IMG/VR virus record: IMGVR_UViG_3300044997_001199
Coordinates: 124,001-188,000 of that record
Strand: one strand, 5' to 3'
Length of the DNA stretch: 64,000 nucleotides
The notes under the pieces are model-generated. The model was not told where the DNA came from and ran no database searches. It saw only the letters and a program-made list of their open reading frames with translations. Below, in pieces: positions 1-64,000 of the stretch. Positions within the stretch are counted from its first letter, which is position 1. Every line of letters begins with the position of its first letter. The translations under genes and the position numbers were made by a program.

Positions 1-66
1 ATCAGTGTTGTTTTCTTGGTGTAACAATTCAGTTAACTTGTTGATGCAGTTTTCGGACAGGGTCAT
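1..66 (-). CDS. 5' end of ErpA/IscA-family Fe-S carrier (runs off window edge)
   Basis: SD AAAGGA then ATG; reads MTLSENCINKLTELLHQENNTD, matching the A-type carrier N-terminal pattern (x-L-S/T-E-x-A/C-x-x-K-I/L-x-E/D-L-L-x-E-E/N-N). Only 22 codons visible. Confidence 0.6.
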   Translation of the reverse strand, partial: MTLSENCINKLTELLHQENNTD

Positions 67-197
67 ATTTCCTTTCTTGGCCAGGCACAGGCCTTGTCAT
101 TTTTAATCAGTTTTGATACTACTAAATGGTAACCGGTTGCAGATTGCTAAGTTTTTTGGTTGTTCTCAAGGCAGTATACTTCCACAAATATTTATAT

Positions 198-755
198 CTA
201 CAACCTTTCGTTGATCACATTCCAATCTATTATTTTCCAAAAACTGTCAATGTACGCTTCTTTGTCCCACTGATATTGCAGTGAATATGCGTGTTCCCAC
301 ATATCTAAAAGTAGCGCAATGTCGGTGCGCACAGCATGATTGGCAATGGTCTTGATATCGCCTGCAGTGGAAAGGTAAACCCATCCTGATCCTTGTAGCT
401 TCATGGCAGTTTCCTTCACTGCATCCTGGAATGCTTCATAGGTCTTGAATTTGGATTCAATCAGTTCCAGCGCCGCGCCGCGCGGTCGGTTGCCTGCACG
501 TGGGGCACGAAACTGTGGAAAAAATCGGTTGTGCAGATAACTGCCTGCACGGTTGAAATCGGCATTGCCTTTACCGGCATTGTATCTTTTTGCATAGCCC
601 TTGGCCAAGTGATTGTAGTGGTAGTCTATGGTTTCTGCACTCATGACCGGAGCCAAGTCCTTCTCCCCGTAAGGCAGAGGTGTGGTTTCCAATTTGGTTG
701 GCCGAGTGGTGGCTTCCAGCAAGTCAAGATCATCGCGTATAGTTCGCTGTACCAT
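198..755 (-). CDS. sod: Fe/Mn superoxide dismutase
   Basis: LPY...L-P-VMSAET..YH; LHN.FF; GSGW; DMWEHAY metal-ligand motifs; start moved to ATG at 755. Confidence 0.93.
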   Translation of the reverse strand: MVQRTIRDDLDLLEATTRPTKLETTPLPYGEKDLAPVMSAETIDYHYNHLAKGYAKRYNAGKGNADFNRAGSYLHNRFFPQFRAPRAGNRPRGAALELIESKFKTYEAFQDAVKETAMKLQGSGWVYLSTAGDIKTIANHAVRTDIALLLDMWEHAYSLQYQWDKEAYIDSFWKIIDWNVINERL

Positions 756-756
756 G

Positions 757-975
757 TCAGTTTCTCCGTACAATGCGTCCTCGTGTAAGGTCGTAGGCAG
801 AAAATTCCATTTCTACTTCGTCTCCTAGCAGTACCTTAATATTGTTCTGTCGCATACGACCACTGAGTGTTGCCAGTGCAATATGCTCGTGACCGTGTAG
901 TTGTACTCTAAACATCGCACTAGGCAACACATCTATGACCCGTCCAGTGGTTTTTAATACATCTTCTTTACCCAA
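757..975 (-). CDS. infA: Translation initiation factor IF-1
   Basis: GRVIDVLPSAMFRVQL...LSGRMRQNNIKVLLGDEVEMEFSAYDLTRGRIV; TTG start at 975 gives the canonical 72 aa. Confidence 0.96.
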   Translation of the reverse strand: MGKEDVLKTTGRVIDVLPSAMFRVQLHGHEHIALATLSGRMRQNNIKVLLGDEVEMEFSAYDLTRGRIVRRN

Positions 976-1300
976 GTGAAAATTCAATCCTCTTTAACCG
1001 ATCCCAACGGAAACTGCGCCATGCATCTTTCTCGCAATCCCATACCACACACACTTCGGGATTGGGAACATGTTCCGTGACAGTATTTACTCGTTTGGCT
1101 CCAAGTATTTCGGAAAGAGTACAAATCATGTGTTTGGCACTGCCATCAGATTTTTCAAATTCAACTGAAACCGCGGTTTCGGTCAACAGTGTGCGCAGCC
1201 AGGTCTTGAAGTCTTCGCGGTCCTGATCCGATGCCCGGCAGTAAAAATTGCCCGGGTCATCGGCCAGTTCTCTCCATGTCTGAGATTGTTCTGAGTTTAT
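968..1300 (-). CDS. WYL_2/DUF2693-like SH3 beta-barrel protein; apparent ATA start
   Basis: V-F-K-DG..K-M-CTL...V-VWD-EK-AWRSFRWDRL pattern; AAGGAG lies 6 nt upstream of ATA at 1300. Confidence 0.6.
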   Translation of the reverse strand: MNSEQSQTWRELADDPGNFYCRASDQDREDFKTWLRTLLTETAVSVEFEKSDGSAKHMICTLSEILGAKRVNTVTEHVPNPEVCVVWDCEKDAWRSFRWDRLKRIEFSLG

Positions 1301-1494
1301 TGCGATCTCCTTGACCACAAAAAGCAGGCCAACTAGCCAGAAACAGCAGTCGGTCCTACTCATTGAAAAATTCAAAATCCATGCAGTTGATTTCAATACG
1401 ATAGTTTATTTTTGGTCAACTGAATTGTCTTGTTTTCTTTTTATGCCTTCGATAGATTTATAAAATACCTATCATAATATGACCAATATAGATT

Positions 1495-1875
1495 TTATCT
1501 TCTCATTTTTGCAGCATCAATAGCCGATTGTTTGTCAAACACTGGTTGTAAACACGATTTGTGAAGTACAGTTACTCCAATACACTCTGTACCGGTATAC
1601 TGCTTGGCCGGTGATGCTGCAGCAGTGCCGCGACCGGTGTCCACACTAGGAATGCGAGGTCCGTTATCACGACGATAAGGACCTGGGTTGCCCGGCAAGC
1701 GCGTGACTGTGTCGGTGCGGACAGTGTTTGGTCTGATATCATACTTGTCTAGCAGTTGCTGCCAGGCGTCGCGATTCTTCCGTGCCTGTGCAGCAGCATC
1801 TGCAGTGCGGTATCGGCGACCGCCACGTTTTTTTCCAGTGGTAGTGAGCCAGGGGCCAACAAGGTGCATGGTCAT
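1495..1875 (-). CDS. Hypothetical phage protein (basic)
   Basis: ORF with SD GAGAG downstream of a sigma70-type promoter. Confidence 0.7.
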   Translation of the reverse strand: MTMHLVGPWLTTTGKKRGGRRYRTADAAAQARKNRDAWQQLLDKYDIRPNTVRTDTVTRLPGNPGPYRRDNGPRIPSVDTGRGTAAASPAKQYTGTECIGVTVLHKSCLQPVFDKQSAIDAAKMRR

Positions 1876-1902
1876 GTGCTATCTCTCGTGGTTGATTTGA
1901 GT

Positions 1903-1931
1903 ATTATACAAGAACCGGGTACAGCAGTCAA
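1903..1931 (-). promoter_or_regulatory. sigma70-type early promoter TTGACT-17-TATAAT
   Basis: Direct reading; 17-nt spacer. Confidence 0.85.
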
Positions 1932-2243
1932 TCACTTGAAGAAAATCATGGCTACTAGAGTCGCTTGCATCACAAAGCCTGCAGCAATGGTGGCGATTTG
2001 CAACAGGTTGCGTCGTACCAGGGACTGTAAAAACAGTGCCACCAGTCCTCCGTAGACCGGGAGCAGCATGTCCAGGGGCGGCATGCGATCACTGAGACCC
2101 GACAACAGAGACATGAGCATGGGCACAGTGCTGGCATGCAGCATGAGCACTGCCAGCCAGCCCAGAGTTTCTGCTGACACCAAATTCAACCCCTGCAGGA
2201 ACCGTTCAAAACCTTGCTTGACATCTATCATTGCTAATATCAT
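1932..2243 (-). CDS. Small multi-pass membrane protein
   Basis: Three hydrophobic segments; GAGGAGG SD before ATG 2243. Confidence 0.7.
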   Translation of the reverse strand: MILAMIDVKQGFERFLQGLNLVSAETLGWLAVLMLHASTVPMLMSLLSGLSDRMPPLDMLLPVYGGLVALFLQSLVRRNLLQIATIAAGFVMQATLVAMIFFK

Positions 2244-2256
2244 TGCTAATCCCTCC

Positions 2257-2796
2257 TCAGGGCTTGTAAAAAATATGATGACCAATCTTGGCCACCCGGG
2301 TTTTGCCCCAGCGTGGGTTCATGTAGTCTGCATGATAATACAGGGCATCTTGCAGGCCAGGCAAGCGCATGCCTTCCATCATGACCATGACCGCTGCATC
2401 GTAACTGTCCTGATACAGCGCAGGATGTTTTTTGCGAGTGACCACGGCGCTTTTACACAACCAAGAAAACTGACAGACCACACGATCGTAGATCATACTC
2501 TTTTGATAGATCACACGACAGGGATCTTTGGGGAAATCCGGGTGTGCCACTCTGTTCATGACCACCTGCGCCACTGCGATTTTGCCTGCAGCAGGTTCGT
2601 CGGCAGCTTCCCAGTAGATGTTGTCGGCCATGCATCGCAGTTGCCGACGTTGTTCTTTTACTGACACGTGAGCAAACTGTGCACGATCATTTTCTTGTGT
2701 GGCTTTGTTGATCCTGTAGTTTACCACCCAGATAGTAGAAAACCCCGCCACTGCCACTGCCACTACAAATCCAAGCATGTACATATATTTTTTCAT
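2257..2796 (-). CDS. SleB/Hydrolase_2 cell wall hydrolase with N-terminal membrane anchor
   Basis: CMADNIYWEAADEP..GKIAVAQVVMNRV..P.FP..C.VIYQ...CQFSW; ALYYHADY..P.W...IGHHIFY. Confidence 0.92.
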   Translation of the reverse strand: MKKYMYMLGFVVAVAVAGFSTIWVVNYRINKATQENDRAQFAHVSVKEQRRQLRCMADNIYWEAADEPAAGKIAVAQVVMNRVAHPDFPKDPCRVIYQKSMIYDRVVCQFSWLCKSAVVTRKKHPALYQDSYDAAVMVMMEGMRLPGLQDALYYHADYMNPRWGKTRVAKIGHHIFYKP

Positions 2797-2925
2797 GTAA
2801 CAACCCTCCGGTTTGCGCCGTGTTTGGCGCCGCGATCGCTTGAAAATATACAAAAGCCTTCGCTGTTTTTGAAACGTCTAGTATATAGCCAGGTGCAACA
2901 GGTAGGTATTAAACCCGGTTATCTG

Positions 2926-3687
2926 TTATTGGTCAAGTCTGCACACCGGAATAGGTTGCATTTTGTGAAGTGTCTGAATTCGTATGCGGCGGTACACTGC
3001 CAGCGCCTGCGCTTCCTGTTCCGAAGCAGGGTCTGTGCCCTGCTCGTCCTGTGACATGGCCAATTCCAGCTCGGCATAGGAGAGGCCTTGCAGTTGATCC
3101 TGATCGGTACGGCCATCATCCCAGAGTCCGTCAGTGGGCGCGGCTGTGATGATGTCCTCCAACACGCCAAGTTCCCGACCCATGTCCCACACTTGGGTTT
3201 TCAAACAATCGCCGATGGGACTGATGTCCACGCCGCCGTCGCCGTATTTGGTAAAGAATCCCACACCAAAATCTTCCACACGATTGCCAGTGCCCACCAC
3301 GATGCCGCCCAGAGTCTGCGCAGACTGGTAGAGAGTGGTCATACGCAACCTCGCGCGACTGTTGGCCAAGGCCAACTCATTGGGACTTTTCCAGAGATTT
3401 GCAAACTGGTCATAGACTGCAGTGAGATCTACGGTGTGCATGGTCACATTGTTAAATTGTTGGGTCAGCCATTGGCCGTGTCGTTGGCTGAGATCATGTA
3501 GCTCGGGTCGCTGATGTATGGGCATGCTGAGAACATGAGTGTCCAGGCCGGTACGAGCACACAGAGTACTGACCACTGAGCTGTCGATGCCGCCCGATAT
3601 GCCTACCACAAGCGTCGAAATCAAATGTGTGTCTGCATAGTCACGGATCCAGGCAGTGATATGTGCGATTCGTTGTTGAGCGTTCAT
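2926..3687 (-). CDS. nadE: NH3-dependent NAD+ synthetase
   Basis: VVGISGGIDSSVV; N..ARLRMTTLY; GTGNRVE; GFFTKYGDGGVD; APTDGLW..RTD. Confidence 0.96.
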   Translation of the reverse strand: MNAQQRIAHITAWIRDYADTHLISTLVVGISGGIDSSVVSTLCARTGLDTHVLSMPIHQRPELHDLSQRHGQWLTQQFNNVTMHTVDLTAVYDQFANLWKSPNELALANSRARLRMTTLYQSAQTLGGIVVGTGNRVEDFGVGFFTKYGDGGVDISPIGDCLKTQVWDMGRELGVLEDIITAAPTDGLWDDGRTDQDQLQGLSYAELELAMSQDEQGTDPASEQEAQALAVYRRIRIQTLHKMQPIPVCRLDQ

Positions 3688-4094
3688 TTGATCTCCGGTG
3701 GCGGCATGGTCGTGAGTTGTTTCCACATCTGTGATTTTTCGATGCATCTTTTTTCCAACTCGCGATAACGTTGTCCCATCTCGCGTAGTTCTTCCCACTC
3801 GGCCTCCATTTGAACATTTGGTGCCAAAATGTTCAACCGTTGTTGTATGCTGTGTAATGTCTCGGTGAGGCTCACCCCATCGATCACAATGTCAGCACCT
3901 TCTCCCGCAAGATTCAATCGATTGTTAGGGGTATTGTTGATTATGCTGATAGTATCTGTAGCTGACCCCACGGGGTTGTTCCAGTCAAAGACAATGTCTT
4001 TGGCACAGTCCAAAAGATTTAGGGTCATGATGTTATCGACCACAGGTTCAGACAGGGTCACGGTGTCACTGATTTTGATTTCTGTAGTTGCCAT
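3684..4094 (-). CDS. Conserved hypothetical phage protein, C-terminal coiled coil
   Basis: ORF with SD AAGGA; stop overlaps nadE start. Confidence 0.7.
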   Translation of the reverse strand: MATTEIKISDTVTLSEPVVDNIMTLNLLDCAKDIVFDWNNPVGSATDTISIINNTPNNRLNLAGEGADIVIDGVSLTETLHSIQQRLNILAPNVQMEAEWEELREMGQRYRELEKRCIEKSQMWKQLTTMPPPEIK

Positions 4095-4240
4095 GTTCCG
4101 TCCTTGTTGTCTGTCCATTCCAGGATGTCACCAGGTTGCCAGTCCAGTTTCTTGCATAGTTCGGGCCCAAGATCCAACAACAATTCGACAGGATTGTCTG
4201 GATCGGTCACTATCTGATGTATGCCGCGATATTCACTCAT
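4058..4240 (-). CDS. AbrB/MazE/SpoVT-like small DNA-binding protein
   Basis: LLLDLGPELCKKLDWQPGDILEW..DG swapped-hairpin pattern. Confidence 0.65.
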   Translation of the reverse strand: MSEYRGIHQIVTDPDNPVELLLDLGPELCKKLDWQPGDILEWTDNKDGTWQLQKSKSVTP

Positions 4241-4907
4241 TTCGGTCGCCCAAGAGTTGCAATAGATTCACAAAAATATTGATAAAATTGATATATAGGC
4301 TCAGTGCAGCGAACCATTGCATGCGACCGATGTCTGCAACGTCGGCTCGCCAAAACAGATCTCTGATGCGATTCATGTCATGGGCTGTGAGTCCCAGGAA
4401 AATCACGATGGTCAGTACATTCAATGTCATCTGCAGTGCAGTGCTGCCCACAAAAATATTGACAATCGAAGCCACTACCAATCCAATGACCCCAGCGAAT
4501 AGGAACGGACCCCAGCCCGAGATATCGCGACGTGTGAAATATCCCCATCCGGCCAAGGCAACAAAACTTACAGTGGTCCCTATCAAGGCCTGTGCGATGG
4601 ATCCTGCGGTATAGACTGCAAAGATCAAACTGAGACTTAGTCCCATGGCTGCCGCAAAGCCAAAATACCAGGCCTTGATGGCAGATTCAGACAACTCAGA
4701 TCCGCGCCAGGCCAGATACAGACTCATGGCCAGAGGAAGGAAAATCAACGCATATCCCAGGATGCCCGAAAACAACAACGGCACCAGGCCCAGCCCCGCA
4801 ATCACTGAGGACGCAAGCAAGGTCGCCAACACGCCAGTGGTCATGCGAGACAGTACTCCCCCTACTGCGGAGTTCAGTTCCGCGGCTGTAGAAACAGTGT
4901 TAGACAT
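4233..4907 (-). CDS. Bax inhibitor-1/YccA family membrane protein
   Basis: Seven TM segments; G.TT.RD.S.WG..LF; D.NRI; ALSLYINFINIFVNLLQLLG. Confidence 0.92.
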   Translation of the reverse strand: MSNTVSTAAELNSAVGGVLSRMTTGVLATLLASSVIAGLGLVPLLFSGILGYALIFLPLAMSLYLAWRGSELSESAIKAWYFGFAAAMGLSLSLIFAVYTAGSIAQALIGTTVSFVALAGWGYFTRRDISGWGPFLFAGVIGLVVASIVNIFVGSTALQMTLNVLTIVIFLGLTAHDMNRIRDLFWRADVADIGRMQWFAALSLYINFINIFVNLLQLLGDRNE

Positions 4908-4931
4908 TGTGCTATCTCCTTTGGAATATGT

Positions 4932-4960
4932 ATGTTACTGCAGCATGCCTGCAAAGTCAA
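4932..4960 (-). promoter_or_regulatory. sigma70-type promoter TTGACT-17-TAACAT
   Basis: Direct reading upstream of the yccA-like gene. Confidence 0.7.
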
Positions 4961-4997
4961 ACAGTTTGTATTATATATTTCTTCGATTTGATGATCA

Positions 4998-5024
4998 CAA
5001 AAATGCGGAACTCGAGTGCCGCAT
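4998..5024 (-). terminator. Rho-independent terminator
   Basis: ATGCGG...CCGCAT hairpin followed by TTTTTGT on minus strand. Confidence 0.65.
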
Positions 5025-5043
5025 ACCGGGCCAAACCGATCAA

Positions 5044-5391
5044 TCAATCGTAGGTAACCGACGGCATGTTGATCGCGCGATCACCGGTACCTGCCAGGTT
5101 AGCTCGCTGCCCTACTCGTTGAAATTCACTGCGGCGTGCGATCTGCAGTTTTTCATTGTACTTGCATGACACAGCATAGGCAGCATCTGCATCCAGATCA
5201 AGATGGCGTAGATAGTCAAGGCTTTCCAACTTGGTCATGGGCTCGGGCAGTTCTACTAGATTGATATTGCTACAGCCGGTCTTGTTGAGAATCTTGATGC
5301 GGCTCACAAGGTCCGTGGCCCAACGTACCTTGGTCACGCCATTGGGATTGGTAGCAGTACCTGCCACAGTGAAAAGTTTTTCGTTGATCAT
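5044..5391 (-). CDS. Hypothetical phage protein
   Basis: ORF with SD GGGAG, followed by terminator. Confidence 0.7.
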   Translation of the reverse strand: MINEKLFTVAGTATNPNGVTKVRWATDLVSRIKILNKTGCSNINLVELPEPMTKLESLDYLRHLDLDADAAYAVSCKYNEKLQIARRSEFQRVGQRANLAGTGDRAINMPSVTYD

Positions 5392-5406
5392 GTTAGTCTC
5401 CAGAAG

Positions 5407-5532
5407 TTATTGGGTCAACCGAGTGACCTGAGTTTTAACCGTCTCGACCGCGCGGTCAAGAATGCCCACGACACCACCGATGCCTACTGCTGATATAACA
5501 ATACCTACCAAAACTCCTACCCAAAAATTCAT
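5407..5532 (-). CDS. 41-aa membrane peptide (below ORF-track cutoff)
   Basis: AAGGAG SD; MNFWVGVLVGIVISAVGIGGVVGILDRAVETVKTQVTRLTQ*. Confidence 0.75.
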   Translation of the reverse strand: MNFWVGVLVGIVISAVGIGGVVGILDRAVETVKTQVTRLTQ

Positions 5533-5739
5533 GATGTCTCCTTGACGATTTTCACACGATTGAGTTGAGCGGTGTCGAGGCGCAGGGACTCGACTGTGCC
5601 GGAGATGCTACTTTACATACTCACCGTTGATACGTTGAGCGTGAGCCGCTGCGGCCCACACTGTGTCTGCGGGACAGACCGCGACGGGCATCTGAGACTT
5701 GGCACGGCGAGCAGTTTTCATGACATAGTTGGCAAGCAT
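5529..5739 (-). pseudogene. Internally deleted gene: N-terminal and C-terminal stumps joined out of frame
   Basis: MLANY...VWAAAAHAQRINGEYVK* followed in another frame by ISGTVESLRLDTAQLNRVKIV; both recall the ends of a ~220-aa phage family (from memory). Confidence 0.5.
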
Positions 5740-5768
5740 GGTCAGACCTTGTCTGGCACGATGATTCG

Positions 5769-5797
5769 ATTATACACAAATTGCAGAGTCTGGTCAA
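5769..5797 (-). promoter_or_regulatory. sigma70-type promoter TTGACC-17-TATAAT
   Basis: Direct reading. Confidence 0.85.
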
Positions 5798-6369
5798 CCG
5801 CGGGTGTCAACCACGAGATACTGGAAATAGGCATAGTGCTGGCTCAGGGTCCAGTCATCAGGATCGACTGCGGTGCCATCGTGAGTCTCGAAACGGGCTG
5901 AGAAAATCTGCGTGTACCTACGGAACGGAAACCACATGTCGGGGGTATGGCCGGCCCATCCCGATTCCTTAAGACGTCGGTGCTTGGCGCGACTCAACGT
6001 CACAGTGGGTGCGTTGAGCGCCTGTGCCACAGAGATCACACCCGACAACAACATGTCACGGATGCGAGCCGCAGGAATCAGGTGCTCAAAATCCACATCA
6101 GCATCGGCGCCGATTTCACGATAATGAGCACCCATGCCGTCTCGCTGGCGGATGCAGTATTCGTGATAACGGTGTAGATAATAGTCGATGTCGTTGCGCA
6201 CTTCTCGCAACAACTGTTGGTCATTGCGTATGGTCCGGTATTCTTCTACCAGGAGATCGAGGTGCCTGGCACAATGACGAGCCACTGTGCGATAGGTGTC
6301 TGCGGTGCGACGAGTGCGTCCATAGACTGGTGCAGAGAAAGTCTTAATGGATGTTTCCAATGTGCTCAT
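5794..6369 (-). CDS. Hypothetical protein with FEH-IP (His-Me/HNH-like) motif
   Basis: DFEHLIPA motif; start at 6369 overlaps end of upstream gene. Confidence 0.65.
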   Translation of the reverse strand: MSTLETSIKTFSAPVYGRTRRTADTYRTVARHCARHLDLLVEEYRTIRNDQQLLREVRNDIDYYLHRYHEYCIRQRDGMGAHYREIGADADVDFEHLIPAARIRDMLLSGVISVAQALNAPTVTLSRAKHRRLKESGWAGHTPDMWFPFRRYTQIFSARFETHDGTAVDPDDWTLSQHYAYFQYLVVDTRG

Positions 6370-6847
6370 TTTTTGCGATCTCACACATATATTCAAAGGA
6401 AGGCACTTCGTGACTCCACCATTGATTATCGCGTTTGGGTCTACCATCATGTTCAAATGGAACCCGAATGGTGTTACCAGCCTTGCGTCGATAGGATTCA
6501 TATGGAAAAACGAAATAGTATTGTTTTTGAGTTAGATTCTCGGTTATCACAGCCAAGATCGTACGGGTATGTCCCTTGATGGATATGTAGGCGCCGAGTT
6601 TGCGTTTGCCAGTTACATACCATTTTTCTAGACTGGTAGCACCGTGTTTGATCTGATGCCCACTTACCAGATCTATTTCTGGAGTATTTTTACTACAACG
6701 ACCAATGCCTGAATGCTTGCTAACACTTAACTCTGCCAACTCACCGATATCGATAAGGCGTTTTTCCTCCAGCAAAGCAATGGCTTTGCTCAATGGCATG
6801 GTCGCGGTCAGTTGGTCTTCAAAAATTACTTCATATAACTTGTTCAT
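6344..6847 (-). CDS. Hypothetical protein, possible PD-(D/E)XK nuclease fold
   Basis: GELAE...PEIDLVSGHQIK arrangement; SD AGGAG. Confidence 0.55.
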   Translation of the reverse strand: MNKLYEVIFEDQLTATMPLSKAIALLEEKRLIDIGELAELSVSKHSGIGRCSKNTPEIDLVSGHQIKHGATSLEKWYVTGKRKLGAYISIKGHTRTILAVITENLTQKQYYFVFPYESYRRKAGNTIRVPFEHDGRPKRDNQWWSHEVPSFEYMCEIAKNEHIGNIH

Positions 6848-6917
6848 AGTTGCTCCTGGATGTCGTAAAACTGTCGAGAACTCAGCCGCCGGATACGATA
6901 TCCTGCTAGCTGTAGTG

Positions 6918-6946
6918 ATTGTATGCAAAAATTACCCTGCGGTCAA
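6918..6946 (-). promoter_or_regulatory. sigma70-type promoter TTGACC-17-TACAAT
   Basis: Direct reading. Confidence 0.8.
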
Positions 6947-6956
6947 CCGGAACTGC

Positions 6957-7097
6957 CTACCAACTGGAATTGTAAAAAACTCGCAGGTCCATGAATAGGT
7001 CTGCACGTGCTTCGCGCACAAAAGCTAAATCCTGATCTCGACGATGTTCGTCCGATGCACTGCCAAAGAAAAATCCCTGGATGTTGAGTGTGGCCAT
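6957..7097 (-). pseudogene. C-terminal remnant of a conserved phage protein
   Basis: MATLNIQGFFFGSASDEHRRDQDLAFVREARADLFMDLRVFYNSSW*; resembles only the last third of the GFFFG...VFYNSSW family (from memory). Confidence 0.5.
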
Positions 7098-7112
7098 CTG
7101 CCCCGTGCTCGA

Positions 7113-7373
7113 TTACTGAGAGTTTTTGGCACTGCGTTTTAGATAGTAGCGCCTGATGTGACGATCGGCCATGTGTGAGTCCAGTGTATTGTACAGCCAA
7201 AAGTCATGGATGTCAAACTTGTTGCAAAAGCTCTGCCCCACCCGTTGTCCTTGCAGGCAATCCCAGATCACGGTCCTGCGCCAGGAATCATAGTCCTGAC
7301 GAGACACACGCCGGGGTTTTTCACGATACAGATTCAAAAGTTGTTCACGAGTCCAGGCCAAGGGGCTGATCAT
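7113..7373 (-). CDS. Hypothetical protein
   Basis: Coupled ORF in tight operon. Confidence 0.65.
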   Translation of the reverse strand: MISPLAWTREQLLNLYREKPRRVSRQDYDSWRRTVIWDCLQGQRVGQSFCNKFDIHDFWLYNTLDSHMADRHIRRYYLKRSAKNSQ

Positions 7374-8053
7374 AGCAGTTCGGGCTCTGTGAGAGACAGA
7401 TAATGCCAGGCTTCCTGGCCCTGGCCAGTGGACTCAATGCAGCAAGTGGCTCGTAGATCTACCTGACCCTGTTGGAAAAATCCTTCGACCAGGCTGCGCA
7501 AAGGATTTACCAGACCAACCGACCACAGCACAGGGCGACAGTCATGATCGGCCCACCAATATTCCATGGTTTCTTGCCGACGACGACTGCGCAGCACACG
7601 ACGCTGTGCAGTGAGAGTACCTGTCAGACCTATGACCACCGAAACATCGTTGTGCGGTGCCATGACCGTGCGCAGTGAATCTCGGATTTCTAAGTGAGCC
7701 TGATCCTCAGCATAGAAATACGGCAGTCGACACAGCATACCGATGTGTCTCTGCTGATAGTGTTGTGTTTCCAACAAGTGATAAAGATCCTGTTGGAAGT
7801 CGGTCAACGGTCGTGAGCCACGCAGGGCTGCCAGGGTGATCTTGCTGATGTAGTATTGACGTATGCATGCGGCCAATTCGCGATCCTCGTGCACCGGCGT
7901 CTGGCTTTCGAGAGCAGTCCAGCGCACTCGATAGTTGGTTCTCACTGCCTGACGCCAGGCGGCCACACTGAGACTCAGCGGATCATCGCTGTAGACCATG
8001 GGAGTTTGGTCTCGGTTGACACCGAGAAAATCCCAAATTGCCTTTTCTATCAC
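7370..8053 (-). CDS. Hypothetical protein
   Basis: Coupled ORF (4-nt overlaps on both sides). Confidence 0.7.
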   Translation of the reverse strand: MIEKAIWDFLGVNRDQTPMVYSDDPLSLSVAAWRQAVRTNYRVRWTALESQTPVHEDRELAACIRQYYISKITLAALRGSRPLTDFQQDLYHLLETQHYQQRHIGMLCRLPYFYAEDQAHLEIRDSLRTVMAPHNDVSVVIGLTGTLTAQRRVLRSRRRQETMEYWWADHDCRPVLWSVGLVNPLRSLVEGFFQQGQVDLRATCCIESTGQGQEAWHYLSLTEPELL

Positions 8054-8244
8054 AGTGTGACCTCGGGAATCTGCAAAGAAACAGCCAATGCTGCGACTGG
8101 ATTGGCGAATTCAGCAGCCCAACACTGATCTTGGTGATTCCAATACCAGTGATAGTCTTGGCCCAGTTGGACTCCGGCACGGTCCAGCCACTGTGACCAG
8201 GTCAAAAAACTCCAGTGAGGCCTTAGCGAAACAACTGTGCTCAT
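8050..8244 (-). CDS. Small Trp-rich hypothetical protein
   Basis: Coupled ORF; W...W-W...W-A-F...A pattern of small phage proteins. Confidence 0.6.
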   Translation of the reverse strand: MSTVVSLRPHWSFLTWSQWLDRAGVQLGQDYHWYWNHQDQCWAAEFANPVAALAVSLQIPEVTL

Positions 8245-8573
8245 AGTGCAGTGTTCCGCAGGCGATCAATCACTGCAGGGTCTCCAGAAACCACGTTCAT
8301 GATCTGATTGAAACGCTGTGCGCGAGTTACAACTTCTTTGATGTCATGTACTTGTACGATGAACTCATCGGTTTCATTGTTGTAGAGATAAAATTGCTCA
8401 CCGTGCTGTTCCACACGCACAGCTATCACGCTGGGCGGTTGACCCTGTTCGATTTCATCCAGCATGCGACTGCGCTTTTGGTTGAACGCACGACACGCAC
8501 GATTGATTGCCCACATCAGATAAAGTGCAGAAATCGCGGTTCCTATCAGCAGTCCTGCAACAAACTCAAACAT
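8241..8573 (-). CDS. Hypothetical protein with N-terminal TM helix
   Basis: SD GAGGAG; hydrophobic N-terminus. Confidence 0.7.
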   Translation of the reverse strand: MFEFVAGLLIGTAISALYLMWAINRACRAFNQKRSRMLDEIEQGQPPSVIAVRVEQHGEQFYLYNNETDEFIVQVHDIKEVVTRAQRFNQIMNVVSGDPAVIDRLRNTAL

Positions 8574-8712
8574 TGTGTGCTCCTCGACGATTATTGAGAT
8601 GACTTCTGCTCGGTAAGACTATTCCTCTCCCAAAAAACGCCATCGGAATCTCCTTTAGGCCAAAGTTCATCAGCGTGTGTATTGTACTGCCAAACAGAGC
8701 CAGTGTCGACCT

Positions 8713-9018
8713 CTACTGGCTCCAGTGGGTTTCGCTGTTGGGATCGCAGCACAAGGGGGTGTTAACGCTCTGTGTGAACTCTGTGCCCGTGATCAGATTA
8801 CGCTTGGTCACATGCTGTTCTATAAAGAGATGATAGTACTGTGAGTACGCCAGTGCTATCCAAGACAAGAGGACAAGTTTCTGTGCAAGGCCGCCCGGCA
8901 CGTAGGGACTGTGACGAACATACCTGTTATGTGCTCTAGTGATCGCTGCCTGTGCCGCAGCCGAGGTCTTGCAGCCTTTTACGATCGCTGTCGATCTCTT
9001 GTCGTATACGTACCACAT
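8713..9018 (-). CDS. Hypothetical phage protein
   Basis: AAGGAG SD before MWYVYDK; C-terminal RNLITG.EF...NTP.CCDP.SET.WS. Confidence 0.7.
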   Translation of the reverse strand: MWYVYDKRSTAIVKGCKTSAAAQAAITRAHNRYVRHSPYVPGGLAQKLVLLSWIALAYSQYYHLFIEQHVTKRNLITGTEFTQSVNTPLCCDPNSETHWSQ

Positions 9019-9048
9019 GGTTCGCTCCTTGCTGTTTGCTGTACTACC

Positions 9049-9077
9049 AGTATATGCGGTGCTGAGTGTTGTGTCAA
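9049..9077 (-). promoter_or_regulatory. sigma70-type promoter TTGACA-17-TATACT
   Basis: Direct reading. Confidence 0.85.
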
Positions 9078-9104
9078 CTAAATATCGGTATACATAAGTA
9101 TCTA

Positions 9105-10286
9105 GTGGAAGTAAATTCATCTACATTTTGTGTTGCTCCATGGTTCCAGGCACGGCACGACAATACCAAACAATGGAGTTGTTGTGCCCTGATTGATTCC
9201 ACGAAAACCAACGGACCAACAAACGCGACCATGTCATGGCCTCAGTATTCGGCCTTGGAATACATGAACAGTGAGTACGTGACCTATGTCAGACAACAGC
9301 TCGGCCAAGGCAATCAATTGCCCGAATGCTCGGCCTGCTGGCGAGCAGAAAGCGCCGGTGAAATCAGTCTAAGGCAACGGTTAAACAATTTAATCACACA
9401 CGGAAAATGGGCTCTGAATCAACCCAACTGGGTTGATCTGTATCTTGGGTTCAAGCAGGACTGGAGTGTTGATTATTGGATCAGTGCAGACCTCAAACCC
9501 AGCAATATCTGTAATTTTGACTGTGTGATGTGCGATCCTGAGGACAGTACTACTGTGGCAAATTCCTGGAACGACCAACGATTGCATCCGGCCGTGATTG
9601 AAAGAACCAGTTCGACTTCTGCAATTGCAATCACTTCAAATTCCAAAGGGTCACGAACAGCATTGATACAAAATGCCATAGATTCTGGTGTGCGATGGTT
9701 GCAAATATTGGGCGGAGAACCATTGATTGACCGAGGTCTACTGAGATTTTTGTCTGCACAGGATTCTGCGATCAAAAAATCATTGCACCTGTTGTTTGTG
9801 ACCAACGGTAGTGTTGACCTTTCGACAGTTCGCGATCAACTGGGACCGTACAAAGGCATTACCTTTGTTGTGAGTCTCGAAGGCGTTGGTCAATGTCAAG
9901 ACTATGTTCGCAGACACAGTCACTGGCTCGACATCGAATCTAATATTTTAAAATATCAAGAGCGGTACAACAATCAAGGACTGTCGATCGCCCATACCCT
10001 ACAGTGTCTCACTGTGTGCCGTGTCGATGAACTGTTTGTCTGGGCGAGATCTCACGATATTTCTGTTGGTGTTTCTGAATTGGTACAACCCGAATTTTTA
10101 TCACTGGCGGTGTTGCCCGAGTCATTGAGAGAAAAAGCTCAACTGGCGCTGGGGAACCGCGCGGGATTTTTACGACAGATAGATTATCGTCCTCATTTGT
10201 TACCACAACTCAAACAATGGATGGATTTTTATGACCCCGATCAGACCTGGCGCGAAATACTGCCTGAATGGTCTCCGTTCCTCTAG
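9105..10286 (+). CDS. Radical SAM protein with N-terminal twitch/SPASM-like Cys cluster
   Basis: CNFDCVMC (CxxxCxxC); LGGEPL; TNGS; S-EGVG; N-terminal FCVAPW...CC...CSACW. Confidence 0.9.
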
Positions 10287-10870
10287 TCTCGCTGTGAAAT
10301 GATTTTATCTGCCAGACCATAGTCAACACTTTGATCTGCTGTCATAAAATTGTCTCGGTCCATGTCATGCTCCAGCACTGTGTATTCTTTCTTGGTATGT
10401 TTGACATAGATCTTAGTCAGCACTTCTTTCCAGCGTTGTAACTCACGATACTGGATTTCTACATCCGTGGCTTGACCCGACGCACCGCCCAACGGTTGAT
10501 GGATCATGTGGCGAGCATTGGGCAGGATGTATCTGTGTCCGGGCTCACCGGCCGCGGCCAACAGAGATCCCATGGACGCTGCCTGGCCCATCACGATGGT
10601 ATGCACTGCAGGTTTGATGAACTGCATGGTGTCGTAGATAGCCATGCCTGCTGTGACTGAACCTCCGGGAGAGTTGATATAAAATGAAATGGCCTTGTCA
10701 GGATTTTCACTTTCCAAAAACAGCAGTTGTGCAGTGACCAGACTGCTGCTGTGGCTATTGACTTCGCCATCCAGGATGATGATACGATCTCTCAGCAGCC
10801 GACTGTAGATATCATAACTGCGTTCACCTTTGCTGGTATTTTCTAAAACCATGGGCACCAGATTGGGCAT
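10283..10870 (-). CDS. clpP: ATP-dependent Clp protease proteolytic subunit
   Basis: [13 protein letters not shown]; YINSPGG; QAASMGS (catalytic Ser); MIHQP (His); DRDNFM (Asp). Confidence 0.98.
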
Positions 10871-10926
10871 AAGGTCTCCGTGTTGAGTAGTTACCATAAG
10901 TATACAATACAGACTTTGAAAACACA

Positions 10927-12468
10927 ATGAGAGATTTGATCAATATCATAGAAAGCGTGGGTCTTGCAAATCGTCGTCCGGGAGATCGCTGGCAGAACTC
11001 ACAGGGCAACGAACTGATTTTTGTGGACTTGGTTTTCCATCCACGTGTGGCTGCATTCAAGAGTCCTCAAGACCTCAACGCTGCCATCGAGGCCGCAGCT
11101 CAATCCAATGGTATCGCTCCCACCGACATAGTTTGGAGCAACACGCCGGGATCAAACCTGGCGTTTGCCCTGGCACATTTTGTAGATTCCAGCAATCAAG
11201 ATTATTACATCGGCAGATACTTCCGCCAGATCAGCCCCAATGCCACAGAAAATCGTTTTCCCAATGATTTGCCTGGTGGGTATCGTTTGCAAAAGAGCTC
11301 GGCGGTCAAGGAACGTACAGGATACAAGCCCACAGATATCTTGACACAGTTGGACGACCTATCTCCGCAGGACATACTTGATCAGGTACGACAAAAATTT
11401 GGTGACCGCAGTGTCGAAGTCCAGATCATGGAAACATTTATGTCTGCAGATCGATTTCCCATCGTAGTTCCCGGTCAGGGTGTCAATTTTGCGGCCTTTA
11501 CCAACTATTTCTGCGAATTGCTACAGCCCATGGCTTTGGTCATGGGCAAGCCGGTGCAGGGAAATGCCGGCGACGCCGAAACCAAATTCCTTACACGGGG
11601 TGGGTATGGTGATTGCACCATTGGTTTTTCAGCCGGACAAACCTCTGGGTTGGTTGACAGCGTACTGACCAACTCATCCGGACAAAGCATCGGCATCAGC
11701 AGCAAAGCCAAAAGTGGAGCCAAAGCATCGGCGGTCAATCTTCAAAACAAAGTCGCCGAGATGACCAGAGATGCTGCCGGGCAGAAAATATTGGATCAAT
11801 ACCCCGACGCAGTGACCACAATACAAACCATTGCTCGCGACGGCTATATCAATGCACCCCTGAACCTTGCTGTGTTATTTGATATCATCACGGCGCAGGA
11901 AAAACAGCAGATCCTGTCTCTCCGCGGCCAATCGCCCGGGCAAGGTCTCGATCAGCTCACGCCAACGCTGAAAAAAATCTATCAGAGCAGGATCAGTGCC
12001 GACAGCAATCGCCGGGTACCGTTCTATCACATGCTGGCTGCCGTGGCACATCAAGTGGCCGACCATGTTAACCAACGCACTGACTTTGGTCCAGCGGCTT
12101 CGGCAATATTGAATCACGGAGCCTTTGTGCAGATCTATACCCGGGCGCAGCAACAGGGTGACAACATTGTTTTGAATGAATTCGAAGTACAGTATCCCAG
12201 CACTGCGATCACTCAGGTACTGCTACGTGCCGACAAAACCTACTACAGCACTGGTAACAAAGGTAATTTTACGTTCCAGATTTTGAAAAACGGCGCCCAA
12301 CCTTCAGGCACAGAAACAGATACGTCGGCAGTGGATACCAAACCCGACGTGGATCTTGATCTGATCGATCAAGCACCGCGTCTGACCGGCCCGGGCGCTC
12401 GTGCGGCGCGAACCCAGGCCGCACCGCGCATGACCTCTGCAGTGCTAGGGCGCGAGCGTCGGCGGTGA
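10927..12468 (+). CDS. Large hypothetical protein, probable virion/internal protein
   Basis: 513-aa ORF; [10 protein letters not shown] leader; TAAGTA late-type box upstream. Confidence 0.7.
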
Positions 12469-13584
12469 CCCGCAATTTTTTCTGGGTATCACAGAAACAT
12501 CGACGCGATCCAACCGATCCAACTGATCAGCGGTAAATTTCTGCCGCACCCGGATATTGAGCTTGGACCGGGCCCACCCCTGTACTGTGATCAGGCCGGG
12601 GTTGGAAATTTCTACCAGACCGCCTGCATAACGATCTAAGGAACCCGCGGCCACGGGATTCAATTGAGCACTGGCATAGCAGCCGTCATGCACCGTGGTA
12701 CCGCTGGCATCTTTGAGCTGAATCCGGATCACAGGAAGCGTGTCTAATAGATGCTGTTTAATCAAATACCATCGTGATTGGTCTCGATAGATCCCTTCGA
12801 CGATGTTGCGATTGCGATAGTCATGTGTGACTCTGGCATAGAACGTGTTGTCGCTGCAGGACACCGAATAATGTGCACACGAGTCTCGTACACCGATCTG
12901 CGAAGTCTGTGCAAAGGCTTCACCGAGACTGCTGAGATATTGCCGATGCCAGACCACATCGAATTCTACCCACATGGTCGGTTGTCGCTGATTGTCCAGC
13001 CAGAACGATGCTCGAGTGTTCTGGATGTCAAACGCGCGTTTGGGAAAATTACGCAGCACTGATTCCAACAGAGCATCACCACTGCGCTGTTCCTCCTGCA
13101 ACGAGCGCAGACTCTGGGCGATCTGTTGACCGTCGATAGTACCGCCGTTGCGACTGTCGCCGAACAGGCCATCGGCCAAGGTGCTGCGCTGTACCCAGAC
13201 TTGATATCGTATGATCACTTGTCCATTGTCCTGGGTCTCGCGGGCGAGTTCGCGGAATCGGCTCACGTATCCGCTGCTGTAATTGACCACAATGTTCCTG
13301 GCCACCTCGCGATTGATCACTTCGCTCTGACTCAGGACCAGACTGCCAATGGCTTCGTTCACTGCCAGTTTGAAGGCCTGGTCTCGAGCCTCGGATTCAG
13401 ACCACCCCGAACCTTGCACCGTGACTTCGTACACCGGGTCTTTGCGATTCTGTTCGTAGATCCAGCGTCCCACGGTGAGTACCACCGTGGCCGGACCGGG
13501 AAAGAACATTTTAAGTAGATCCGATGCCTGAGCAGCGCCAGAGGCCAGGACGAATGCCGCAACGACGAGCCAGCGCATGATCAA
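12445..13584 (-). CDS. Exported protein, LPP20/FlgT N-terminal-like domain
   Basis: Signal peptide; V.V.G.G...EARDQAFK.AV.EAIGS.V.S motif. Confidence 0.6.
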   Translation of the reverse strand: MIMRWLVVAAFVLASGAAQASDLLKMFFPGPATVVLTVGRWIYEQNRKDPVYEVTVQGSGWSESEARDQAFKLAVNEAIGSLVLSQSEVINREVARNIVVNYSSGYVSRFRELARETQDNGQVIIRYQVWVQRSTLADGLFGDSRNGGTIDGQQIAQSLRSLQEEQRSGDALLESVLRNFPKRAFDIQNTRASFWLDNQRQPTMWVEFDVVWHRQYLSSLGEAFAQTSQIGVRDSCAHYSVSCSDNTFYARVTHDYRNRNIVEGIYRDQSRWYLIKQHLLDTLPVIRIQLKDASGTTVHDGCYASAQLNPVAAGSLDRYAGGLVEISNPGLITVQGWARSKLNIRVRQKFTADQLDRLDRVDVSVIPRKNCGSPPTLAP

Positions 13585-14243
13585 CGCATCTGCCGACGCA
13601 GGAGTTCACTGATGTCTTGGTCTTTCTGGCTCCACCGGTACACCGCGACATACTGCGCACCGTTTTGACGCACGTCGTCACTGATCTTGCGCACACCGGT
13701 CAGATGACCACGCGCAGTGATAGAAGTCACGGTGTTGACCAAGGTGTTTTCCACACGGTCGGCGATGCGGCGACTGGTGTTGCTCTGCCCATTGTCTTCG
13801 GTAGATCCGCCGGCAGCAGGAACATCCTGTTCGACATCCCGGGCATTGAATGCCAGTGTGCCCTCGGTGTTGTTGAATCGGTTCAGTGTGTTGTCACGTG
13901 CTCGATCCAGCGTACGAGCAATCACTCGAATACGACGTTCAGTGGTCACTGACTGGCCATGCACAAACTTGACCAACTTGTCCATGGCATCGGCTTCGGC
14001 CAAAACTGTGTGATTGCCTTTCCAAGTGGGCGCAGTGCCTGTGACTTCGATGCGATCCAGAGATCCTAACAGGTTGTAATGGATACTAATGCCTTCGTCG
14101 CGGAAATCAGTACTGATACGAGTGTCAGTCACTGCGGTTTCGGCCGTGGCCGGAGGTGTCAGGCCACGGGTTTCTTTGGTAGAACTACAGGCGGAAACCG
14201 CAGCCAAGGCAGCGACAGCCAGAGCCAAACGAGTGTGATTCAT
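13581..14243 (-). CDS. Lipoprotein (LPP20-like)
   Basis: Lipobox LAAVSAC; AEADAMDKLVKFVHG..V. Confidence 0.7.
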   Translation of the reverse strand: MNHTRLALAVAALAAVSACSSTKETRGLTPPATAETAVTDTRISTDFRDEGISIHYNLLGSLDRIEVTGTAPTWKGNHTVLAEADAMDKLVKFVHGQSVTTERRIRVIARTLDRARDNTLNRFNNTEGTLAFNARDVEQDVPAAGGSTEDNGQSNTSRRIADRVENTLVNTVTSITARGHLTGVRKISDDVRQNGAQYVAVYRWSQKDQDISELLRRQMR

Positions 14244-14283
14244 GGTGATCTCCACAGTGGGGTTAAAAAAATTCTGTTTGTGT

Positions 14284-14312
14284 ATAGTACACAAACAGGA
14301 TCCGGCTGTCAA
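14284..14312 (-). promoter_or_regulatory. sigma70-type promoter TTGACA-17-TACTAT
   Basis: Direct reading. Confidence 0.8.
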
Positions 14313-14318
14313 CCTTGG

Positions 14319-14540
14319 TCAGACTGCCACGGCCTGTTTGATGGCCGAGCCAAACGCACGAGCTGCTGTGATCTGTGCGCGGATCAGCTCACATCCTGCG
14401 GCATTGATGTTTTCGGCTGCGGTGCGTACACGTTCGTCGGTGATAAGACCAGCAAAGGTCTTGTTGTTTTTTTCCACAGCATCGATCACTGTGTTGACAT
14501 CAAACATCTTGGTAATATCAAACTTGGTATAATCAACCAT
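14319..14540 (-). CDS. Small amphipathic helical protein, phasin-like
   Basis: 73 aa, Ala-rich helical; strong SD; phasin resemblance is inference. Confidence 0.55.
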   Translation of the reverse strand: MVDYTKFDITKMFDVNTVIDAVEKNNKTFAGLITDERVRTAAENINAAGCELIRAQITAARAFGSAIKQAVAV

Positions 14541-14626
14541 TTCAGTCTCCTTAAAATTAAGCGAGGTTCACTACAACGAGACCTGCCCCATGCAGCATCT
14601 CATGCTGTCAGTGTAACAGTATTTAT
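14541..14626 (-). promoter_or_regulatory. Conserved leader copy A: late promoter + bulged-G hairpin + ROSE-like anti-SD
   Basis: ATAAATA..GAGAT-G-CTGC atggg GCAG-GTCTC..CTCGCTTAA tttt AAGGAG..ATG. Confidence 0.75.
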
Positions 14627-14648
14627 TGTGCAATGCAACAAATTAGAT

Positions 14649-15434
14649 TTATTTTGGAGAAATCAAATCTGCGGACTGTGTCCAAGTCACGATTTCCCAA
14701 CGACCGTCCCAGTGTTCTACCAAGGCAGTCATTGACTCAACCCAGTCGCCGTCGTTCATGTAGATTACACCATCAATTTCTTTGATTTCTGCGTTGTGTA
14801 TGTGCCCACAGATCACGCCGTCAAACCCTCGCTTTTTACAGTAGCCGGCAAGATTCTTTTCAAACTGAAAAATAAAATCTATAGATTTTTTAACTCGTGT
14901 TTTGAGATATTTGCTTAAACTCCAGTAACCCAGTCCTAGTCTGCGTCTAAGAGCATTGAATCTACTGTTTAAGTCTAGCACAAAATCATACATCTTGTCA
15001 CCTAAAAAGGACAACCACGGGGCTAAACGAGTGATTCCGTCAAAAAGATCTCCATGAGTGACCAGATAATGTTTTCCGTCTAAACCAATGTGCTCGGTCT
15101 GATTGAAAACTTCAATCATACCAAAACCAATACCGTATGGAATCAATGGGCGAAGAAACTCATCGTGATTGCCTGCTACATACACAACGCGGGTTCCACG
15201 CTTGGCATGTCCCATTATACGTCTTACAACATTGGTATGGCTTTGTTTCCAGCGCCACTTGTTTTGTTGAATTTTCCACGCATCAATGATGTCACCAACA
15301 AGATAAAGTGTTTCACAGGTATTATGTTTGAGAAAATTATTTAACTGCTCTGCTCTGCAGTCGCGGGTTCCAAGATGTACATCACTGATGAATATGGCGC
15401 GATAGGTGGTCACTAGGTATTTAACCCGGCGCAT
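14649..15434 (-). CDS. LpxH/YbbF-like metallophosphoesterase (UDP-2,3-diacylglucosamine hydrolase family)
   Basis: ISDVHLG; LVGDIID; AGNHDEFL; THGD; CGHIH; NDGDWVES. Confidence 0.88.
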   Translation of the reverse strand: MRRVKYLVTTYRAIFISDVHLGTRDCRAEQLNNFLKHNTCETLYLVGDIIDAWKIQQNKWRWKQSHTNVVRRIMGHAKRGTRVVYVAGNHDEFLRPLIPYGIGFGMIEVFNQTEHIGLDGKHYLVTHGDLFDGITRLAPWLSFLGDKMYDFVLDLNSRFNALRRRLGLGYWSLSKYLKTRVKKSIDFIFQFEKNLAGYCKKRGFDGVICGHIHNAEIKEIDGVIYMNDGDWVESMTALVEHWDGRWEIVTWTQSADLISPK

Positions 15435-15445
15435 TGTCCTGTTCT

Positions 15446-16216
15446 CTATGCACAATAACGTTCCAACGCAGCGTCGGTCTTGGTCATGTCTGCGCAGGTC
15501 CAGGTCTGGTAACTGTGTTTGAGATGCGGTGGCATGGGTATTTCTTTCACTGGAACACCAAAACTGTTGGCCACTTGACGGAAACTCAGCGTGGTACCGG
15601 TGCCAATGTTGAAAATACCACTTTCTGGTACGGCAAAAAATCGTTGATGACAGCGAACCACTTCTTCCACAGGCACAAAATCGCGCTGATAGGCATGGCT
15701 ATTTTCAAACACCGTGACCTCGCCGTGTTGCTCTGCCTGCAGGCGGAACTGTGTGAACGGACTGGCCTGCGACCCTTTGTGCTCTTCGCCGGACCCATAC
15801 ACATTGAAATATCGGAATCCTTGTACATGGATGTTGGGTGCAGGATCGCATTCGATGTGCCGCTCCACGATGTATTTGGTCCATGCATAGGGAGTGCGTG
15901 GATCGGGCGGAGCAGTTTCTGAAAAATTGGTCCCCGGTCCATACACACTGGCCGATGATGCCCATTGGAGATTTACACCATGCTTGCGACACTGATTGTA
16001 TAACCACAGTGTGAAATCCACATTCTGTCGCATGATCTGTTCCACATCAGCAAAGGTAGTGCTGGAAATGGCACCCACATGTATGACCCAATCCAGACCG
16101 GCCACTGTGGGCAAGGGTTCTCCCCATTCAAAGGTCGACACGTCGTGGCTCGAGCTCAATGCAGCGACAAGATGCGAGCCTATGAATCCTCGATGACCGG
16201 TAACCAAGATTTTCAC
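15446..16216 (-). CDS. NAD-dependent epimerase, HldD/RfaD (ADP-heptose 6-epimerase)-like
   Basis: TGHRGFIGS; HVGAISST; ASSASVYG; YAWTK; RYFNVYG..EEHKG.QAS; RDFV. Confidence 0.85.
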   Translation of the reverse strand: MKILVTGHRGFIGSHLVAALSSSHDVSTFEWGEPLPTVAGLDWVIHVGAISSTTFADVEQIMRQNVDFTLWLYNQCRKHGVNLQWASSASVYGPGTNFSETAPPDPRTPYAWTKYIVERHIECDPAPNIHVQGFRYFNVYGSGEEHKGSQASPFTQFRLQAEQHGEVTVFENSHAYQRDFVPVEEVVRCHQRFFAVPESGIFNIGTGTTLSFRQVANSFGVPVKEIPMPPHLKHSYQTWTCADMTKTDAALERYCA

Positions 16217-17244
16217 GATGTCACTGCCTCCCGTAAGTTAGACACAAAACCATCACGTGCGAGATTTTTGCCCTTGGCTTCGCACTGGATGTCGAATTCA
16301 TCGCTGAACGTGCCGGCCCAGGCATTCACGGCGTGATTCCAATAGAAATCTGAATGAGCTCGGAGTTTCTGCTTGTGGAATCCTCGCTCCAGCAGCCCGG
16401 CAAGATCAGGGCGGGTGTGGATATCATGCCCCACCAATAGGTCTTCTCGACTAACGCTATAGTGAACTACAGGGCGAACACCACGCCAAGACTCAATGAC
16501 GTGCTGCGTCCTAGGGTCTTTGGGCTCAATATATTCGCCGGTGCGCACCCAATGGTGATGAATGTCCAACACAAGGGCCACATGATCAGCCACAAGCAAA
16601 GTAAGGTCCAGACCATTTGAAATTTCGTCGTTCTCAATGGTGATTAGATTCCGGGCCTCGGGGCTGAGACGCCCCAGAGTACGAAGGAATTTGTCAGGCC
16701 CACCTTTGCCCGACAAATGCACATTGATCTTGAATCCTGAATCATGCCACGCGGCACCATAACCCATCCAGCGCGCCATGTCTGCATGATATTCAAATTC
16801 ATCAATGCTTCTATTTACAATATCGTCGTTCTCTGATGCAAGAACACAGAACTGTCCAGGATGGAAACTCAGTCTCACGCCCAGTTCACGCGCACGGTCG
16901 CCAATGGGTTGGAATATGGTCTCAAGGTGGTGCTGAATGTCGGCCTGCTGCCACCAGTCCTGCCAGGACGCCTCGGTGTAGCCCTGCAACATTTCAGACC
17001 CAAGACGCACCATGCGGAATTCTGGCTGCAGTGAGCCCACACATTCTACCATGCGCAGAGCTGCTGCGGCATTGTGATTCATGATGTCCCACTGGCGTTG
17101 CTCGGCTAGATCTGCATGCTCGCGCAGCCAACGCATGGTAGTGGAGCGACCATTGAGTTCACGATTGGCGGCATTGACCTTCATGCCGCCACATTCAGCA
17201 GGATCTTCCAACCACTTGCAACAAAACCCAAAACGTCCTGTCAT
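16213..17244 (-). CDS. uvsE: UV damage endonuclease
   Basis: GFCCK; RLSFHPGQF.VLAS; INVH; LITIENDE; VLDIHHHW; P.VHYS; AHSD; CEAKGK. Confidence 0.93.
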   Translation of the reverse strand: MTGRFGFCCKWLEDPAECGGMKVNAANRELNGRSTTMRWLREHADLAEQRQWDIMNHNAAAALRMVECVGSLQPEFRMVRLGSEMLQGYTEASWQDWWQQADIQHHLETIFQPIGDRARELGVRLSFHPGQFCVLASENDDIVNRSIDEFEYHADMARWMGYGAAWHDSGFKINVHLSGKGGPDKFLRTLGRLSPEARNLITIENDEISNGLDLTLLVADHVALVLDIHHHWVRTGEYIEPKDPRTQHVIESWRGVRPVVHYSVSREDLLVGHDIHTRPDLAGLLERGFHKQKLRAHSDFYWNHAVNAWAGTFSDEFDIQCEAKGKNLARDGFVSNLREAVTS

Positions 17245-17489
17245 TGACTACCCCATCGAAGTTGAAACCATACCGCATGTTCCTGTTCGCAAAACCAAAC
17301 CAATTTTTTCATAGAACCATCTACCAAGTCAAACGTTTCAACATAGGGTATGTTGTTGTTGAACAGCCAAACAAAGGCCGGTACGGAAATGCCGGTTATT
17401 TCCACACTGTGGCGATAGTCATCTGCATTATATATGCACTGTAGTTGGCGTCTATGCTTCACGCGGCACTGTCTTTGGTCAGAGCACAC
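17241..17489 (-). CDS. Small hypothetical protein (start uncertain)
   Basis: C-terminal ...F-EQEHAVWFQLRW motif typical of small phage proteins; stop overlaps uvsE start. Confidence 0.5.
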   Translation of the reverse strand: MCSDQRQCRVKHRRQLQCIYNADDYRHSVEITGISVPAFVWLFNNNIPYVETFDLVDGSMKKLVWFCEQEHAVWFQLRWGSQ

Positions 17490-17920
17490 ACGGTTTGAGA
17501 ATGTTCCTATGCCAAGCGTACTGACTCGTGTTGCATGAGTTTATTGGCTTCCTGTCGCATGGCCTGCACCCCAGATTCAGCAATGTCACGGATGCTAGCA
17601 CGAGGCAACGTGCGAACACGGTCTCCCATACCTCAATGAGATTGAGCCGGACGTTGAGTTCAGACTGCGGCATCTCACGACCATCGGGCGGCTTCACTGC
17701 GCCGGCCTCTGCCAGAGCCTGGCAGATAGCATCTTCGGCCACACGGCCAGCAGCAATCATGGCAGCATAGTTTGGATCAATACAGTGCCTGCGACTCTGC
17801 CCCACCCGGGTAGCACATGACCAGGTGTGTGCCTTGGGGAAATGAGTCAAGCAGTTCTTGGTCATATTCATTGACAGGTACATATCTGCGTCCTCTCTTG
17901 CGATAAAACGTTTCTTTCAT
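17459..17920 (-). pseudogene. Conserved phage gene with two frameshifts and a nonsense codon
   Basis: MKETFY...CYPGG | QSRRHCIDPNYAAMIAAGRVAEDAI...EVW | DRVRTLPRASIRDIAESGVQAMRQEANKLMQHESVRLA*EHSQTVCALTKD across three frames. Confidence 0.7.
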
Positions 17921-18615
17921 GCTAGATCTCGCAACAGTTGCCAGGTGTGGCGCCAGTCTCTGACAGCATAACACTGGCCGCGTGCCTGGTCAACGATGGC
18001 GTCAGCCAAGGGTCGATCGTTGCCCATGGCATCTATGCGATCGCCAAAAAACGCTACGTCGTCGGAGATCCAGCGCAAGACCTGTGACTTGTCGGTTCCG
18101 CGGCGGAAGATGTCGATAGAGATTTCGCCGCCCACCACGGCGTGTACGTCGGGCCAGCCGCGATTGATTTCCTGTGCAATGACAGCACGCTCACCGTGCA
18201 ATTGATCCCAACGATAGTAGTGGTCTCGATCCCAGGCCGTGGCACGACGTCCTACCACGCTGAAATTCAGCATGCCTGTGCGCTGTTCAAAGTGTAGGCC
18301 AGTACGGTGTCGATAGCCGCTGACACGTAAACGATTTTCTAGCCACGACCTGAGATCTCGGGGACACTGCCATTCGCTCTGGTGCACCAGTTGTCCCGCA
18401 CGATACACTGCATTGCCCGAACAGTTGAAACTGGTGTCCACGGTGTTCATGACCGCCTGGCCCAGCTGTTCCAGGGTCTTGCTATAGTCGCTGCCAGTGA
18501 CCAGACTCACGGTGTGTGCTCGACAAAACTCTCGAAACCAACCGCCAAATGCAGTGTCAATCACACCACGGCTGGGAGTAAGTGTGCCGTCAACATCAAA
18601 TAGATAGTGTGTCAT
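17917..18615 (-). CDS. Eukaryote-type phosphomannomutase (HAD IIB)
   Basis: LFDVDGTLTPSR; VTGSD; EQRTGMLNFSVVGR; GGEISIDIF; FFGD....GND. Confidence 0.88.
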   Translation of the reverse strand: MTHYLFDVDGTLTPSRGVIDTAFGGWFREFCRAHTVSLVTGSDYSKTLEQLGQAVMNTVDTSFNCSGNAVYRAGQLVHQSEWQCPRDLRSWLENRLRVSGYRHRTGLHFEQRTGMLNFSVVGRRATAWDRDHYYRWDQLHGERAVIAQEINRGWPDVHAVVGGEISIDIFRRGTDKSQVLRWISDDVAFFGDRIDAMGNDRPLADAIVDQARGQCYAVRDWRHTWQLLRDLA

Positions 18616-18638
18616 TGGTATCATTAATTCTTAGATAA

Positions 18639-18776
18639 CAATCTTTTTCCCTTTTATTTTACAGCGAAAAAACATTCAGGTCAATGGTTTGTTTTCAACC
18701 ATTTGTAATCTATGGTCAACAAAATGCCAACCGTCACTTGAAAGAAATAGGTTACAAGACTTACAACGATATATGA
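18639..18776 (+). pseudogene. Remnant of a GT10-like (SEKT/TEK motif) gene
   Basis: LFYSEKTFRSMVCFQPFVIYGQQNANRHLKEIGYKTY* aligns by eye with HLTEKTLRPIACGKPFLLAATPYSLRYLRSYGFLTF in 22226..23557. Confidence 0.65.
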
Positions 18777-18857
18777 ATTACAAACAGAACTGATTAAAGA
18801 TCTAAAAGAAAAACCAAAACAAAACAATCAGAGCCCGATATTAGGATTCGAATATTT

Positions 18858-18931
18858 TGGTAGGCCCGAAGGGTAACGCTCCCTCTTCTACGGTTTAAAA
18901 GACCGTTGCTTCACTTTAAAGCTTCAAGCCC
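18858..18931 (-). tRNA. trnK: tRNA-Lys(UUU), non-canonical D and T loops, encoded CCA
   Basis: GGGCTTG-AA-GCTT TAAAGTG AAGC-A-ACGGT CTTTTAA ACCGT-AGAA-GAGGG AGCGTTA CCCTT-CGGGCCT-A-CCA folds as a cloverleaf. Confidence 0.88.
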
Positions 18932-18943
18932 ATCAAACATCGA

Positions 18944-19021
18944 TCAGGCCAAGGTCCAGTATGCCACGATGGCTATTACATAGATTACTACTGCATAAAC
19001 AATCTGTCTAGCGATATTCAT
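18944..19021 (-). CDS. 25-aa hydrophobic peptide
   Basis: GGAG SD, own promoter; MNIARQIVYAVVIYVIAIVAYWTLA*. Confidence 0.6.
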   Translation of the reverse strand: MNIARQIVYAVVIYVIAIVAYWTLA

Positions 19022-19044
19022 TGTTCACTCCTACCTGTGTTGCT

Positions 19045-19073
19045 ATTGTATGGCAGGTAGAATTTGCAGTCAA
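19045..19073 (-). promoter_or_regulatory. sigma70-type promoter TTGACT-17-TACAAT driving peptide + tRNA-Lys
   Basis: Direct reading. Confidence 0.8.
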
Positions 19074-19089
19074 CTATTTCTAGACACAG

Positions 19090-19299
19090 TCATGTAAACC
19101 GCAAAGCGAATACCGTGGCGTCTTGACTGGTCTTGAAGTAAAACACTGTGCGGTCATAGTAGTAAACCGGATACCACTGACCTGCGAAAACTCCCAGGTT
19201 TTGTGCAAGCCATTGTTCTTGATGGTATGTGCCCATGTCAGACTCTTTGAGGTTTACAGTGACACTGTAGGGCCAACGTTCTTTATTCAGGGTTTTCAT
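19090..19299 (-). CDS. Small hypothetical protein
   Basis: ...FYFKTSQDATVFALRF motif of small phage proteins. Confidence 0.65.
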   Translation of the reverse strand: MKTLNKERWPYSVTVNLKESDMGTYHQEQWLAQNLGVFAGQWYPVYYYDRTVFYFKTSQDATVFALRFT

Positions 19300-19570
19300 G
19301 TCTACCTCATAGCGAATAACACACGTTGCTTTTCGTCACGCACACGCCATACGTCATAACGAAGTAACTATGATTGCTCTGTTTGACATATACTATATGT
19401 TCAAGCGTTGGCAAGATCAAGGTTGGGAAATGTCAACTGCTCGCGATGAAAAGACTGGCAAGTATGCCACGGGCCTTGACCAAGAACGACCACTCCGTTA
19501 CGTTAAAGGCTTAATTTATAGCTCTCACAGAGCCGTTGACAATTTTGTTAACGGCTGTGACAGTTAGTGG

Positions 19571-20488
19571 TTAACCTTGTCGGTGCAGATCCAGGGTCAC
19601 ACAGTGGAAACCACCACCCAGGGTGCGGCTGTGTCGCAGTTCCATAGGAATGACATCAAGACCCTGCGCCTGTATCTGTTGTATCAAGTCGATCTGCATG
19701 TGATCCACGATCACAGTGTTGGGATCCACGGTGAGAGTGTTCATGCCGATCCATTTTGATGCATAGGGATATTGGTAAAAATCACGGGGCACACAGTCTT
19801 CCACCCAGATTTTGTCCCAGGATTTCAATACAGGAGGCAAGTTGTGTTCTGTGACTCTCGATGCATTGAGCAAGACCAGTCCTTCACGCAACGGACAGAT
19901 GGTCGAATCTATGTGTACCCCTGCATAGAAATCGCAGAGGTGTATGCGTATCTGTGGAAACTGTTCGCAAAGCCAATGATAGGCGGCCATGTTGCCGCTA
20001 GCACTGCGCAAAAACAACCAATGATCATTGAGACGACACACATTGGCTGCATCCAAGATCATACCTTGATCTCTGGGCATGATCCGAGTGCTGATCCCGG
20101 GTTGTGTCAAGAAGTCAAGACTCTGTATTTCCTGATCCCGACAAGGGTACATCATGGCAGTATCGACCACGACATCGCCTGCTATGATCACCCGGTCCCG
20201 TGGACAGTAGTTGTACATGCCCTGTGTGATCACAAAGTCTTTGTAGGCCGGACGTAGGACTTCGACGCCGGCATCAGTCAGCACAGCGATCAAGCGTTCG
20301 AGATCCTCCTCGGCTTCCATCTGAATCCACTCGGGTACCGGTCCAGACGGCGGCGGCGTCTGGGTCCAGGAAGTTTTGCTGGACTCCTGTGCAAACATCG
20401 GATCCTCTGCGGGCCAGTTGGCCCCCGAGGCTGATCCTACCACCACGGTGCGCAGGCGGTCCCATTCATTGTGGCTGTGTATTTTCAT
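19571..20488 (-). CDS. Amidinotransferase (glycine / inosamine-phosphate amidinotransferase family)
   Basis: HSHNEWD.L..VVVG; YNYCPRD; DAAN; HIDS; N.L.VDP; LGGGFHCVTLD. Confidence 0.92.
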   Translation of the reverse strand: MKIHSHNEWDRLRTVVVGSASGANWPAEDPMFAQESSKTSWTQTPPPSGPVPEWIQMEAEEDLERLIAVLTDAGVEVLRPAYKDFVITQGMYNYCPRDRVIIAGDVVVDTAMMYPCRDQEIQSLDFLTQPGISTRIMPRDQGMILDAANVCRLNDHWLFLRSASGNMAAYHWLCEQFPQIRIHLCDFYAGVHIDSTICPLREGLVLLNASRVTEHNLPPVLKSWDKIWVEDCVPRDFYQYPYASKWIGMNTLTVDPNTVIVDHMQIDLIQQIQAQGLDVIPMELRHSRTLGGGFHCVTLDLHRQG

Positions 20489-21018
20489 TGTATGCCGGTA
20501 ATCTGTAGAGTGTATCGATCGGTCTGACCCACATTGGCAGCAAGATGAGGCACTGTGTTTTGCCAGACCACGGTATCGCCGGCCTGCCATTTGGTATAGG
20601 GGTGACCGTCGATTTCAAAATAATGACCGCTGGCCCAGGGTTCCAGGAAAATCACGGCTCGCCATATACGATCGGGGTCTGTGATGCCATGTATGTCGCG
20701 GAATCGTGCATAGGTGTCGCTGTGTGCGGGCAGCACTGTGCCTGGGCACATGCGATATACGGACCAGGAAAAACACTGCCAGTCAAACTGCTGCTGTACG
20801 GCTGGCATCCATTCGGGCTGACTCTGACGCATGTCATACATGTCGCCTGTGAATCGAGTCTGGGTATAACCCAGACTTCGCCACAATTTAACCGATTCGG
20901 AATCATTGAATGGCTCGTTGCAGTAAGGCAGATCGCGATGATCTGTCCAGACCAACTCAGTGTGGGTGTAGTACCATTTAGGCACGACGAGTGTTACCGT
21001 AGTGTACCACCTTGACAT
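20485..21018 (-). CDS. 2OG-Fe(II) dioxygenase
   Basis: PAHSD (HxD), distal H in PHLAAN, RYTLQITG. Confidence 0.8.
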   Translation of the reverse strand: MSRWYTTVTLVVPKWYYTHTELVWTDHRDLPYCNEPFNDSESVKLWRSLGYTQTRFTGDMYDMRQSQPEWMPAVQQQFDWQCFSWSVYRMCPGTVLPAHSDTYARFRDIHGITDPDRIWRAVIFLEPWASGHYFEIDGHPYTKWQAGDTVVWQNTVPHLAANVGQTDRYTLQITGIQ

Positions 21019-22222
21019 TGGGCAGATCCAACGACAAACGGCGCCACGGGTCCACTATCACGGACTCTGCAGGAATGTCACAGTAGGGATTGGTGTCGTC
21101 TTGCTCACCGGTGTATTCATAGGTAATCTTACGGTTGTGCGCCCATAGTATCACAGCTGGCTCCCTGAGATCAGAGACCACGTCAGTGGGGTCATCGGCC
21201 ATGGGGTCCAGATACACCACAGCATGGCCTAGCTCTCTTACATAGTGACCCACCAGAGTAGAATAACTGCCAATACAGTATTCCACGTCGGGCTTGTAGG
21301 CCTTGCCGTGGATCACGATGGGTACATTACCCATGCGATTGGCATCGGCCTGATCTACCAAGAACTTGGCCAGATTGCGTGCCTGGATTTCGCGAGCGTG
21401 CATGATGGTGTCAAACAGGTCATAGCCGATGTCATACTCCTGCGCCAGCCAACGCAGAGCAATGTTGTCACGTGGATGGCAAGCGCCGGCATCGCCCATG
21501 CCTGCGGTCATGTATTTGGGACCCATGATGCGCATGGTTGAATTGGCCAGGGCGTCGGTGACCACGTCCACATTGATGTTTCCAATGCGCAGTGCAAAAT
21601 CCTGGATCATGTTGGCCAGACCTACTTTGGCTGAGATAAAGGTGTTGTAGAAAATCTTGATGGCTTCGCATTCGTCCCAGGTACCTGTGACATAGCGCGG
21701 ATCATTGACCATGAGTGCACGATAGATATCAATCAGATCTTGCATCTCGGCAGGGTCGCCGGATTCCGATCCGATCATGACCATTTCAGGATTGATCATG
21801 TCCCATTTTACCGAACCCATGGCAATGAGATAGGGATTGTAAAGGAACTGATGTTGTGGATCCAGCAAGGTAGCAAAATGGCGTCGCGTGGTTCCCGGCA
21901 GCACAGTGGAAATCAAGACCACTCGCTTGGGCAATGTGGCATAACGATTGACATTGTTCAGGGCCGCCTTCACTGCATCGTGTCCAAAGTCACGAGGTTC
22001 CATGTGGCTGCTGGGCACTGATCCGTCGTATCCTTCCTCGTGCGGAGTGGGAACTGCAATGAAAATCCAATCGCTGTCGCGCACGGTTTCTTCGATGCCG
22101 CAGACTTTTACTAGGTCGCTGGACCTCGGGTAAATATCATATCCACGCACAGTGTACTTTTCTGCAAATACCTCGGCACAATCCATGCCCAACTTGCCCA
22201 ACCCAATAAAACCAATGTTCAT
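20978..22222 (-). CDS. ugd: UDP-glucose/GDP-mannose dehydrogenase family
   Basis: GFIGLGKLG; IAVPTP; ISTVLPGT; EAIK.FYNTFIS.K; GACHPRD; G.AYKPD. Confidence 0.92.
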   Translation of the reverse strand: MNIGFIGLGKLGMDCAEVFAEKYTVRGYDIYPRSSDLVKVCGIEETVRDSDWIFIAVPTPHEEGYDGSVPSSHMEPRDFGHDAVKAALNNVNRYATLPKRVVLISTVLPGTTRRHFATLLDPQHQFLYNPYLIAMGSVKWDMINPEMVMIGSESGDPAEMQDLIDIYRALMVNDPRYVTGTWDECEAIKIFYNTFISAKVGLANMIQDFALRIGNINVDVVTDALANSTMRIMGPKYMTAGMGDAGACHPRDNIALRWLAQEYDIGYDLFDTIMHAREIQARNLAKFLVDQADANRMGNVPIVIHGKAYKPDVEYCIGSYSTLVGHYVRELGHAVVYLDPMADDPTDVVSDLREPAVILWAHNRKITYEYTGEQDDTNPYCDIPAESVIVDPWRRLSLDLPNVKVVHYGNTRRA

Positions 22223-22225
22223 CTG

Positions 22226-23557
22226 ATGAATATTCCGTTAGAAAGATTGTATCATTATGTCAGCGATATTGCTGGTCCTGATGTAATAATTTATCGTTGG
22301 TCCTCTCACGGATCAAAAATTCTCTACGATCTCAGAGCACTGACCGATATCCTGTCGGGATCTCAACTTCAGTTCTATAGTTCCGATTTGGTCCAACATG
22401 TCGCGATTATAGCACATGATCAGGAACCATTGGATCTTTTGTACTATGATCGACAACATATTTGCGAACACTTTGCCAGGATTTTCGGGCTGGATCCACA
22501 GACGCTGCTGCAGGATGGATCAACCGCCGACATAAAAGACATCGTGTACCTGCACTTGCGATCCGTACTACATCCCAGTGTTCACCGACCCATTTTGTTG
22601 CATTCAGAAGTCGGCGGCCGCCAACTCAAGATCTATCAGCAGCTGGGCTACATACCGGCCTACTGGTGGTGTCATGCCGTGTTGGCCAGAGATTGGTTTA
22701 GATATGCTCAGTGCGATCCACAGTTAAAGCACCGTCCGGCACAATGGCACAAAGATTTTTTAATCTACTGTAGATCCTGGACCGGAACCAGAAAATATCG
22801 CCTAGCATTTTTTGAGATGTTGGCCGATGAACAATTGTCGGACTACTGCCAGGCATCACTGGCCTCACATGATCAAGGATTTCACTATCTCGACATTGGT
22901 GTTCGCGACCCTGATCTAGCAGTGCAAAGAACCGATCTGGACCAGATATTCCGATCGTCTGGGATGGGTCCCGCGGCCAGTGCAGACTACGACAATCAGG
23001 ACTATGCTGCTGCAGCACTGGAAATAGTTTTAGAAACAGTGTTTGACGATGATCGCCAACATCTTACCGAAAAAACCCTGCGTCCCATTGCCTGCGGCAA
23101 ACCATTTTTGCTGGCTGCCACTCCCTATAGCTTGCGATATCTACGCAGTTATGGTTTTCTGACCTTTGCACCATTGATCGACGAAAGCTATGATGAGATC
23201 ACTGATACCAAACAACGTCTCCGGGCCTTGGTCAAAGAAATGCGACGCATTGCCAATTTATCAAGACAACAAAAACAGATCTTGTACCAAGAACTACATC
23301 AACGCGCACAGATCAATCAAAAACATTTTTTTTCTGAGGATTTTTATCAGCAAGTGACTCAAGAACTCAGTTGCAATGTCAAGACTGCCGTGGAACAATC
23401 GAGATCACAAGTGTCGCTGGCCTGGATCGAACAACGTCTGCGCGTGGCCAATCGGTGGAACGACCTTGGACTCTCAGAATGCCAGTCTCTCTATGCCTGG
23501 ACGGTGGCCAACATACAAGTTTCGAGATCAGGAACAGATACCAACCCATCCCATTGA
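22226..23557 (+). CDS. GT10-like putative glycosyltransferase
   Basis: EIVLETVF....HLTEKTLRPI..GKPF resembles the GT10 E-N/T-S...Y-x-TEK motif. Confidence 0.55.
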   Translation: MNIPLERLYHYVSDIAGPDVIIYRWSSHGSKILYDLRALTDILSGSQLQFYSSDLVQHVAIIAHDQEPLDLLYYDRQHICEHFARIFGLDPQTLLQDGSTADIKDIVYLHLRSVLHPSVHRPILLHSEVGGRQLKIYQQLGYIPAYWWCHAVLARDWFRYAQCDPQLKHRPAQWHKDFLIYCRSWTGTRKYRLAFFEMLADEQLSDYCQASLASHDQGFHYLDIGVRDPDLAVQRTDLDQIFRSSGMGPAASADYDNQDYAAAALEIVLETVFDDDRQHLTEKTLRPIACGKPFLLAATPYSLRYLRSYGFLTFAPLIDESYDEITDTKQRLRALVKEMRRIANLSRQQKQILYQELHQRAQINQKHFFSEDFYQQVTQELSCNVKTAVEQSRSQVSLAWIEQRLRVANRWNDLGLSECQSLYAWTVANIQVSRSGTDTNPSH

Positions 23558-23880
23558 CTGTTTTGGTTGGACTCTGTAGATTGTTGGTTGATACGTTGTA
23601 ACAATATTTCATAAAAACTGTCAACTTCTCCGTTCCATCGTCCGGCCAAGGATTCAATGGCACCACGGCAATAGTCCCAGTTGCCCTGACGATATTGTGT
23701 CATGAGATTGTGATGCAGATCGCGATAGGTGTCCAAGGTAACAAATTCTGTCAGCGGCACGTATTCTACCACACACCATGCTGTGGATCGGTGACCTTTT
23801 TTGTCTACAAAAGTGTCGAGTTCGAGCAAGGTATAACTGTCGGGTAATTGTGGTATTAGGTGCCCAAATATAATGTGCAT
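23491..23880 (-). CDS. Hypothetical protein resembling the C-terminal tail of class III adenylate cyclases
   Basis: LELDTF..K.G; YRQGNWD.C...I; Y..L.QRI; WDG. Confidence 0.5.
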   Translation of the reverse strand: MHIIFGHLIPQLPDSYTLLELDTFVDKKGHRSTAWCVVEYVPLTEFVTLDTYRDLHHNLMTQYRQGNWDYCRGAIESLAGRWNGEVDSFYEILLQRINQQSTESNQNSQWDGLVSVPDLETCMLATVQA

Positions 23881-23904
23881 GCGTTTTCCTTTTAAATAAG
23901 TGTT

Positions 23905-24696
23905 ATGCCACTTGCATTTGATTTGATTTCTGATTTACACGTTGAAACATGGTCCAAGATATTTAATTGGACTGGTCAGGCCACCAGTCCATTTTGTGTG
24001 GTAGTTGGAGATGTGGCGCAGGACCGCAATGTTTTGATAAAAACGTTAACACACCTTGGCAGTTGTTATCAAGCAGTTTTTTACATCGATGGCAATGACG
24101 AGCATCGTGACTATTACGACAATCTCAGTTCCAGTTACAATGACCTAGCCGCAAAACTCAAACCCGTACCCAATCTGGTGTATCTACAGAACAACGTAGT
24201 GGTAATCGAGGGAGTGGCCATCCTGGGTACCAACGGTTGGTGGGCCTTTAATTTTGATCTCAGTGTCGATTCGGGGTCGTCCGTAGAACTTTGGCAGGAC
24301 GAAACCGGACACGATCTTGCAGCTTCTCAATATATTTCGGCCATGGCCCAGAACGATGCCAACTATCTTGTTCGCAGCGTCAAGCGTTTGCAAAAACGCT
24401 ATGATGTCCGTCACATCGTGGTAGCTACACATACTGTGCCGGCGACGCAATTGCTTGCCCACGACATCGAGTTGAAATCAACTCCCAAACTCAACTGCAT
24501 GGGCAATCGATATCTCGAAGAAGCACTGGACTGCGATACCGAAAAAAAAATACATACCTGGTGCTTTGGACACTATCACAGACCGATAGATCAGATCTAT
24601 CGACAAATACGGTTTGTTAACAACTGTCGCGGAAAAGAGAAAACCGACTATGCCACGTCGGTTTTCTATCCCAAACGGATCGTGGTAGAAAACTAA
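23905..24696 (+). CDS. Calcineurin-like metallophosphoesterase
   Basis: ISDLH; VVGD; GNDEH; THTVP; WCFGHYH. Confidence 0.88.
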   Translation: MPLAFDLISDLHVETWSKIFNWTGQATSPFCVVVGDVAQDRNVLIKTLTHLGSCYQAVFYIDGNDEHRDYYDNLSSSYNDLAAKLKPVPNLVYLQNNVVVIEGVAILGTNGWWAFNFDLSVDSGSSVELWQDETGHDLAASQYISAMAQNDANYLVRSVKRLQKRYDVRHIVVATHTVPATQLLAHDIELKSTPKLNCMGNRYLEEALDCDTEKKIHTWCFGHYHRPIDQIYRQIRFVNNCRGKEKTDYATSVFYPKRIVVEN

Positions 24697-24998
24697 TCAG
24701 TGGATTCGGGTTCCAGTTTGATCTGCAAAGGGTAGCTCTGTTCTCTGGCACTGAGCGTGACTTCGATGCCTTTTTGTTCGGCAATCTCATAGGGCAACAC
24801 CGCGACCACGGCTGATCCAGACTCGTGAATGTCCAGAGTGATTTCTTTGGCTAGATTCACACTGTAATCAAAGTACTCTACTAGCGATTCAATCACAAAC
24901 TCCATGCTAGTGGCATTGTCATTGAGATAAATTACCCGATACATGGGGGGTTCAGTGACTTTTTCGTTGATACGAGTGCGGAATTCAATCTGTGACAT
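24693..24998 (-). CDS. clpS: ClpS adaptor
   Basis: EPPMYRVIYLND..TSMEFV...L...F; DIHESG.AVV; EIAEQK; YPL. Confidence 0.92.
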   Translation of the reverse strand: MSQIEFRTRINEKVTEPPMYRVIYLNDNATSMEFVIESLVEYFDYSVNLAKEITLDIHESGSAVVAVLPYEIAEQKGIEVTLSAREQSYPLQIKLEPESTD

Positions 24999-25014
24999 TT
25001 TATAATCCTTGTAT

Positions 25015-25045
25015 ATACAGTGGCGGACACTGTCCGCCACTGTAT
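25015..25045. repeat. Perfect 14-bp inverted repeat with 3-nt loop
   Basis: ATACAGTGGCGGAC-ACT-GTCCGCCACTGTAT. Confidence 0.9.
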
Positions 25046-25059
25046 TTAACAAAACACTG

Positions 25060-25497
25060 TCAAGAAGTGTAGGTAATTGCGATGCTCTTGGGTTTGGCCG
25101 ACTCAGGAACCAGGCGTTCCAATTGGATGGTCAAGATACCATCTCGGACCACCGCGGCCTTGATTTCAACATGGTCTGCCAGCATGAAACAACGAGAAAA
25201 CTTGCGAGTCGATATTCCCTTGTGCAAATATTCAACTCCGACCGATTCGGTTTTCTTTTCACCGGTCACTGTGAGTTCACCGTTGTGGAATGTGACATCA
25301 ATTTCGCCTTGACTGAATCCGGCCGCGGCCAGGCGGATTTCATAGGTTTCCTCTCCGGTCTTGACCACATCGTGCGGTGGATAGTTGCCAACCTGAGATG
25401 AATGCTCAAACTGGTCTAGGATACGGTCAAACAAACGATCCACGCCCACGGTGTGACGATAGAAAGGGGTCAAGTCTAATGCAGTAAGTTTTGTCAT
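25060..25497 (-). CDS. ibpA: Small heat shock protein Hsp20 (IbpA-like)
   Basis: VGVDRLFD; NYPPHDV; I.LA.AGF; L.VTG; YLHKGISTR.F.R.F.L; DGIL.I.L; P..I.I. Confidence 0.95.
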   Translation of the reverse strand: MTKLTALDLTPFYRHTVGVDRLFDRILDQFEHSSQVGNYPPHDVVKTGEETYEIRLAAAGFSQGEIDVTFHNGELTVTGEKKTESVGVEYLHKGISTRKFSRCFMLADHVEIKAAVVRDGILTIQLERLVPESAKPKSIAITYTS

Positions 25498-25565
25498 GAT
25501 AATCTCCTTTTAAGCAAGTATGACAACAGTAGACCCGGAAATCGGCATCTACTAGGATATTTATA
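25498..25565 (-). promoter_or_regulatory. Conserved leader copy B (hsp20)
   Basis: TATAAATA..TAGTAGAT-G-CCG atttc CGG-GTCTACTG..CTTGCTTAAAAGGAG..ATG. Confidence 0.8.
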
Positions 25566-27423
25566 CTACTTCCGTGAAGTCACTGTCAACCACAGTTTGC
25601 TCAGCAGCACCGCGTTGGCGTGCTTCGTGCAGTGCTGTGAGTTTTCCAGCGAGTTCTGTGAGTGCGGTTTTCATGGCTTCCACATCGTCTCCCTTGCCTG
25701 CGTTTTCGCAGTCAGTAAGCACCTGGAGGATTTCTGCATGTTGTTTGGACGTGAGATCACTTTCCAGTTCCTTGAGATCTGCTCTTGCCGAATGTGTCAT
25801 GCTGTCGATCTGATTGCGAGTTTCAATTAGCTCTCTCTGGCGGCGATCCACGTCAGCATTGGCCTCGGCGTCCTGCACCATCTTCTGGATCTCCTCCTCA
25901 GAGAGGCCCGAGTTGGCTCGGATGGTGATATTGTTCTTCTTGCCGGTGGCCCGGTCTTGAGCTGACACATGCATGATACCATTGGTATCGATATCCAGTG
26001 TGACTTCGATCTGTGGTATGCCGCGGCGCGCAGGTGCGATGCCTTCGAGATTGAACTCTCCTAACAATTTGTTGTATTGGAATAGTTCACGTTCGCCCTG
26101 CGCTACCTTGATGGTCACTGCGGGCTGATTGTCCTCGGCTGTGCTGAAAGTTTGACTGTGCTTGGCAGGAATAGTAGTGTTCTTGTTGATCAGCTTGGTA
26201 AACACTCCTCCCTGTGTTTCAATACCCAGACTCAGCGGAATCACGTCCAGCAGCAGCACATCTGTGCGATCGCCACTCAGCACTGCGCCCTGAATCGCAG
26301 CACCCACGGCCACTGCTTCGTCGGGGTTGACGTCCTTGCGCGGATCCCGACCGAAAAACGTCCGGACTGCCTCTTGCACCTTGGGCATGCGCGTCTGGCC
26401 ACCCACCAGTATCACATCGCTGATATCAGCAACAGCAATACCTGCATCTTTTACGGCCTGACGGCAGGGTTCGATAGAACGCTGGATAAGGTCCTCGACC
26501 ATGCCCTCAAACCGCGCACGAGTGATCTTTACCACCAGGTGCTTGGGGCCGGTCTGATCCATGGCGATATAGGGTTCGTTGACTTCGACCTGGGAACCAC
26601 TGCTCAGTTCGATTTTGGCACGTTCGGCTGCGGCCTTGATGCGCTGCAGAGCAATAGCATCTTTGGTAAGATCAATACCGGTTTGGTCGCGGAACTCGTT
26701 GCAGAGGAAGTCGATCAGGCGTTGGTCGAAGTCCTCACCGCCCAGGAATGTATCGCCATTGGTGGACAGAACTTCAAACTGATATTCGCCGTCGACGTCT
26801 GCGATCTCGATGATCGAGACGTCGAAGGTGCCGCCGCCGAGGTCATAGACGGCGATCTTGCGATCTCGCTGTTCGTTTTTGTCAAGTCCAAATGCCAAGG
26901 CTGCTGCAGTGGGCTCGTTGATGATGCGACGCACTTCTAGTCCAGCGATGCGGCCAGCGTCTTTGGTGGCCTGACGCTGCGCGTCGTTGAAGTAGGCCGG
27001 CACAGTGATCACGGCCTCGGTCACGGCATGTCCCAGATAATCCTCGGCAGCTTTCTTCATCTTACGTAACACTTCGGCCGAAATCTGCGGAGGGGCCTTG
27101 TTGTCGCCATTGACTGCGATCCATGCATCGCCGTTGTCGGCCCTCACAATATCGTAGGGCAGAGAGTTGATATCTCGTTGTACGGCCTTTTCTTCGAATC
27201 TTCGTCCGATCAGACGCTTGGCTGCATACACTGTGTTCTTGGGATTGGTAACAGCCTGGCGTTTAGCAGGTGCACCGACCAAGATTTCATCCGCGGTATA
27301 GGCCACAACAGAAGGAGTGGTTCTGGCTCCTTCGGCATTTTCGATAACTCTCGGGTTTCCATTTTCGATCACAGCCACGCAGGAATTGGTGGTGCCAAGA
27401 TCGATACCAATGATTTTGCTCAT
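25561..27423 (-). CDS. dnaK: Chaperone DnaK (Hsp70)
   Basis: [15 protein letters not shown]; [20 protein letters not shown]; [10 protein letters not shown]; LVGGQTRMP; full length. Confidence 0.99.
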
Positions 27424-27492
27424 AGTGTTCTCCTTGGTTAAGCAAGAATAAGTCGAGATCCCCGGAATGGGCAATCTCTAGTGCTATTTATA
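27424..27492 (-). promoter_or_regulatory. Conserved leader copy C (dnaK)
   Basis: TATAAATA..GAGATT-G-CCC attcc GGG-GATCTC..CTTGCTTAA cc AAGGAG..ATG. Confidence 0.8.
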
Positions 27493-27517
27493 GACAAAAT
27501 CTCAAATCAAGTCAAGC

Positions 27518-27742
27518 TCAATACAGGGTTTTAGGCAATTCTTGGCTAGCCAAATATCTACGCCAACGAGATTTGGCCGCGGATTTTTTGCGTTTTCTCA
27601 CCGAAGTGGGTTTTTCGTAGAACTCATATTTCCTGAGATCCATGAGTATGCCCGAAGTCTGGACCTTTTTTTTGAATTTACGCAGTGCTTTTTCAACGTT
27701 TCCGTCGTTGACAAACACTCTGCGACCATTTAATTCACTCAT
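27518..27742 (-). CDS. rpsU: 30S ribosomal protein bS21
   Basis: V.V.DGNVEKALRKFKKKV..SGIL.DLR..EFYEKPTSVRKRKK.AA..R. Confidence 0.93.
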   Translation of the reverse strand: MSELNGRRVFVNDGNVEKALRKFKKKVQTSGILMDLRKYEFYEKPTSVRKRKKSAAKSRWRRYLASQELPKTLY

Positions 27743-28943
27743 TTACTTTTTTTAACTCCTTGGGTTCATACACCATGTCGGCGTCAATAACGACTTCGGT
27801 AATACCTTGCCGCACGTATTCTCGCAGTCGATACATGTGCGGTATTAGCACTCGCTCGAGTTCTCCGTGCAAGCCACGTGCTCCTGTTTTGTTTTTCATG
27901 GCATGCTCTACCACGAGATCCAGTGCCGCGGATGTGAATTCTAACTTGATCTGGTCTTGGTCAAACAGCCATTGATACTGTTCTATATAGTTATTTTTGA
28001 TGTTGAGCAGTATGGCCAAAAGATCCTGTTTGGTTAGTTCTCTCAAAGACACCCAGGTGGGGAATCTGCCTACAAATTCGGGGATCATGCCAAACTTTAC
28101 AATGTCATCAGGAGTGGTACTGTCAAGATACACACTGGGATCCTGTTCCACTGGAACGCTGAATCCAATACTGGTTCCCTTGATTCGAGATTTCACGAGA
28201 TTTTCGATGCCTACAAACGCACCGCCGGCGATAAACAAGATATCAGTGGTGTCGATTTCCACGGTGTCGTTCTGAGGATTCTTGCGACCCCCGTGAGGTA
28301 CGATTCTGCACTTGGTACCCTCCACCAATTTGAGAAGGCTTTGCTGTACACCCTCACCTGACACATCGCGAGTGATACTGATATTCTCCCCTCTGCGGGC
28401 TATTTTGTCTATTTCGTCAATAAAAACGATTCCGGTCTGGCAGCGCTCGATGTCATAATCGGCTGCTGCGTACAACCGCGAAATCACGCTTTCTACGTCA
28501 TCGCCTACATAACCGGCTTCGGTCAGACTGGTGGCATCTGCGATCACAAAAGGCACACCCAGGTACCGAGCCACTGTGCGCGCCAGCAGGGTTTTGCCCG
28601 ATCCCGTGGGTCCCAGCATCAGTATGTTGACTTTTTCAATTTCCGTGTTTTTTTCTTGATTGCGTATGCGCTTGTAGTGATTGGCAATGGCCACACTGAG
28701 AACGATTTTTGCGTCTTGCTGACCAATCACATACTGGTCGAGAAACTGTTTGATCTCCATTGGGTCCACATGCGATTCAATCATGGTCTGGCCCTGGGCT
28801 TGGTTAGATAACAGCAGTGTGTCACACAGAGTCACGCACTCGTTGCATATGGCAACCTTGTCTCCCACAATGAGTTTTCCGACTGCGTCCTTGTGCTTGC
28901 CACAAAAACTACAGTCGTTGGGTGTGAGATCAGTATCTGTCAT
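27735..28943 (-). CDS. clpX: ATP-dependent Clp protease ATPase ClpX
   Basis: CSFCGK...ICNECV Zn domain; GPTGSGKT; GYVG; DEIDK; [10 protein letters not shown]; IGF loop; GARGL. Confidence 0.98.
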
Positions 28944-30421
28944 TGATTGTGCTTGCCAAGTCGATTGGAAATTTGTTCGGTTTCCGCTGCAGTGAGGAAG
29001 TCAGGATCATACTGACCCTGTTCCAACTGTTGGATAAGATGGTCGATATAGGCATCGTTGTATGTATAACTATCGGCGATCTGCTTGCTGATTTCGATCC
29101 AGTCGTTTTCATTGTATCGATAGAGAACGTGCGGGATCCGATCGGTACGTATCCATAGATCGCCCTTGACTGCATGTTCGGGGAATCGGTTTCCGAATCC
29201 AGTGCCAAGAGTCGGTTCCGGCAAGTCATCAGTGACCAGCGACATCCATGGCAGTTGATCGATTAGACCTTGTTCATATCGATGGCGTTGGTCCTTGAGA
29301 GTTCTTCCGGGATTGGCCTGTTTCCAGAGACGCATGGCTTCTTTGACTTTGTTGTCGTGGTGACCGAACTCGTCGTCGGCAGACTCAGCATCGTCCAGTA
29401 AACGATCCATTGGGTGTTCGTGCTCCACAATAACCAATGTTTCCTGGGTCTGGTTCTCTGTGTCCGCCGTGGTCTCAGGAACATAGACTATCGGGCCCAC
29501 TGGATCAACTCCGGGTACATGATGTTTCCATTCTTTTTGGAGGTAATCATGCGTGACTGTTTGTTCGATCGATGAATCTTGAGCAGTTTCTTGTGGGCTC
29601 GGGTCTGCAGACTCTGCTAGGTCCGACACAGCGGCGTCGAGAGACTGCGATTGAGTCAGTTGTCGTTCACGTTCCCATCCATGGCTTTCGGTGAACGCCA
29701 ACAACATCATTATGGCCAGGGGATCAAATACCATAACCAAGACTATGATCACCCATCGCACTGCTTTTTCCAGGACATTCACTTCAGGGTTGTCACCATA
29801 GACCAGAGCAGCAATATATTTGATTGGGCCGACTTCGGCTTCTACTTTTCTCAATTCACTGGCTATGGGAGCACGCTGTTCATTGAGGTCAGCGATTATC
29901 GACTGTGCCTGGGCAATTTCTCGTTGCAGTCTTACACGCTCGGCTTGTTGTTGTCTGCGTATCTGCACTGCACGTTCTGCACCGCGATCATCATTGCTGC
30001 GACTCAGACGTTCGTTGACCTGGCTGTCCATCTGTTGAACAGAGGTCTTGGCCGCAGCAATGTTATCCTGTTGGGTGCGTATTTTTTCGTCAATCAGATC
30101 GACCTGGGCAGCAACGTCGCCGGTGGGTACTGCCTGGTCCAGATGTGCCTTTGACAAAAATCCAAAAATACCCATGGATGTTATGATCATGAGTAGGATC
30201 ACTGCTGGTACTAGATAGGCTTTCATGGTCCATCGCACACGATGCCAGTACTCATGTAGCCAGACCGTGATTGCGAGTTTGGCTATTTCTAAAATGGTGC
30301 CCATGACCGCTATGGGCACTGTGGCCGCGGCAAATATAGCCGTGAGACCGGCTATGGAGTAAAAGGCTGCGATACCGCTGAGGCTCAGGGCCACGGCCAG
30401 GACAATATATGTTAGAAACAT
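28940..30421 (-). CDS. Membrane-anchored coiled-coil protein
   Basis: Three N-terminal TMs, long coiled coil, EVGPIKYIA, further TM, acidic tail. Confidence 0.75.
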   Translation of the reverse strand: MFLTYIVLAVALSLSGIAAFYSIAGLTAIFAAATVPIAVMGTILEIAKLAITVWLHEYWHRVRWTMKAYLVPAVILLMIITSMGIFGFLSKAHLDQAVPTGDVAAQVDLIDEKIRTQQDNIAAAKTSVQQMDSQVNERLSRSNDDRGAERAVQIRRQQQAERVRLQREIAQAQSIIADLNEQRAPIASELRKVEAEVGPIKYIAALVYGDNPEVNVLEKAVRWVIIVLVMVFDPLAIMMLLAFTESHGWERERQLTQSQSLDAAVSDLAESADPSPQETAQDSSIEQTVTHDYLQKEWKHHVPGVDPVGPIVYVPETTADTENQTQETLVIVEHEHPMDRLLDDAESADDEFGHHDNKVKEAMRLWKQANPGRTLKDQRHRYEQGLIDQLPWMSLVTDDLPEPTLGTGFGNRFPEHAVKGDLWIRTDRIPHVLYRYNENDWIEISKQIADSYTYNDAYIDHLIQQLEQGQYDPDFLTAAETEQISNRLGKHNQ

Positions 30422-30782
30422 AGTACTCTATTTATTGCTCGTCCTTGAGCATCCATGTTTCAATCTCTGCTGTTCAGTACCCAACCCAACTGCCATGGAT
30501 CTTGGACAATGTTGTCTGTGACAGGTCCTTCGGTCACGTAGCTTGATATCTGGGAATCTGGTGTATTGTCGATCTTTTCTATTGAGTCTGTGCCCGAGCA
30601 ATACTAATCAATATAGTCGCCTTCGAGCCTTATGTCGTATACAATACCACCCGCATAGTGCCAGGAACACGATCAACGCCGATTACAGTTATAGCAGGAA
30701 ATACAGATCAGTGCAACCGTTGGCTGTGTGTGGTTGACTGTTTTGTGTCTGAGTCAGTTGACTCAGCGTTCATACCGTGGAT

Positions 30783-32201
30783 TCACAGTTTTTCCTCCGC
30801 ATCGAACCCACGGAATCTAACAAACCGAGGGAATCGGAGACTGCAGGTACCATCTTGATTTTGCGTGACTGCATCGGCCTGGATCTCGACCACATGTCCT
30901 TGCAATGTAGCTCGGTTGTTCCAGTAGGCATCGCGGTCCTGATCGGTCAATCCCGAACCCACATTTACCCGGATCTGTTTTTCGGCATCCTGCCCCTCGC
31001 AGATCATGGCACCCAGACGTCCTACATTGCGACCCGTGCCTTCTTCAAATCCCACAATGGTCAGGTCCACGGTGATAGTGGGCTTCCACTTCATCCAGAA
31101 ACTGCTGCGACGACATTCATACGGCGCATGAAGATCTTTGATCATGATGCCCTCGTAGCCCTGTGCCACTGCATCCGCAGCGAATCGGTGCATGATGTCG
31201 CGTCCCTGGGAAGTGTCAAGATTCACAGTGATACCGGGCATGACACGCAGGCAAGTGGTTTGTGCTTCAATAACAGTGCGGGCCCGGTCTAACATGCCCA
31301 CGCGCCGGTACTGCTGTGCGTTCCAATGCCCGCGTTCAAAGTCGTCCAATGGAATTATGTCAAAGATATGGTAGACCATGCCCGTGGTCTTGGCATCTTT
31401 CTTGCGACGCGCCTGGCGCATCAGGGTCTGGAAACTTTCGCCCACGATCTCGCCGTCTAAAACAAATCGTCCGCCACTGGTGTGCGCCTGTTGAAAGTAA
31501 CGACGATTGTCGGCAATGGCATCAGCGATTTGCGGAAAATTGGTCAATTCCTTGCCATTGCGACTATACAGTGTGACCCCCAGCCCGTTGACCACGGACA
31601 GCACACGCACACCATCCAGTTTGCATTCCAGACGTTTTTCTCCCTGCATCTTGGCCGGGTGATCTGTGGAATCCTGTGCGAGCTGGCAGGAAAACACCGG
31701 TATGCGCCAGTCTGTCTTGCCCAGGACCTTGTTGAGAGTTTTGTCCGAAATTCCGCAGCGGAGATCCTTGATCAGCACTCGCCGGGCCAGGCTATTCCAC
31801 TCTACGGAATCAAACTGCATCATGACTTCTTCGATCGCAGTGCGAGCCTGATTGCCAGTTACTCCGCGTGTGCGAAGATTCTCACACAAGGCCCAGAACC
31901 GTGGCCATGAATTGGGCCGATCTGTTAGATCGTGAGATTCTGGAACCTGTTGCACATGATACACAAAAAAGGGATTGTAGGCAAGATAACAATTGAACAA
32001 AAAACATTGTGCATTGGCACTGCCCAATTTAGAGGCCATGAGAGCCTTTTCAATCACACGCTCTTTGTGGATTCTGCTGTCGCTTGACTCAAGATCACGA
32101 ATCCAGTCTGCGGCCAATTTGATTCCTTCGAATTCTGACTGACCAAAGTCAATGTCTCGCATGTACTTAACCCCAGAAAGATACCGTAATAGTTGGAACA
32201 T
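30783..32201 (-). CDS. lig: ATP-dependent DNA ligase
   Basis: ECKLDGVR (motif I); LDGEI; FDII; EGIMIK; WMKWK; VNVGSG; LRFPRF. Start 32201 or 32162. Confidence 0.96.
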   Translation of the reverse strand: MFQLLRYLSGVKYMRDIDFGQSEFEGIKLAADWIRDLESSDSRIHKERVIEKALMASKLGSANAQCFLFNCYLAYNPFFVYHVQQVPESHDLTDRPNSWPRFWALCENLRTRGVTGNQARTAIEEVMMQFDSVEWNSLARRVLIKDLRCGISDKTLNKVLGKTDWRIPVFSCQLAQDSTDHPAKMQGEKRLECKLDGVRVLSVVNGLGVTLYSRNGKELTNFPQIADAIADNRRYFQQAHTSGGRFVLDGEIVGESFQTLMRQARRKKDAKTTGMVYHIFDIIPLDDFERGHWNAQQYRRVGMLDRARTVIEAQTTCLRVMPGITVNLDTSQGRDIMHRFAADAVAQGYEGIMIKDLHAPYECRRSSFWMKWKPTITVDLTIVGFEEGTGRNVGRLGAMICEGQDAEKQIRVNVGSGLTDQDRDAYWNNRATLQGHVVEIQADAVTQNQDGTCSLRFPRFVRFRGFDAEEKL

Positions 32202-32208
32202 TTGCCCA

Positions 32209-32506
32209 GCCCTCCTTTGTGACTACTATTCAAACCCTTCAGCAACTCGGGGTCTGTCACTCCTCCTTTCGTACACTGTCAGAAAGAATCGACAAACACC
32301 GTGGGGAGGTAAATGCACTACCCGTCTTGGATACATCAAACAAAAACGTATCGGGTACTTTGTACTCAAGCATTATATTTAGAGTCTTCTTACTCACAGC
32401 ATCGAACGATGCACGGCCCGCTGGAGTGCGAGAGTATTGCTTTCACCACACCTTAATTTCTTCAGGCATCATGTTGTCCGTCTCAACGCCCTCCTTTGTG
32501 ACTACT
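32209..32506. repeat. 19-bp direct repeats containing a strong SD, flanking a 260-bp non-coding segment
   Basis: GCCCTCCTTTGTGACTACT at 32209-32227 and 32488-32506. Confidence 0.9.
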
Positions 32507-32556
32507 GTTAAGGTTGTTTAACTGTCAAGAAATTTTACACTGCGGTGAATTTCTGG

Positions 32557-33423
32557 TCAACTGAGATTCTGGCGACGCAGATTGGCCTGCACTATGGTTC
32601 GTGCCTCGGCCACTGTGTGAGAAGCGTCGGCAAGATTGGCCCGAGGCGGCGGAGTGGTAGGCTGGTCAGGCACTTCGTTGAATCTATTGAGGTCCAGCGA
32701 GTCGATACTGTCCTCATTGCGACCTTCGATCAAACAGCCCTGTGTGGCCTGGCCTGTAAATGTTGAGGTGGCAATACTTTGCAGATATTCGCCACTCTGA
32801 CCTGCTTCGGTGTTTTGTCCATATCGGTCCAGAGACAGTACAAAACTGGTCACTGCGGCCTGCGACGGAGTCGGGATGTCTGCAAAATCAATTTCGGCAG
32901 TGGCCTGGTTGGTTGGTTCATACACCAAGGCATGAAAATTCATGATTTCCCAGTATTGGTCCAGAGTGGTCATCTGTTGTGCAGGTATGGCCGCTGCGGT
33001 AGACATGACCTGAGATTCAGCGGCCGCGACCAGAGCCAACAATGCATCGTTATAGGACGCATAGGTTCCAGCGGCCGGCTGATCCGACGGGATCACTATG
33101 GCAAGGGATGGCATGGTCTGCGTGTACACACCATTGACCACATTCAACATGGTGTTGTAGATCAATGACAACGATTCTAGATTGCCATTGGCGATGTTGG
33201 TCTGTATCAGCTGATTGACTGTGGGAAAGTAATCATTGTGCGGATCGCCCGCGGTGGTGCCAAAAAAATCAGTGATCAAAAATGTACCATTGGGTCCTTT
33301 GCCGTTGGCAAAATCATTTTGCCCAGGTGGGTTAGCAGTGCCAAAAAACGAAGAAGTATTTGCTGACACAGGCTGATTTAGATCATTGATCAGAGGCAAT
33401 CCTACCAAAGTACGAACAGTCAT
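32557..33423 (-). CDS. Probable virion (baseplate/tail) protein
   Basis: Coupled to upstream gene, downstream of PAAR; Ala/Thr/Asn-rich. Confidence 0.6.
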   Translation of the reverse strand: MTVRTLVGLPLINDLNQPVSANTSSFFGTANPPGQNDFANGKGPNGTFLITDFFGTTAGDPHNDYFPTVNQLIQTNIANGNLESLSLIYNTMLNVVNGVYTQTMPSLAIVIPSDQPAAGTYASYNDALLALVAAAESQVMSTAAAIPAQQMTTLDQYWEIMNFHALVYEPTNQATAEIDFADIPTPSQAAVTSFVLSLDRYGQNTEAGQSGEYLQSIATSTFTGQATQGCLIEGRNEDSIDSLDLNRFNEVPDQPTTPPPRANLADASHTVAEARTIVQANLRRQNLS

Positions 33424-34601
33424 TGCAGCACCCTCGCAAGCTCGGGCAGAGTGATTTTCCCGATCGACGACAGCTGACCAAATGCAATCTGCAGGGCCTG
33501 ATTGGCACGGGCCTGGTCAGGCGGAATGATCTTGGCTAGTTGATCACAGCCCGATGGTATGAATTCTGCGCCCGATGGTATGAATTCTGCGCCCGATGGT
33601 ATGAATTCTGCGCCCGATGGTATGAATGCTGCGTCAGGAAATACCAGAGGAAACACCAGATCTAGATCGGAGTTGATAGTGCCATCAAGATTGTAGATAA
33701 GCACCGCACCAACCGGTGACGGAAATGTCAGGCTGGCAAAACTCTGCGGAAATGTTTTGACTGGGTTCAGTAGATCGGCCAGACTATCGAGATTGGGCGT
33801 GGTCACTTCTAATATTTCCAATGCATCCTGCAGATTGGCACCGGTGATGTCTGTCAGTGCATTGAAAATATCTTTTTCAGTCTGGGCTGGAACAGTCTGG
33901 GCACCATCTGTGCCGTCGATCTCCAGATCAACTTCAACTCCGTTTTCGTCCAAGGCACGTTCTATGGCCGGAGTCAGTCCGCCGGCTATACGTACGATCT
34001 GCGTCAATACACTGGAGGGAAAACCAATGGTATTTGGTTGTATGGGGTCGATTGCTTGACCTAGATTGCCAAGATCTTGACCAAATGCATCCAGCGCCAG
34101 ATTGATGCTAGACAGTGCTCCAGTCACAAGATCGTCCATGTTGGTAAAAGTAGGTCCAAGATATTCATTGGCATTGACCGCACTTTCGATCACTTTGTTT
34201 GTGACATTGATATATCCGTCGGCTGCAGCAAAGGCCTGCACGAATTTGTTGAGATCACTGACATAGAATTCTCCCAGCCGTCTGAGCTCAATGGTGGCAA
34301 ACAAAGGTCTAGGGCCAGTCACCGGAGACGCCGTCAAGACATCTTCAGGTATGCTGTTCGCCAAAACAGGATGCGTGGAACTTCCTATGCTGCGCATGGC
34401 ATCAATGGTTGAATTGGCCACTCTCAGTGAAACATTGCCGATGGCCGAGGTCACTGCGTCCATCAGTGGACTTATCAAGGTAGACGACTGATAGGTAGTC
34501 AGTTGTGTGGAAAATGCCGCGTTGATAGCCACAGCACCTCCCTGATACCATCCAGGTGCGGCATTGAGCTGCAACGGAGACATTGTGGTTTGATAGTTCA
34601 T
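33420..34601 (-). CDS. Probable virion (baseplate/tail) protein with IPSGAEF repeats
   Basis: Coupled to PAAR gene; structural-protein composition. Confidence 0.6.
   Translation of the reverse strand: MNYQTTMSPLQLNAAPGWYQGGAVAINAAFSTQLTTYQSSTLISPLMDAVTSAIGNVSLRVANSTIDAMRSIGSSTHPVLANSIPEDVLTASPVTGPRPLFATIELRRLGEFYVSDLNKFVQAFAAADGYINVTNKVIESAVNANEYLGPTFTNMDDLVTGALSSINLALDAFGQDLGNLGQAIDPIQPNTIGFPSSVLTQIVRIAGGLTPAIERALDENGVEVDLEIDGTDGAQTVPAQTEKDIFNALTDITGANLQDALEILEVTTPNLDSLADLLNPVKTFPQSFASLTFPSPVGAVLIYNLDGTINSDLDLVFPLVFPDAAFIPSGAEFIPSGAEFIPSGAEFIPSGCDQLAKIIPPDQARANQALQIAFGQLSSIGKITLPELARVLQ
33550..33633. repeat. In-frame 21-bp tandem repeat x4
   Basis: CCCGATGGTATGAATTCTGCG x3 plus one copy with one mismatch; encodes (A)EFIPSG repeats. 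Confidence 0.95.
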
Positions 34602-34888
34602 GTCAGTCTAACATTGTTGCTGCCGCCAGCACGCGGATGACCGCAAGTGTCCGAGTCTGCACCGGTGCGTATAACCGGCCGACCACCGGCCCGCACAGTG
34701 GCGCTGCCGCCACGAGTTTTGGCACTGCAATGTTTGGCACACCCGGAGCGACCACAGCAGGGGTGCGGAGTGACCGTCTGTGCAGGTATCACTATGGGTC
34801 TACCGTTGACCCGCACCGAAGGCACACCCGATGTTACCACTCCACCTGCTGTGTTGGGGTCCCCCCGGCGCTGACAACGATATGGCAT
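34598..34888 (-). CDS. PAAR-repeat spike tip protein (T4 gp5.4-like)
   Basis: RRGD....GG; V.VNGRPI; TPHPC; V.AGGRPV.R.G.D.D.CGH. Confidence 0.9.
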   Translation of the reverse strand: MPYRCQRRGDPNTAGGVVTSGVPSVRVNGRPIVIPAQTVTPHPCCGRSGCAKHCSAKTRGGSATVRAGGRPVIRTGADSDTCGHPRAGGSNNVRLT

Positions 34889-34889
34889 G

Positions 34890-35207
34890 TTATTCCATTA
34901 CAATTTTCTTTACTGAAATCTGTATTCCAGTGGTGGCTTCGATGTAACGACCACGTACCGATCCATCGGTTGCGGCATACATTGTCACATTAGAAATATT
35001 TATTTGCGTGACTGACTCTGTATCAGCCGTGAGCATGGCAGGCACCAATCCCAGTAGTATACGACTGCCCTGCGGACCGGGTGCGATCGATACCGGATTG
35101 GTTACTGTGATCCATTCGTGATCCACGGCAGTGACTTTGCCCACCAGTTCTTCACCGCTGGTAAGTTTGAATGTGTATACTTCGTCGGGTTTGACTGACA
35201 GATTCAT
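34890..35207 (-). CDS. Sm-like fold phage protein
   Basis: TFKL.SGEELVGKV...ITV.NPV pattern. Confidence 0.6.
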   Translation of the reverse strand: MNLSVKPDEVYTFKLTSGEELVGKVTAVDHEWITVTNPVSIAPGPQGSRILLGLVPAMLTADTESVTQINISNVTMYAATDGSVRGRYIEATTGIQISVKKIVME

Positions 35208-35440
35208 TGGGTTCCTTGATCGAAAAGTTTTTTGAGTTCAGTGAATCCACCCACATAGGTGCCATCCAAGAAAATTTGCGGCACCGTGCGTGCTGTGGGC
35301 ACTGATTCCAGCAGTTGTTCGCGTGACCATCCTCGGCCGATTTGTCGTTCTTCGTACTCAATGTTACTGAGTCGTAACAGTTGTTTGGCTTGGTTGCAGT
35401 ACGGACAAGCAGGTTTGCTCCAGATTATAGCAGCAGCCAT
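35204..35440 (-). CDS. grx: Glutaredoxin
   Basis: CPYC; RTVPQIFL...YVGGF.EL. Confidence 0.95.
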   Translation of the reverse strand: MAAAIIWSKPACPYCNQAKQLLRLSNIEYEERQIGRGWSREQLLESVPTARTVPQIFLDGTYVGGFTELKKLFDQGTQ

Positions 35441-35448
35441 GATTACTC

Positions 35449-36549
35449 TCAAACGTTGGGCAAGGCGTCATAGTCAATGGTGTCAGACATGACTCCTATA
35501 ACATAGTTAGTTGACTCTGACTCCTGGAGCGCAGTTTGTTTCTTGTGAGTTTCCACGTGTTTGTTGAACCACGGTATGGGCGTTGACCGTGGTGCTGGTT
35601 CGTGATACTTGATTCCGATTTCTTTCAGCGCCAGAGAAGCAGTGTAATCAACAAAATCTTTGAGGATTGCAGCGTTGAGACCAATCACCGGTCCTTTGCT
35701 GAACAGATAGTCGGCCCAGACCTTTTCTTCGCGTATCACATCCAAATACATTTGATATACCTCGGATTCACACTCAACTCGTGCCTGAGCGAATCGAGGA
35801 TCTTCCTTAACTGTTTGATTGATTATCCAGGCAGTCCAGTCTCGATGCAGTATTTCATCCTGCAGGATGAGACTGATGATATTGCCATTGCCGATGAAAA
35901 TACGATTTTCTACCATGGCCAGACTGGTAGCAAATGATACCATGAAGCGGAATGCTTCTAGCCCATACGAAGCATTAAGAGCCAACCATATGGCCCGGAT
36001 ATGTTCTTTTTCTGTGACTGGTTCACCGACCTCGCGGCGGCAGTTGATGACGTGCAGTCGGTCATAGTATTCACCGATGTTTGATGCCATGTTGACGATC
36101 TCTGCGGTGTCATGGATGGTATTGAACACATCCCTGGGCACATTGTAGATGTTGCGGATGATGTGGCTGTAGCTACGACTGTGAATATTGGTTTCAAAAA
36201 ATGTCCAATTGTAGACCAAACTTTCCAGTTCGGGAAGGCTCACAACCGGAGTGAAGATCTGGCTGGGTCCGCGACCTTGCAGACTGTCCAGTGCGGTCTG
36301 ACGCAGGAGGTTGGAAGTAAAGATGTGTCGAACTGTGTCAGATGCATCCTTGAAATCTTGCCCGTCCTTGGTCAGAGAAATTTCCTCGGGTACCCAAAAG
36401 AATCCTCGTGCTTCCTGTTCAAACTTTTGCAGTTTATTGTACTTAACTTCTTCGACCCGCTGGATGGTTACTGGACCCTCCGGATCCAAGAACATCTTCC
36501 GATTTAGATAGTCAGTGCGTGTTTTTAAATTGTATTGTTGTTGGCTCAT
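35449..36549 (-). CDS. nrdB: Ribonucleotide reductase class Ia beta subunit
   Basis: FFWVPEE; QTALDS; ETNIHSRSY (radical Tyr); LEAFRF; DEILH; C-terminal QE.E..NY. Confidence 0.97.
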   Translation of the reverse strand: MSQQQYNLKTRTDYLNRKMFLDPEGPVTIQRVEEVKYNKLQKFEQEARGFFWVPEEISLTKDGQDFKDASDTVRHIFTSNLLRQTALDSLQGRGPSQIFTPVVSLPELESLVYNWTFFETNIHSRSYSHIIRNIYNVPRDVFNTIHDTAEIVNMASNIGEYYDRLHVINCRREVGEPVTEKEHIRAIWLALNASYGLEAFRFMVSFATSLAMVENRIFIGNGNIISLILQDEILHRDWTAWIINQTVKEDPRFAQARVECESEVYQMYLDVIREEKVWADYLFSKGPVIGLNAAILKDFVDYTASLALKEIGIKYHEPAPRSTPIPWFNKHVETHKKQTALQESESTNYVIGVMSDTIDYDALPNV

Positions 36550-38867
36550 AATTTACAGGATTCGCATCCTTCCTCGTCGATATATTCGTTTGATACCGGC
36601 AGCAACGATACGTCATTGTCTGCGGCCTTGGCACCTTGTTTGTTAACTAGACTGTAATAAAACGTCTTGAGACCCCAGCGATGTGCCTGCATGAGATTGC
36701 TAGCGATCAAGGTCGTGGGCACTTTTCTTTCAGAAAACCAAGCCGGGTTGTAAAATGTATTGGTCGAAATCGATTGGTCCACGTAGGCAGCAAGCACCGC
36801 AGCAGTTTTGATATACCCGATACAATCTGTTTGTTCCCACATCAGTTGATAGCGATTTTTTAGCTTGTGATACTCAGGAACCACCTGGGTAAATGATCCT
36901 GCCTTACTTTCCTTGGTAGAAATCAGGCTCATGGGCAGTTCGATACCGTTGGTGCTATTGATTACCACTGATGATGACTCCACTGGAGCAATGGCCATCA
37001 AAGTGGCATTTCTCACTCCGTGTTGCTTCATCAGATCGCGCAAGGGTTCCCAATCCAACTCAGGTGCAAAATCGGTCAATTCGTTGACCGCTTTGGCTCG
37101 TAGTTCCCAGGGGAATTTGCCTTGCCCGTAGCGAGTGCGATCGCTGTGCCGGCAAGCGCCGCGTTCCCGGGCCAATTCCACTGTGGACTCAGTGAGATAG
37201 TATGCCTGATGCTCCATCCAGGTCTTGACCTCTTGAAGGGCATCACTTTCGCCGTAGCGCAGGTTTCGCTTGGCATGCCAGTAGGCCAAGTTGGTTATGC
37301 CGATGCCCAGCGGCTGGATTTCTTCGTTGCTGAGCTTGCTCTGAATGCTGAGAAAATCTTGATAATCTAAAATATTGCACAGACTGCGCTGTAGTATACG
37401 ACAGGCCCGACGCATGTCTTCGGGGTTGCGAAATGCTCCCCAATTGATAGAGCCCAATGTACACAGGGCGATACGGCCTTCGGGGTCGTCCAGTCGTTTG
37501 AACGGCCGGGTGGGCAGCAGGATTTCGCAGCAGAGGTTGCTCTGATAAATGGTGTGGTATCCCGGATCAAACGGTCCTTGATTCATGACATTGTCAATGA
37601 ATACCAGATAGATACGTCCAGTGTCAGTGCGTTCTTTGAGTATGCCGCCCTTGAAAACTTCCTCTGCACTCATGACCTTTTTTCTCAATTCTGGCCTGCG
37701 TTCGTATTGTTGATAGAGTTCTTCAAACAACACAGTGTCGCGATAGAATGCTTCGTAGAGATCAGGTACTTCGTTGGGATCAAAGAATGTGATGTTTCCG
37801 CGATTGCGAAATCTACGCCAGAACATGGCATTGAGTACCACTCCATAGTCCATGTGCCGCACACGGGTCTCCTCGGTTCCCTGGTTGTTCTTCAACACAA
37901 TGAGATCATCAAACTGATAGTGCCAGATTGGGTAGAACACCGTGGCCGATGCATTACGGATACCGCCCTGGCTACAACTGCGTAGATCGCCGAACCATTT
38001 CTTTAAAAATGGAATCATGCCAGTGTGCATGATTTCGCCGCCGCGAATGGGTGCGCCCAGTGGACGCAGGCGACCAATTTCCAGACCAATGCCAGCACGT
38101 TTGCTAGCATACTTGGCCATCATCTCGCCGCTGGCAAATATACTGTCAAGATCGTCGTCGCTGCGGATGAGCACACACGAACTGAACTGCTTGGTGGGGG
38201 TGCCCAGGCCGGCCAACACCGGGGTAGCAAGAGTAAACAGCCCATCACTGGCACAGTTATAGTATTCCTTGATGTATCGCATGCGCGACGAATTGGGTTC
38301 TTCTCGGTGAAACACTGTTGCTGCAGCGATCATGTATCTGACTTGAGGAGTCTCGTAGATTTCTTTGGTGGCTCGATTGCGCACCAGATATTTTTCTATC
38401 AACTGCTCGATAGCAGCGTATGAGTACTGCTCGTCCTTGCTGTGATCAATCATGGTGTCCATGCGATCCCAGTCGTCTTCGTTGTACCATTCCACCAGGT
38501 CGGGAGTATAGAAACCCACTGCGATGTTGCGTTTTACGATTTCGTAGAGACGAGTCGGAGCATAGGTGCCATAGACATCTTTGCGCAGCATGGAAACTCT
38601 CTGTTTGCCTGCTACATATTGATAATTGGTATGTCCAACATCGGGATTGGCTTCCACATCAATAAGATCCACGATGGCTCGTAGCGTGATTCCGTCGATT
38701 TCGCGTGTAGAAATGCCATCATAGAAGTGCAACTGTGCCTTGATTTCGATCATTGACTGACTGACATCTGCTGTTCCTGCACAGACCTTGGCAATCTGTG
38801 CCTGCCACTTTTCCAGTGCCAAGGGTTCACGTTGCCCGCTGCGTTTGACAACAGTTATGTTTTTCAT
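36546..38867 (-). CDS. nrdA: Ribonucleotide reductase class Ia alpha subunit
   Basis: ATP-cone VVKRSG; TPVLAG; FSSC; SNLCCEI; AP.ESSS; KTFYY; C-terminal CESC. Confidence 0.98.
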   Translation of the reverse strand: MKNITVVKRSGQREPLALEKWQAQIAKVCAGTADVSQSMIEIKAQLHFYDGISTREIDGITLRAIVDLIDVEANPDVGHTNYQYVAGKQRVSMLRKDVYGTYAPTRLYEIVKRNIAVGFYTPDLVEWYNEDDWDRMDTMIDHSKDEQYSYAAIEQLIEKYLVRNRATKEIYETPQVRYMIAAATVFHREEPNSSRMRYIKEYYNCASDGLFTLATPVLAGLGTPTKQFSSCVLIRSDDDLDSIFASGEMMAKYASKRAGIGLEIGRLRPLGAPIRGGEIMHTGMIPFLKKWFGDLRSCSQGGIRNASATVFYPIWHYQFDDLIVLKNNQGTEETRVRHMDYGVVLNAMFWRRFRNRGNITFFDPNEVPDLYEAFYRDTVLFEELYQQYERRPELRKKVMSAEEVFKGGILKERTDTGRIYLVFIDNVMNQGPFDPGYHTIYQSNLCCEILLPTRPFKRLDDPEGRIALCTLGSINWGAFRNPEDMRRACRILQRSLCNILDYQDFLSIQSKLSNEEIQPLGIGITNLAYWHAKRNLRYGESDALQEVKTWMEHQAYYLTESTVELARERGACRHSDRTRYGQGKFPWELRAKAVNELTDFAPELDWEPLRDLMKQHGVRNATLMAIAPVESSSVVINSTNGIELPMSLISTKESKAGSFTQVVPEYHKLKNRYQLMWEQTDCIGYIKTAAVLAAYVDQSISTNTFYNPAWFSERKVPTTLIASNLMQAHRWGLKTFYYSLVNKQGAKAADNDVSLLPVSNEYIDEEGCESCKL

Positions 38868-38874
38868 TTTTTCC

Positions 38875-39300
38875 TTAGGTAATGCGTTTGACAATATCTT
38901 GTTGGGTGACACTGCGTTTAGTGGTCGGACGATCTGGGCAGATATTTACGATGGTATCTGCTTCCCAATTAAGTGCATATTTTTCTTTATGCAGCAGGAC
39001 TAAATTGTCCGCACCCACTTCAACCAATTTCGCATCCACGATGTCATTTCTTTCTAACATTGCTAGAGTATACATGATTCCCAAGCCTCTAGCAACATTG
39101 CAATATATGTTGTCCTGCAATAGTTGCCAGGGATTTGGCCATTCCCGCCGATCGTCCCAGTGTAGGTAGTAGGTGGTCCACGGGGCCCGGAACCACCAGT
39201 GATTCACACGGGCGAGACAGGATTCTAACTCAAGATCTAAGACCGTGGCACGTAGTTGTGCCCAGTCCGTGAGTCTGGACGTGAAATCAGTGTGCCACAT
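38875..39300 (-). CDS. Hypothetical protein, possible transglutaminase-like Cys motif
   Basis: WP.PWQLL..N.YC.VARG. Confidence 0.6.
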   Translation of the reverse strand: MWHTDFTSRLTDWAQLRATVLDLELESCLARVNHWWFRAPWTTYYLHWDDRREWPNPWQLLQDNIYCNVARGLGIMYTLAMLERNDIVDAKLVEVGADNLVLLHKEKYALNWEADTIVNICPDRPTTKRSVTQQDIVKRIT

Positions 39301-41108
39301 CAGGCCAGATGGTTTAAACTGTAGTAGATAATACCACTGGTTCCAGTCGACGATGCACTGTAGAAAACTGTTGTCACATTTCCTGCGATCGGATCATATG
39401 ATTCAGAAACTGATAGTTGTACCTGTGGGTCCAAATTCTCAACATAATCGTCGCTGTAGGTTGCCACCGCCAGAGAACTGTCATCTGCACTGCCGCCCAC
39501 TGATGTGAGTGTTCCGGTGCGTACGCAGCCTAGCTCTCCAATGGTTCGAGTTATGGTATAATCCATACGGAAAGCCAGGAACCCACCATTGGCCACTGAT
39601 CTGTCCAATGATACTGCAAACAGTGTCTGATCCGTGGCTCCATCTGTTATTGTTGCTTGCTGTCCGGATTCTCGTACATAGGACCCCATCTGTATGTACT
39701 GCCCGCCCGATGTAACGATGCTGGTAGGAATCGTCACATCAAACAGATAGATCCTGGGGTATCCTGGACTTATCTGTGTTTGTGCGACTGTGCGCTGGAA
39801 AGTGTCGCCCAGGCTGATGTTGTCATTGGCATTGATAGAGATTATCGGTGTGGCAGGATTGGCATTGCCAAAGAAATGGTTGCCCACATCGTAAAATGTG
39901 TTGTAGGCCGTGGCATTGAACGAACAATTTTCAATAATCACGCCTTCCTCATAGATGTTGTCAAAAATGTTTTGTACGATCCGGAATCCAGTGGGGCCGC
40001 CGTTGACCGGAGCCGCGTCACCCAGCACTATGCCCTGGTATAGAGTATCAAACTGACCGTTGCTCACTGTGACACCGTGTGTGGCCTGATCGGTGTTGAT
40101 CGCATAAGTGACTCCGACAAATCGACACTTGTCAAGAATGACCTGTCGGCAAGTACGAGCAGATGTGCTCGAAAAACGCACCGCAGCTAGATCTTCGGTA
40201 GCAGTGCCAAGCGATGACTGATCCAGCGGGCCTTGAAAATCCACACTGTCCAGATAAATCTGATCGATCTGTTCCAGCAAACATATGTTATGAGAAACCG
40301 ACGAGTCGTTTCCACTGGTCGCAGTGCGCAGTGCCATGCTAGAAATTTCCACATTGGTAGGATAAGTGGCACCGGCCAGACCGATGTTGACCCCGGTCTG
40401 TTGTTTGCTGTCTGTGGTGCGAACCACATATTCCGGCAATGAAACCGGCGACCAGTACTCTGTATCGTTGAGCAAGATTCCAGTGGCCGGGACCGGCGAC
40501 GTGCTACGATAATAGTTGTCCAGCTCGTCAGCTACCAGCACACCTCCTGCGTAGGCAGTGTTGGCAGCCCAAAGAACGACTTCAAAACTGATGATAGAAC
40601 TGCTAGCGCCTTCGCCGTAGAGTTTGGCATAGGGCGGAATCAACAGAGTATTGGAAATCTTGTAGGTTCCGGCCGGAAAAAACAAACTGCGACGAATCTG
40701 AGTGTTGGATTGCACACAGTATAACTGGAACAGTGCGCGATTAATGGCTGCGGTGTCATCTGTAGCCCCATCGCCGCGCGCACCAAAATCGGTCACGATG
40801 GCATAACTATCCAGCCGACTCTGTAGACTCTGGCTGATTGGCGTGCCCGGGGTGGGTCCAGTTTGCGCTGTGTACCCTGCTGCATCGCCTCGGTAGGTAT
40901 AGGCCGTGGTAAATGCCAACAGGTCAGAAAATTCCGTGAGAATTTCGGTATTTCCGACCACCGGGGCACCTTCGGCCAGAGTACCGTTGCCGATGTAGAG
41001 ACGGCGCTGATCCACAGCCCAGCCAAGCTCTGCGCCGGCCAACGGTTGTGGAAGGTCTTCCTCTAGACCTTTGCGTTGGGTGATTCTACTTACTTGTACT
41101 ATTGCCAC
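39300..41108 (-). CDS. Tailspike/baseplate protein with pectate-lyase-3-like beta-helix
   Basis: N-terminal R.TQRKG...LA.AELGW..D.RRLYIGNG; VTDFGARGDG.TDDTAAINRA; LFFPAGTYKI. Confidence 0.8.
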   Translation of the reverse strand: MAIVQVSRITQRKGLEEDLPQPLAGAELGWAVDQRRLYIGNGTLAEGAPVVGNTEILTEFSDLLAFTTAYTYRGDAAGYTAQTGPTPGTPISQSLQSRLDSYAIVTDFGARGDGATDDTAAINRALFQLYCVQSNTQIRRSLFFPAGTYKISNTLLIPPYAKLYGEGASSSIISFEVVLWAANTAYAGGVLVADELDNYYRSTSPVPATGILLNDTEYWSPVSLPEYVVRTTDSKQQTGVNIGLAGATYPTNVEISSMALRTATSGNDSSVSHNICLLEQIDQIYLDSVDFQGPLDQSSLGTATEDLAAVRFSSTSARTCRQVILDKCRFVGVTYAINTDQATHGVTVSNGQFDTLYQGIVLGDAAPVNGGPTGFRIVQNIFDNIYEEGVIIENCSFNATAYNTFYDVGNHFFGNANPATPIISINANDNISLGDTFQRTVAQTQISPGYPRIYLFDVTIPTSIVTSGGQYIQMGSYVRESGQQATITDGATDQTLFAVSLDRSVANGGFLAFRMDYTITRTIGELGCVRTGTLTSVGGSADDSSLAVATYSDDYVENLDPQVQLSVSESYDPIAGNVTTVFYSASSTGTSGIIYYSLNHLA

Positions 41109-41127
41109 AATGGTGTTCCTTGAACGA

Positions 41128-41844
41128 TCACATATTTAGTATGTAGTATTGTTCGACTCTTTTCCACCAGGCCCGAGTCCAGTGTTGAAATTCGGCACCT
41201 TCAATTACCCACTGCTGATACTGAGGCGGGGTGCTGTAAACTCCTGATTGAGTTTCTGTGGGCTTTACACACATCAGGATCACTCCGCGTTGTATGTGTG
41301 TGCCATGGATTTCGTTGTGCGCTTCGGCATAGGCCGCCAGTTGCAGTTTGTAATCGTCGATCCATTCCTCGCGCTTGGGACGATTGCTTTGTTTAAAATC
41401 CATGATGGCCGGTGTGCCTTGGTGCAGACCCACGCAATCAGTGGTACCTGCGTAAACCCGAGGAAAATACAAAGGAACTTCTATGCCCCAATATTCTGTG
41501 ACTTGACTGAGTCCGTGTTCTATCACGGTCTGTGCCATGTCGTGGCTGGGCCACGAAAACGGATTTGGTCCTCGCTCTTTCATGGCACCGTTGCGAACAT
41601 AGTGCTCGAGATAGGTGTGCATGCGAGTGCCGCGATTGGCTGCTTCTGTGGTTATGGCCTGTGCCTGTGCATGACCCACGCGATCGCGCCAGGCTTGCAA
41701 GGCTTGGCGTTTTTTCTCGGGTTGTGTGCGATCAAGAATGGTAGTGACCGAGGGCAATCGATCGCCAGTGGGAGTAGCGTATAGGCGCTGCCCGTTGACT
41801 GTTTCTCGAGTTAGTGCCTGATAATCAAATTTTGTGGCGATCAA
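41128..41844 (-). CDS. PD-(D/E)XK exonuclease
   Basis: LPSVTTIL; RGTRMH; EVPL; AGTTDCVG; IMDFKQS; QLAAYA; TTG start. Confidence 0.9.
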   Translation of the reverse strand: MIATKFDYQALTRETVNGQRLYATPTGDRLPSVTTILDRTQPEKKRQALQAWRDRVGHAQAQAITTEAANRGTRMHTYLEHYVRNGAMKERGPNPFSWPSHDMAQTVIEHGLSQVTEYWGIEVPLYFPRVYAGTTDCVGLHQGTPAIMDFKQSNRPKREEWIDDYKLQLAAYAEAHNEIHGTHIQRGVILMCVKPTETQSGVYSTPPQYQQWVIEGAEFQHWTRAWWKRVEQYYILNM

Positions 41845-42167
41845 ACGGAAAAACTTTCTCCACAGCCACATCTGGCACTTTCATTGGGGTTAATAAACTC
41901 AAACCCTTCATTTAATCCCTTTTTAGTCCAGTCCATGGTCAGGCCCTGGAGGTACACCAGGCTTTTACCATCGGCCCAGACTGAAACTCCATGACTTTCA
42001 TAATGAAAATGGTCACAGGTGGTGGGTGAGTGGTCCACATACTCCAGAGTGTATGCCAGGCCAGAGCAGCCAGTGGTTCTTACTCCAACCAAGATACCTA
42101 GACCTTTACCTCTTTTATCCAGGGATTCTCTGACCTTTGCAGCGGCTGTTTCAGTTAAAGAAATCAT
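41841..42167 (-). CDS. iscA: Fe-S cluster assembly protein IscA
   Basis: GVRTTGCSGLAY; F.F.NPN...RCGCGESF. Confidence 0.96.
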   Translation of the reverse strand: MISLTETAAAKVRESLDKRGKGLGILVGVRTTGCSGLAYTLEYVDHSPTTCDHFHYESHGVSVWADGKSLVYLQGLTMDWTKKGLNEGFEFINPNESARCGCGESFSV

Positions 42168-42541
42168 TAATGTTTTTTTCGATAATCGGTTATAGCAGCT
42201 CGGATCGCGTCTTCGGCAAGAATCGAGCAATGTATTTTAACTGGAGGGAGTGCAAGATGTTCGGCGATTTCAGTATTCTTGATAGTTGCTGCTTGGTCCA
42301 GAGTCTTACCTTTGACCCACTCCGTAACGAGTGATGAACTTGCGATAGCCGAGCCGCAGCCATAGGTCTTGAATTTCGCATCAGTGATTACTCCATCCTC
42401 TACTTTGATCTGCAGTTTCATGACATCGCCGCAGGCCGGCGCACCTACCATGCCGGTTCCTACTCCTGCTTCGTCCGTGTCAAACGTGCCCACGTTTCGG
42501 GGATTCTCATAATGATCAATGACTTTTTCTGAATATGCCAT
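42167..42541 (-). CDS. iscU: Fe-S scaffold IscU
   Basis: MAYSEKVIDHYENPRNVG; APACGDVM; YGCGSAIASSS; LPPVKIHC. Confidence 0.98.
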   Translation of the reverse strand: MAYSEKVIDHYENPRNVGTFDTDEAGVGTGMVGAPACGDVMKLQIKVEDGVITDAKFKTYGCGSAIASSSLVTEWVKGKTLDQAATIKNTEIAEHLALPPVKIHCSILAEDAIRAAITDYRKKH

Positions 42542-42559
42542 CGTATTCTCCTATACCAA

Positions 42560-42588
42560 ATAGTAAACAACTTGTCATGAGTTGTCAA
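42560..42588 (-). promoter_or_regulatory. sigma70-type promoter TTGACA-17-TACTAT for iscU-iscA, overlapped by an inverted repeat
   Basis: ACAACT-N7-AGTTGT at 42567-42585 covers spacer and -35. Confidence 0.75.
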
Positions 42589-42667
42589 GGGGATTTGAGC
42601 ATGGATATTTATGATGCCCATGCTCTGTGTGTTGAGCATCAAAACCCGACTCGGAATCGTGTTTGTT

Positions 42668-42778
42668 TTATTTTTGCCAGAGCGTCTTGAGACGATCAGT
42701 CCAGGGCCTGGCCCAGGGAGGTTGTGGCCAATGCCATCCTGCAACGATACCAACGATCAACCAAAATAACCACGACAT
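42668..42778 (-). CDS. 36-aa membrane peptide
   Basis: AGGAG SD; MSWLFWLIVGIVAGWHWPQPPWARPWTDRLKTLWQK*. Confidence 0.65.
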   Translation of the reverse strand: MSWLFWLIVGIVAGWHWPQPPWARPWTDRLKTLWQK

Positions 42779-42779
42779 A

Positions 42780-43124
42780 TCAATCTCCTTTTTTAGAGGC
42801 CCGCTTGGCCATGCGTGACACAATATCCCGGGCCTTGTCCACCGGCATTTTGACATCGGTGGATTCGCCGCCTTTGAATACCACGACTCCTGACGCAGGA
42901 TTCAACGGTTCCAACACATTGCTGAGAGGTGGCCGAGATATCATGTCACCAAGATTCGAGGCAGTGACGTTGATACCCAGCTGCCGAGCCATGTTTATAA
43001 ACGCTATCTGACTTATGTGTTTTTTGGTTGCAGTATCTTGGGCACGCCCTGCCAAAAATTCAACCAGACCCAGTAACTTGGCCGTTTCGGGATCCATGCC
43101 GAAATCGACTTCCAGTATGAGCAT
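42780..43124 (-). CDS. Probable head-associated protein
   Basis: MLILEV leader; late operon. Confidence 0.6.
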   Translation of the reverse strand: MLILEVDFGMDPETAKLLGLVEFLAGRAQDTATKKHISQIAFINMARQLGINVTASNLGDMISRPPLSNVLEPLNPASGVVVFKGGESTDVKMPVDKARDIVSRMAKRASKKGD

Positions 43125-43126
43125 GT

Positions 43127-44239
43127 TTATCTGCGAGCTCGACCCAGCGTGCCTTTGGTGCCCATGGACTTTCCGTCAGCAGGCTCTTCCGTGTCCAGAT
43201 CAGTGTCCACAGCAAGGTCCATGCTGTTGTCAGGAGGCATGGACATGTTGGTGTTGCCGGCGTCCATGGCTGCGTCCAAGGTCGGCGTCGCTGGCTGTTG
43301 TCCTGTGACAATCCCCAAGGCCACTTCCAACTGTTGTTTGGCAGCCTGTAGGTTTTTTACTAGACCAGTCAGTGCCGCAGTGGCATCGGTATTGAATTGA
43401 TTGGCCTGATCCATGCCGGTTTGGTTACGTATAGAATCTACCAAGGCCGGTAATTCTTTGAACTGCATCTCAGTGGTGTCCTCCAGCATGCCTTGCATCT
43501 TGTCTACCATGTCCTGAGCGGCCAGCACTACCTGTGCTTGCTGCACTTCGCTTTCGTTGAGAGTGCGATAGGCACTGCGCAGGCGGTTTTCTTGTTGCAT
43601 CAACGCAGCACTGACCACGAGTTTTTGTTCGTCGGGGCTGAGGGTTTGACCACTCTGGCTCTTCTTGAGCGCAGCAGCCAATTTGGGATCCTTGACGTTG
43701 ACCGCAGGCTTGGCAGCAGCAGGCTTGGCCGCGGCCGAACCTGATGATTGGGCAGAGGTAGCCGCACCTGTGGTAGGTACCATTTCTTCACGGATTTCTT
43801 GTTGCATCAACGCAGCACTGACCACGAGTTTTTGTTCGTCGGGGCTGAGGGTTTGACCACTCTGGCTCTTCTTGAGCGCAGCAGCCAATTTGGGATCCTT
43901 GACGTTGACCGCAGGCTTGGCAGCAGCAGGCTTGGCTGCGGCCGAACCTGATGATTGGGCAGAGGTAGCCGCACCTGTGGTAGGTACCATTTCTTCACGG
44001 ACTCGACTGGCCAACGCAGTTTCCATCACTACCAACTTGAGATATGCCGGGTCCTGCTCACGAAAATGATGAATCACAGTTTGTTTGTGTTCTTGCATGA
44101 GACCCCGCACGCGATCTAACATCTGGCAGGCCTGGCGCAGCGTCAGCTGGTCAAATGCGATACGAGTCCCAAAGTGATTTTCAAATACCTTGGTAGCATG
44201 GCACACTGGATCAGACGCAGCGAGTTCTTGCAGTTTCAT
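43127..44239 (-). CDS. Probable prohead core/scaffolding protein with 69-aa internal duplication
   Basis: MKLQEL leader; coiled-coil, Ala/Gln-rich; L-x-E sites. Confidence 0.6.
   Translation of the reverse strand: MKLQELAASDPVCHATKVFENHFGTRIAFDQLTLRQACQMLDRVRGLMQEHKQTVIHHFREQDPAYLKLVVMETALASRVREEMVPTTGAATSAQSSGSAAAKPAAAKPAVNVKDPKLAAALKKSQSGQTLSPDEQKLVVSAALMQQEIREEMVPTTGAATSAQSSGSAAAKPAAAKPAVNVKDPKLAAALKKSQSGQTLSPDEQKLVVSAALMQQENRLRSAYRTLNESEVQQAQVVLAAQDMVDKMQGMLEDTTEMQFKELPALVDSIRNQTGMDQANQFNTDATAALTGLVKNLQAAKQQLEVALGIVTGQQPATPTLDAAMDAGNTNMSMPPDNSMDLAVDTDLDTEEPADGKSMGTKGTLGRARR
43588..44001. repeat. 207-bp tandem duplication (206/207 identical)
   Basis: Units 43588-43794 and 43795-44001; single difference C43730/T43937. 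Confidence 0.95.
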
Positions 44240-44687
44240 TTTGGAATCCTCTAAGTTGTAAGTATTTAGTCAGTGAGATACATTTTTCTAACTGGTTGTT
44301 GATCTGTGCACGATAAAGATTTTTGGCCTGCAGTTTGGTCAGTACTCGATCGCGAAACTGCGGTTGTGAGCTGTGCAGTGCCAATTTTTTTCTTGCTTCG
44401 CAGTCTTGTTCAACAGTCGAATGTTGCTGATCCAGCATGGCGATGCTAGCGGCAAGATCGTGCCGTTGGAGATTTTTGGCCACGCACCAACTCAGTGCCA
44501 CTCGGCGATCGCTGAAATCGCCGAGCACATTGCTCATCGCCAACACACGACAACCATGTTTGGTAGGCCGCAGGGTGAATTTACCAAACGCTATCACGTC
44601 ACGGCCGTCACCGGGCACTATGATCTGACCAAGATATCGGTTCAGTTCGCGCTCGGCCCAGTGCTGTATTCGAGAATCTACATTCAT
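44211..44687 (-). CDS. Hypothetical late protein
   Basis: Coupled ORF. Confidence 0.65.
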   Translation of the reverse strand: MNVDSRIQHWAERELNRYLGQIIVPGDGRDVIAFGKFTLRPTKHGCRVLAMSNVLGDFSDRRVALSWCVAKNLQRHDLAASIAMLDQQHSTVEQDCEARKKLALHSSQPQFRDRVLTKLQAKNLYRAQINNQLEKCISLTKYLQLRGFQNETARTRCV

Positions 44688-44950
44688 AGAGTCCTGACGT
44701 ACTGACTTGTCAACCAACCAATCACTGCCAGCAATACGCCGATGAGGCTGACCCCCCAGCCTATGAGTTGACTGTTGTGCTTTTCGGACATCGAGGTCAC
44801 CATGTCAGCCACTTCCTTGACCAGGCGCTCCATGCTCGTGAGTTTTTCCTCCACGGTTTCCAGTTTGAGTTCCAGCATCTTGTAACGCTCGGCACAAAGT
44901 TCCACGTGTGCTTCAAGGCTCTTTTTTTCTATGTCGCGAGTATCGCTCAT
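44684..44950 (-). CDS. Coiled coil + C-terminal TM protein (XhlA/holin-like topology)
   Basis: LELKLETVEEKLTSME heptads; GWGVSLIGVLLAVIGWL. Confidence 0.6.
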   Translation of the reverse strand: MSDTRDIEKKSLEAHVELCAERYKMLELKLETVEEKLTSMERLVKEVADMVTSMSEKHNSQLIGWGVSLIGVLLAVIGWLTSQYVRTL

Positions 44951-44951
44951 G

Positions 44952-45374
44952 TCAAATCTCCGTTAACGTATTTACCGATTGGAACCAAATATTGCGGTCA
45001 GGATCCTGGATCGACACAACAGATTTTACCCCGGGCGATTCGTCCAGGTTAGTGATCATAGGAATACCCTCGCAGTCGCGATATAGATCTTCCAATTCTG
45101 AGCCACCAAACACTCCGTCATTTTCAACAGTAAATTCAAAACACCAGTGAGTGTCAATCTTGACCGGCACAGAAATGTCCTGCGGTTGGCATCTCAATCC
45201 GATGATTTGCAGCAAGGTTTCCCAGTTGCGCTGTTGATTTCGACTGCGATTCCAAGACTGCTGACCATCCACTAGGTTTCCGTTTCGATCACGGAATGGA
45301 ATCTGCGCGACACGGTAGTGGCCAATCACGCCTGTGGCTGCACAGTCAAACAGAGTTTTGCATCGAAATCGCAT
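44952..45374 (-). CDS. Hypothetical late protein
   Basis: ATG 7 nt after TAAATA box. Confidence 0.65.
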   Translation of the reverse strand: MRFRCKTLFDCAATGVIGHYRVAQIPFRDRNGNLVDGQQSWNRSRNQQRNWETLLQIIGLRCQPQDISVPVKIDTHWCFEFTVENDGVFGGSELEDLYRDCEGIPMITNLDESPGVKSVVSIQDPDRNIWFQSVNTLTEI

Positions 45375-45392
45375 GGCAAGATATTTAACGGC

Positions 45393-45423
45393 AAACAAAA
45401 ACCCCGGATTTTTATATCCGGGG
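45393..45423 (-). terminator. Strong rho-independent terminator
   Basis: CCCCGGAT-N6-ATCCGGGG then TTTTTGTTT on minus strand. Confidence 0.85.
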
Positions 45424-45447
45424 TCATTGTGCAACTGCTGACAACTA

Positions 45448-45846
45448 TTACGATGTGGCTAACTTGAAACCAACACTGGCAGCCGAATCCAGTTGGAAGC
45501 CAGTGTAAGTCACATTGGCAGCCGACAGCAGAGTTGCGGCGTTGGCATATGCGCCGGCAGGGTAGATGCCCAGCGACAAGCGTGTTCCGTCGACTTGATA
45601 GAAAGCCAGGGTCGAAGTCTGTTGCACTGCTTGCAGAACGGCAGCAACGTAACCGTTGGCCGAACCGATCACACCCTGTTGTGTGGCCATGGTAGCATTA
45701 GCGGTAAGCGAGAAGAAGTCTAGCTTGGGACCGGCCATGTTGACCGGAGTACCGGCAGTGGCCGTGGTAGGAGCGATATGACCGTTTTGTACGTCGATCG
45801 CAAATACTGGTTGTGCATCACCATTTACACGAGTTAATGAAGCCAT
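45448..45846 (-). CDS. Probable abundant virion structural protein
   Basis: Own TAAATA promoter, AAGGAG SD, own terminator; Ala/Thr/Gly-rich. Confidence 0.7.
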   Translation of the reverse strand: MASLTRVNGDAQPVFAIDVQNGHIAPTTATAGTPVNMAGPKLDFFSLTANATMATQQGVIGSANGYVAAVLQAVQQTSTLAFYQVDGTRLSLGIYPAGAYANAATLLSAANVTYTGFQLDSAASVGFKLATS

Positions 45847-45914
45847 TTTGTTTCTCCTTGATATATGGGGATTGACCCCTACTGTTATTTAGCGCCCGGA
45901 CCAAAAATCAAAAC

Positions 45915-47792
45915 CTAGGGATTGTTTCTTGCACGGTTCTTGGCTGTGAAATCAAATCGGTTGACGGCCTTGGCATAGCCCGCAGGTGTGCTCATGACCC
46001 AGCCTTCGTTGCCCGGACTCTGCTGATCCAGTTGTTCAAGCACTTGCATTTTGAGATCGTGCAACATCAAAAACAGTGCAAATGCCGCGATCATGCCGTC
46101 GGTGTTGGTCGTGGGCGACCGTAGATATTCCACAATGTTTTTGAATTTGCGTTCCGTGACACGTGTAGGCAACCATTGCAAAAAGCCCGACAGCAGATCG
46201 TTGAAGTTTCCGGTTCCGATCCGATGATTGATGTAGTCAACGCATAGTCTTGCCAGATCCGTGAGTTGCTGCCGTCTCATCTCCACCGGATTGAACAAGG
46301 TATCAATGGCTGTGCCGTGTTGTCGCAGAGTCTGGCCGATGCGCTGTACCAATTTGCTGTCCACGCCCACGTTCTTGGCACGTATGGGCTCCAGTAACAA
46401 CAGTCCCGGTACCTCATTGAATTTCACTCTGGCTATAGGCTGTTTGGGTTCACCCTGATCGGCATACATGCTGTGCATGGCTATGCCTGTTGTGCTATCG
46501 CCGATGCGTTGTCCCAGGGCAGATCTGGCTGGTATGCGATATTCCACGGTGTTGGGCTGAAACACATAGTTACCGGCCTGCAGCAGCGGCGTAGAAGTAT
46601 ACAATAGGTCGCCCTTGACATAACCACGGAAGTTGCTGGGGAGGCTTTGTTCCAACAAGGGGAACAGACTGGCGTACAATGCCATGAGTTCCCGGCGTTC
46701 GCCCGATCGCTGTTGTTGTATGCGAACCATCATGGCCGGCGAAGTGGCCAGACCATCGTAACCGCGAGCTTCAAATCCCGAACCATCGGTCAGCACAAAC
46801 TCACCGGTGGCCGGTTTGCGTCCAAATATCACTGCTGGTTTTCCGTCCCACTTGACCGTGGTAGTGGCTGCGGGATCGTCGACCACGTCGTGGATGATCG
46901 CCAAGGCCTGCTCGACTCCGGCTGAGGCTCGGCGGAACACCAGGTCTTCGAGGTGCTCAATGCCCTTGGCACGACCGCCCACACCGGGTTCGATTTCTTC
47001 CAATATCGCGGTGTCTTCAACCAAGGCCTGCATGCCTTGGTTGACAATGCGATCTCGCAGTCGCGCAATGAAGCTGACATCTGTTTCCTGCACTTGTTCA
47101 TCAAAGGGTATGCCTTCGCGTGCAGCATAGTCGCGAAAATCACGTAGTTTTTCTTCGCGACGAGGATCAGCGGCCAGTGCACGCACGATGCGCTCCACTG
47201 ACGCAAGATCTTCGGCGGCTGCTTGACTGTGCAGCAATCGCTTGGCGATTTCTGCAGGATCATCAGTGATCACACGTTCAGTGGCACGGTCAACCAGACC
47301 GTGCGTGACACTGATCTTGTATCCCAGAGACCTAGCCACACTGCTCAACAGCACGTTGCGAGTCGCGCCCTTGTAGGCCGACCCAGGATCCGCACGCATC
47401 ATGAACTTGGAGTAAGTGGGTTTGGGCACAAACATGAAATCGGTCTGCACATAGCCGCGGCGTGGCTCGCCACCAATGGGTGTGAGGAAATGCACTGCGG
47501 TGCCTGACCGCCGGACCCACTCGCGAGGATCTTGCCCTTGCTGACGAGCCCACTGTCCAAGTTGTTCAGCAAAGGTATTTTTGTCCACAGCTGTGCTGTC
47601 TACCGCAAGATCCAGATCGCCCGATGTAGGGCGAAGCCCAGTTGACCCTAGCATGTTGTTTTCTAGTTCAAGACCAGTGATAGATTCCAGCCAACGCACT
47701 GTGGACACGACATCGGCCAGGGCAATGCGCTGAGTGCGAGGTTGCCCTTTGGCATCTTTGAATACGTTGCCACCTTCGGCCAGCTGCATCAA
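45915..47792 (-). CDS. Two-domain protein: Pol-beta-like nucleotidyltransferase + DUF6267/KxDG ligase-like domain
   Basis: LGSTGLRPTSGDLDLAVD...VQTDFMF; then GIEHLEDL...TVKWDG.PAVIFG...KGDLLY...EGWV...K.V.R. Confidence 0.7.
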   Translation of the reverse strand: MMQLAEGGNVFKDAKGQPRTQRIALADVVSTVRWLESITGLELENNMLGSTGLRPTSGDLDLAVDSTAVDKNTFAEQLGQWARQQGQDPREWVRRSGTAVHFLTPIGGEPRRGYVQTDFMFVPKPTYSKFMMRADPGSAYKGATRNVLLSSVARSLGYKISVTHGLVDRATERVITDDPAEIAKRLLHSQAAAEDLASVERIVRALAADPRREEKLRDFRDYAAREGIPFDEQVQETDVSFIARLRDRIVNQGMQALVEDTAILEEIEPGVGGRAKGIEHLEDLVFRRASAGVEQALAIIHDVVDDPAATTTVKWDGKPAVIFGRKPATGEFVLTDGSGFEARGYDGLATSPAMMVRIQQQRSGERRELMALYASLFPLLEQSLPSNFRGYVKGDLLYTSTPLLQAGNYVFQPNTVEYRIPARSALGQRIGDSTTGIAMHSMYADQGEPKQPIARVKFNEVPGLLLLEPIRAKNVGVDSKLVQRIGQTLRQHGTAIDTLFNPVEMRRQQLTDLARLCVDYINHRIGTGNFNDLLSGFLQWLPTRVTERKFKNIVEYLRSPTTNTDGMIAAFALFLMLHDLKMQVLEQLDQQSPGNEGWVMSTPAGYAKAVNRFDFTAKNRARNNP

Positions 47793-48517
47793 ATCTTGCC
47801 CTGTCTACGCAACGTGGCAATAATCTGTGCGTTTTTGGGGTCAGCCGGATCCAACATTTCTCCTCCTATGGAAATCTGACCACCGGACTGTACTGTGACC
47901 CGAGGAGCTCCAGCCCGTTGGCGGCGCGGAGGCGACTGAAATGTTGCTAGGCTAGCTATGGTATAAAGTTTTTCTGCAGTGGTTTGCCACAAGCGAGAAA
48001 GTTTGGCCTGCTGAGCGTTTGAAGGTTCTGTGGCCACTGTGGCCAGTATGGTACCCATCGCGGTTTCCAGTTCTCGAACTGCATCAAGAGCTACTTTTGC
48101 TCCTTTGCCGCCATAGGCCTGAGGGTCGACCAATTTTGAAATTTCTCGGTAATCTTGTAATTCATCGTTGGACATCTTGTTCAGCGTGGAATTAAGTTGT
48201 GACACCAGGACACGCTTCAGTTGATCTCGAGGTATGTCCTTGACGCTGGTCACTCCGCGAGAACTGTAGGCTTGTGTCATGGCCTGTTGTATGGCCTGGC
48301 TCCACCCTGCATTGAGACTCTGTGCTATCTGATTGACCAGGGGCGCACTGGCTTGTGCGGCCCGACTTTGGGGATCAATGGCGAATCCCGGTGCATTTGA
48401 AGGTTGCGTGATACCTGCGGTACCGGCCTTCTGCGCCAGACGATTGACCGCACCTTGAAGGAACGATGATTGTGCACCTGGGTTGGTAAAGACATTGACA
48501 ATTTCATTGATCAGCAT
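47789..48517 (-). CDS. Probable internal head protein
   Basis: MLINEI leader; Gln/Ala-rich. Confidence 0.55.
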   Translation of the reverse strand: MLINEIVNVFTNPGAQSSFLQGAVNRLAQKAGTAGITQPSNAPGFAIDPQSRAAQASAPLVNQIAQSLNAGWSQAIQQAMTQAYSSRGVTSVKDIPRDQLKRVLVSQLNSTLNKMSNDELQDYREISKLVDPQAYGGKGAKVALDAVRELETAMGTILATVATEPSNAQQAKLSRLWQTTAEKLYTIASLATFQSPPRRQRAGAPRVTVQSGGQISIGGEMLDPADPKNAQIIATLRRQGKI

Positions 48518-48752
48518 GCACTCTCCTCACTGATCTGATGAATTTGCCTGGTTCTTTCATGCGCATGGCATTGAGAAGTTTGCGAGTGAGAATTTCTGCC
48601 TGCTCGGGAGAATATTCAGACTCGATCTGTTCGATCAAGCGTATGGCAGCATCAATGAGATTGTTGGCTCGGCTTTCGATCAAAAGCCGGCGGTCACGCT
48701 CGACGTAGAGGCTGTCCAGTTCTTCTAGTATGCTGCGAGTCTTTTTTTGCAT
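48504..48752 (-). CDS. Conserved hypothetical protein (MQKKTRSILEEL...)
   Basis: TAAATA box upstream; intact 82 aa. Confidence 0.75.
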   Translation of the reverse strand: MQKKTRSILEELDSLYVERDRRLLIESRANNLIDAAIRLIEQIESEYSPEQAEILTRKLLNAMRMKEPGKFIRSVRRVHADQ

Positions 48753-48826
48753 GTGATAGATCTTGGTGTATTATTTAGCGGCATGGCTTTTTCAATAAAT
48801 ATCTACTAGATGAGCAAGGATCACCA

Positions 48827-50275
48827 ATGACCAGTCAGATCAACCCCAACAACATCGATGGTAATTATCCTGTGGCCGGTGTGTCAAACAACACCCAGGG
48901 CATGCGCGACAACTTTACCAACACCCGTACCAACTTTCAGTATGCGGCCAACGAGATTACCGAACTGCGACAAAAGACTGTGTTGAAAACAGCCATCACT
49001 GGTAGCACGCTGGACAACAACATGAATGACAACCTACTGTATGCCGTACAGTTGAAGGATGTCAGTTATACCCAGATCACGGTGGCCACTACCGCAGGCA
49101 CAGTCAATCTAGATTATGCTGCTGGCATGTATCAACAGGTCAATACCACAGGATCCATCAGTCTGGCCTTTGCCGGCTGGCCTGTGGCCGGAACCGTTGG
49201 CACCCTGACAGTGAGCATCAGCATTACCGACACTGCATTCACAGTGACCTTGCCTGCTGCTGTGAGTCAGGGACTGCTGGGGCTCGAAGGTGTGACTCCC
49301 GGCGGCGCTGGGGTCACCAACACCATTACTTTTGGCCAGATTGGCAATTTTGTATTTGAATTTGTCACTGCCGATGCCGGAGAAACCATAACAATCGTCG
49401 ATCAATCGCGACCGCGCACAGTGTATACCTCGCCCATAGCAATCACATCTGAAGCCGTGAGCACGTCCACTGCGACCGGTGCTCTCACCGTGGACGGCGG
49501 AGTGGGCGTGTCGGGCGACCTCTATGTGGGCGGCGACATCGTAGGAAACATCGTGGTCACTGGTATCAGTCTCACTGGCACGGTCACAGGCGGCAACGTG
49601 ATTTCTCAAGGGGTCGTGACTGCAACTGGAAACATTTTGGGCGGCAACATGATTTCTCTAGGCACTGTGACTGCTGCTGGCAATGTCACTGCCACTGGTC
49701 TGCGAGCACAGACTCTGAGTCTCACCGGCAACATACTGTCGGCTGCCAATGTCACTGGCAATGTCAACGGTGGCAATCTACGCACCGATGGCCTGATGTC
49801 CGTGGCTGGCAATGTCACTGGTGGCAATCTCCGCACCGCAGGATTGGTCACTGCCACGGGCAATGTCACTGGTGGCAACATGATCACCACCGGATTGATC
49901 TCAGCTGCCGATGCCATCACTTCGTCGGGTGCCACCGCAGGAGTGGGCTACAGAACCGGTGCTGGCGGCACAGTGTCACAGTCAACTTCCAAGAGCACCG
50001 CAGTCACGCTCAACCGTGTCTGCGGCGAAATCACCATGAATGGTGCACAGTTGAACGGCGACAGCACAGTGAGTTTCACGCTCAACAATACTGCCGTGGC
50101 CAACACCGATGTGATCATAGTCAATCAAGTGGGCGGCGGCAACATTGGCGAATATGCATTCAATGGCAGCTGCGGCGCCGGCAGCGCAGAAATTTCAGTG
50201 CATAACATGACCGATGTCAATCGGTCCGATGCCATCGTGTTGAGATTCGTCGTAGTCAAGGCCGCGATCAATTGA
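48827..50275 (+). CDS. Tail fibre-like virion protein with GNVTGGNL repeats
   Basis: N-terminal MTSQINPNNIDG.YPVAG..N.TQG.RDNF..I/TRTNF; degenerate G-N-V-T-G-G-N repeats; late promoter. Confidence 0.75.
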   Translation: MTSQINPNNIDGNYPVAGVSNNTQGMRDNFTNTRTNFQYAANEITELRQKTVLKTAITGSTLDNNMNDNLLYAVQLKDVSYTQITVATTAGTVNLDYAAGMYQQVNTTGSISLAFAGWPVAGTVGTLTVSISITDTAFTVTLPAAVSQGLLGLEGVTPGGAGVTNTITFGQIGNFVFEFVTADAGETITIVDQSRPRTVYTSPIAITSEAVSTSTATGALTVDGGVGVSGDLYVGGDIVGNIVVTGISLTGTVTGGNVISQGVVTATGNILGGNMISLGTVTAAGNVTATGLRAQTLSLTGNILSAANVTGNVNGGNLRTDGLMSVAGNVTGGNLRTAGLVTATGNVTGGNMITTGLISAADAITSSGATAGVGYRTGAGGTVSQSTSKSTAVTLNRVCGEITMNGAQLNGDSTVSFTLNNTAVANTDVIIVNQVGGGNIGEYAFNGSCGAGSAEISVHNMTDVNRSDAIVLRFVVVKAAIN

Positions 50276-50297
50276 TCGCGCCACTAATGTTGTATAG

Positions 50298-50447
50298 CCA
50301 ATAGCCGCAGATGACACGGATAAAACCTCCTCCGCCCAGTGGGAACGAGCTGCAGGAACTCCGGCCTGGGAACAACCTGCCCGTGTCACAGCAGATATAC
50401 AAAGCGCCAAGCTAAAACAGTTACTGGGACAAATAAAACAATCATGA
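50298..50447 (+). pseudogene. 3' stump of a second replicative helicase gene
   Basis: ...PARVTADIQSAKLKQLLGQIKQS* vs resident helicase end PKITAEVQSNKLKQLLNQIKS*. Confidence 0.85.
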
Positions 50448-51097
50448 ATTTGATCTGTTTTCCACACTACACCTGTGGCGGCCTGTTGTGCGATGTGCTC
50501 AATGAAACCTGGAGCGATATTGCACCCAATGGTGGGATCGACTCCATACATCACAGCCTGGGCAAAATCGGAGATGACGACACAGTTTTGACCAACTATG
50601 ATCCGCAACAGCTGATCGATGGTTTGAAAAATCTACAGTGCAGTGACCATACTTGGATAGGCACACACTGCTGGCCCGGCAAACTGGATTTTGGCCTGTT
50701 TGATCAAGTCATTGCGGTCACAACTACCACATTCCGCAGCAAACTTTATCGTTGGGTCAGAGCATATCATCATTATTATCATGACTCAGAACCCTGGACA
50801 CAGACCCGGGCACAGGCCCGCATTGACAAAGAAAGAGAAACTGCCAAAAACTATGTCATAGCATTTGAACCGGTCAGTCATGCCTGTGTGACCAACATAG
50901 AGTTTGCAGAAATAGTGGACACCACAACTCAGTTCCGTAAACTGGTGGGCCAACATCCTGTTGACCAGCATGTTGCTCGATGGCAAAATATCAACAGTTT
51001 TTTATACCGTCCTGATCTATGGACCAGTACAGCAGCACAGCGTTTTTACGAAGCAGAGTTAGAAATCAATCTGCGGCAACACTATGTCTACCAATAA
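50444..51097 (+). CDS. Hypothetical protein, sulfotransferase-like N-terminal loop
   Basis: LICFPHYTCGGLLCDVL; similar opening in 58736..59611. Confidence 0.55.
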   Translation: MNLICFPHYTCGGLLCDVLNETWSDIAPNGGIDSIHHSLGKIGDDDTVLTNYDPQQLIDGLKNLQCSDHTWIGTHCWPGKLDFGLFDQVIAVTTTTFRSKLYRWVRAYHHYYHDSEPWTQTRAQARIDKERETAKNYVIAFEPVSHACVTNIEFAEIVDTTTQFRKLVGQHPVDQHVARWQNINSFLYRPDLWTSTAAQRFYEAELEINLRQHYVYQ

Positions 51098-51779
51098 AAT
51101 TTTTTGTTTCGGAGACGGGTATGCACACGGTCACATTTGGCCAGAATGGCCACAAATTTTACAGGCCTTGTTGCCCTATCATGACATAGTGACACACTCC
51201 GGAGTAGGAGCCGGCAATGAATTCCTGATAGATCGTCTGTTGACTTCACCCTGTGCCAACAGCACCGTGATTTTTCAATGGGCAAAATCACAAAGATTTG
51301 ACAAGCTCATACAAGATCAACCCTGGAAAGATCTAGCACTGCAAGACCCTGTGTATTTTTTCAACTTTGAAGAATCCCCGTCGGGCACCTGGTGGTTGTC
51401 CAGTGGCACACAAAATCGCAAAATCCGGGAATACCATGATTTTTTTGTACAGGACCAGCAGGCCAATCTGCGCACACACAATCAAAAAATACTGCTGGAA
51501 AATTATCTACAAAATCAACGTTGCCGTTATTGGTTTACCAGCACCCTGGAACAGGAAATATTCTCTAGAAAACATGCGTTGCGAGGTCCAGAAATCCAGC
51601 CCAGTCCTATATCTCATTTTTATTTTGTAGTAGACTGCATAAAGCCTGCTTTAGATCTGAGATTTGAACCAGGCAGACAACAAAAATTACAAACTCTGTT
51701 GCAAAACACTGTTTGGACACCCTTCGACCCAGATAGACAGTCAATTTGGCAAAAGATCTGCACACAGATTGGCCAGTGA
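51084..51779 (+). CDS. SGNH-hydrolase-like protein lacking block I Ser
   Basis: FCFGDGYAHG...WPQIL...GVGAGN. Confidence 0.55.
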   Translation: MSTNKIFCFGDGYAHGHIWPEWPQILQALLPYHDIVTHSGVGAGNEFLIDRLLTSPCANSTVIFQWAKSQRFDKLIQDQPWKDLALQDPVYFFNFEESPSGTWWLSSGTQNRKIREYHDFFVQDQQANLRTHNQKILLENYLQNQRCRYWFTSTLEQEIFSRKHALRGPEIQPSPISHFYFVVDCIKPALDLRFEPGRQQKLQTLLQNTVWTPFDPDRQSIWQKICTQIGQ

Positions 51780-51823
51780 TAGCAAGTCATTGTCCATAAA
51801 TAATAAAAAGGTACTAACCTAAC

Positions 51824-51946
51824 ATGCAGAAAAAGACTCGCAGTCTACTTGAAGAACTTGATGCCATGTACGTCCATCGCGACCGGCGCCATGTGATCGA
51901 AAGCCGCGCAGCCAATCTATTGCTATACAGTTACGTTGATGGTTAG
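51824..51946 (+). pseudogene. 5' stump of a paralog of 48504..48752
   Basis: MQKKTRSLLEELDAMYVHRDRRHVIESRAANL then unrelated LLYSYVDG*; own TAAATA box at ~51796. Confidence 0.88.
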
Positions 51947-51994
51947 CAAAATACCATCCGGCACGGTCAATACAAAAATATTTTTTATCTTTCA

Positions 51995-53380
51995 TTACGA
52001 TTTAATTTGATTCAATAGTTGTTTGAGTTTGTTTGACTGTACTTCTGCTGTGATCTTGGGCGTATCTTTGGCAGTTTCTTGCATGGTGCTACGTGCCTTG
52101 ATCGACTCCATTATGGCCGATGCAGGATTTCTGGCGTGGCCTTCTTGTGCTTCCTCGCCGAGATCAGTGATACGCATGGTTTCGACGTTGTATTCTAGAT
52201 CGATCTTCTGGCCCACGCCGGTCGAGCTGCGCGATTTCATGCACTGAATCTGATAGCGGCCACGCTCGCGCATGGCACGACTGGTAAAGATACCAAACAC
52301 ATTGTCTGCGGTGTTGATCTTGCTGATACCGCCCGAAATATGACTGTGGTCAAACTCAATCTCTTCCACCGCAGATCGATTCAATTGACTGGCAGTCACA
52401 AACAACACATTGAGTTCTTTGGCCAGATTTCTCAGTTCTTCACTTACATACTTGTCTTTGACAAATAGGTCATTGGGCGATACCTTGGCTGACACCGGCA
52501 TCAAGAGATCCAGATAGTCAACCATGACAAAGTCCACACGGATACCTGTCTGTATCTGCAGCTCCTTGAGATAACTGCGGATATCATTTACTGTGCTTTG
52601 TGCAGACAAGGCCTTGACTCGATATTGCCCGGCTTTTTTGGCTACCAGTCGAACTTTGAGTTCTGTGGTATCGATATCTTTGCGAATATCTTTGGTTGAC
52701 ATATTAGTCAGCATGGCATCGGTTCTCAGTGCACACAGTTCTTCGCTGAGTTCCAAACTTACATACACCCCCGACAGGCCCTGCTGCAACCAATTCAATG
52801 CCAGGTTCAGCATTACCAGGCTTTTGCCCGATCCTGACCCACCTGCAAAGATATTAAGTTCTCCGCGGCTGAATCCACCATAGAGTAACCGGTCCAGTGT
52901 AGACCATCCTGTGCTGACCTGACCACCAGAATTGAAATATCGATTGATACGATCTCGGGGATCGGCCCAGTAGTCTGTGCCCATGTCCCGCGTGAGGCTG
53001 ATTTGCACTGCATCTTTGATCAGTTTTTCTACCGGGTCATATTCACCTTTTTCTAGCAGGTCCGCTGATTTGAGAATGGCTCGTTCCAGTTCCTGTCTAC
53101 GTGTAAATGATTCAAACTCAGTGAGAAACCAATCAAAATGTCCTTCATTCAGATCGGGTATAGATTCTAATTTCGTACCAGTGGCTGCCGTGATCTGAGC
53201 GCGGTCAGGCATAGTGCGGAATTCGTCGCTGTGCCGTTGAATGAATCTAGCGGTATCGCGAAGGCTACGATCAAAATTGTCCGGATTGAAGATGTTTTGT
53301 ACGCGCACGTAACTCTGTGCATCCTCTAGCATCATCTCCAAAAACAATCGCTGAACATCAACTCCGTAATCTTTGAGCAA
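51995..53380 (-). CDS. Replicative DNA helicase (DnaB/T4 gp41-like)
   Basis: GGSGSGKS; SLELSE; VDYLDL; TASQLNRS; SGGISK..TAD; TTG start. Confidence 0.95.
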   Translation of the reverse strand: MLKDYGVDVQRLFLEMMLEDAQSYVRVQNIFNPDNFDRSLRDTARFIQRHSDEFRTMPDRAQITAATGTKLESIPDLNEGHFDWFLTEFESFTRRQELERAILKSADLLEKGEYDPVEKLIKDAVQISLTRDMGTDYWADPRDRINRYFNSGGQVSTGWSTLDRLLYGGFSRGELNIFAGGSGSGKSLVMLNLALNWLQQGLSGVYVSLELSEELCALRTDAMLTNMSTKDIRKDIDTTELKVRLVAKKAGQYRVKALSAQSTVNDIRSYLKELQIQTGIRVDFVMVDYLDLLMPVSAKVSPNDLFVKDKYVSEELRNLAKELNVLFVTASQLNRSAVEEIEFDHSHISGGISKINTADNVFGIFTSRAMRERGRYQIQCMKSRSSTGVGQKIDLEYNVETMRITDLGEEAQEGHARNPASAIMESIKARSTMQETAKDTPKITAEVQSNKLKQLLNQIKS

Positions 53381-54359
53381 GCTGGCGCCTCCGTAGTTCA
53401 ATTTTGATCCGGCTGGTTTCCCGGGCCTGCATTATAGTTAGCACAGTGGCCAACTGGCCCCAACGAACCACTGCATCATTGACATCCTTGACATCGCTGG
53501 GCCAGTCAGGCATTGATACTGCCCATCCCAGTTCTATGGCCCGATCCACCAGGCGCAGGCCGGCTTCGTCCTGGTCTGGCACCACAGTGATCGCACGGTC
53601 CAGACTGCGGATCAATCGTGCCTGTGTGTCGGAAATATCAGCATGAAGCACTGCTAGCCCCGACACGCTCAAGGCATCAAACACACCCTCGGTCACGATC
53701 ACATGTTTCCAGGTCGGGCGTTGTAGGTCTGTGCCAAACACATAACCAGGCTGGATGTCGTGGATGTACTTGGGTGTGCGGTCGTCCAACATGCGCGAAC
53801 TGTAACCCACTATGACATTGTCATAGGTAAATGGCACTATGACCTGGGGACGGGTCCAATGCACACCGTCGTTTTTCTTCACGTAACCAAACCGGACAGT
53901 CATGAGCGGATAATCCGCGGGCACTGCACGGCGTCTTGCATAGTGCCACTCTGCTTCGTGCTCGGGTGTCAGCAGCTCGGCACCAGGAGGCAAATCGCGT
54001 TCCTCAAAACGGATGCTTTGCGACTCGTTGGCTGTGCGTTGCCGATCGTCCAGGATGCCCTGGACATCCCGATGTCGCAGACTTTCCAGATTGGCGCGTT
54101 CAATTTCTTCCTGCGGTACTCCCAACCATGACAGCAGCCGACGAGACTTGAAACTTAGTGTCCGACCTTGTATAAAGTTAGCGGTATATCCACAATTGAA
54201 ACAATGATACCCCCACCCCCGATCGGACACCTTGATTCCACCGCGGCTGCGCCGATCAGCCGAAGTGCCGTTGTGCACACAACAAGGAGCATCAAAACTG
54301 ATCCAACCGCTGGCCGAGGCCTTGCGGCGCGCAGGAACATAGGTTAGAATATCTAACAT
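53358..54359 (-). CDS. DNA primase (T4 gp61-like)
   Basis: CCVHN...YHCFNCG Zn finger; VTEGVFDA; PDQDEAG; KDVND (TOPRIM). Confidence 0.93.
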   Translation of the reverse strand: MLDILTYVPARRKASASGWISFDAPCCVHNGTSADRRSRGGIKVSDRGWGYHCFNCGYTANFIQGRTLSFKSRRLLSWLGVPQEEIERANLESLRHRDVQGILDDRQRTANESQSIRFEERDLPPGAELLTPEHEAEWHYARRRAVPADYPLMTVRFGYVKKNDGVHWTRPQVIVPFTYDNVIVGYSSRMLDDRTPKYIHDIQPGYVFGTDLQRPTWKHVIVTEGVFDALSVSGLAVLHADISDTQARLIRSLDRAITVVPDQDEAGLRLVDRAIELGWAVSMPDWPSDVKDVNDAVVRWGQLATVLTIMQARETSRIKIELRRRQLAQRLRS

Positions 54360-54390
54360 GTCCATATTGTAACAGAACTCAAATCAACGA

Positions 54391-55461
54391 TCAACGGTAT
54401 TGGAGATTGGTAATCGTGCCGTTGTCGATGTAGACTGTGGCCGTTTGTGTGCCTTGAAACTGTATGGGAGTGTAGCCCGATCCACCATCCGTGATAGTGA
54501 TAGTGCTCACAGCGCCGTCGCTGCCGATGGTGGCTCGAGCACGAGCACCTGCCCCGTTGCCTAGAATCTGTACCCTGGGATTGGCCACATAATTTTGTCC
54601 AAGATTGCCCAGAGCAATGGAGGTCACCGCACCGGCTGTGGTCGTGGCCGTGGCCGTGGCTCCAGACCCAATGGAATTGTTGAATGCTGCTCGAATCAAG
54701 GGATGGAATCCCTGTATGTTAAAATATTGTGTGCTGGTCTCTGCAAAGTATTCAAAACTTTCAGTAATGTCGTACCAAACAGATTCACAGTTTTCTGCGC
54801 CTTGAAATTTCACAGTACCGGTAAATGTGTCAAGATCCATCTTTACGGTGGTCAGACTCTGATGACTGGTATCTATGTAACTGCTGTAGAATTCTGTGAG
54901 TTGAGTGGTATTGACCGGGGGTGGATAGTTGGCCCAGTCTGGCCAGTTGGTGGGGCCGGGCTGCAGTTGTTGAGCCTTGTCATAGATAGTGGGAATTGTC
55001 AAGACCGCGCTGGGCACAAACTCGGGCAACACACTGTCCACGATGTCGCAGTAGCCTCGGGCCTGTGAATTGGCATTGACATACACTGCCTGCACATAGT
55101 TGCCGCTGGTTCGTTCAACACTGTAACTGGCCGGCTGAGCAGTGATTTCAATGGTGTCGGCGGTATCCAGTACTACCTTGACACGCCCAGTGGGTGCATT
55201 GAGTATTTCCATGGGCTTTTCTATCAAGAGGCGATCGCCGTTTTGGCTCAGTAAACGGAACACAAAAGAACTGCCGGTAATATTCACTGGCTTCTGATCT
55301 TGATTGATGAACTCAAACAACAACACATTGTCTACACCTTTGTTTACAGTCAAATATTTTGCGTACACCGGGTCATACCTCGCAGTAAAGTATCCACCGC
55401 TGGTGTCGATCAATAATACTCGAACAATTTGTTGGTATAAGTAAGCAGTGGTAGAATACAT
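54391..55461 (-). CDS. Probable virion/baseplate protein
   Basis: Late promoter; BppU-like N-half; Gly/Thr-rich I.I...G..Y..P.V.I.G.G.GA.A.A C-terminal motif. Confidence 0.6.
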   Translation of the reverse strand: MYSTTAYLYQQIVRVLLIDTSGGYFTARYDPVYAKYLTVNKGVDNVLLFEFINQDQKPVNITGSSFVFRLLSQNGDRLLIEKPMEILNAPTGRVKVVLDTADTIEITAQPASYSVERTSGNYVQAVYVNANSQARGYCDIVDSVLPEFVPSAVLTIPTIYDKAQQLQPGPTNWPDWANYPPPVNTTQLTEFYSSYIDTSHQSLTTVKMDLDTFTGTVKFQGAENCESVWYDITESFEYFAETSTQYFNIQGFHPLIRAAFNNSIGSGATATATTTAGAVTSIALGNLGQNYVANPRVQILGNGAGARARATIGSDGAVSTITITDGGSGYTPIQFQGTQTATVYIDNGTITNLQYR

Positions 55462-55481
55462 AGGAACCTCAACAGATATTT

Positions 55482-55859
55482 ATGAGCAACACAGTGTTTG
55501 ATAAGCTAGCGGAAAAGTATCCATTTATCTCACTGTGCGTCTACGCCAATGTTGAGTATGTGGGTGTGATACAGAATCGAGACGATGCTGTGACCACGAT
55601 CTATGACTACGGTTCAGTGATCACAGCCCAAGACAAATTGGATTTCCTGGAACTGGCTGCAGTATGGTGGTGGGATTCCAATAGATCCATACCCATAAAC
55701 ATTTTTCTCAAGGGAGAATGGGATCGTTTTCGATTTACTCTCCGAACATTTAGCAACAAGGATCTTGCTATAGTCCATGGACCTGTGTGCAGCCTGGCTG
55801 ATATTTCTCGCAAAAAGTCCAAACGCAAATCAATCATGCTGGTCCGTAGAATTGAGTAG
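55482..55859 (+). CDS. Conserved hypothetical protein
   Basis: 125-aa ORF, divergent from upstream gene. Confidence 0.7.
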   Translation: MSNTVFDKLAEKYPFISLCVYANVEYVGVIQNRDDAVTTIYDYGSVITAQDKLDFLELAAVWWWDSNRSIPINIFLKGEWDRFRFTLRTFSNKDLAIVHGPVCSLADISRKKSKRKSIMLVRRIE

Positions 55860-56408
55860 ATTCATGTGAAGAGCGACCAACATGCTGTAACTGACCGCAT
55901 GAGACTTTTTGAATACAAACCCGCGGCTATCGTCGCCATTCCATACTTCAGCAAACACCTGGGGCCACGGTTGTCCTTGTAGATATGCCTTGCCGGGACG
56001 TATCACACTGATAAATGCAGCCATACGTTCAATGGAATCGGGGCGCATCTGGTCCAGAAGTTTGGTGTAGTTTCCGATGTGCACTAACTTTTCGGCCCAG
56101 ACCGGGTCGGTCCAGAGTCGTGACCACGGCGGTATGCGTGTGAGCAATTGTTCATAGTGGTCTGTGTCACGTATCAGTTGGTAGACCGACATGTTGAGCA
56201 AATCAATTTTGAAGTAGCCTCGTTGATCGGCAGTTTCATAATCTATAGACGCACACCCCGACACTGGGTCTCGGGGAATACCAGTGACATAGATGCCCGA
56301 ATTATGACGACAAGCGTCACCGAATCGGGTTTGTCGAGCCGGTATGTGTTTGATGAGTTTGAGAATTGCAGTGCGATCTGCAAGGTCAATGTCTATGTCA
56401 GCACTCAT
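55830..56408 (-). CDS. Minimal DnaE (Pol III alpha)-like protein
   Basis: ADIDID; RHNSGIYV; GYFKIDLL; IRPG; FKKSHA.SY in only 192 aa. Confidence 0.8.
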   Translation of the reverse strand: MSADIDIDLADRTAILKLIKHIPARQTRFGDACRHNSGIYVTGIPRDPVSGCASIDYETADQRGYFKIDLLNMSVYQLIRDTDHYEQLLTRIPPWSRLWTDPVWAEKLVHIGNYTKLLDQMRPDSIERMAAFISVIRPGKAYLQGQPWPQVFAEVWNGDDSRGFVFKKSHAVSYSMLVALHMNLLNSTDQHD

Positions 56409-56442
56409 GTTGGTCTTTTGTCAAAGAAACAGAATACCAATG

Positions 56443-57600
56443 TCATTGGCGTACAAAATTTGCAAGAATCTGATCGAATCTGATCACAGCTTGATAATCG
56501 CATTCGCAGGTCAAAAAGTTTAGTTTGTTTTGCTGAGTCATACATCGATACTGCTCACTGTCAAACACCTCCGGATTGTTGTGTAGCCAGGCAACTGCAT
56601 GACTGAGTTGTTGATAGCGCACGTCGTGGTCTAGTATACCGTCAAATTTCTGCATTTCTTCAGGTAGCAAATTCCATGCAGTGTAAAAACCAATTTCATT
56701 GTATAAACGATTTATATTTGCCCCGGCCACTGGCAGTGGTAGAGTTTCGGCATAAAAACATTTTAATGCCTTTTCTGTGATCGATAATTCATTGTTTTGC
56801 CAGCTTGTTTCGGGAAATATTACACAGGCATGTTGAAAATACAAGGGCAAATGAAAATGACCCGGAGGTATTTTTCCAAAGCGATCGTCGATGCCCACAG
56901 AAACGGACTGGTCGTAGTAGGTGTTGGCGAAATCCTCGATCAATGAATGTGAGTATTTCTGATTGACCCATGTTCGGAATTTGGTATCTTCCGATGATTC
57001 CCAACAAGATTCTCCTATTTCACATATCTGCTCGGTCACACTGTTTTTTATAGTGATATCTAAATTCAACTGTGCTAGGTAATCCATAAACAATTGTCGC
57101 ACAGTGCGATTGGCACCATTGATATAGAACAAAGAATTTGTCTTTTCATCTGTGCGTTGTTTACACAAATCATAGTATTGTGGATAGAAATGTCTGGTCC
57201 AGTAGTCTCTGCAGGTCATTATTTCGTCAGGAAACCAGATGACTTTGTTTTTGATTTCAACCTCGTCAGACAGATAACTGTTGGCAATTAAAAATACATT
57301 GTTATGTTGTAGTAGATATTTTAGTGCCGGGCTGGACACGCTAAGTGGTTCACCTCTGTTACAGATCAATACGATATCATACTGTTGTATTTGCGCGTCC
57401 GTGATCGATAGTGTTTTACTGTTTTTTTCGAATAAAACGCTGAGATTGTAATCTTCTTTATTGAACTTAAATGCTGTGTCAGTTAAAAATGTATATTGAT
57501 TGTTATTCTTGTAGCTTGCCCGAGATTGCTCATAGGCGTTCCATGCATCAAATAACTGGATTCCGATTGACGGTCGAGGATTATTAATAAGAATTTTCAC
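56443..57600 (-). CDS. GT10-like putative glycosyltransferase
   Basis: VIFPETS....SITEK..K.F....P.P.AG....LYNEIGF. Confidence 0.5.
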   Translation of the reverse strand: MKILINNPRPSIGIQLFDAWNAYEQSRASYKNNNQYTFLTDTAFKFNKEDYNLSVLFEKNSKTLSITDAQIQQYDIVLICNRGEPLSVSSPALKYLLQHNNVFLIANSYLSDEVEIKNKVIWFPDEIMTCRDYWTRHFYPQYYDLCKQRTDEKTNSLFYINGANRTVRQLFMDYLAQLNLDITIKNSVTEQICEIGESCWESSEDTKFRTWVNQKYSHSLIEDFANTYYDQSVSVGIDDRFGKIPPGHFHLPLYFQHACVIFPETSWQNNELSITEKALKCFYAETLPLPVAGANINRLYNEIGFYTAWNLLPEEMQKFDGILDHDVRYQQLSHAVAWLHNNPEVFDSEQYRCMTQQNKLNFLTCECDYQAVIRFDQILANFVRQ

Positions 57601-57601
57601 G

Positions 57602-58300
57602 TTACCATCCTGCTTTTTCTAGTAGGTCTTTGATTCTCTCTTGGTCGGATAGATAGTCGTGAAACTTTTTTTTCCAACTGTCCGATTCGATATAGGGCCA
57701 TATCATGGCAAGTTGATCTGCTGTTAAATTTTCCAGAAACTGCTGACCTGACTTGCAGTTGTATATCACCCAGGGTGAAATACGACCCGAAACCACAGCA
57801 TGACACAGTGTATGAACATTTCCGTATCGCAGGCAATGCTCGGCAGCGGCCTGATTTCGTTCGGCCCAATCAATGGCCCATTCCAGTGTACGTGCTAGTG
57901 CCTCCTCAGCAGATTCTTGTCGCAGATGCGTGACTAGATATTCTGTATATGCTGTATCGCTGGCCCAGCGATCGACTTTTTTGTTGTTCTTTAATAGCCA
58001 GGTCAGAAATTGTGCAGGAGCCACAGCGCGGGTATCCACACAATATCGACCCCATTTCACAAATGCTCGATAATACGGCGAATCCGCGAAATCGTCAAAG
58101 GTCCTTAGGCGATTAGATCCCTGTGACATCTGATAAAACTGCAAAAAGGCCTGGAACCCCAGCTGTACCCCGCGCTCGCCTTGTTCATGCCGCCGCCGCT
58201 TGGGCTCACACATGTGCACTGCCAGGCTGTTTTCTCGAGAGAATTCTTTACGACAATGATCACAACGAAATTTAATCGCTGTTTCCATGTTTTTTAACAT
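57602..58300 (-). CDS. Conserved protein with N-terminal zinc finger
   Basis: CDHCRKEFSRENSLAVHMC. Confidence 0.7.
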   Translation of the reverse strand: MLKNMETAIKFRCDHCRKEFSRENSLAVHMCEPKRRRHEQGERGVQLGFQAFLQFYQMSQGSNRLRTFDDFADSPYYRAFVKWGRYCVDTRAVAPAQFLTWLLKNNKKVDRWASDTAYTEYLVTHLRQESAEEALARTLEWAIDWAERNQAAAEHCLRYGNVHTLCHAVVSGRISPWVIYNCKSGQQFLENLTADQLAMIWPYIESDSWKKKFHDYLSDQERIKDLLEKAGW

Positions 58301-58769
58301 AGTCGTTGATTTCCTGTTGTGTCACGATTTCATTCAGCAGATCAATTTCATCATCGCGACGATTGGGAAACAGTTCGCGCAGTTGTTTCCGCTTGGCAGA
58401 ATCGGTGCGGTCTCGTTTTTTTGGTGCAATCCAGGAGTGACGATGGACGCCCAGGTTTGGGCTGACCGAAGTGGCCATGAGCCACTGAAGTTTTTTGTGC
58501 CGTGCTGTGTTGACTGCAAAAAAATGTTGATTCAATCTTTCGTTAGTGGCAATCACATAGAATTCCTGTAACTCTCGGGAACCCTCGACGGAGCTGCCCC
58601 AGCGTATCATGAGATATGGAGAAAACTTTTGACGTTCTTCATCACTAAGGCTGTCATAGAAACCACGATCTTTGAGATCAAGACAGCGCATTTCGTTGCC
58701 AATGTTGAGTTTATCGCTCGTCGGCTCACGTGGTTTTACAACGGAACTGCTTGTATTTTTTCTAGCCAT
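58272..58769 (-). CDS. Clamp loader small subunit (T4 gp62-like); start uncertain
   Basis: FSPYLMIRW; NERLN.HF; KLQW; WIAPKK; replication-module context. Confidence 0.65.
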   Translation of the reverse strand: MARKNTSSSVVKPREPTSDKLNIGNEMRCLDLKDRGFYDSLSDEERQKFSPYLMIRWGSSVEGSRELQEFYVIATNERLNQHFFAVNTARHKKLQWLMATSVSPNLGVHRHSWIAPKKRDRTDSAKRKQLRELFPNRRDDEIDLLNEIVTQQEINDYVKKHGNSD

Positions 58770-59611
58770 TGCTTATGATAACATTCTATAAAGTCTTTGT
58801 CAAAATCATGCAGATCAATCCACTGATACAGAGATCGCATGGTATCTAGACATCGGTCAGCATTCAACAAACATTCTGCATCAAATTCAAACACTTCTCG
58901 ATTTGTGCACACCTGGTCCAGATGCTGTTTTTCATTCTGTCGGTAACACCTGTCTGCGGCAGGATGCATGATATATCGAAATATATCACCGTGCCTCACA
59001 AATAACAGTTCTTTTTGTATGTTTGGATCTAGGTTACTAAACTCTTGCCAAGTGGTAGGGGCTGACATCGGCCAACTGGGATCGCGAACCGTTTGCCAAA
59101 ATACATCGAATTCTTGCTGATTGTGTCTTACTCCCCGAAACTCAAGGAATTGATCTGTATTGACAAATCTGACCACCCGGGCTTGATGCCAGACTCTTAG
59201 CGCAGCCTCTAGATGACCAGCATCATGAAAGTCCATGAACCAAACCAGAGTAGATCTAGACAGCTCGTGCATGCATTCGATCCAAGGCCAATATTGAGCT
59301 GTGTGTGGTCTTAGTCTTACATAGGTGTGCTCTTTTATCCCGGTTAGATTGACGGTGCCAAGGTGTAGGTCTTGCCAGCGACCATGTTCAGCTGCCAACC
59401 TTGTGAGCACTAGATTTTGTTTTTGTTGGGGCGTTAGATCATTAAAAAACTGTTGCCTTGCTAGAGAGTCATCCTGTAGCACTGCTCGTGCACTCACTGC
59501 TAGACAATTGATCACAAACTTGCCACCTGCTCCCCAGGGATACACCACAAACACAGCATGTGTGTTATCAAAGTTTATGCCGAGTCGGGGCCAATCTGAA
59601 TAAACTACCAT
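58736..59611 (-). CDS. Hypothetical protein, sulfotransferase-like N-terminal loop
   Basis: VFVVYPWGAGGKFVINCL; VRDPSWP motif. Confidence 0.55.
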   Translation of the reverse strand: MVVYSDWPRLGINFDNTHAVFVVYPWGAGGKFVINCLAVSARAVLQDDSLARQQFFNDLTPQQKQNLVLTRLAAEHGRWQDLHLGTVNLTGIKEHTYVRLRPHTAQYWPWIECMHELSRSTLVWFMDFHDAGHLEAALRVWHQARVVRFVNTDQFLEFRGVRHNQQEFDVFWQTVRDPSWPMSAPTTWQEFSNLDPNIQKELLFVRHGDIFRYIMHPAADRCYRQNEKQHLDQVCTNREVFEFDAECLLNADRCLDTMRSLYQWIDLHDFDKDFIECYHKQWLEKIQAVPL

Positions 59612-60105
59612 GCTTTACGATAGTCTACAATTTCACAGGTGCGAGAAATATCTTTTACAAAGTAGATACATTCGGGGTTAAAGTGGTTGGTAATGGGCAC
59701 TGCCAGCAGTTGACCATTTTTGAGTTTGGGCGCGTACCAATTTACTTCGTGATACACATCCACTATCTCAATGTCTAAGAAACTGGGGCGAAATGAAGTC
59801 AGCGGGTTAAACTGAAATACGTTGAAGCCACGATCATTGATCGAGGTCAATGGCAGTGCTTCAAGGTCCCCCACATCGGCGTCGCCGATCAAGACCTGCC
59901 AATCCATGGGCATACGTACTACGGCTTCGCCTATTCTGAGAACCAATGCAGGTGCATTGAAACTCTCGAGAAAGATCAGAGGTATGAAATAATAGTCAGG
60001 TTCTGTGGGATTGGAATTGTCCAGGATCGCAAATCGCATGTCATCGATTTCATCCGGCAAGTGATCTAAATCGTAAAACTGATTTTCTAGTGTCAATATT
60101 CGCAT
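59605..60105 (-). CDS. Conserved hypothetical protein (possible Hint-like beta fold)
   Basis: All-beta pattern; adjacent to uvsW. Confidence 0.65.
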   Translation of the reverse strand: MRILTLENQFYDLDHLPDEIDDMRFAILDNSNPTEPDYYFIPLIFLESFNAPALVLRIGEAVVRMPMDWQVLIGDADVGDLEALPLTSINDRGFNVFQFNPLTSFRPSFLDIEIVDVYHEVNWYAPKLKNGQLLAVPITNHFNPECIYFVKDISRTCEIVDYRKAW

Positions 60106-60147
60106 GTTGTTATTTTACAAGAACGTTGCCGATAACACAACAGTAGG

Positions 60148-61605
60148 TCATCTCCATTCTAGCCTTTCCTGTGAAAATGGATATTGTGCGTCGCGATAGT
60201 AGGCCTTGCGCTTGGTCAAATGTCGTTTGGCGAACCTACACGTGGAGGTTATATCCCAGATCTCCACGTGGTCCTTGTCTTCGGCTTTTCGAATACCGCG
60301 GCCAATCGACTGAATAACTCGGACAAAACTCTTGCCAGGCTCCACGAGCACAAGATTAAAAATACGAGGAATATTGATACCAACAGCAGCAACCCCATAT
60401 GTAGCGACGATAATTTTGTCGCTAGCCTCTGAAACTTCGTCATAGTGATCTCGTCTTTCGGCTGATTTTGTAGACCCTGATATGAATACTGCGTTCGGTA
60501 ATTTACTTACCAGAGCTTCGCCGGCGGCGATTCGATCTACCAAGATCAGGGTATTGCCTGTGTTCTTGACCTTGTTGACCAAATCAGCAATGGCGTCGAG
60601 TCGGCCGGGTTCTTCGAGCAGATACTTGAGTTCGCTTTGATAGTTGGAAAATTCAACGGAATCCACCAGTTGCACGACATTGACATGACACTGTGCCAAC
60701 ACTCCGCGACCCTGCAGTTCGGCAGCGGCCAACCTGGACACCACTGGCCCCAGACTTACCAACAATGACTGACTCTCAAATGCTTCTTTGGGTATGGTGC
60801 CTGTGAGTCCCCAACGCATGGGCACTTGACTCATCACCCCGGTGAGCAGGCTTTTGAGCGCGTCGGCCTTGGCCATGTGCACTTCGTCCACGATCACACA
60901 GATCACGTTTTCTAAAAATTCTTGTATGGTAATAAGTGCAGTCTGATTGCGTGTGTTTTTCAGCAACACATTGAGACTCTGCCAGGTGCAGATGGTATGT
61001 TGATGTCCAAACTCTTTGCGGTCACCAAAAAACACTCCTACGTCAAGGCCAAGATTACGATAATCTACCTCGGTCTGCGTGACCAGACTTTTGTTAGGAA
61101 CGATCACGATGCTACGTCCGTACTGCCCTGCGGCATCACTTAGCGCAGCGGTCATGATGGTTTTGCCTGCACCTGTGGCCACTTCCTGCACACACTGCGG
61201 GTTAGCCAGAAAGTTGTTGATGATTTCAATCTGATAATCGCGTAGTAATATGGCCTGACCTGCGGCAGGGTGTCCCTTGGGCCATGTCCGGTCTTGGTAT
61301 GTGGTTTCAACTACTGAGTTAAATTCAAAAGTAGTGCGGTAGTTTCGTTGGTCGTCTAGTTCTATGTCGTACCCATCCTCTTCCAATATGGGCAGTATGT
61401 CGGGCAAGAGATTTACGTAGGTACTGCCGCCCAATTGAAAATAGGCTACCTTGCCATCCCAGCGTCCTAACCGCACTGCGGGCAAATAGCGGGCATATGG
61501 CACATCATATTTGAATCGATTGACCAACCGACGACGCGTATCAAGGTCCAGACCTTCTAATTTGATGTTGACTTCGTCGCGGATAATCAGTTGAGCTTTT
61601 TTCAT
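60148..61605 (-). CDS. uvsW: SF2 DNA helicase, UvsW-like
   Basis: LRDYQ; ATGAGKT; VDEVH; GLTGT; ATYG.AAVGINIP; QSIGRGIR. Confidence 0.92.
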   Translation of the reverse strand: MKKAQLIIRDEVNIKLEGLDLDTRRRLVNRFKYDVPYARYLPAVRLGRWDGKVAYFQLGGSTYVNLLPDILPILEEDGYDIELDDQRNYRTTFEFNSVVETTYQDRTWPKGHPAAGQAILLRDYQIEIINNFLANPQCVQEVATGAGKTIMTAALSDAAGQYGRSIVIVPNKSLVTQTEVDYRNLGLDVGVFFGDRKEFGHQHTICTWQSLNVLLKNTRNQTALITIQEFLENVICVIVDEVHMAKADALKSLLTGVMSQVPMRWGLTGTIPKEAFESQSLLVSLGPVVSRLAAAELQGRGVLAQCHVNVVQLVDSVEFSNYQSELKYLLEEPGRLDAIADLVNKVKNTGNTLILVDRIAAGEALVSKLPNAVFISGSTKSAERRDHYDEVSEASDKIIVATYGVAAVGINIPRIFNLVLVEPGKSFVRVIQSIGRGIRKAEDKDHVEIWDITSTCRFAKRHLTKRKAYYRDAQYPFSQERLEWR

Positions 61606-61631
61606 GTACTGAAGCTTAACATGATTTCCTT

Positions 61632-62516
61632 TTAGGCACGATCAATTTGGATTGTTTTAAGACACTGGTGTTGAGAAATCTGCCGGAATATCTCATCTTG
61701 TTCTGCAGATTGATCAAGTTTAGCTATAGTAATTCCACCTAGACTGAGACGTTTGGTGGGTTTTTCATATCCCAGCTTGGCGAAAAACTCCCTATGTTGA
61801 GCAAAATACTTCCAGATTCTTTGTTCAACCTCGGAATGCTGTTGAAAAGACTGGTCAGTGAATCTCACCGTAAAATCAAAACAATAATGACGCTGAGGAA
61901 CAAAAGCATCTTCGCTTATCCATTGGTCGTCGTCGTGCCAGAGGTCGTATAAGTTTTTTCCAATTTCACAGTAATTTAATCTAAGATCTCCCCATTCTTC
62001 GTGTAAAGAAAAATGCTGATAATCCTCTGGCAGCAGTTCATCGCGATAGGGTTTGTGTTTCCAGGTGGCTACAAATCTTGGAATCCCCCCCAGCGTTTCA
62101 TACCGATGTATCCAGATGTTAAGGTCTCCCAAGGCTACTTGTACCGGCACAGGGGCATTACGAAAAAATTCATTGTTGTCTTGCTGATCATACAATCCAT
62201 GATACCGTTCAAAGATATGGTGCAGGTAATTAAGGTCATCTCGGCTGAGAGTTTCACCTATGTCGCGGTCTATGATATCGGGCGAATAATCTCGGATTGT
62301 CGCCACGAGATGTTTTAAATGCTGGATTGTTTCTTTGTGACCATAACGACCGTGCGGAAAATTGTAAAATCTTAAGGAATCATCCCATGGTTGCCCGGCA
62401 TCAATAAAATATTGGAGATGTTTGAGCCAACGGTCGGCGATGCCAATGGGCAGAAGATCAAACCGTAAATCATAATTATCTATTCCGTTGGTAAGCGTGA
62501 TAAGTACCTGAGTCAT
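61632..62516 (-). CDS. Conserved hypothetical protein
   Basis: 294-aa ORF; YCEIGK.L.DL..D.D motif. Confidence 0.7.
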   Translation of the reverse strand: MTQVLITLTNGIDNYDLRFDLLPIGIADRWLKHLQYFIDAGQPWDDSLRFYNFPHGRYGHKETIQHLKHLVATIRDYSPDIIDRDIGETLSRDDLNYLHHIFERYHGLYDQQDNNEFFRNAPVPVQVALGDLNIWIHRYETLGGIPRFVATWKHKPYRDELLPEDYQHFSLHEEWGDLRLNYCEIGKNLYDLWHDDDQWISEDAFVPQRHYCFDFTVRFTDQSFQQHSEVEQRIWKYFAQHREFFAKLGYEKPTKRLSLGGITIAKLDQSAEQDEIFRQISQHQCLKTIQIDRA

Positions 62517-63111
62517 GCATACCTCTTTTGTTCAACTAAATTTGTCAGGATCATGGTGTAATGAATGGCCCACTCTCCGGGTTCGGGGCAATGAAACTAT
62601 TTATTTTGACGGTAGTGTGATAGACAATATCAGTATCGAGTTTTCAATGCCGTTGAATGCTCTGAACACGTTGGAAATTGAACATTACGGAAAGTCCTTC
62701 GGCGAAAACGGACGTTGGGATACGCTGGTCGAGGATGGTCAAATCACGCAGGACCGCGCTGTAAAAATCAATCACATCTGCCTGGACGAGGTAGATCTCA
62801 TCGATTACCTATTTAAAAACTTTCCCATGAAAGTTGGTCAAGAAACCATTAGTACCGATTACATGGGCCACAACGGCGTCATTTCGATTGCATTTGAGTC
62901 TCCGGTGTACAATTGGATTATTAAAACTTTCGTGGCCCCAAAAGAAAGAAACAAACCCACTTTTGATCTGGTAGTAGAAACCAGCTTTGGCAACCTGTTT
63001 GATTATTCGCAGGACCTATTAGAGATAGAAGAAATTGAAAACATTCTGATCCAAAATGCACATCTCATTGATAAACCTTCCGCGATTCGAAATACACCGG
63101 CCGCCTCTTAG
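62515..63111 (+). CDS. Hypothetical protein
   Basis: TAAGTA 8 nt upstream of ATG; coupled to downstream radical SAM. Confidence 0.65.
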   Translation: MHTSFVQLNLSGSWCNEWPTLRVRGNETIYFDGSVIDNISIEFSMPLNALNTLEIEHYGKSFGENGRWDTLVEDGQITQDRAVKINHICLDEVDLIDYLFKNFPMKVGQETISTDYMGHNGVISIAFESPVYNWIIKTFVAPKERNKPTFDLVVETSFGNLFDYSQDLLEIEEIENILIQNAHLIDKPSAIRNTPAAS

Positions 63112-64000
63112 TCTCGCAATACTCAGCGAGATATGTAATCAAGAACAGGTCAAATACCGATGCCTAGATTTCAGTTTGGTTATATGGCAGGAATTGCCTC
63201 AAGATTTTGAAAAGATCGATACTTTTTGTATTACCGGAGAAATTGACCCCGAGTGCCTCGACCGTTTGGTTAGGCTAATTGACGCTACTGTCAGCAATAT
63301 TTTGGCACAAACCCCTGACACCATCTTTTCATTGAGTCTTTTAAGCACGTGGAGTTGCCATATCTGTGAATTGTTCTGCAGCAGCGTAAAACGTCAAAGC
63401 CAGTGCGAAGTGCTGCTGGGCGGTCAAGGGTTGGCGTCGGAATCTTGGGTACAAAAACAAGTGTCTGAAAAAAAAGCGGACCATTTTCTCATCGGCGAAG
63501 GTGAGATTACTTTTCGTCGATTCCTACAGGGTGCAAGGTCTGGACCCGGTATCAACAACTTTGATTTCCAACAAGTGGATGACCTTGACCAACACTGTGT
63601 GATACCCGACTACCGGGGTCTACCGCTTGAACAATACCCCTACTTGACTAGCCGTCCCGATTTGTTTATCACTGCCAGCCGCGGCTGTGTTCGTAATTGC
63701 GGCTACTGTGATATCGGGTACCTATGGAAAAAATATCGATATCGTAGCGCACAACACGTGGCCGAGGAGATGATAACTCAATACCAAAGGCATGGAATAC
63801 GTGACTTTTTTTTCACCGACAGTCTAATCAATGGTAGCATGAAGATGCTCAACGAACTTTGCGACAAGCTGATAGATTACCAAAGTAGAAATCCCATGGC
63901 TGATTTCAAATGGCGTGGGCAATATATTTTTCGCCCACGTGCCACAGTCACAGAGCAACACATAGAGAAGATGGCTGCAGCCGGGGTAACCTATCTAATT
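63056..64000 (+). CDS. B12-binding-domain radical SAM protein (partial, runs off window)
   Basis: My translation: MHISLINLP...PPLSLAIL...LLGGQG...IGEGE...ITASRGCVRNCGYCDI...FFFTDSLING. Confidence 0.88.
   Translation, partial: MHISLINLPRFEIHRPPLSLAILSEICNQEQVKYRCLDFSLVIWQELPQDFEKIDTFCITGEIDPECLDRLVRLIDATVSNILAQTPDTIFSLSLLSTWSCHICELFCSSVKRQSQCEVLLGGQGLASESWVQKQVSEKKADHFLIGEGEITFRRFLQGARSGPGINNFDFQQVDDLDQHCVIPDYRGLPLEQYPYLTSRPDLFITASRGCVRNCGYCDIGYLWKKYRYRSAQHVAEEMITQYQRHGIRDFFFTDSLINGSMKMLNELCDKLIDYQSRNPMADFKWRGQYIFRPRATVTEQHIEKMAAAGVTYLI

What the first reader, a model, noticed from the sequence alone, without database searches (positions are those of the whole stretch)
50298..51946. Inverted cargo block carrying stumps of both resident flanking genes
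On the + strand the block reads: last ~50 codons of a helicase (ARVTADIQSAKLKQLLGQIKQS*), two accessory ORFs, then a late promoter and the first ~32 codons of the MQKKTR gene. The intact helicase (51995..53380) and intact MQKKTR gene (48504..48752) flank this region on the - strand in the same relative order. So a piece of the homologous locus from a diverged relative (many synonymous differences between the MQKKTR copies) sits at its own locus but backwards, with truncated anchors. Ordinary homologous exchange would give a same-orientation swap with no stumps; this implies locus-directed but illegitimate capture, or an inversion after duplication, at a module hotspot that also holds the + strand tail fibre gene.
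Basis: partly seen in the sequence, partly recalled or inferred. Interest (0 to 1): 0.72.

Follow-up and report, generated by a model that had tools for sequence, protein, structure and literature searches.

The report
Backwards gene cassette with recombination scars
In a lake jumbo phage, a two-gene accessory cassette that every sampled relative carries right after the helicase gene sits backwards here, still attached to broken-off ends of a foreign helicase gene and a foreign virion gene. This is a real, fairly recent scar of illegitimate recombination in a gene-swapping hotspot, not a new kind of element.

Summary

**What is there**
- The window comes from a 215-kb record of a freshwater jumbo myovirus. 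The nearest isolates are PA5oct-like phages, with 50% amino-acid identity in the helicase.
- Window 50304-51922 (+) holds four pieces in order: the last 47 codons of a helicase, orfA, orfB, and a late-type promoter plus the first 33 codons of the MQK gene.
- The intact resident helicase and MQK gene flank this block on the minus strand.

**Evidence**
- About 60 related loci all read helicase, orfA, orfB, optionally a tail-fibre gene on the other strand, then MQK. In every one orfA and orfB lie on the helicase strand. Only this phage has them inverted.
- Both stumps come from other lineages. The helicase stump is 96.6% identical to the end of an intact helicase in another contig, starting exactly at 50304. 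orfA-orfB is 97% identical to copies in the normal layout.
- The MQK copies differ mostly at synonymous sites (dS 0.90, dN 0.18).
- Independent assemblies from at least two other lake samples cross both junctions with no differences.
- The right junction is composite. It also holds 8 codons of a radical-SAM gene and 19 codons of another gene.

**Reading**
This is a scar of illegitimate recombination, probably template switching, in a hypervariable cassette slot. The mechanism is inferred. Interest is moderate.

The parts
48504..48752 (-). Resident, intact MQK gene (82 aa, small virion-protein family).
   Evidence: phrog_11854 'virion structural protein', E 5e-11, residues 1-78. Present downstream of the slot in nearly all related loci.
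48653..48777 (-). Resident arm of the inverted repeat: promoter-like region plus the first 33 codons of MQK.
   Evidence: The longest exact run shared with the other arm is only 14 nt.
48827..50275 (+). Tail-fibre-like gene (482 aa) in its canonical position and orientation, divergent from MQK.
   Evidence: phrog_18251 on the C-terminal part. On the strand opposite the helicase in 22 of 22 relatives that carry it. L120 is collinear with the window up to the stop codon at 50273. An ATAAATA motif lies 32 nt upstream.
50264..50279 (.). Perfect 16-nt palindrome across the tail-fibre stop codon. It reads A-I-N-stop on both strands.
   Evidence: Read from the sequence. In L120 the two convergent genes likewise share a palindromic TTAA stop overlap.
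50276..50303 (.). 28-nt filler at the left junction, of unknown source.
   Evidence: No match in 145 loci or elsewhere in the genome.
50304..50447 (+). Helicase tail stump: the last 47 codons plus the stop of a foreign helicase variant carrying the WERxxGTPAWEQ motif. It has no start codon in frame.
   Evidence: Profile E 1.2e-21. 96.6% identical over 145 nt to the end of the intact L145 helicase, starting at 50304. In run X1 a second path joins at 50304 with in-frame helicase sequence upstream. The resident helicase tail lacks the motif.
50444..51097 (+). orfA (217 aa), intact. Its ATG overlaps the stump's stop codon (ATGA), as it does in relatives. Sulfotransferase-like fold is only a lead.
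   Evidence: No Pfam or PHROG hit. Atlas structure matches to sulfotransferase clusters at TM 0.55-0.60. On the helicase strand in 26 of 27 slot loci; the window is the only inverted case. 96-100% nt identity to L110.
51084..51779 (+). orfB (231 aa), intact. SGNH/GDSL-like fold (DUF6071 neighbourhood) is only a lead. The motif reads GDG, not GDS.
   Evidence: Atlas TM 0.53-0.84. 97% amino-acid identity to P0001, which sits in the canonical layout on 10 contigs shown of the 12 that carry it. On the helicase strand in 29 of 30 slot loci.
51797..51922 (+). MQK stump: ATAAATA late-type promoter-like motif, ribosome-binding region and the first 33 codons. The ORF continues out of homology to the stop at 51946.
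   Evidence: dS 0.90 and dN 0.18 against the resident copy.
51915..51971 (-). Internal fragment (about 19 codons, IDRAGWYFANHQRNCIAID) of a gene like the 187-aa ORF at L074:10207-10770.
   Evidence: BLASTP pairwise E 1e-8, 12 of 25 identical. E 0.002 against six-frame translations of all loci. 57-nt nucleotide alignment. Moderately supported.
51972..51995 (-). First 8 codons (MKDKKYFC) of a radical-SAM gene that follows the helicase in some relatives. Its ATG overlaps the helicase stop codon.
   Evidence: 24 of 24 nt identical to the start of 379/380-aa genes in L013, L015, L061 and L065. Those genes hit Pfam Radical_SAM.
51819..51995 (-). Chimeric 58-aa ORF created by the rearrangement: radical-SAM start, then the L074-like fragment, then the antisense of the MQK stump.
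   Evidence: No evidence that it is expressed.
51995..53401 (-). Resident, intact DnaB-like replicative helicase.
   Evidence: Pfam DnaB_C E 1e-22. phrog_19 E 3e-75. Full-length tail. L120 is collinear with the window from 52001 onward.

Best explanation
The block is a scar of illegitimate recombination in a hypervariable cassette slot of a freshwater jumbo myovirus.

**The slot.** It lies between the helicase stop codon and the tail-fibre/MQK unit. In relatives it holds interchangeable accessory genes: radical-SAM enzymes, orfA-orfB and others. These are normally exchanged in the same orientation, with crossovers in the conserved helicase tail and the conserved MQK promoter and head.

**What happened here.** The recipient phage had a layout like L120 or L061: helicase, then a radical-SAM gene, then the convergent tail-fibre gene, then MQK. 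A 1.6-kb piece of a co-circulating relative's locus was joined in backwards. The piece ran from 47 codons before the relative's helicase stop to codon 33 of its MQK gene. It replaced the previous occupant of the slot. That occupant survives only as its first 8 codons, beside a 19-codon piece of another gene.

**What is shown.** The pieces are foreign in origin. The joints lie inside genes and lack homology. The arrangement is real in the population.

**What is inferred.** The most likely process is serial template switching or break-and-join at microhomologies during recombination-dependent replication in a mixed infection. Pairing of the homologous loci would keep the donor template close, which would explain why the piece landed at its own locus.

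**Inferred consequences.**
- orfA and orfB are uncoupled from the helicase. They now lie downstream of the late tail-fibre gene on its strand.
- The stump's late-type promoter now points antisense into the helicase gene.
For: **Canonical layout.**
- Helicase, orfA, orfB and MQK lie on one strand in all other loci and on the Logan contigs L110-L119.

**Foreign origin.**
- The helicase stump is 96.6% identical to the intact L145 helicase end from 50304.
- The resident helicase tail is another variant.
- orfA-orfB is 97% identical to L110, but only between about 50444 and 51800.
- The MQK copies show dS 0.90 and dN 0.18. The helicase stump against the L074 tail gives omega 0.12. Divergence therefore arose while the copies were functional genes.

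**Recipient type.**
- L120 is collinear with the window up to the tail-fibre stop and from the helicase stop. It carries a radical-SAM gene in the slot.
- The window keeps 24 of 24 nt of a radical-SAM gene start.

**Composite junction.** A 57-nt fragment resembling an L074 gene lies in it.

**Microhomology.** Possible 5-8-nt matches occur at two joints.

**Other scars in the slot.** Same-orientation helicase-tail stumps occur in L017, L051 and L059.

**Real in nature.** Contigs from runs X4 and X5 cross both junctions with no differences. A phage with the donor-type helicase tail co-occurs in run X1 at depth 16 against 42.

**Recombination machinery.** A UvsX-like recombinase is encoded.
Against: - No immediate parent was found: no phage with the same flanks and an intact slot, and no donor carrying all three block parts together. 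The number and order of events therefore remain open.
- Microhomologies are judged against distant homologues and are uncertain. At the left joint none is evident.
- The fragments at the right junction could be older, separate deletions rather than part of one event.
- Landing at the same locus could simply reflect selection for a tolerant site.
- Expression consequences are untested.
Confidence: 0.7

Rival explanations
1. Two-step history. A same-orientation mosaic formed first by unequal or illegitimate exchange between aligned loci: helicase, remnants, foreign helicase tail, orfA, orfB, MQK head, tail fibre, MQK. The 1.6-kb block then inverted in place.
For: Same-orientation helicase-tail stumps exist in three relatives: L017, L051 and L059. 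This model explains for free why the block is at its own locus.
Against: The inversion breakpoints would have to coincide exactly with both earlier illegitimate joints, because no direct-orientation remnant of either stump is left beside the block. No inverted repeats lie at the block's ends to drive such an inversion. It needs more events than a one-step capture.
Confidence: 0.17
2. The 3.07-kb segment between the two MQK heads (tail fibre, helicase stump, orfA, orfB) is an invertible switch. Recombination between the inverted MQK heads would flip it, toggling orfA-orfB between a helicase-like and a tail-fibre-linked orientation while always keeping an intact MQK gene.
For: A 125-nt inverted repeat flanks the segment. 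Either orientation would preserve a full MQK gene; this is reasoning from the map. The segment contains a tail-fibre gene, as the Mu G and P1 C segments do (from general knowledge).
Against: The arms are only 78% identical and the longest exact run is 14 nt. No resolvase/invertase or tyrosine recombinase was found in the 215-kb record. No alternative joints appeared in four runs, although only contigs were available. No relative shows the flipped form.
Confidence: 0.05
3. Assembly chimera: contigs of two co-occurring related phages were joined through the shared conserved helicase tail or MQK head.
For: Related phages co-occur. The Logan graph of run X1 branches at 50304-50448.
Against: Independent assemblies from other samples and studies carry the same joints with zero differences: X4 over 49541-51513 and 51577-52300, and X5 over 50248-50483 and 51641-52190. 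The joints lie outside the shared conserved segments.
Confidence: 0.02
4. The block is a self-mobile element, such as a homing-endonuclease cassette or a mini-circle, that carries the gene ends as homology arms and inserts in either orientation.
For: The arms are similar in size, 144 and 126 nt. PeSL mini-circles are known in T4-type phages (PMC2839356).
Against: No nuclease, integrase or transposase domain is present in orfA or orfB. There is no repeated promoter-stem-loop motif. Among 27-30 slot loci carrying the cassette, only one is inverted. A circle would have to integrate exactly at its own closure point to give this structure.
Confidence: 0.04

Closest known systems
Hyperplastic regions and PeSL-mediated modular shuffling in T4-type phages (Arbiol et al. 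2010, PMC2839356; Comeau et al. 2014, PMC4122927)
   Same: A slot of non-essential, highly variable accessory genes lies between conserved core genes. Cassettes are swapped between co-circulating relatives, with crossovers at short conserved boundary sequences.
   Different: The conserved boundaries here are coding sequence (the helicase tail, the MQK head and its late-type promoter), not repeated early-promoter/stem-loop motifs. This block is inverted and bounded by illegitimate joints, so it is not a same-orientation product of homologous exchange.
Illegitimate-recombination model of phage mosaicism (Hendrix/Hatfull; from general knowledge), and relaxed homologous recombination (De Paepe et al. 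2014, PMC3945230, seen only in the search listing)
   Same: The novel joints fall at non-homologous points. Only products that leave the essential genes intact survive. Partial genes remain as scars.
   Different: Most described joints lie at gene borders with the scars already erased. Here at least four gene fragments remain, and lineages resembling three of the four were identified (the intact L145 helicase for the helicase stump, the radical-SAM gene start in L013/L061 and the L074 gene; none for the MQK stump). The piece came from the homologous locus and went in backwards.
Microhomology-mediated template-switch rearrangements (MMBIR/FoSTeS; reviews PMC3678771 and PMC4888836, seen only in the search listing; content from general knowledge)
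   Same: A complex joint with short templated inserts of 24 and 57 nt, an inverted copied segment, and a template that is the paired homologous region.
   Different: Described mainly in eukaryotes and bacteria. Here it is only inferred from the structure, and the microhomologies could not be fixed because the exact parents are unknown.
Invertible tail-fibre segments (Mu G, P1 C, Min, shufflons; from general knowledge)
   Same: Inverted repeats flank a segment that contains a tail-fibre gene.
   Different: No invertase was found. The repeats are diverged gene heads, not crossover sites. The tail-fibre gene is complete and is not split by the repeat. Only one orientation is seen.

Membership tests
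PeSL-type modular shuffling in a hyperplastic region | A variable slot of accessory genes between conserved core genes | tested here: met
   The helicase-to-MQK distance ranges from 39 to 4079 nt and the slot holds at least 20 ORF clusters across the 78 related loci with both flanks mapped.
PeSL-type modular shuffling in a hyperplastic region | Repeated composite promoter plus stem-loop motifs at the cassette borders | tested here: not met
   No repeated intergenic motif in the locus or genome. No terminator-like site in 50276-51995.
PeSL-type modular shuffling in a hyperplastic region | Products are same-orientation insertions, deletions or replacements made by homologous exchange | tested here: not met
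   The block is inverted and its outer joints lie inside genes without homology.
Site-specific invertible segment (Gin/Cin/Hin type) | Short, near-identical inverted crossover sites | tested here: not met
   The arms are 78% identical and the longest exact run is 14 nt.
Site-specific invertible segment (Gin/Cin/Hin type) | An invertase gene is encoded | tested here: inconclusive
   No PF00239 or PF00589 match in the 215-kb record, but CheckV rates the record 61% complete.
Site-specific invertible segment (Gin/Cin/Hin type) | Both orientations coexist in a population | tested here: inconclusive
   No alternative joints in four runs, but only assembled contigs were available, and contigs drop minor variants.
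Illegitimate-recombination mosaic joint | Joints fall inside genes with no flanking homology between the partners | tested here: met
   The left joint at 50303/50304 lies 47 codons before the stop of the intact L145 helicase. The right joints lie at MQK codon 33, inside an L074-like gene, and at radical-SAM codon 8.
Illegitimate-recombination mosaic joint | The parts trace to different lineages | tested here: met
   L145-type helicase tail, L110-type orfA-orfB, L120-type flanks and an L013/L061-type radical-SAM start. Synonymous-dominated divergence.
Template-switch (MMBIR-like) complex rearrangement | Several breakpoints with short templated inserts and an inverted copied segment | tested here: met
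   A 24-nt and a 57-nt fragment lie beside the 1.6-kb inverted block.
Template-switch (MMBIR-like) complex rearrangement | Microhomology of a few bases at each joint | tested here: inconclusive
   Possible TTTTGT-type and ATAGA-type overlaps at two joints, judged against homologues about 77% identical. None is evident at 50303/50304.
Template-switch (MMBIR-like) complex rearrangement | Arises during break-induced or recombination-dependent replication | not testable with these tools
   Only supporting context: a UvsX-like recombinase is encoded.
SGNH/GDSL hydrolase (orfB) | Catalytic serine in the N-terminal GDS motif and a family-level sequence match | tested here: not met
   No Pfam hit. The motif reads F-G-D-G in orfB and in the L051 homologue. 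Only a fold-level resemblance exists, TM 0.53-0.64 to GDSL clusters.
Sulfotransferase (orfA) | Family-level sequence match or a clear fold match | tested here: inconclusive
   No Pfam hit. Atlas TM 0.52-0.60 to sulfotransferase clusters, from a query model with pLDDT 0.59.

The most novel reading that the evidence does not exclude
Pairing of homologous loci between co-infecting jumbo phages guides strand-blind template switching. Cassettes would then be recaptured at their own locus in either orientation, giving locus-directed illegitimate recombination. A variant of this reading is that the diverged MQK-head repeats still allow rare flipping of the 3-kb segment. That flipping would move orfA-orfB between early (helicase-linked) and late (tail-fibre-linked) expression.
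Probability: 0.15. Interest if true: 0.6.

Novelty: new member of a known kind. Interest (0 to 1): 0.42.

Why it matters
Phage mosaicism is usually inferred from clean gene-border joints whose history has been erased. This locus is an unusually legible case:
- At least four gene fragments survive.
- One joint is mapped to the base (50303/50304).
- Lineages matching the separate parts are still circulating, one of them in the same lake sample.
- The arrangement recurs in several samples.

It shows homologous cassette exchange at conserved gene ends and illegitimate joining working side by side in one slot of an uncultured jumbo phage.

It is also a natural experiment. A gene pair that about 60 relatives keep start-to-stop coupled to the helicase has been uncoupled and placed behind a late gene.

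It does not reveal a new kind of element.

Tried and rejected
**Searches that found nothing useful**
- blastn of 47800-54400 against isolate phages: no match.
- Exact search for the resident helicase-end plus radical-SAM-start joint in IMG/VR: none.
- Exact and back-translated searches for an intact donor-type MQK gene: none.
- Back-translated search for a closer source of the L074-like fragment: none.
- Exact look-up of the tail-fibre protein returned only the phage's own 6.4-kb Logan contig.
- The closest tail-fibre relative is only 76% identical, so no 'empty site' parent was recovered.
- The 28-nt left filler matched nothing.

**Ideas considered and rejected**
- Homing endonuclease: the extra genes in the slot and in the primase-helicase gaps of relatives are radical-SAM-like or unknown proteins, not nucleases.
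- PeSL motifs: none present.
- In-situ duplication of the resident genes: the stump helicase tail is a different variant, and divergence is dominated by synonymous changes.

**Limitation**
- Only assembled contigs, not raw reads, could be laid on the region, and only one such call was allowed.
Full report
**Setting**

- The window is bases 124001-188000 of a single 215,330-bp virus record, rated 61% complete by CheckV.
- The region of interest lies in the replication module. It holds a Toprim primase (53358-54365, minus strand), a DnaB-like helicase (51995-53401, minus strand) and a small virion-protein gene, here called MQK (48504-48752, minus strand; phrog_11854).
- The nearest isolate phages are Pseudomonas jumbo phages of the PA5oct type, at 50% amino-acid identity in the helicase.
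- Nucleotide search against isolate phages finds nothing.
- Sequencing runs holding the sequence are lake-water metagenomes.

- The plus strand at 50304-50447 reads 47 codons and a stop that match helicase C-termini: profile E 1.2e-21 and 81% over 104 nt to L074.
- orfA (50444-51097) starts with an ATGA overlap on that stop codon. orfB follows at 51084-51779.
- Window 51797-51922 repeats, in inverted orientation, the upstream region and first 33 codons of the resident MQK gene. Genome-wide self-BLAST gives E 7e-15 and the profile gives E 1.4e-21.
- An ATAAATA motif precedes the stump's ATG. Of the 38 copies in the genome, 16 lie within 60 nt upstream of ORFs, most of them large and including the tail-fibre-like gene. 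About 1.3 would be expected, so 'late-type promoter' is a reasonable label.

**What relatives look like**

I gathered three sets of related loci:
- 80 IMG/VR loci found with the helicase;
- 29 more found with orfB;
- 19 metagenome loci found with orfA.

Findings:
- The order primase, helicase, variable slot, MQK, then a 625-aa DUF6267 protein is conserved.
- The slot ranges from 39 to 4079 nt and holds at least 20 ORF clusters: radical-SAM-like enzymes, orfA, orfB, a tail-fibre-like gene and others.
- orfA lies on the helicase strand in 26 of 27 slot loci and orfB in 29 of 30. The single exception for each is this window.
- The tail-fibre gene is on the opposite strand, next to MQK, in 22 of 22 loci.
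- Where orfA follows the helicase directly, as in about 45 loci, its start lies within a few bases of the helicase stop; where read (window stump, L110), the ATG overlaps the stop (ATGA).
- The block in the window is therefore the canonical helicase-orfA-orfB-MQK module turned around.

**Origin of the pieces**

- The stump's helicase tail carries a WERxxGTPAWEQ motif that the resident tail lacks.
- An intact helicase in L145, 78% identical to the resident protein, ends with a sequence 96.6% identical to window 50304-50448. The identity starts exactly at 50304.
- In run X1 a second graph path, at depth 16 against 42 for the window path, joins at 50304. Its upstream sequence is in-frame helicase matching L145. 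This fixes the left joint at 50303/50304.
- orfA-orfB is 97% identical in nucleotides to Logan contigs L110-L119. Those contigs have the normal layout but a different helicase tail.
- The high identity with L110 is confined to about 50444-51800. Same-orientation homologous exchange at the gene borders is therefore also frequent.
- The two MQK heads differ with dS 0.90 and dN 0.18. The helicase stump against the L074 tail gives omega 0.12. This pattern fits copies that diverged as working genes in separate genomes, not a local duplicate decaying in place.

**The recipient and the right junction**

- L120, the closest relative by tail fibre (76% amino-acid identity), is collinear with the window up to the tail-fibre stop (50273) and again from the helicase stop (52001). 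Between these points it holds a 334-aa radical-SAM-type gene on the helicase strand.
- In the window, the 24 nt after the helicase stop (51995-51972, minus strand) are identical to the start of 379/380-aa radical-SAM genes in L013, L015, L061 and L065.
- Next comes a 57-nt stretch (51971-51915, minus strand) encoding 19 residues similar to the middle of a 187-aa ORF in L074: pairwise E 1e-8, and E 0.002 against all loci.
- The MQK stump follows.
- On the left, 28 nt (50276-50303) have no identifiable source.
- The slot's former content was therefore replaced, and the right border is a patchwork of fragments.
- Short overlaps that could be microhomologies occur at two joints. They are judged against distant homologues, and none is evident at the left joint.

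**Reality in nature**

- Contigs assembled independently from run X4 cover 49541-51513 and 51577-52300.
- Contigs from X5 cover 50248-50483 and 51641-52190.
- All have zero differences, and no alternative joints were reported.
- Only contigs were available, so a rare second orientation cannot be excluded.

**Mechanism**

Shown:
- Two or more joints fall inside genes without homology.
- The parts come from different lineages.
- Same-orientation helicase-tail stumps also occur in three relatives, L017, L051 and L059.
- A UvsX-like recombinase is encoded.

Inferred:
- An inverted segment copied from the homologous locus, lying beside short templated fragments, is the signature expected from serial template switching or misjoined breaks during recombination-dependent replication in a mixed infection.
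- Pairing of the homologous flanks would explain why the piece landed at its own locus.

Rivals:
- A two-step path (same-orientation mosaic, then in-place inversion) is possible. It needs the inversion breakpoints to coincide with older joints.
- A programmed switch is unlikely. The arms are 78% identical with at most 14 identical bases in a row, no invertase or integrase was found, and only one orientation is seen.
- No nuclease or integrase domain lies in the block.

**Consequences (inferred)**

- The helicase stump has no in-frame start codon, so it is not translated.
- orfA and orfB are the only copies in the record. They now lie 168 nt downstream of the tail-fibre gene on its strand, with no terminator-like site between them. 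They are probably read with a late gene instead of with the helicase.
- The stump's late-type promoter and 40-codon ORF point into the 3' end of the helicase gene.
- A 58-codon chimeric ORF was created on the minus strand (51819-51995).
- orfA has a weak sulfotransferase-like fold signal. orfB has an SGNH-like fold signal but a GDG motif in place of GDS. Their functions remain open.

**Comparison and verdict**

- The locus behaves like a hyperplastic region of T4-type phages (PMC2839356, PMC4122927). It lacks their repeated promoter-stem-loop motifs; its exchange anchors are conserved coding ends.
- The inverted block fits the long-standing illegitimate-recombination view of phage mosaicism. 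It is a well-preserved, recent example rather than a new kind of element.
- Interest is moderate. It would rise if both orientations or repeated strand-blind recapture were shown.

Noticed in passing
L017:11191-11265, L051:4706-4765, L059:3502-3570: Same-orientation stumps of the last 20-25 helicase codons lie downstream of inserted cassettes in three relatives (E 1e-12 to 1e-16). Tail duplication is therefore a recurrent scar in this slot.
   Followed up: partly
window 51972-51995; L013:9404-9427, L061:9990-10013: The first 24 nt of a radical-SAM gene are 100% identical across the loci read (L013 and L061), although their proteins visibly differ after the first 17 residues and the helicases are about 80% identical. 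This suggests a conserved boundary element or a recently spread cassette edge.
   Followed up: partly
window 50264-50279; L120:2696-2699: Convergent genes share a palindromic stop overlap: TCAATTGA here and TTAA in L120. In the window both strands read A-I-N-stop.
   Followed up: no
L022:4053-5531, L038:1628-3433, L045:6867-8001, L057:7233-8001: Some relatives have a second cassette slot between primase and helicase. It holds radical-SAM-like and unknown genes, not homing endonucleases.
   Followed up: partly
L074:9461-11974: One relative fills the slot with three unrelated genes (249, 187 and 405 aa), all on the strand opposite the helicase. None has a Pfam hit.
   Followed up: partly
window 43584-44001: A 211-nt direct tandem duplication at 99% identity lies inside the 370-aa ORF at 43127-44239 (minus strand).
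   Followed up: no
genome C1:114044-114153 and C1:23879-23988 (outside the window): A 110-nt inverted repeat at 95% identity, with the copies 90 kb apart. It is the strongest long-range inverted repeat in the record.
   Followed up: no
genome C1:110140-111645 (outside the window); window 48817-49050: A second tail-fibre-like gene (501 aa) shares its N-terminal part with the window's tail-fibre gene: 47% amino-acid identity over 290 residues. It also has an ATAAATA motif upstream.
   Followed up: no
genome C1:29500-34400 and C1:116100-118400 (outside the window): Large families of diverged direct repeats lie inside fibre-like genes. They share repeat units with the middle of the window's tail-fibre gene (49560-49900).
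   Followed up: no
window 51084-51150; L051:3986-4690: The orfB family conserves F-G-D-G where SGNH hydrolases have G-D-S. The usual serine nucleophile is missing at that position.
   Followed up: partly

What the first reader, a model, noticed from the sequence alone, without database searches (positions are those of the whole stretch)
55830..56408. 192-aa minimal DnaE retaining all three catalytic aspartates
Bacterial Pol III alpha is over 1000 aa. This ORF strings together in order the DnaE motifs (P)DIDID, H-x-SG-x-V, K-x-D-x-L, IRPG and F-x-KSHA-x-Y, with PHP, thumb, most fingers, clamp-binding and OB domains absent; start and stop are clean and neighbours are not DnaE pieces. It may be the smallest C-family polymerase core: a primer-extension, terminal transferase or repair enzyme, a decoy for the host replisome, or half of a split enzyme.
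Basis: partly seen in the sequence, partly recalled or inferred. Interest (0 to 1): 0.7.

Follow-up and report, generated by a model that had tools for sequence, protein, structure and literature searches.

The report
Half of a split mini polymerase
This 192-residue gene of a lake-water giant phage is the metal-binding half of a two-piece, stripped-down relative of the bacterial replicative DNA polymerase. The kind was predicted by computer in 2021 and, as far as I could find, has never been tested at the bench.

Summary
The ORF is real: window 55830-56408, minus strand, 192 aa. Its motifs are genuine DnaE motifs. D4, D6 and D69 match E. coli D401, D403 and D555 and are invariant in 78 diverse homologues. 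The AF2 model (pLDDT 95.8) matches only C-family polymerases (Z up to 9.5). dN/dS is about 0.1.

It is not a stand-alone enzyme. It lacks the nucleotide-binding strand with the R-G-S motif. That part is a separate 173-aa gene 70.5 kb upstream in the same phage, outside the window.

Evidence that the two halves act as one enzyme:
- They occur in near-identical sets of cultured jumbo phages.
- Three metagenomic proteins of 375-376 aa carry them fused.
- They are predicted to bind (ipSAE 0.88, best control 0.27).

The genome also has a T4-like family B polymerase and no other DnaE domain.

Iyer et al. (Viruses 2021) described exactly this arrangement as the split minimal Pol III alpha of group 2.2 jumbo phages. 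The ORF matches PHROG 11778. It is therefore a new member of a known, biochemically untested kind.

The most likely function is the Mg2+- and template-binding subunit of a small, non-proofreading, dNTP-specific DNA polymerase. Its gene always sits beside primase and helicase. Its role in the cell is unknown.

The parts
55830..56408 (-). C-terminal (Mg2+- and template-binding) subunit of the split minimal Pol III alpha, 192 aa (P0001). Its partner, the 173-aa N-terminal subunit (P0121), lies outside the window at G000:C1:108769-109290, minus strand, 70.5 kb upstream.
   Evidence: PHROG 11778 at E 1.9e-51. AF2 model pLDDT 95.8. The top 15 structural matches are all C-family polymerases, Z 6.2-9.5, with 187-191 of 192 residues aligned to E. 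coli 399-781. dN/dS is about 0.1. Partner.
56385..56399 (-). Codons for D4-I-D6-I-D8, the strand that carries two catalytic aspartates (E. coli D401 and D403) plus the DnaE-type third Asp (D405).
   Evidence: D4 and D6 are invariant and D8 is present in 76 of 78 homologues. Alignment to E. coli 399-405 is. The role of D405 as a DnaE-versus-PolC marker comes from PMC3919608.
56202..56210 (-). Codons for K67-I-D69, which correspond to E. coli K553 and the third catalytic aspartate D555.
   Evidence: K67 and D69 are invariant in 78 of 78 homologues. K553A is reported as inactive.
55995..56000 (-). Codons for R137-P138, which correspond to E. coli R639-P640, residues that contact the templating nucleotide.
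   Evidence: R is present in 76 of 78 and P in 78 of 78 homologues. The contacts are described in the preprint.
55899..55919 (-). Codons for F164-V-F-K-K-S-H170, the helix-loop-helix loop. F164 takes the place of the base-stacking E. coli Y754, and H170 that of the steric gate H760.
   Evidence: Position 164 is Y in 55 and F in 6 of 78 homologues. Position 166 is F in 65 and Y in 9 of 78. Position 170 is H in 77 of 78. The alignment to E. coli 739-769 is.
55482..55859 (+). Conserved convergent neighbour of 125 aa (PHROG 11637, function unknown). It overlaps the 3' end of the polymerase gene by 30 nt. Whether it belongs to the enzyme is not known.
   Evidence: It is present next to the C-half in 80 of 80 related loci and in PA5oct, Phosso, GAP32, Atu_ph07 and Vibrio phage 2.275.O. 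No Pfam, Atlas or PDB fold lead was found.
54391..55461 (-). 356-aa protein of the conserved block, resembling virion or baseplate proteins (context only).
   Evidence: PHROG hits to structural proteins. Its PA5oct counterpart is annotated as a structural protein detected by MS. It is present in 72 of 80 loci.
53358..54365 (-). Toprim (DnaG/gp61-type) primase of the conserved block (context only).
   Evidence: Pfam Toprim_2 at E 1.8e-5. Present in 59 of 80 loci, limited by contig ends. Annotated as primase in PA5oct, Phosso and GAP32.
51995..53401 (-). DnaB/gp41-type replicative helicase of the conserved block (context only).
   Evidence: Pfam DnaB_C at E 1.3e-22. Present in 50 of 80 loci.

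Best explanation
The ORF encodes the C-terminal subunit of a two-subunit minimal C-family (Pol III alpha / DnaE-type) DNA polymerase of a freshwater jumbo phage.

This subunit supplies:
- the strand with two catalytic aspartates (D4, D6) and the third aspartate (D69) with its lysine (K67);
- the R-P loop that touches the templating base;
- the helix-loop-helix with a stacking aromatic residue (F164) and a steric-gate histidine (H170).

A separately encoded 173-aa subunit, 70.5 kb away, supplies the preceding strand with the R142-G143-S144 motif that holds the incoming dNTP.

The two chains are inferred to associate non-covalently. The model pairs these two strands edge to edge, which rebuilds the Pol-beta-like nucleotidyltransferase sheet. 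There is no intein.

The resulting 365-aa enzyme has no PHP or proofreading domain, no thumb, little of the index finger, no clamp-binding motif and no OB domain. I therefore infer a distributive, non-proofreading, dNTP-specific DNA polymerase that works beside the phage's T4-type family B replicase.

Its gene always sits next to the primase-helicase genes. My preferred role, held with low confidence, is short DNA synthesis at the primosome: primer extension or gap filling.

Shown here: homology, fold, conserved residues, the partner gene, the fusions and purifying selection. Inferred: heterodimer formation, catalysis and substrate. Speculative: the cellular role.
For: Homology and fold:
- PHROG 11778 at E 1.9e-51.
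- The family profile hits PDB Pol III alpha at E 8e-6 with motif-to-motif alignment.
- AF2 model pLDDT 95.8. The top 15-16 PDB matches are all C-family polymerases, Z up to 9.5, while the best unrelated chain scores Z 3.7.

Conserved residues: D4, D6, K67, D69 and P138 are invariant. D8, H35, G38, R137, K167 and H170 are present in at least 90% of 78 sequences that share 26-64% identity with the query.

Partner gene:
- A Pfam PF07733 hit above threshold at C1:108775-108996.
- A 173-aa gene matching PHROG 11127 at E 8.8e-39.
- It aligns to E. coli 318-392, and G-R-G-S is invariant.
- It ends 3 residues after the E. coli L392 equivalent, while this ORF starts 3 residues before the first Asp.

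One enzyme:
- The genus distributions of the two halves in cultured phages are near-identical: 96 records for the C-half and 101 for the N-half, the latter including four Clostridium phage records.
- All 3 near-complete close relatives tested carry both halves.
- The homologue counts are similar, 6765 and 6573.
- Three fused proteins of 375-376 aa with a conserved junction were found.
- Complex prediction gives ipSAE 0.88 against a best control of 0.27. That mark was reached by 51 of 78 solved complexes and 2 of 108 mismatched pairs. The runs agree in at least 98% of contacts and the partner's pLDDT is at least 88. N-half residues 134-147 touch C-half residues 3-10.

Selection: dN/dS is 0.09-0.12 over 81 CDSs.

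DNA rather than RNA synthesis: the steric-gate His is present in 77 of 78 homologues.

No other DnaE parts: none in this record or in the complete PA5oct and Phosso genomes. A family B polymerase is present.

Prior description: Iyer et al. 2021, PMC7824862.
Against: - No activity has been measured for any member of the family. No such report turned up in the searchable literature.
- The index-finger residues that wall the dNTP pocket in E. coli (R709, K714, K715) and the thumb fall in deleted regions.
- E. coli R390, whose R390A mutant is 27-fold less efficient, aligns with an invariant Glu (E170) in the N-half. The pocket is therefore not canonical.
- The complex prediction may partly reflect the model's memory of the intact DnaE palm. 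It shows likeness, not binding.
- Synteny with primase-helicase may only reflect clustering of replication genes.
- The genome record is about 61% complete, so absence of other parts rests mainly on two complete relatives.
Confidence: 0.8

Rival explanations
1. Stand-alone enzyme: the 192-aa protein by itself is a complete minimal C-family polymerase or terminal transferase.
For: It holds all three catalytic aspartates and folds confidently on its own.
Against: It lacks strand P-beta-1 and the R-G-S motif. These lie within 4 A of the dNTP in E. coli, and R362A is reported dead. They are encoded by a co-occurring partner gene. The partner is fused to this protein in three metagenomic proteins. 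It is also predicted to form a contact surface of about 155 residue pairs with it.
Confidence: 0.03
2. The heterodimer forms but is not a templated DNA polymerase. It could be a template-independent nucleotidyltransferase, for example one that adds tails to DNA ends, modifies a protein or nucleic acid, or makes a nucleotide signal.
For: The Pol-beta-like fold serves many such enzymes (general knowledge). The thumb and most of the index finger are gone, and R390 is replaced by an invariant Glu.
Against: [quoted passage not shown] About 110 residues of finger helices are kept. Both genes sit in replication modules.
Confidence: 0.12
3. Decaying or inactive remnant of a captured bacterial dnaE, or a catalytically dead decoy or scaffold for the host replisome.
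For: The protein is very short for a DnaE, and no Pfam hit was found for this half.
Against: dN/dS is about 0.1. All 81 CDSs are intact and of one length class. The catalytic residues are invariant across 78 homologues that share 26-64% identity with the query. There are 349 clusters at 50% identity. No clamp-, tau- or epsilon-binding region that a decoy would need is retained.
Confidence: 0.03
4. The two halves are joined after translation by a split intein, as in cyanobacterial DnaE.
For: DnaE is the classic split-intein host (PMC2677866 appears; general knowledge).
Against: The N-half ends right after the helix that precedes the DxD strand, and the C-half starts at M-S-A-D. This leaves no room for an IntN of about 100 aa or an IntC of about 35 aa. 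No intein domain was found by Pfam. The fused proteins join the halves by a plain 10-residue loop.
Confidence: 0.01

Closest known systems
Split minimal DNA Pol III alpha of group 2.2 jumbo phages (Iyer, Anantharaman, Krishnan, Burroughs and Aravind, Viruses 2021, PMC7824862); PHROG 11778 (C-half) and PHROG 11127 (N-half)
   Same: It has the same two-gene architecture: an N-terminal NTP-binding half and a C-terminal Mg2+/template-binding half encoded far apart. It has the same companions, a family B polymerase and a T4-like primase-helicase, and no other Pol III domain.
   Different: It shares only 36-39% identity with cultured members such as PA5oct, GAP32 and Atu_ph07. It belongs to an abundant uncultured lake-water lineage. 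Points added here, which I did not see in the passages of that paper that I read, are the fused 375-aa forms, the invariant Glu at the R390 position, the fixed synteny of each half and the selection estimate.
Bacterial Pol III alpha (E. coli DnaE, PDB 2HNH/5FKU; Thermus 2HPI/3E0D; Mycobacterium DnaE1 5LEW/7PU7)
   Same: It shares the Pol-beta-like palm, the Asp triad plus the DnaE-type fourth Asp, K553, the R-P template loop and the helix-loop-helix with the steric-gate His.
   Different: The phage enzyme totals 365 aa in two chains, against more than 1100 aa in one chain. It has no PHP, thumb (about 432-510), most of the index finger (about 642-738), ring or little fingers, clamp motif, OB or tau-binding domain. 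R390 is replaced by Glu.
Cyanobacterial split-intein DnaE
   Same: A C-family polymerase encoded by two distant genes.
   Different: There the pieces are full-size, split elsewhere in the protein, and ligated by a split intein (general knowledge). Here there is no intein, and the split falls at E. coli 393/399, between the two core strands of the palm.
Bacillus subtilis DnaE as primer-extending partner of PolC (functional analogy, from general knowledge, not tested here)
   Same: A second, non-proofreading C-family polymerase works next to the main replicase and primase.
   Different: B. subtilis DnaE is full length and binds the clamp. The phage's main replicase is family B. The analogy rests only on gene neighbourhood.
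Split family B polymerase of nucleus-forming (chimallivirus) jumbo phages (preprint PMC13648687, listed)
   Same: A jumbo-phage DNA polymerase assembled from separately encoded pieces.
   Different: It belongs to a different polymerase family with an unrelated fold, and to a different phage group.

Membership tests
C-family DNA polymerase catalytic core (Pol III alpha / DnaE) | Three catalytic aspartates (E. coli D401, D403, D555) | tested here: met
   D4, D6 and D69 are invariant in 78 of 78 homologues and align to D401, D403 and D555.
C-family DNA polymerase catalytic core (Pol III alpha / DnaE) | R-G-S (GS) motif on the first palm strand, which binds the incoming dNTP | tested here: not met
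   The motif is absent from this 192-aa ORF. It is present and invariant (R142 G143 S144) in the separately encoded 173-aa partner. The feature is met only by the pair.
C-family DNA polymerase catalytic core (Pol III alpha / DnaE) | Palm plus proximal finger fold | tested here: met
   The top 15 VIA-align matches are all C-family polymerases, Z 6.2-9.5, with 171-191 residues aligned. The best unrelated chain scores Z 3.7. Foldseek probability is 1.0.
C-family DNA polymerase catalytic core (Pol III alpha / DnaE) | Helix-loop-helix with a base-stacking Tyr (Y754) and a steric-gate His (H760); K553; R639-P640 | tested here: met
   Position 164 is Y or F in 61 of 78, H170 is present in 77 of 78, K67 in 78 of 78, R137 in 76 of 78 and P138 in 78 of 78.
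C-family DNA polymerase catalytic core (Pol III alpha / DnaE) | PHP domain, thumb, full fingers (including R709, K714, K715), clamp-binding motif and OB domain | tested here: not met
   No PHP or finger-domain Pfam hit was found in this record or in the complete PA5oct and Phosso genomes, apart from one sub-threshold finger-domain hit (E 0.002) that falls inside the Phosso C-half gene itself. The structural alignment spans E. coli 399-781 with about 190 residues missing.
C-family DNA polymerase catalytic core (Pol III alpha / DnaE) | Templated dNTP polymerisation | not testable with these tools
   This needs biochemistry. No published assay was found.
Split minimal Pol III alpha of group 2.2 jumbo phages (Iyer et al. 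2021) | C-terminal module of about 190 aa with the Mg2+-binding residues | tested here: met
   PHROG 11778 at E 1.9e-51, covering residues 3-187 of 192. 95 of 96 phage homologues cover at least 80% of the query at the same length.
Split minimal Pol III alpha of group 2.2 jumbo phages (Iyer et al. 2021) | Separate N-terminal NTP-binding module encoded at a distant locus | tested here: met
   The 173-aa gene lies at G000:C1:108769-109290, 70.5 kb away on the same strand. The distance is 34-224 kb in cultured relatives and 90-97 kb in near-complete close relatives.
Split minimal Pol III alpha of group 2.2 jumbo phages (Iyer et al. 2021) | Accompanied by a family B polymerase and a T4-like primosome, with no other Pol III domain | tested here: met
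   A 910-aa open frame matches DNA_pol_B at E 4e-31. A DnaB helicase and a Toprim primase are adjacent. No PHP or finger-domain match was found in this record.
Split-intein DnaE | IntN at the end of the N piece and IntC at the start of the C piece | tested here: not met
   No intein domain was found, and the chain ends leave no room for one.

The most novel reading that the evidence does not exclude
The 173 + 192 aa pair is an active, template-dependent DNA polymerase. It would be the smallest C-family polymerase known. It would work without thumb, PHP or clamp as a primosome-coupled primer-extension enzyme that hands over to the phage's family B replicase, possibly with the always-adjacent 125-aa protein as an accessory. 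On that reading it approximates the ancestral core from which bacterial Pol III alpha was built, as Iyer et al. suggested.
Probability: 0.25. Interest if true: 0.75.

Novelty: new member of a known kind. Interest (0 to 1): 0.4.

Why it matters
C-family polymerases replicate all bacterial chromosomes and are drug targets, yet every studied member exceeds 900 residues. A naturally occurring 365-residue, two-chain version would define the minimal catalytic unit of the family. It keeps nearly all first-shell residues but lacks the thumb, PHP and most fingers.

It would also show which parts serve speed, processivity and fidelity rather than chemistry, and it would give a small, tractable model for structural work.

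It raises a further question: why do thousands of jumbo phages that already have a T4-type replicase keep a second, unrelated polymerase under strong selection?

The kind was predicted in 2021, so the value here lies in testability rather than discovery. The partner gene, the natural fusions, the conserved-residue checklist and the culturable relatives (PA5oct, GAP32 and the E. coli jumbo phages) make the experiment straightforward.

Tried and rejected
- Pfam gave no hit on the C-half. NCBIfam gave only sub-threshold DnaE hits.
- A single-sequence PDB search gave only a spurious YdhT match. The family profile was needed.
- Megablast of 10 kb of the window against cultured phages found nothing.
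- I tested whether the gene just upstream of the PA5oct C-half is the N-half. It is not.
- Searches for other DnaE domains (PHP, finger, whole-protein model) in this record and in two complete relatives found only the two halves.
- A DnaQ-like exonuclease is annotated near the GAP32 copy. None was found in this record.
- The conserved 125-aa neighbour gave no lead from Pfam, Atlas or a PDB fold search. Its model is only moderate, at pLDDT 72.
I re-sent it with permitted rows only.
- No close relative of the fused form was found in IMG/VR.
- No RNA run was listed for the gene, so there is no transcription evidence.
- The PA5oct omics paper and the PaBG paper say nothing specific about these genes.
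- A call with a mistyped coordinate failed, and one with too many search terms failed.
Full report
**Observation.**
The ORF is on the minus strand at window 55830-56408, with an ATG start, a TGA stop and 192 aa.
- D4-I-D6-I-D8
- H35-x-S-G38
- K67-I-D69-L-L
- I136-R-P-G139
- F166-K-K-S-H170-A

The window is part of a 215,330-bp IMG/VR virus record (window = C1:124001-188000; CheckV estimates 61% completeness). The same DNA occurs in several lake-water metagenomes.

**What the protein is.**
Pfam finds nothing. PHROG 11778 ('DNA polymerase', a 197-position profile) matches at E 1.9e-51 over residues 3-187, and the full-length DnaE PHROG 405 matches at E 2e-7.

I aligned 78 diverse full-length homologues that share 26-64% identity with the query.
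- D4, D6, K67, D69 and P138 are invariant.
- D8, H35, G38, R137, K167 and H170 are present in at least 90%.

The profile of that alignment hits E. coli, Thermus and Mycobacterium Pol III alpha in the PDB at E 8e-6 to 1e-4. It aligns DIDID to E. coli 401-405, K-x-D to K553/D555, R-P to 639-640 and F-K-K-S-H to 756-760.

The AlphaFold2 model is very confident (pLDDT 95.8, pTM 0.88).
- Foldseek's best 16 PDB matches are all C-family polymerases.
- VIA-align gives Z 6.2-9.5 for 15 of them, with 171-191 of 192 residues aligned.
- The aligned ranges are E. coli 399-781, Thermus 460-841 and PolC 970-1299.
- The best unrelated chain scores Z 3.7.

The protein corresponds to the second part of the DnaE palm plus the proximal fingers. 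About 190 residues are deleted: the thumb (roughly E. coli 432-510) and most of the index finger (roughly 642-738).

**It is half an enzyme.**
A Pfam DNA_pol3_alpha search of the whole record finds a second piece at C1:108775-108996. This is a 173-aa gene (P0121) at C1:108769-109290 on the same strand, 70.5 kb upstream and outside the window.
- It matches PHROG 11127 at E 8.8e-39.
- It aligns to E. coli alpha 318-392.
- It carries an invariant G-x-G-R142-G143-S144.

In the E. coli ternary complex the R362-G363-S364 motif sits on palm strand 1. It lies within 4 A of the incoming dGTP, and R362A is reported dead (preprint 10.64898/2026.06.29.735100).

The N-half ends three residues after the equivalent of E. 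coli L392. The ORF under study starts three residues before the equivalent of D401. The break therefore falls in the loop between palm strands 1 and 2. The same preprint describes residues 271-393 as the part of the palm that stays rigid on DNA binding, and the part carrying D401 and D403 as mobile. The split thus coincides with that boundary.

There is no room for an intein at the chain ends, and no intein domain was detected.

**Evidence that the two halves act together.**
1. Phyletic pattern.
   - tblastn finds the C-half in 96 cultured phage records and the N-half in 101. The genus counts are almost identical: Escherichia 34 and 34, Pseudomonas 11 and 11, Klebsiella 11 and 10, Salmonella 8 and 8, Erwinia 8 and 8. 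The N-half set also includes four Clostridium phage records that have no counterpart in the C-half set.
   - The large protein database holds 6765 C-half and 6573 N-half homologues.
   - All three near-complete close relatives tested (342-364 kb) carry exactly one N-half, 90-97 kb from the C-half.
2. Rosetta-stone fusions.
   - Three metagenomic proteins of 375-376 aa (P0288, P0391, P0392) share 78-81% identity and come from ENA and Logan assemblies.
   - Each carries the N-half and C-half in one chain, joined by a conserved 10-residue loop.
   - P0288 matches both PHROGs end to end, and it matches full-length DnaE collinearly across the junction.
3. Complex prediction.
   - ipSAE is 0.88 against a best control of 0.27. 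That mark was reached by 51 of 78 solved complexes and 2 of 108 mismatched pairs.
   - The three runs agree in at least 98% of contacts, and the partner's pLDDT is at least 88.
   - There are about 155 contacts, and N-half residues 134-147 (N-N-I-V-W-G-V-G-R-G-S...) lie against C-half residues 3-10 (A-D-I-D-I-D-L-A).
   - That is the strand-1/strand-2 pairing of the Pol-beta-like fold.
   - The score may owe something to the model's memory of intact DnaE, so it shows likeness rather than proven binding.

**What is kept and what is lost.**
I compared the pair with the first-shell residues listed for the E. coli ternary complex.

| Role in E. coli | E. coli residues | Phage pair |
|---|---|---|
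| dNTP contact (GS motif) | R362, G363, S364 | R142, G143, S144 (N-half), kept |
| Catalytic aspartates | D401, D403, D555 | D4, D6, D69, kept |
| DnaE-type extra Asp (Asn in PolC; PMC3919608) | D405 | D8, kept |
| Primer-end phosphate contact | K553 | K67, kept |
| Templating-base contact | R639, P640 | R137, P138, kept |
| Base stacking | Y754 | Y in 55 of 78; F164 in this protein |
| Helix-loop-helix loop | F756 | F166, kept |
| Index-finger pivot | K758 | K168, kept |
| Steric gate against rNTPs | H760 | H170, present in 77 of 78 |
| Index-finger pocket wall | R709, K714, K715 | region deleted |
| Palm arginine near the dNTP | R390 | aligns with an invariant Glu, E170 of the N-half |

No PHP or finger-domain match, and no further DnaE piece, was found in this record or in the complete PA5oct and Phosso genomes. 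The only finger-domain hit (E 0.002, below threshold) lies inside the Phosso C-half gene itself. The record does encode a 910-aa family B polymerase.

**Selection and abundance.**
IMG/VR holds at least 592 relatives. In 81 CDSs the gene is intact, 186-198 aa long and always begins MSADIDID. Pairwise dN/dS is 0.09-0.12. There are 349 clusters at 50% identity, and nearly all full-length members are 185-215 aa. This is a functional gene, not a remnant.

**Context.**
The block 'C-half, then a convergent 125-aa ORF, then a structural-like protein, then Toprim primase, then DnaB helicase' is conserved.
- In 80 related loci the 125-aa ORF is present in 80, the structural-like protein in 72, the primase in 59 and the helicase in 50. 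The lower counts are limited by contig ends.
- The N-half is never within 10 kb of the C-half.
- The same block occurs in PA5oct, Phosso, GAP32, Atu_ph07 and Vibrio phage 2.275.O.

The N-half has its own conserved setting. One or more small ORFs follow it. A Cpn10-like gene follows in PA5oct, the Vibrio phage and this genome. A clamp-loader subunit follows in Atu_ph07, SCTP-2 and GAP32. Both halves therefore sit in replication modules.

**Mechanism.**
The most likely mechanism is as follows.
- The two chains assemble non-covalently into a 365-aa C-family core.
- The N-half positions the dNTP.
- The C-half binds the two metals, the primer end and the templating base, and it excludes ribonucleotides through H170.
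- Lacking an exonuclease, thumb and clamp contact, the enzyme should be distributive and error-prone compared with Pol III.
- It probably serves the family B replisome in short syntheses.

Iyer et al. proposed synthesis of one strand, or repair. The fixed neighbourhood with primase-helicase leads me to favour primer extension or gap filling, but this is inference from synteny only. A template-independent transferase activity cannot be excluded.

**Comparison with the literature.**
Iyer et al. [quoted passage not shown] They note that it accompanies a family B polymerase.

The present ORF fits every feature of that description. It shares 36-39% identity with cultured members, so it is a new member of a known kind. 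Some GenBank records already label homologues 'DNA polymerase III alpha'. I found no experimental study of the family.

**Limits.**
- Catalysis, binding and the cellular role are all untested.
- The record is incomplete.
- The N-half alignment has only 15 sequences.
- No transcription data could be found.

Noticed in passing
window 55482-55859 (+): A 125-aa protein (PHROG 11637, function unknown) is always convergent with the C-half gene and overlaps its 3' end. This holds in 80 of 80 related loci and in five distant cultured phages. It has an invariant W-W-W and P-I and a basic C-terminal tail. It could be an accessory of the mini-polymerase or merely syntenic.
   Followed up: partly
L006 1066-2193 (P0288); L096 519-1649 (P0392); P0391: Three metagenomic proteins of 375-376 aa (78-81% identical) are natural fusions of the N-half and C-half with a conserved linker. 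The gene sits at the C-half locus, with the usual convergent small ORF downstream. None was found in IMG/VR.
   Followed up: partly
G000:C1:108769-109290 (-), N-half residue E170: The position aligned with E. coli R390 (a dNTP-contacting arginine; R390A is 27-fold less efficient) is an invariant glutamate in all 15 phage N-halves. The following, last residue is usually R or K.
   Followed up: partly
L001 884-1270 (-) = G000:C1:108158-108544: A Cpn10/GroES-like gene lies just downstream of the N-half. The same arrangement occurs in PA5oct and Vibrio phage 2.275.O. A clamp-loader subunit follows in Atu_ph07, SCTP-2 and GAP32.
   Followed up: partly
L010, L017, L029, L039, L063, L080 (between primase and helicase): In several relatives 0.7-1.1 kb separates the primase and helicase genes, whereas in the window they overlap (53358-53401). 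This looks like an inserted ORF, possibly a mobile element.
   Followed up: no
L093 1-71 (GAP32_275): GAP32 has a gene annotated as a DnaQ-like 'Pol III epsilon' exonuclease about 5 kb upstream of its C-half. No PF00929 match exists in the present, incomplete record.
   Followed up: partly
window 56443-57600 (-): The 385-aa ORF directly upstream of the C-half has no PHROG match and only a sub-threshold Pfam hit (Phospholip_A2_1, E 0.006, below the curated cut-off). It is found in only 6 of 80 related loci, so this is a variable slot next to a fixed block.
   Followed up: no
window 57602-58300 (-): A 232-aa ORF shows a weak, sub-threshold C2H2 zinc-finger-like match at its N-terminus.
   Followed up: no
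P0404, P0405; PHROGs 7513, 13169, 21652, 11165, 12219: Phage and metagenome proteins of 460-550 aa (at least two with PHP plus the N-terminal palm) and of 780-820 aa also match pieces of DnaE. Other ways of splitting or shortening DnaE may therefore exist in phages.
   Followed up: no
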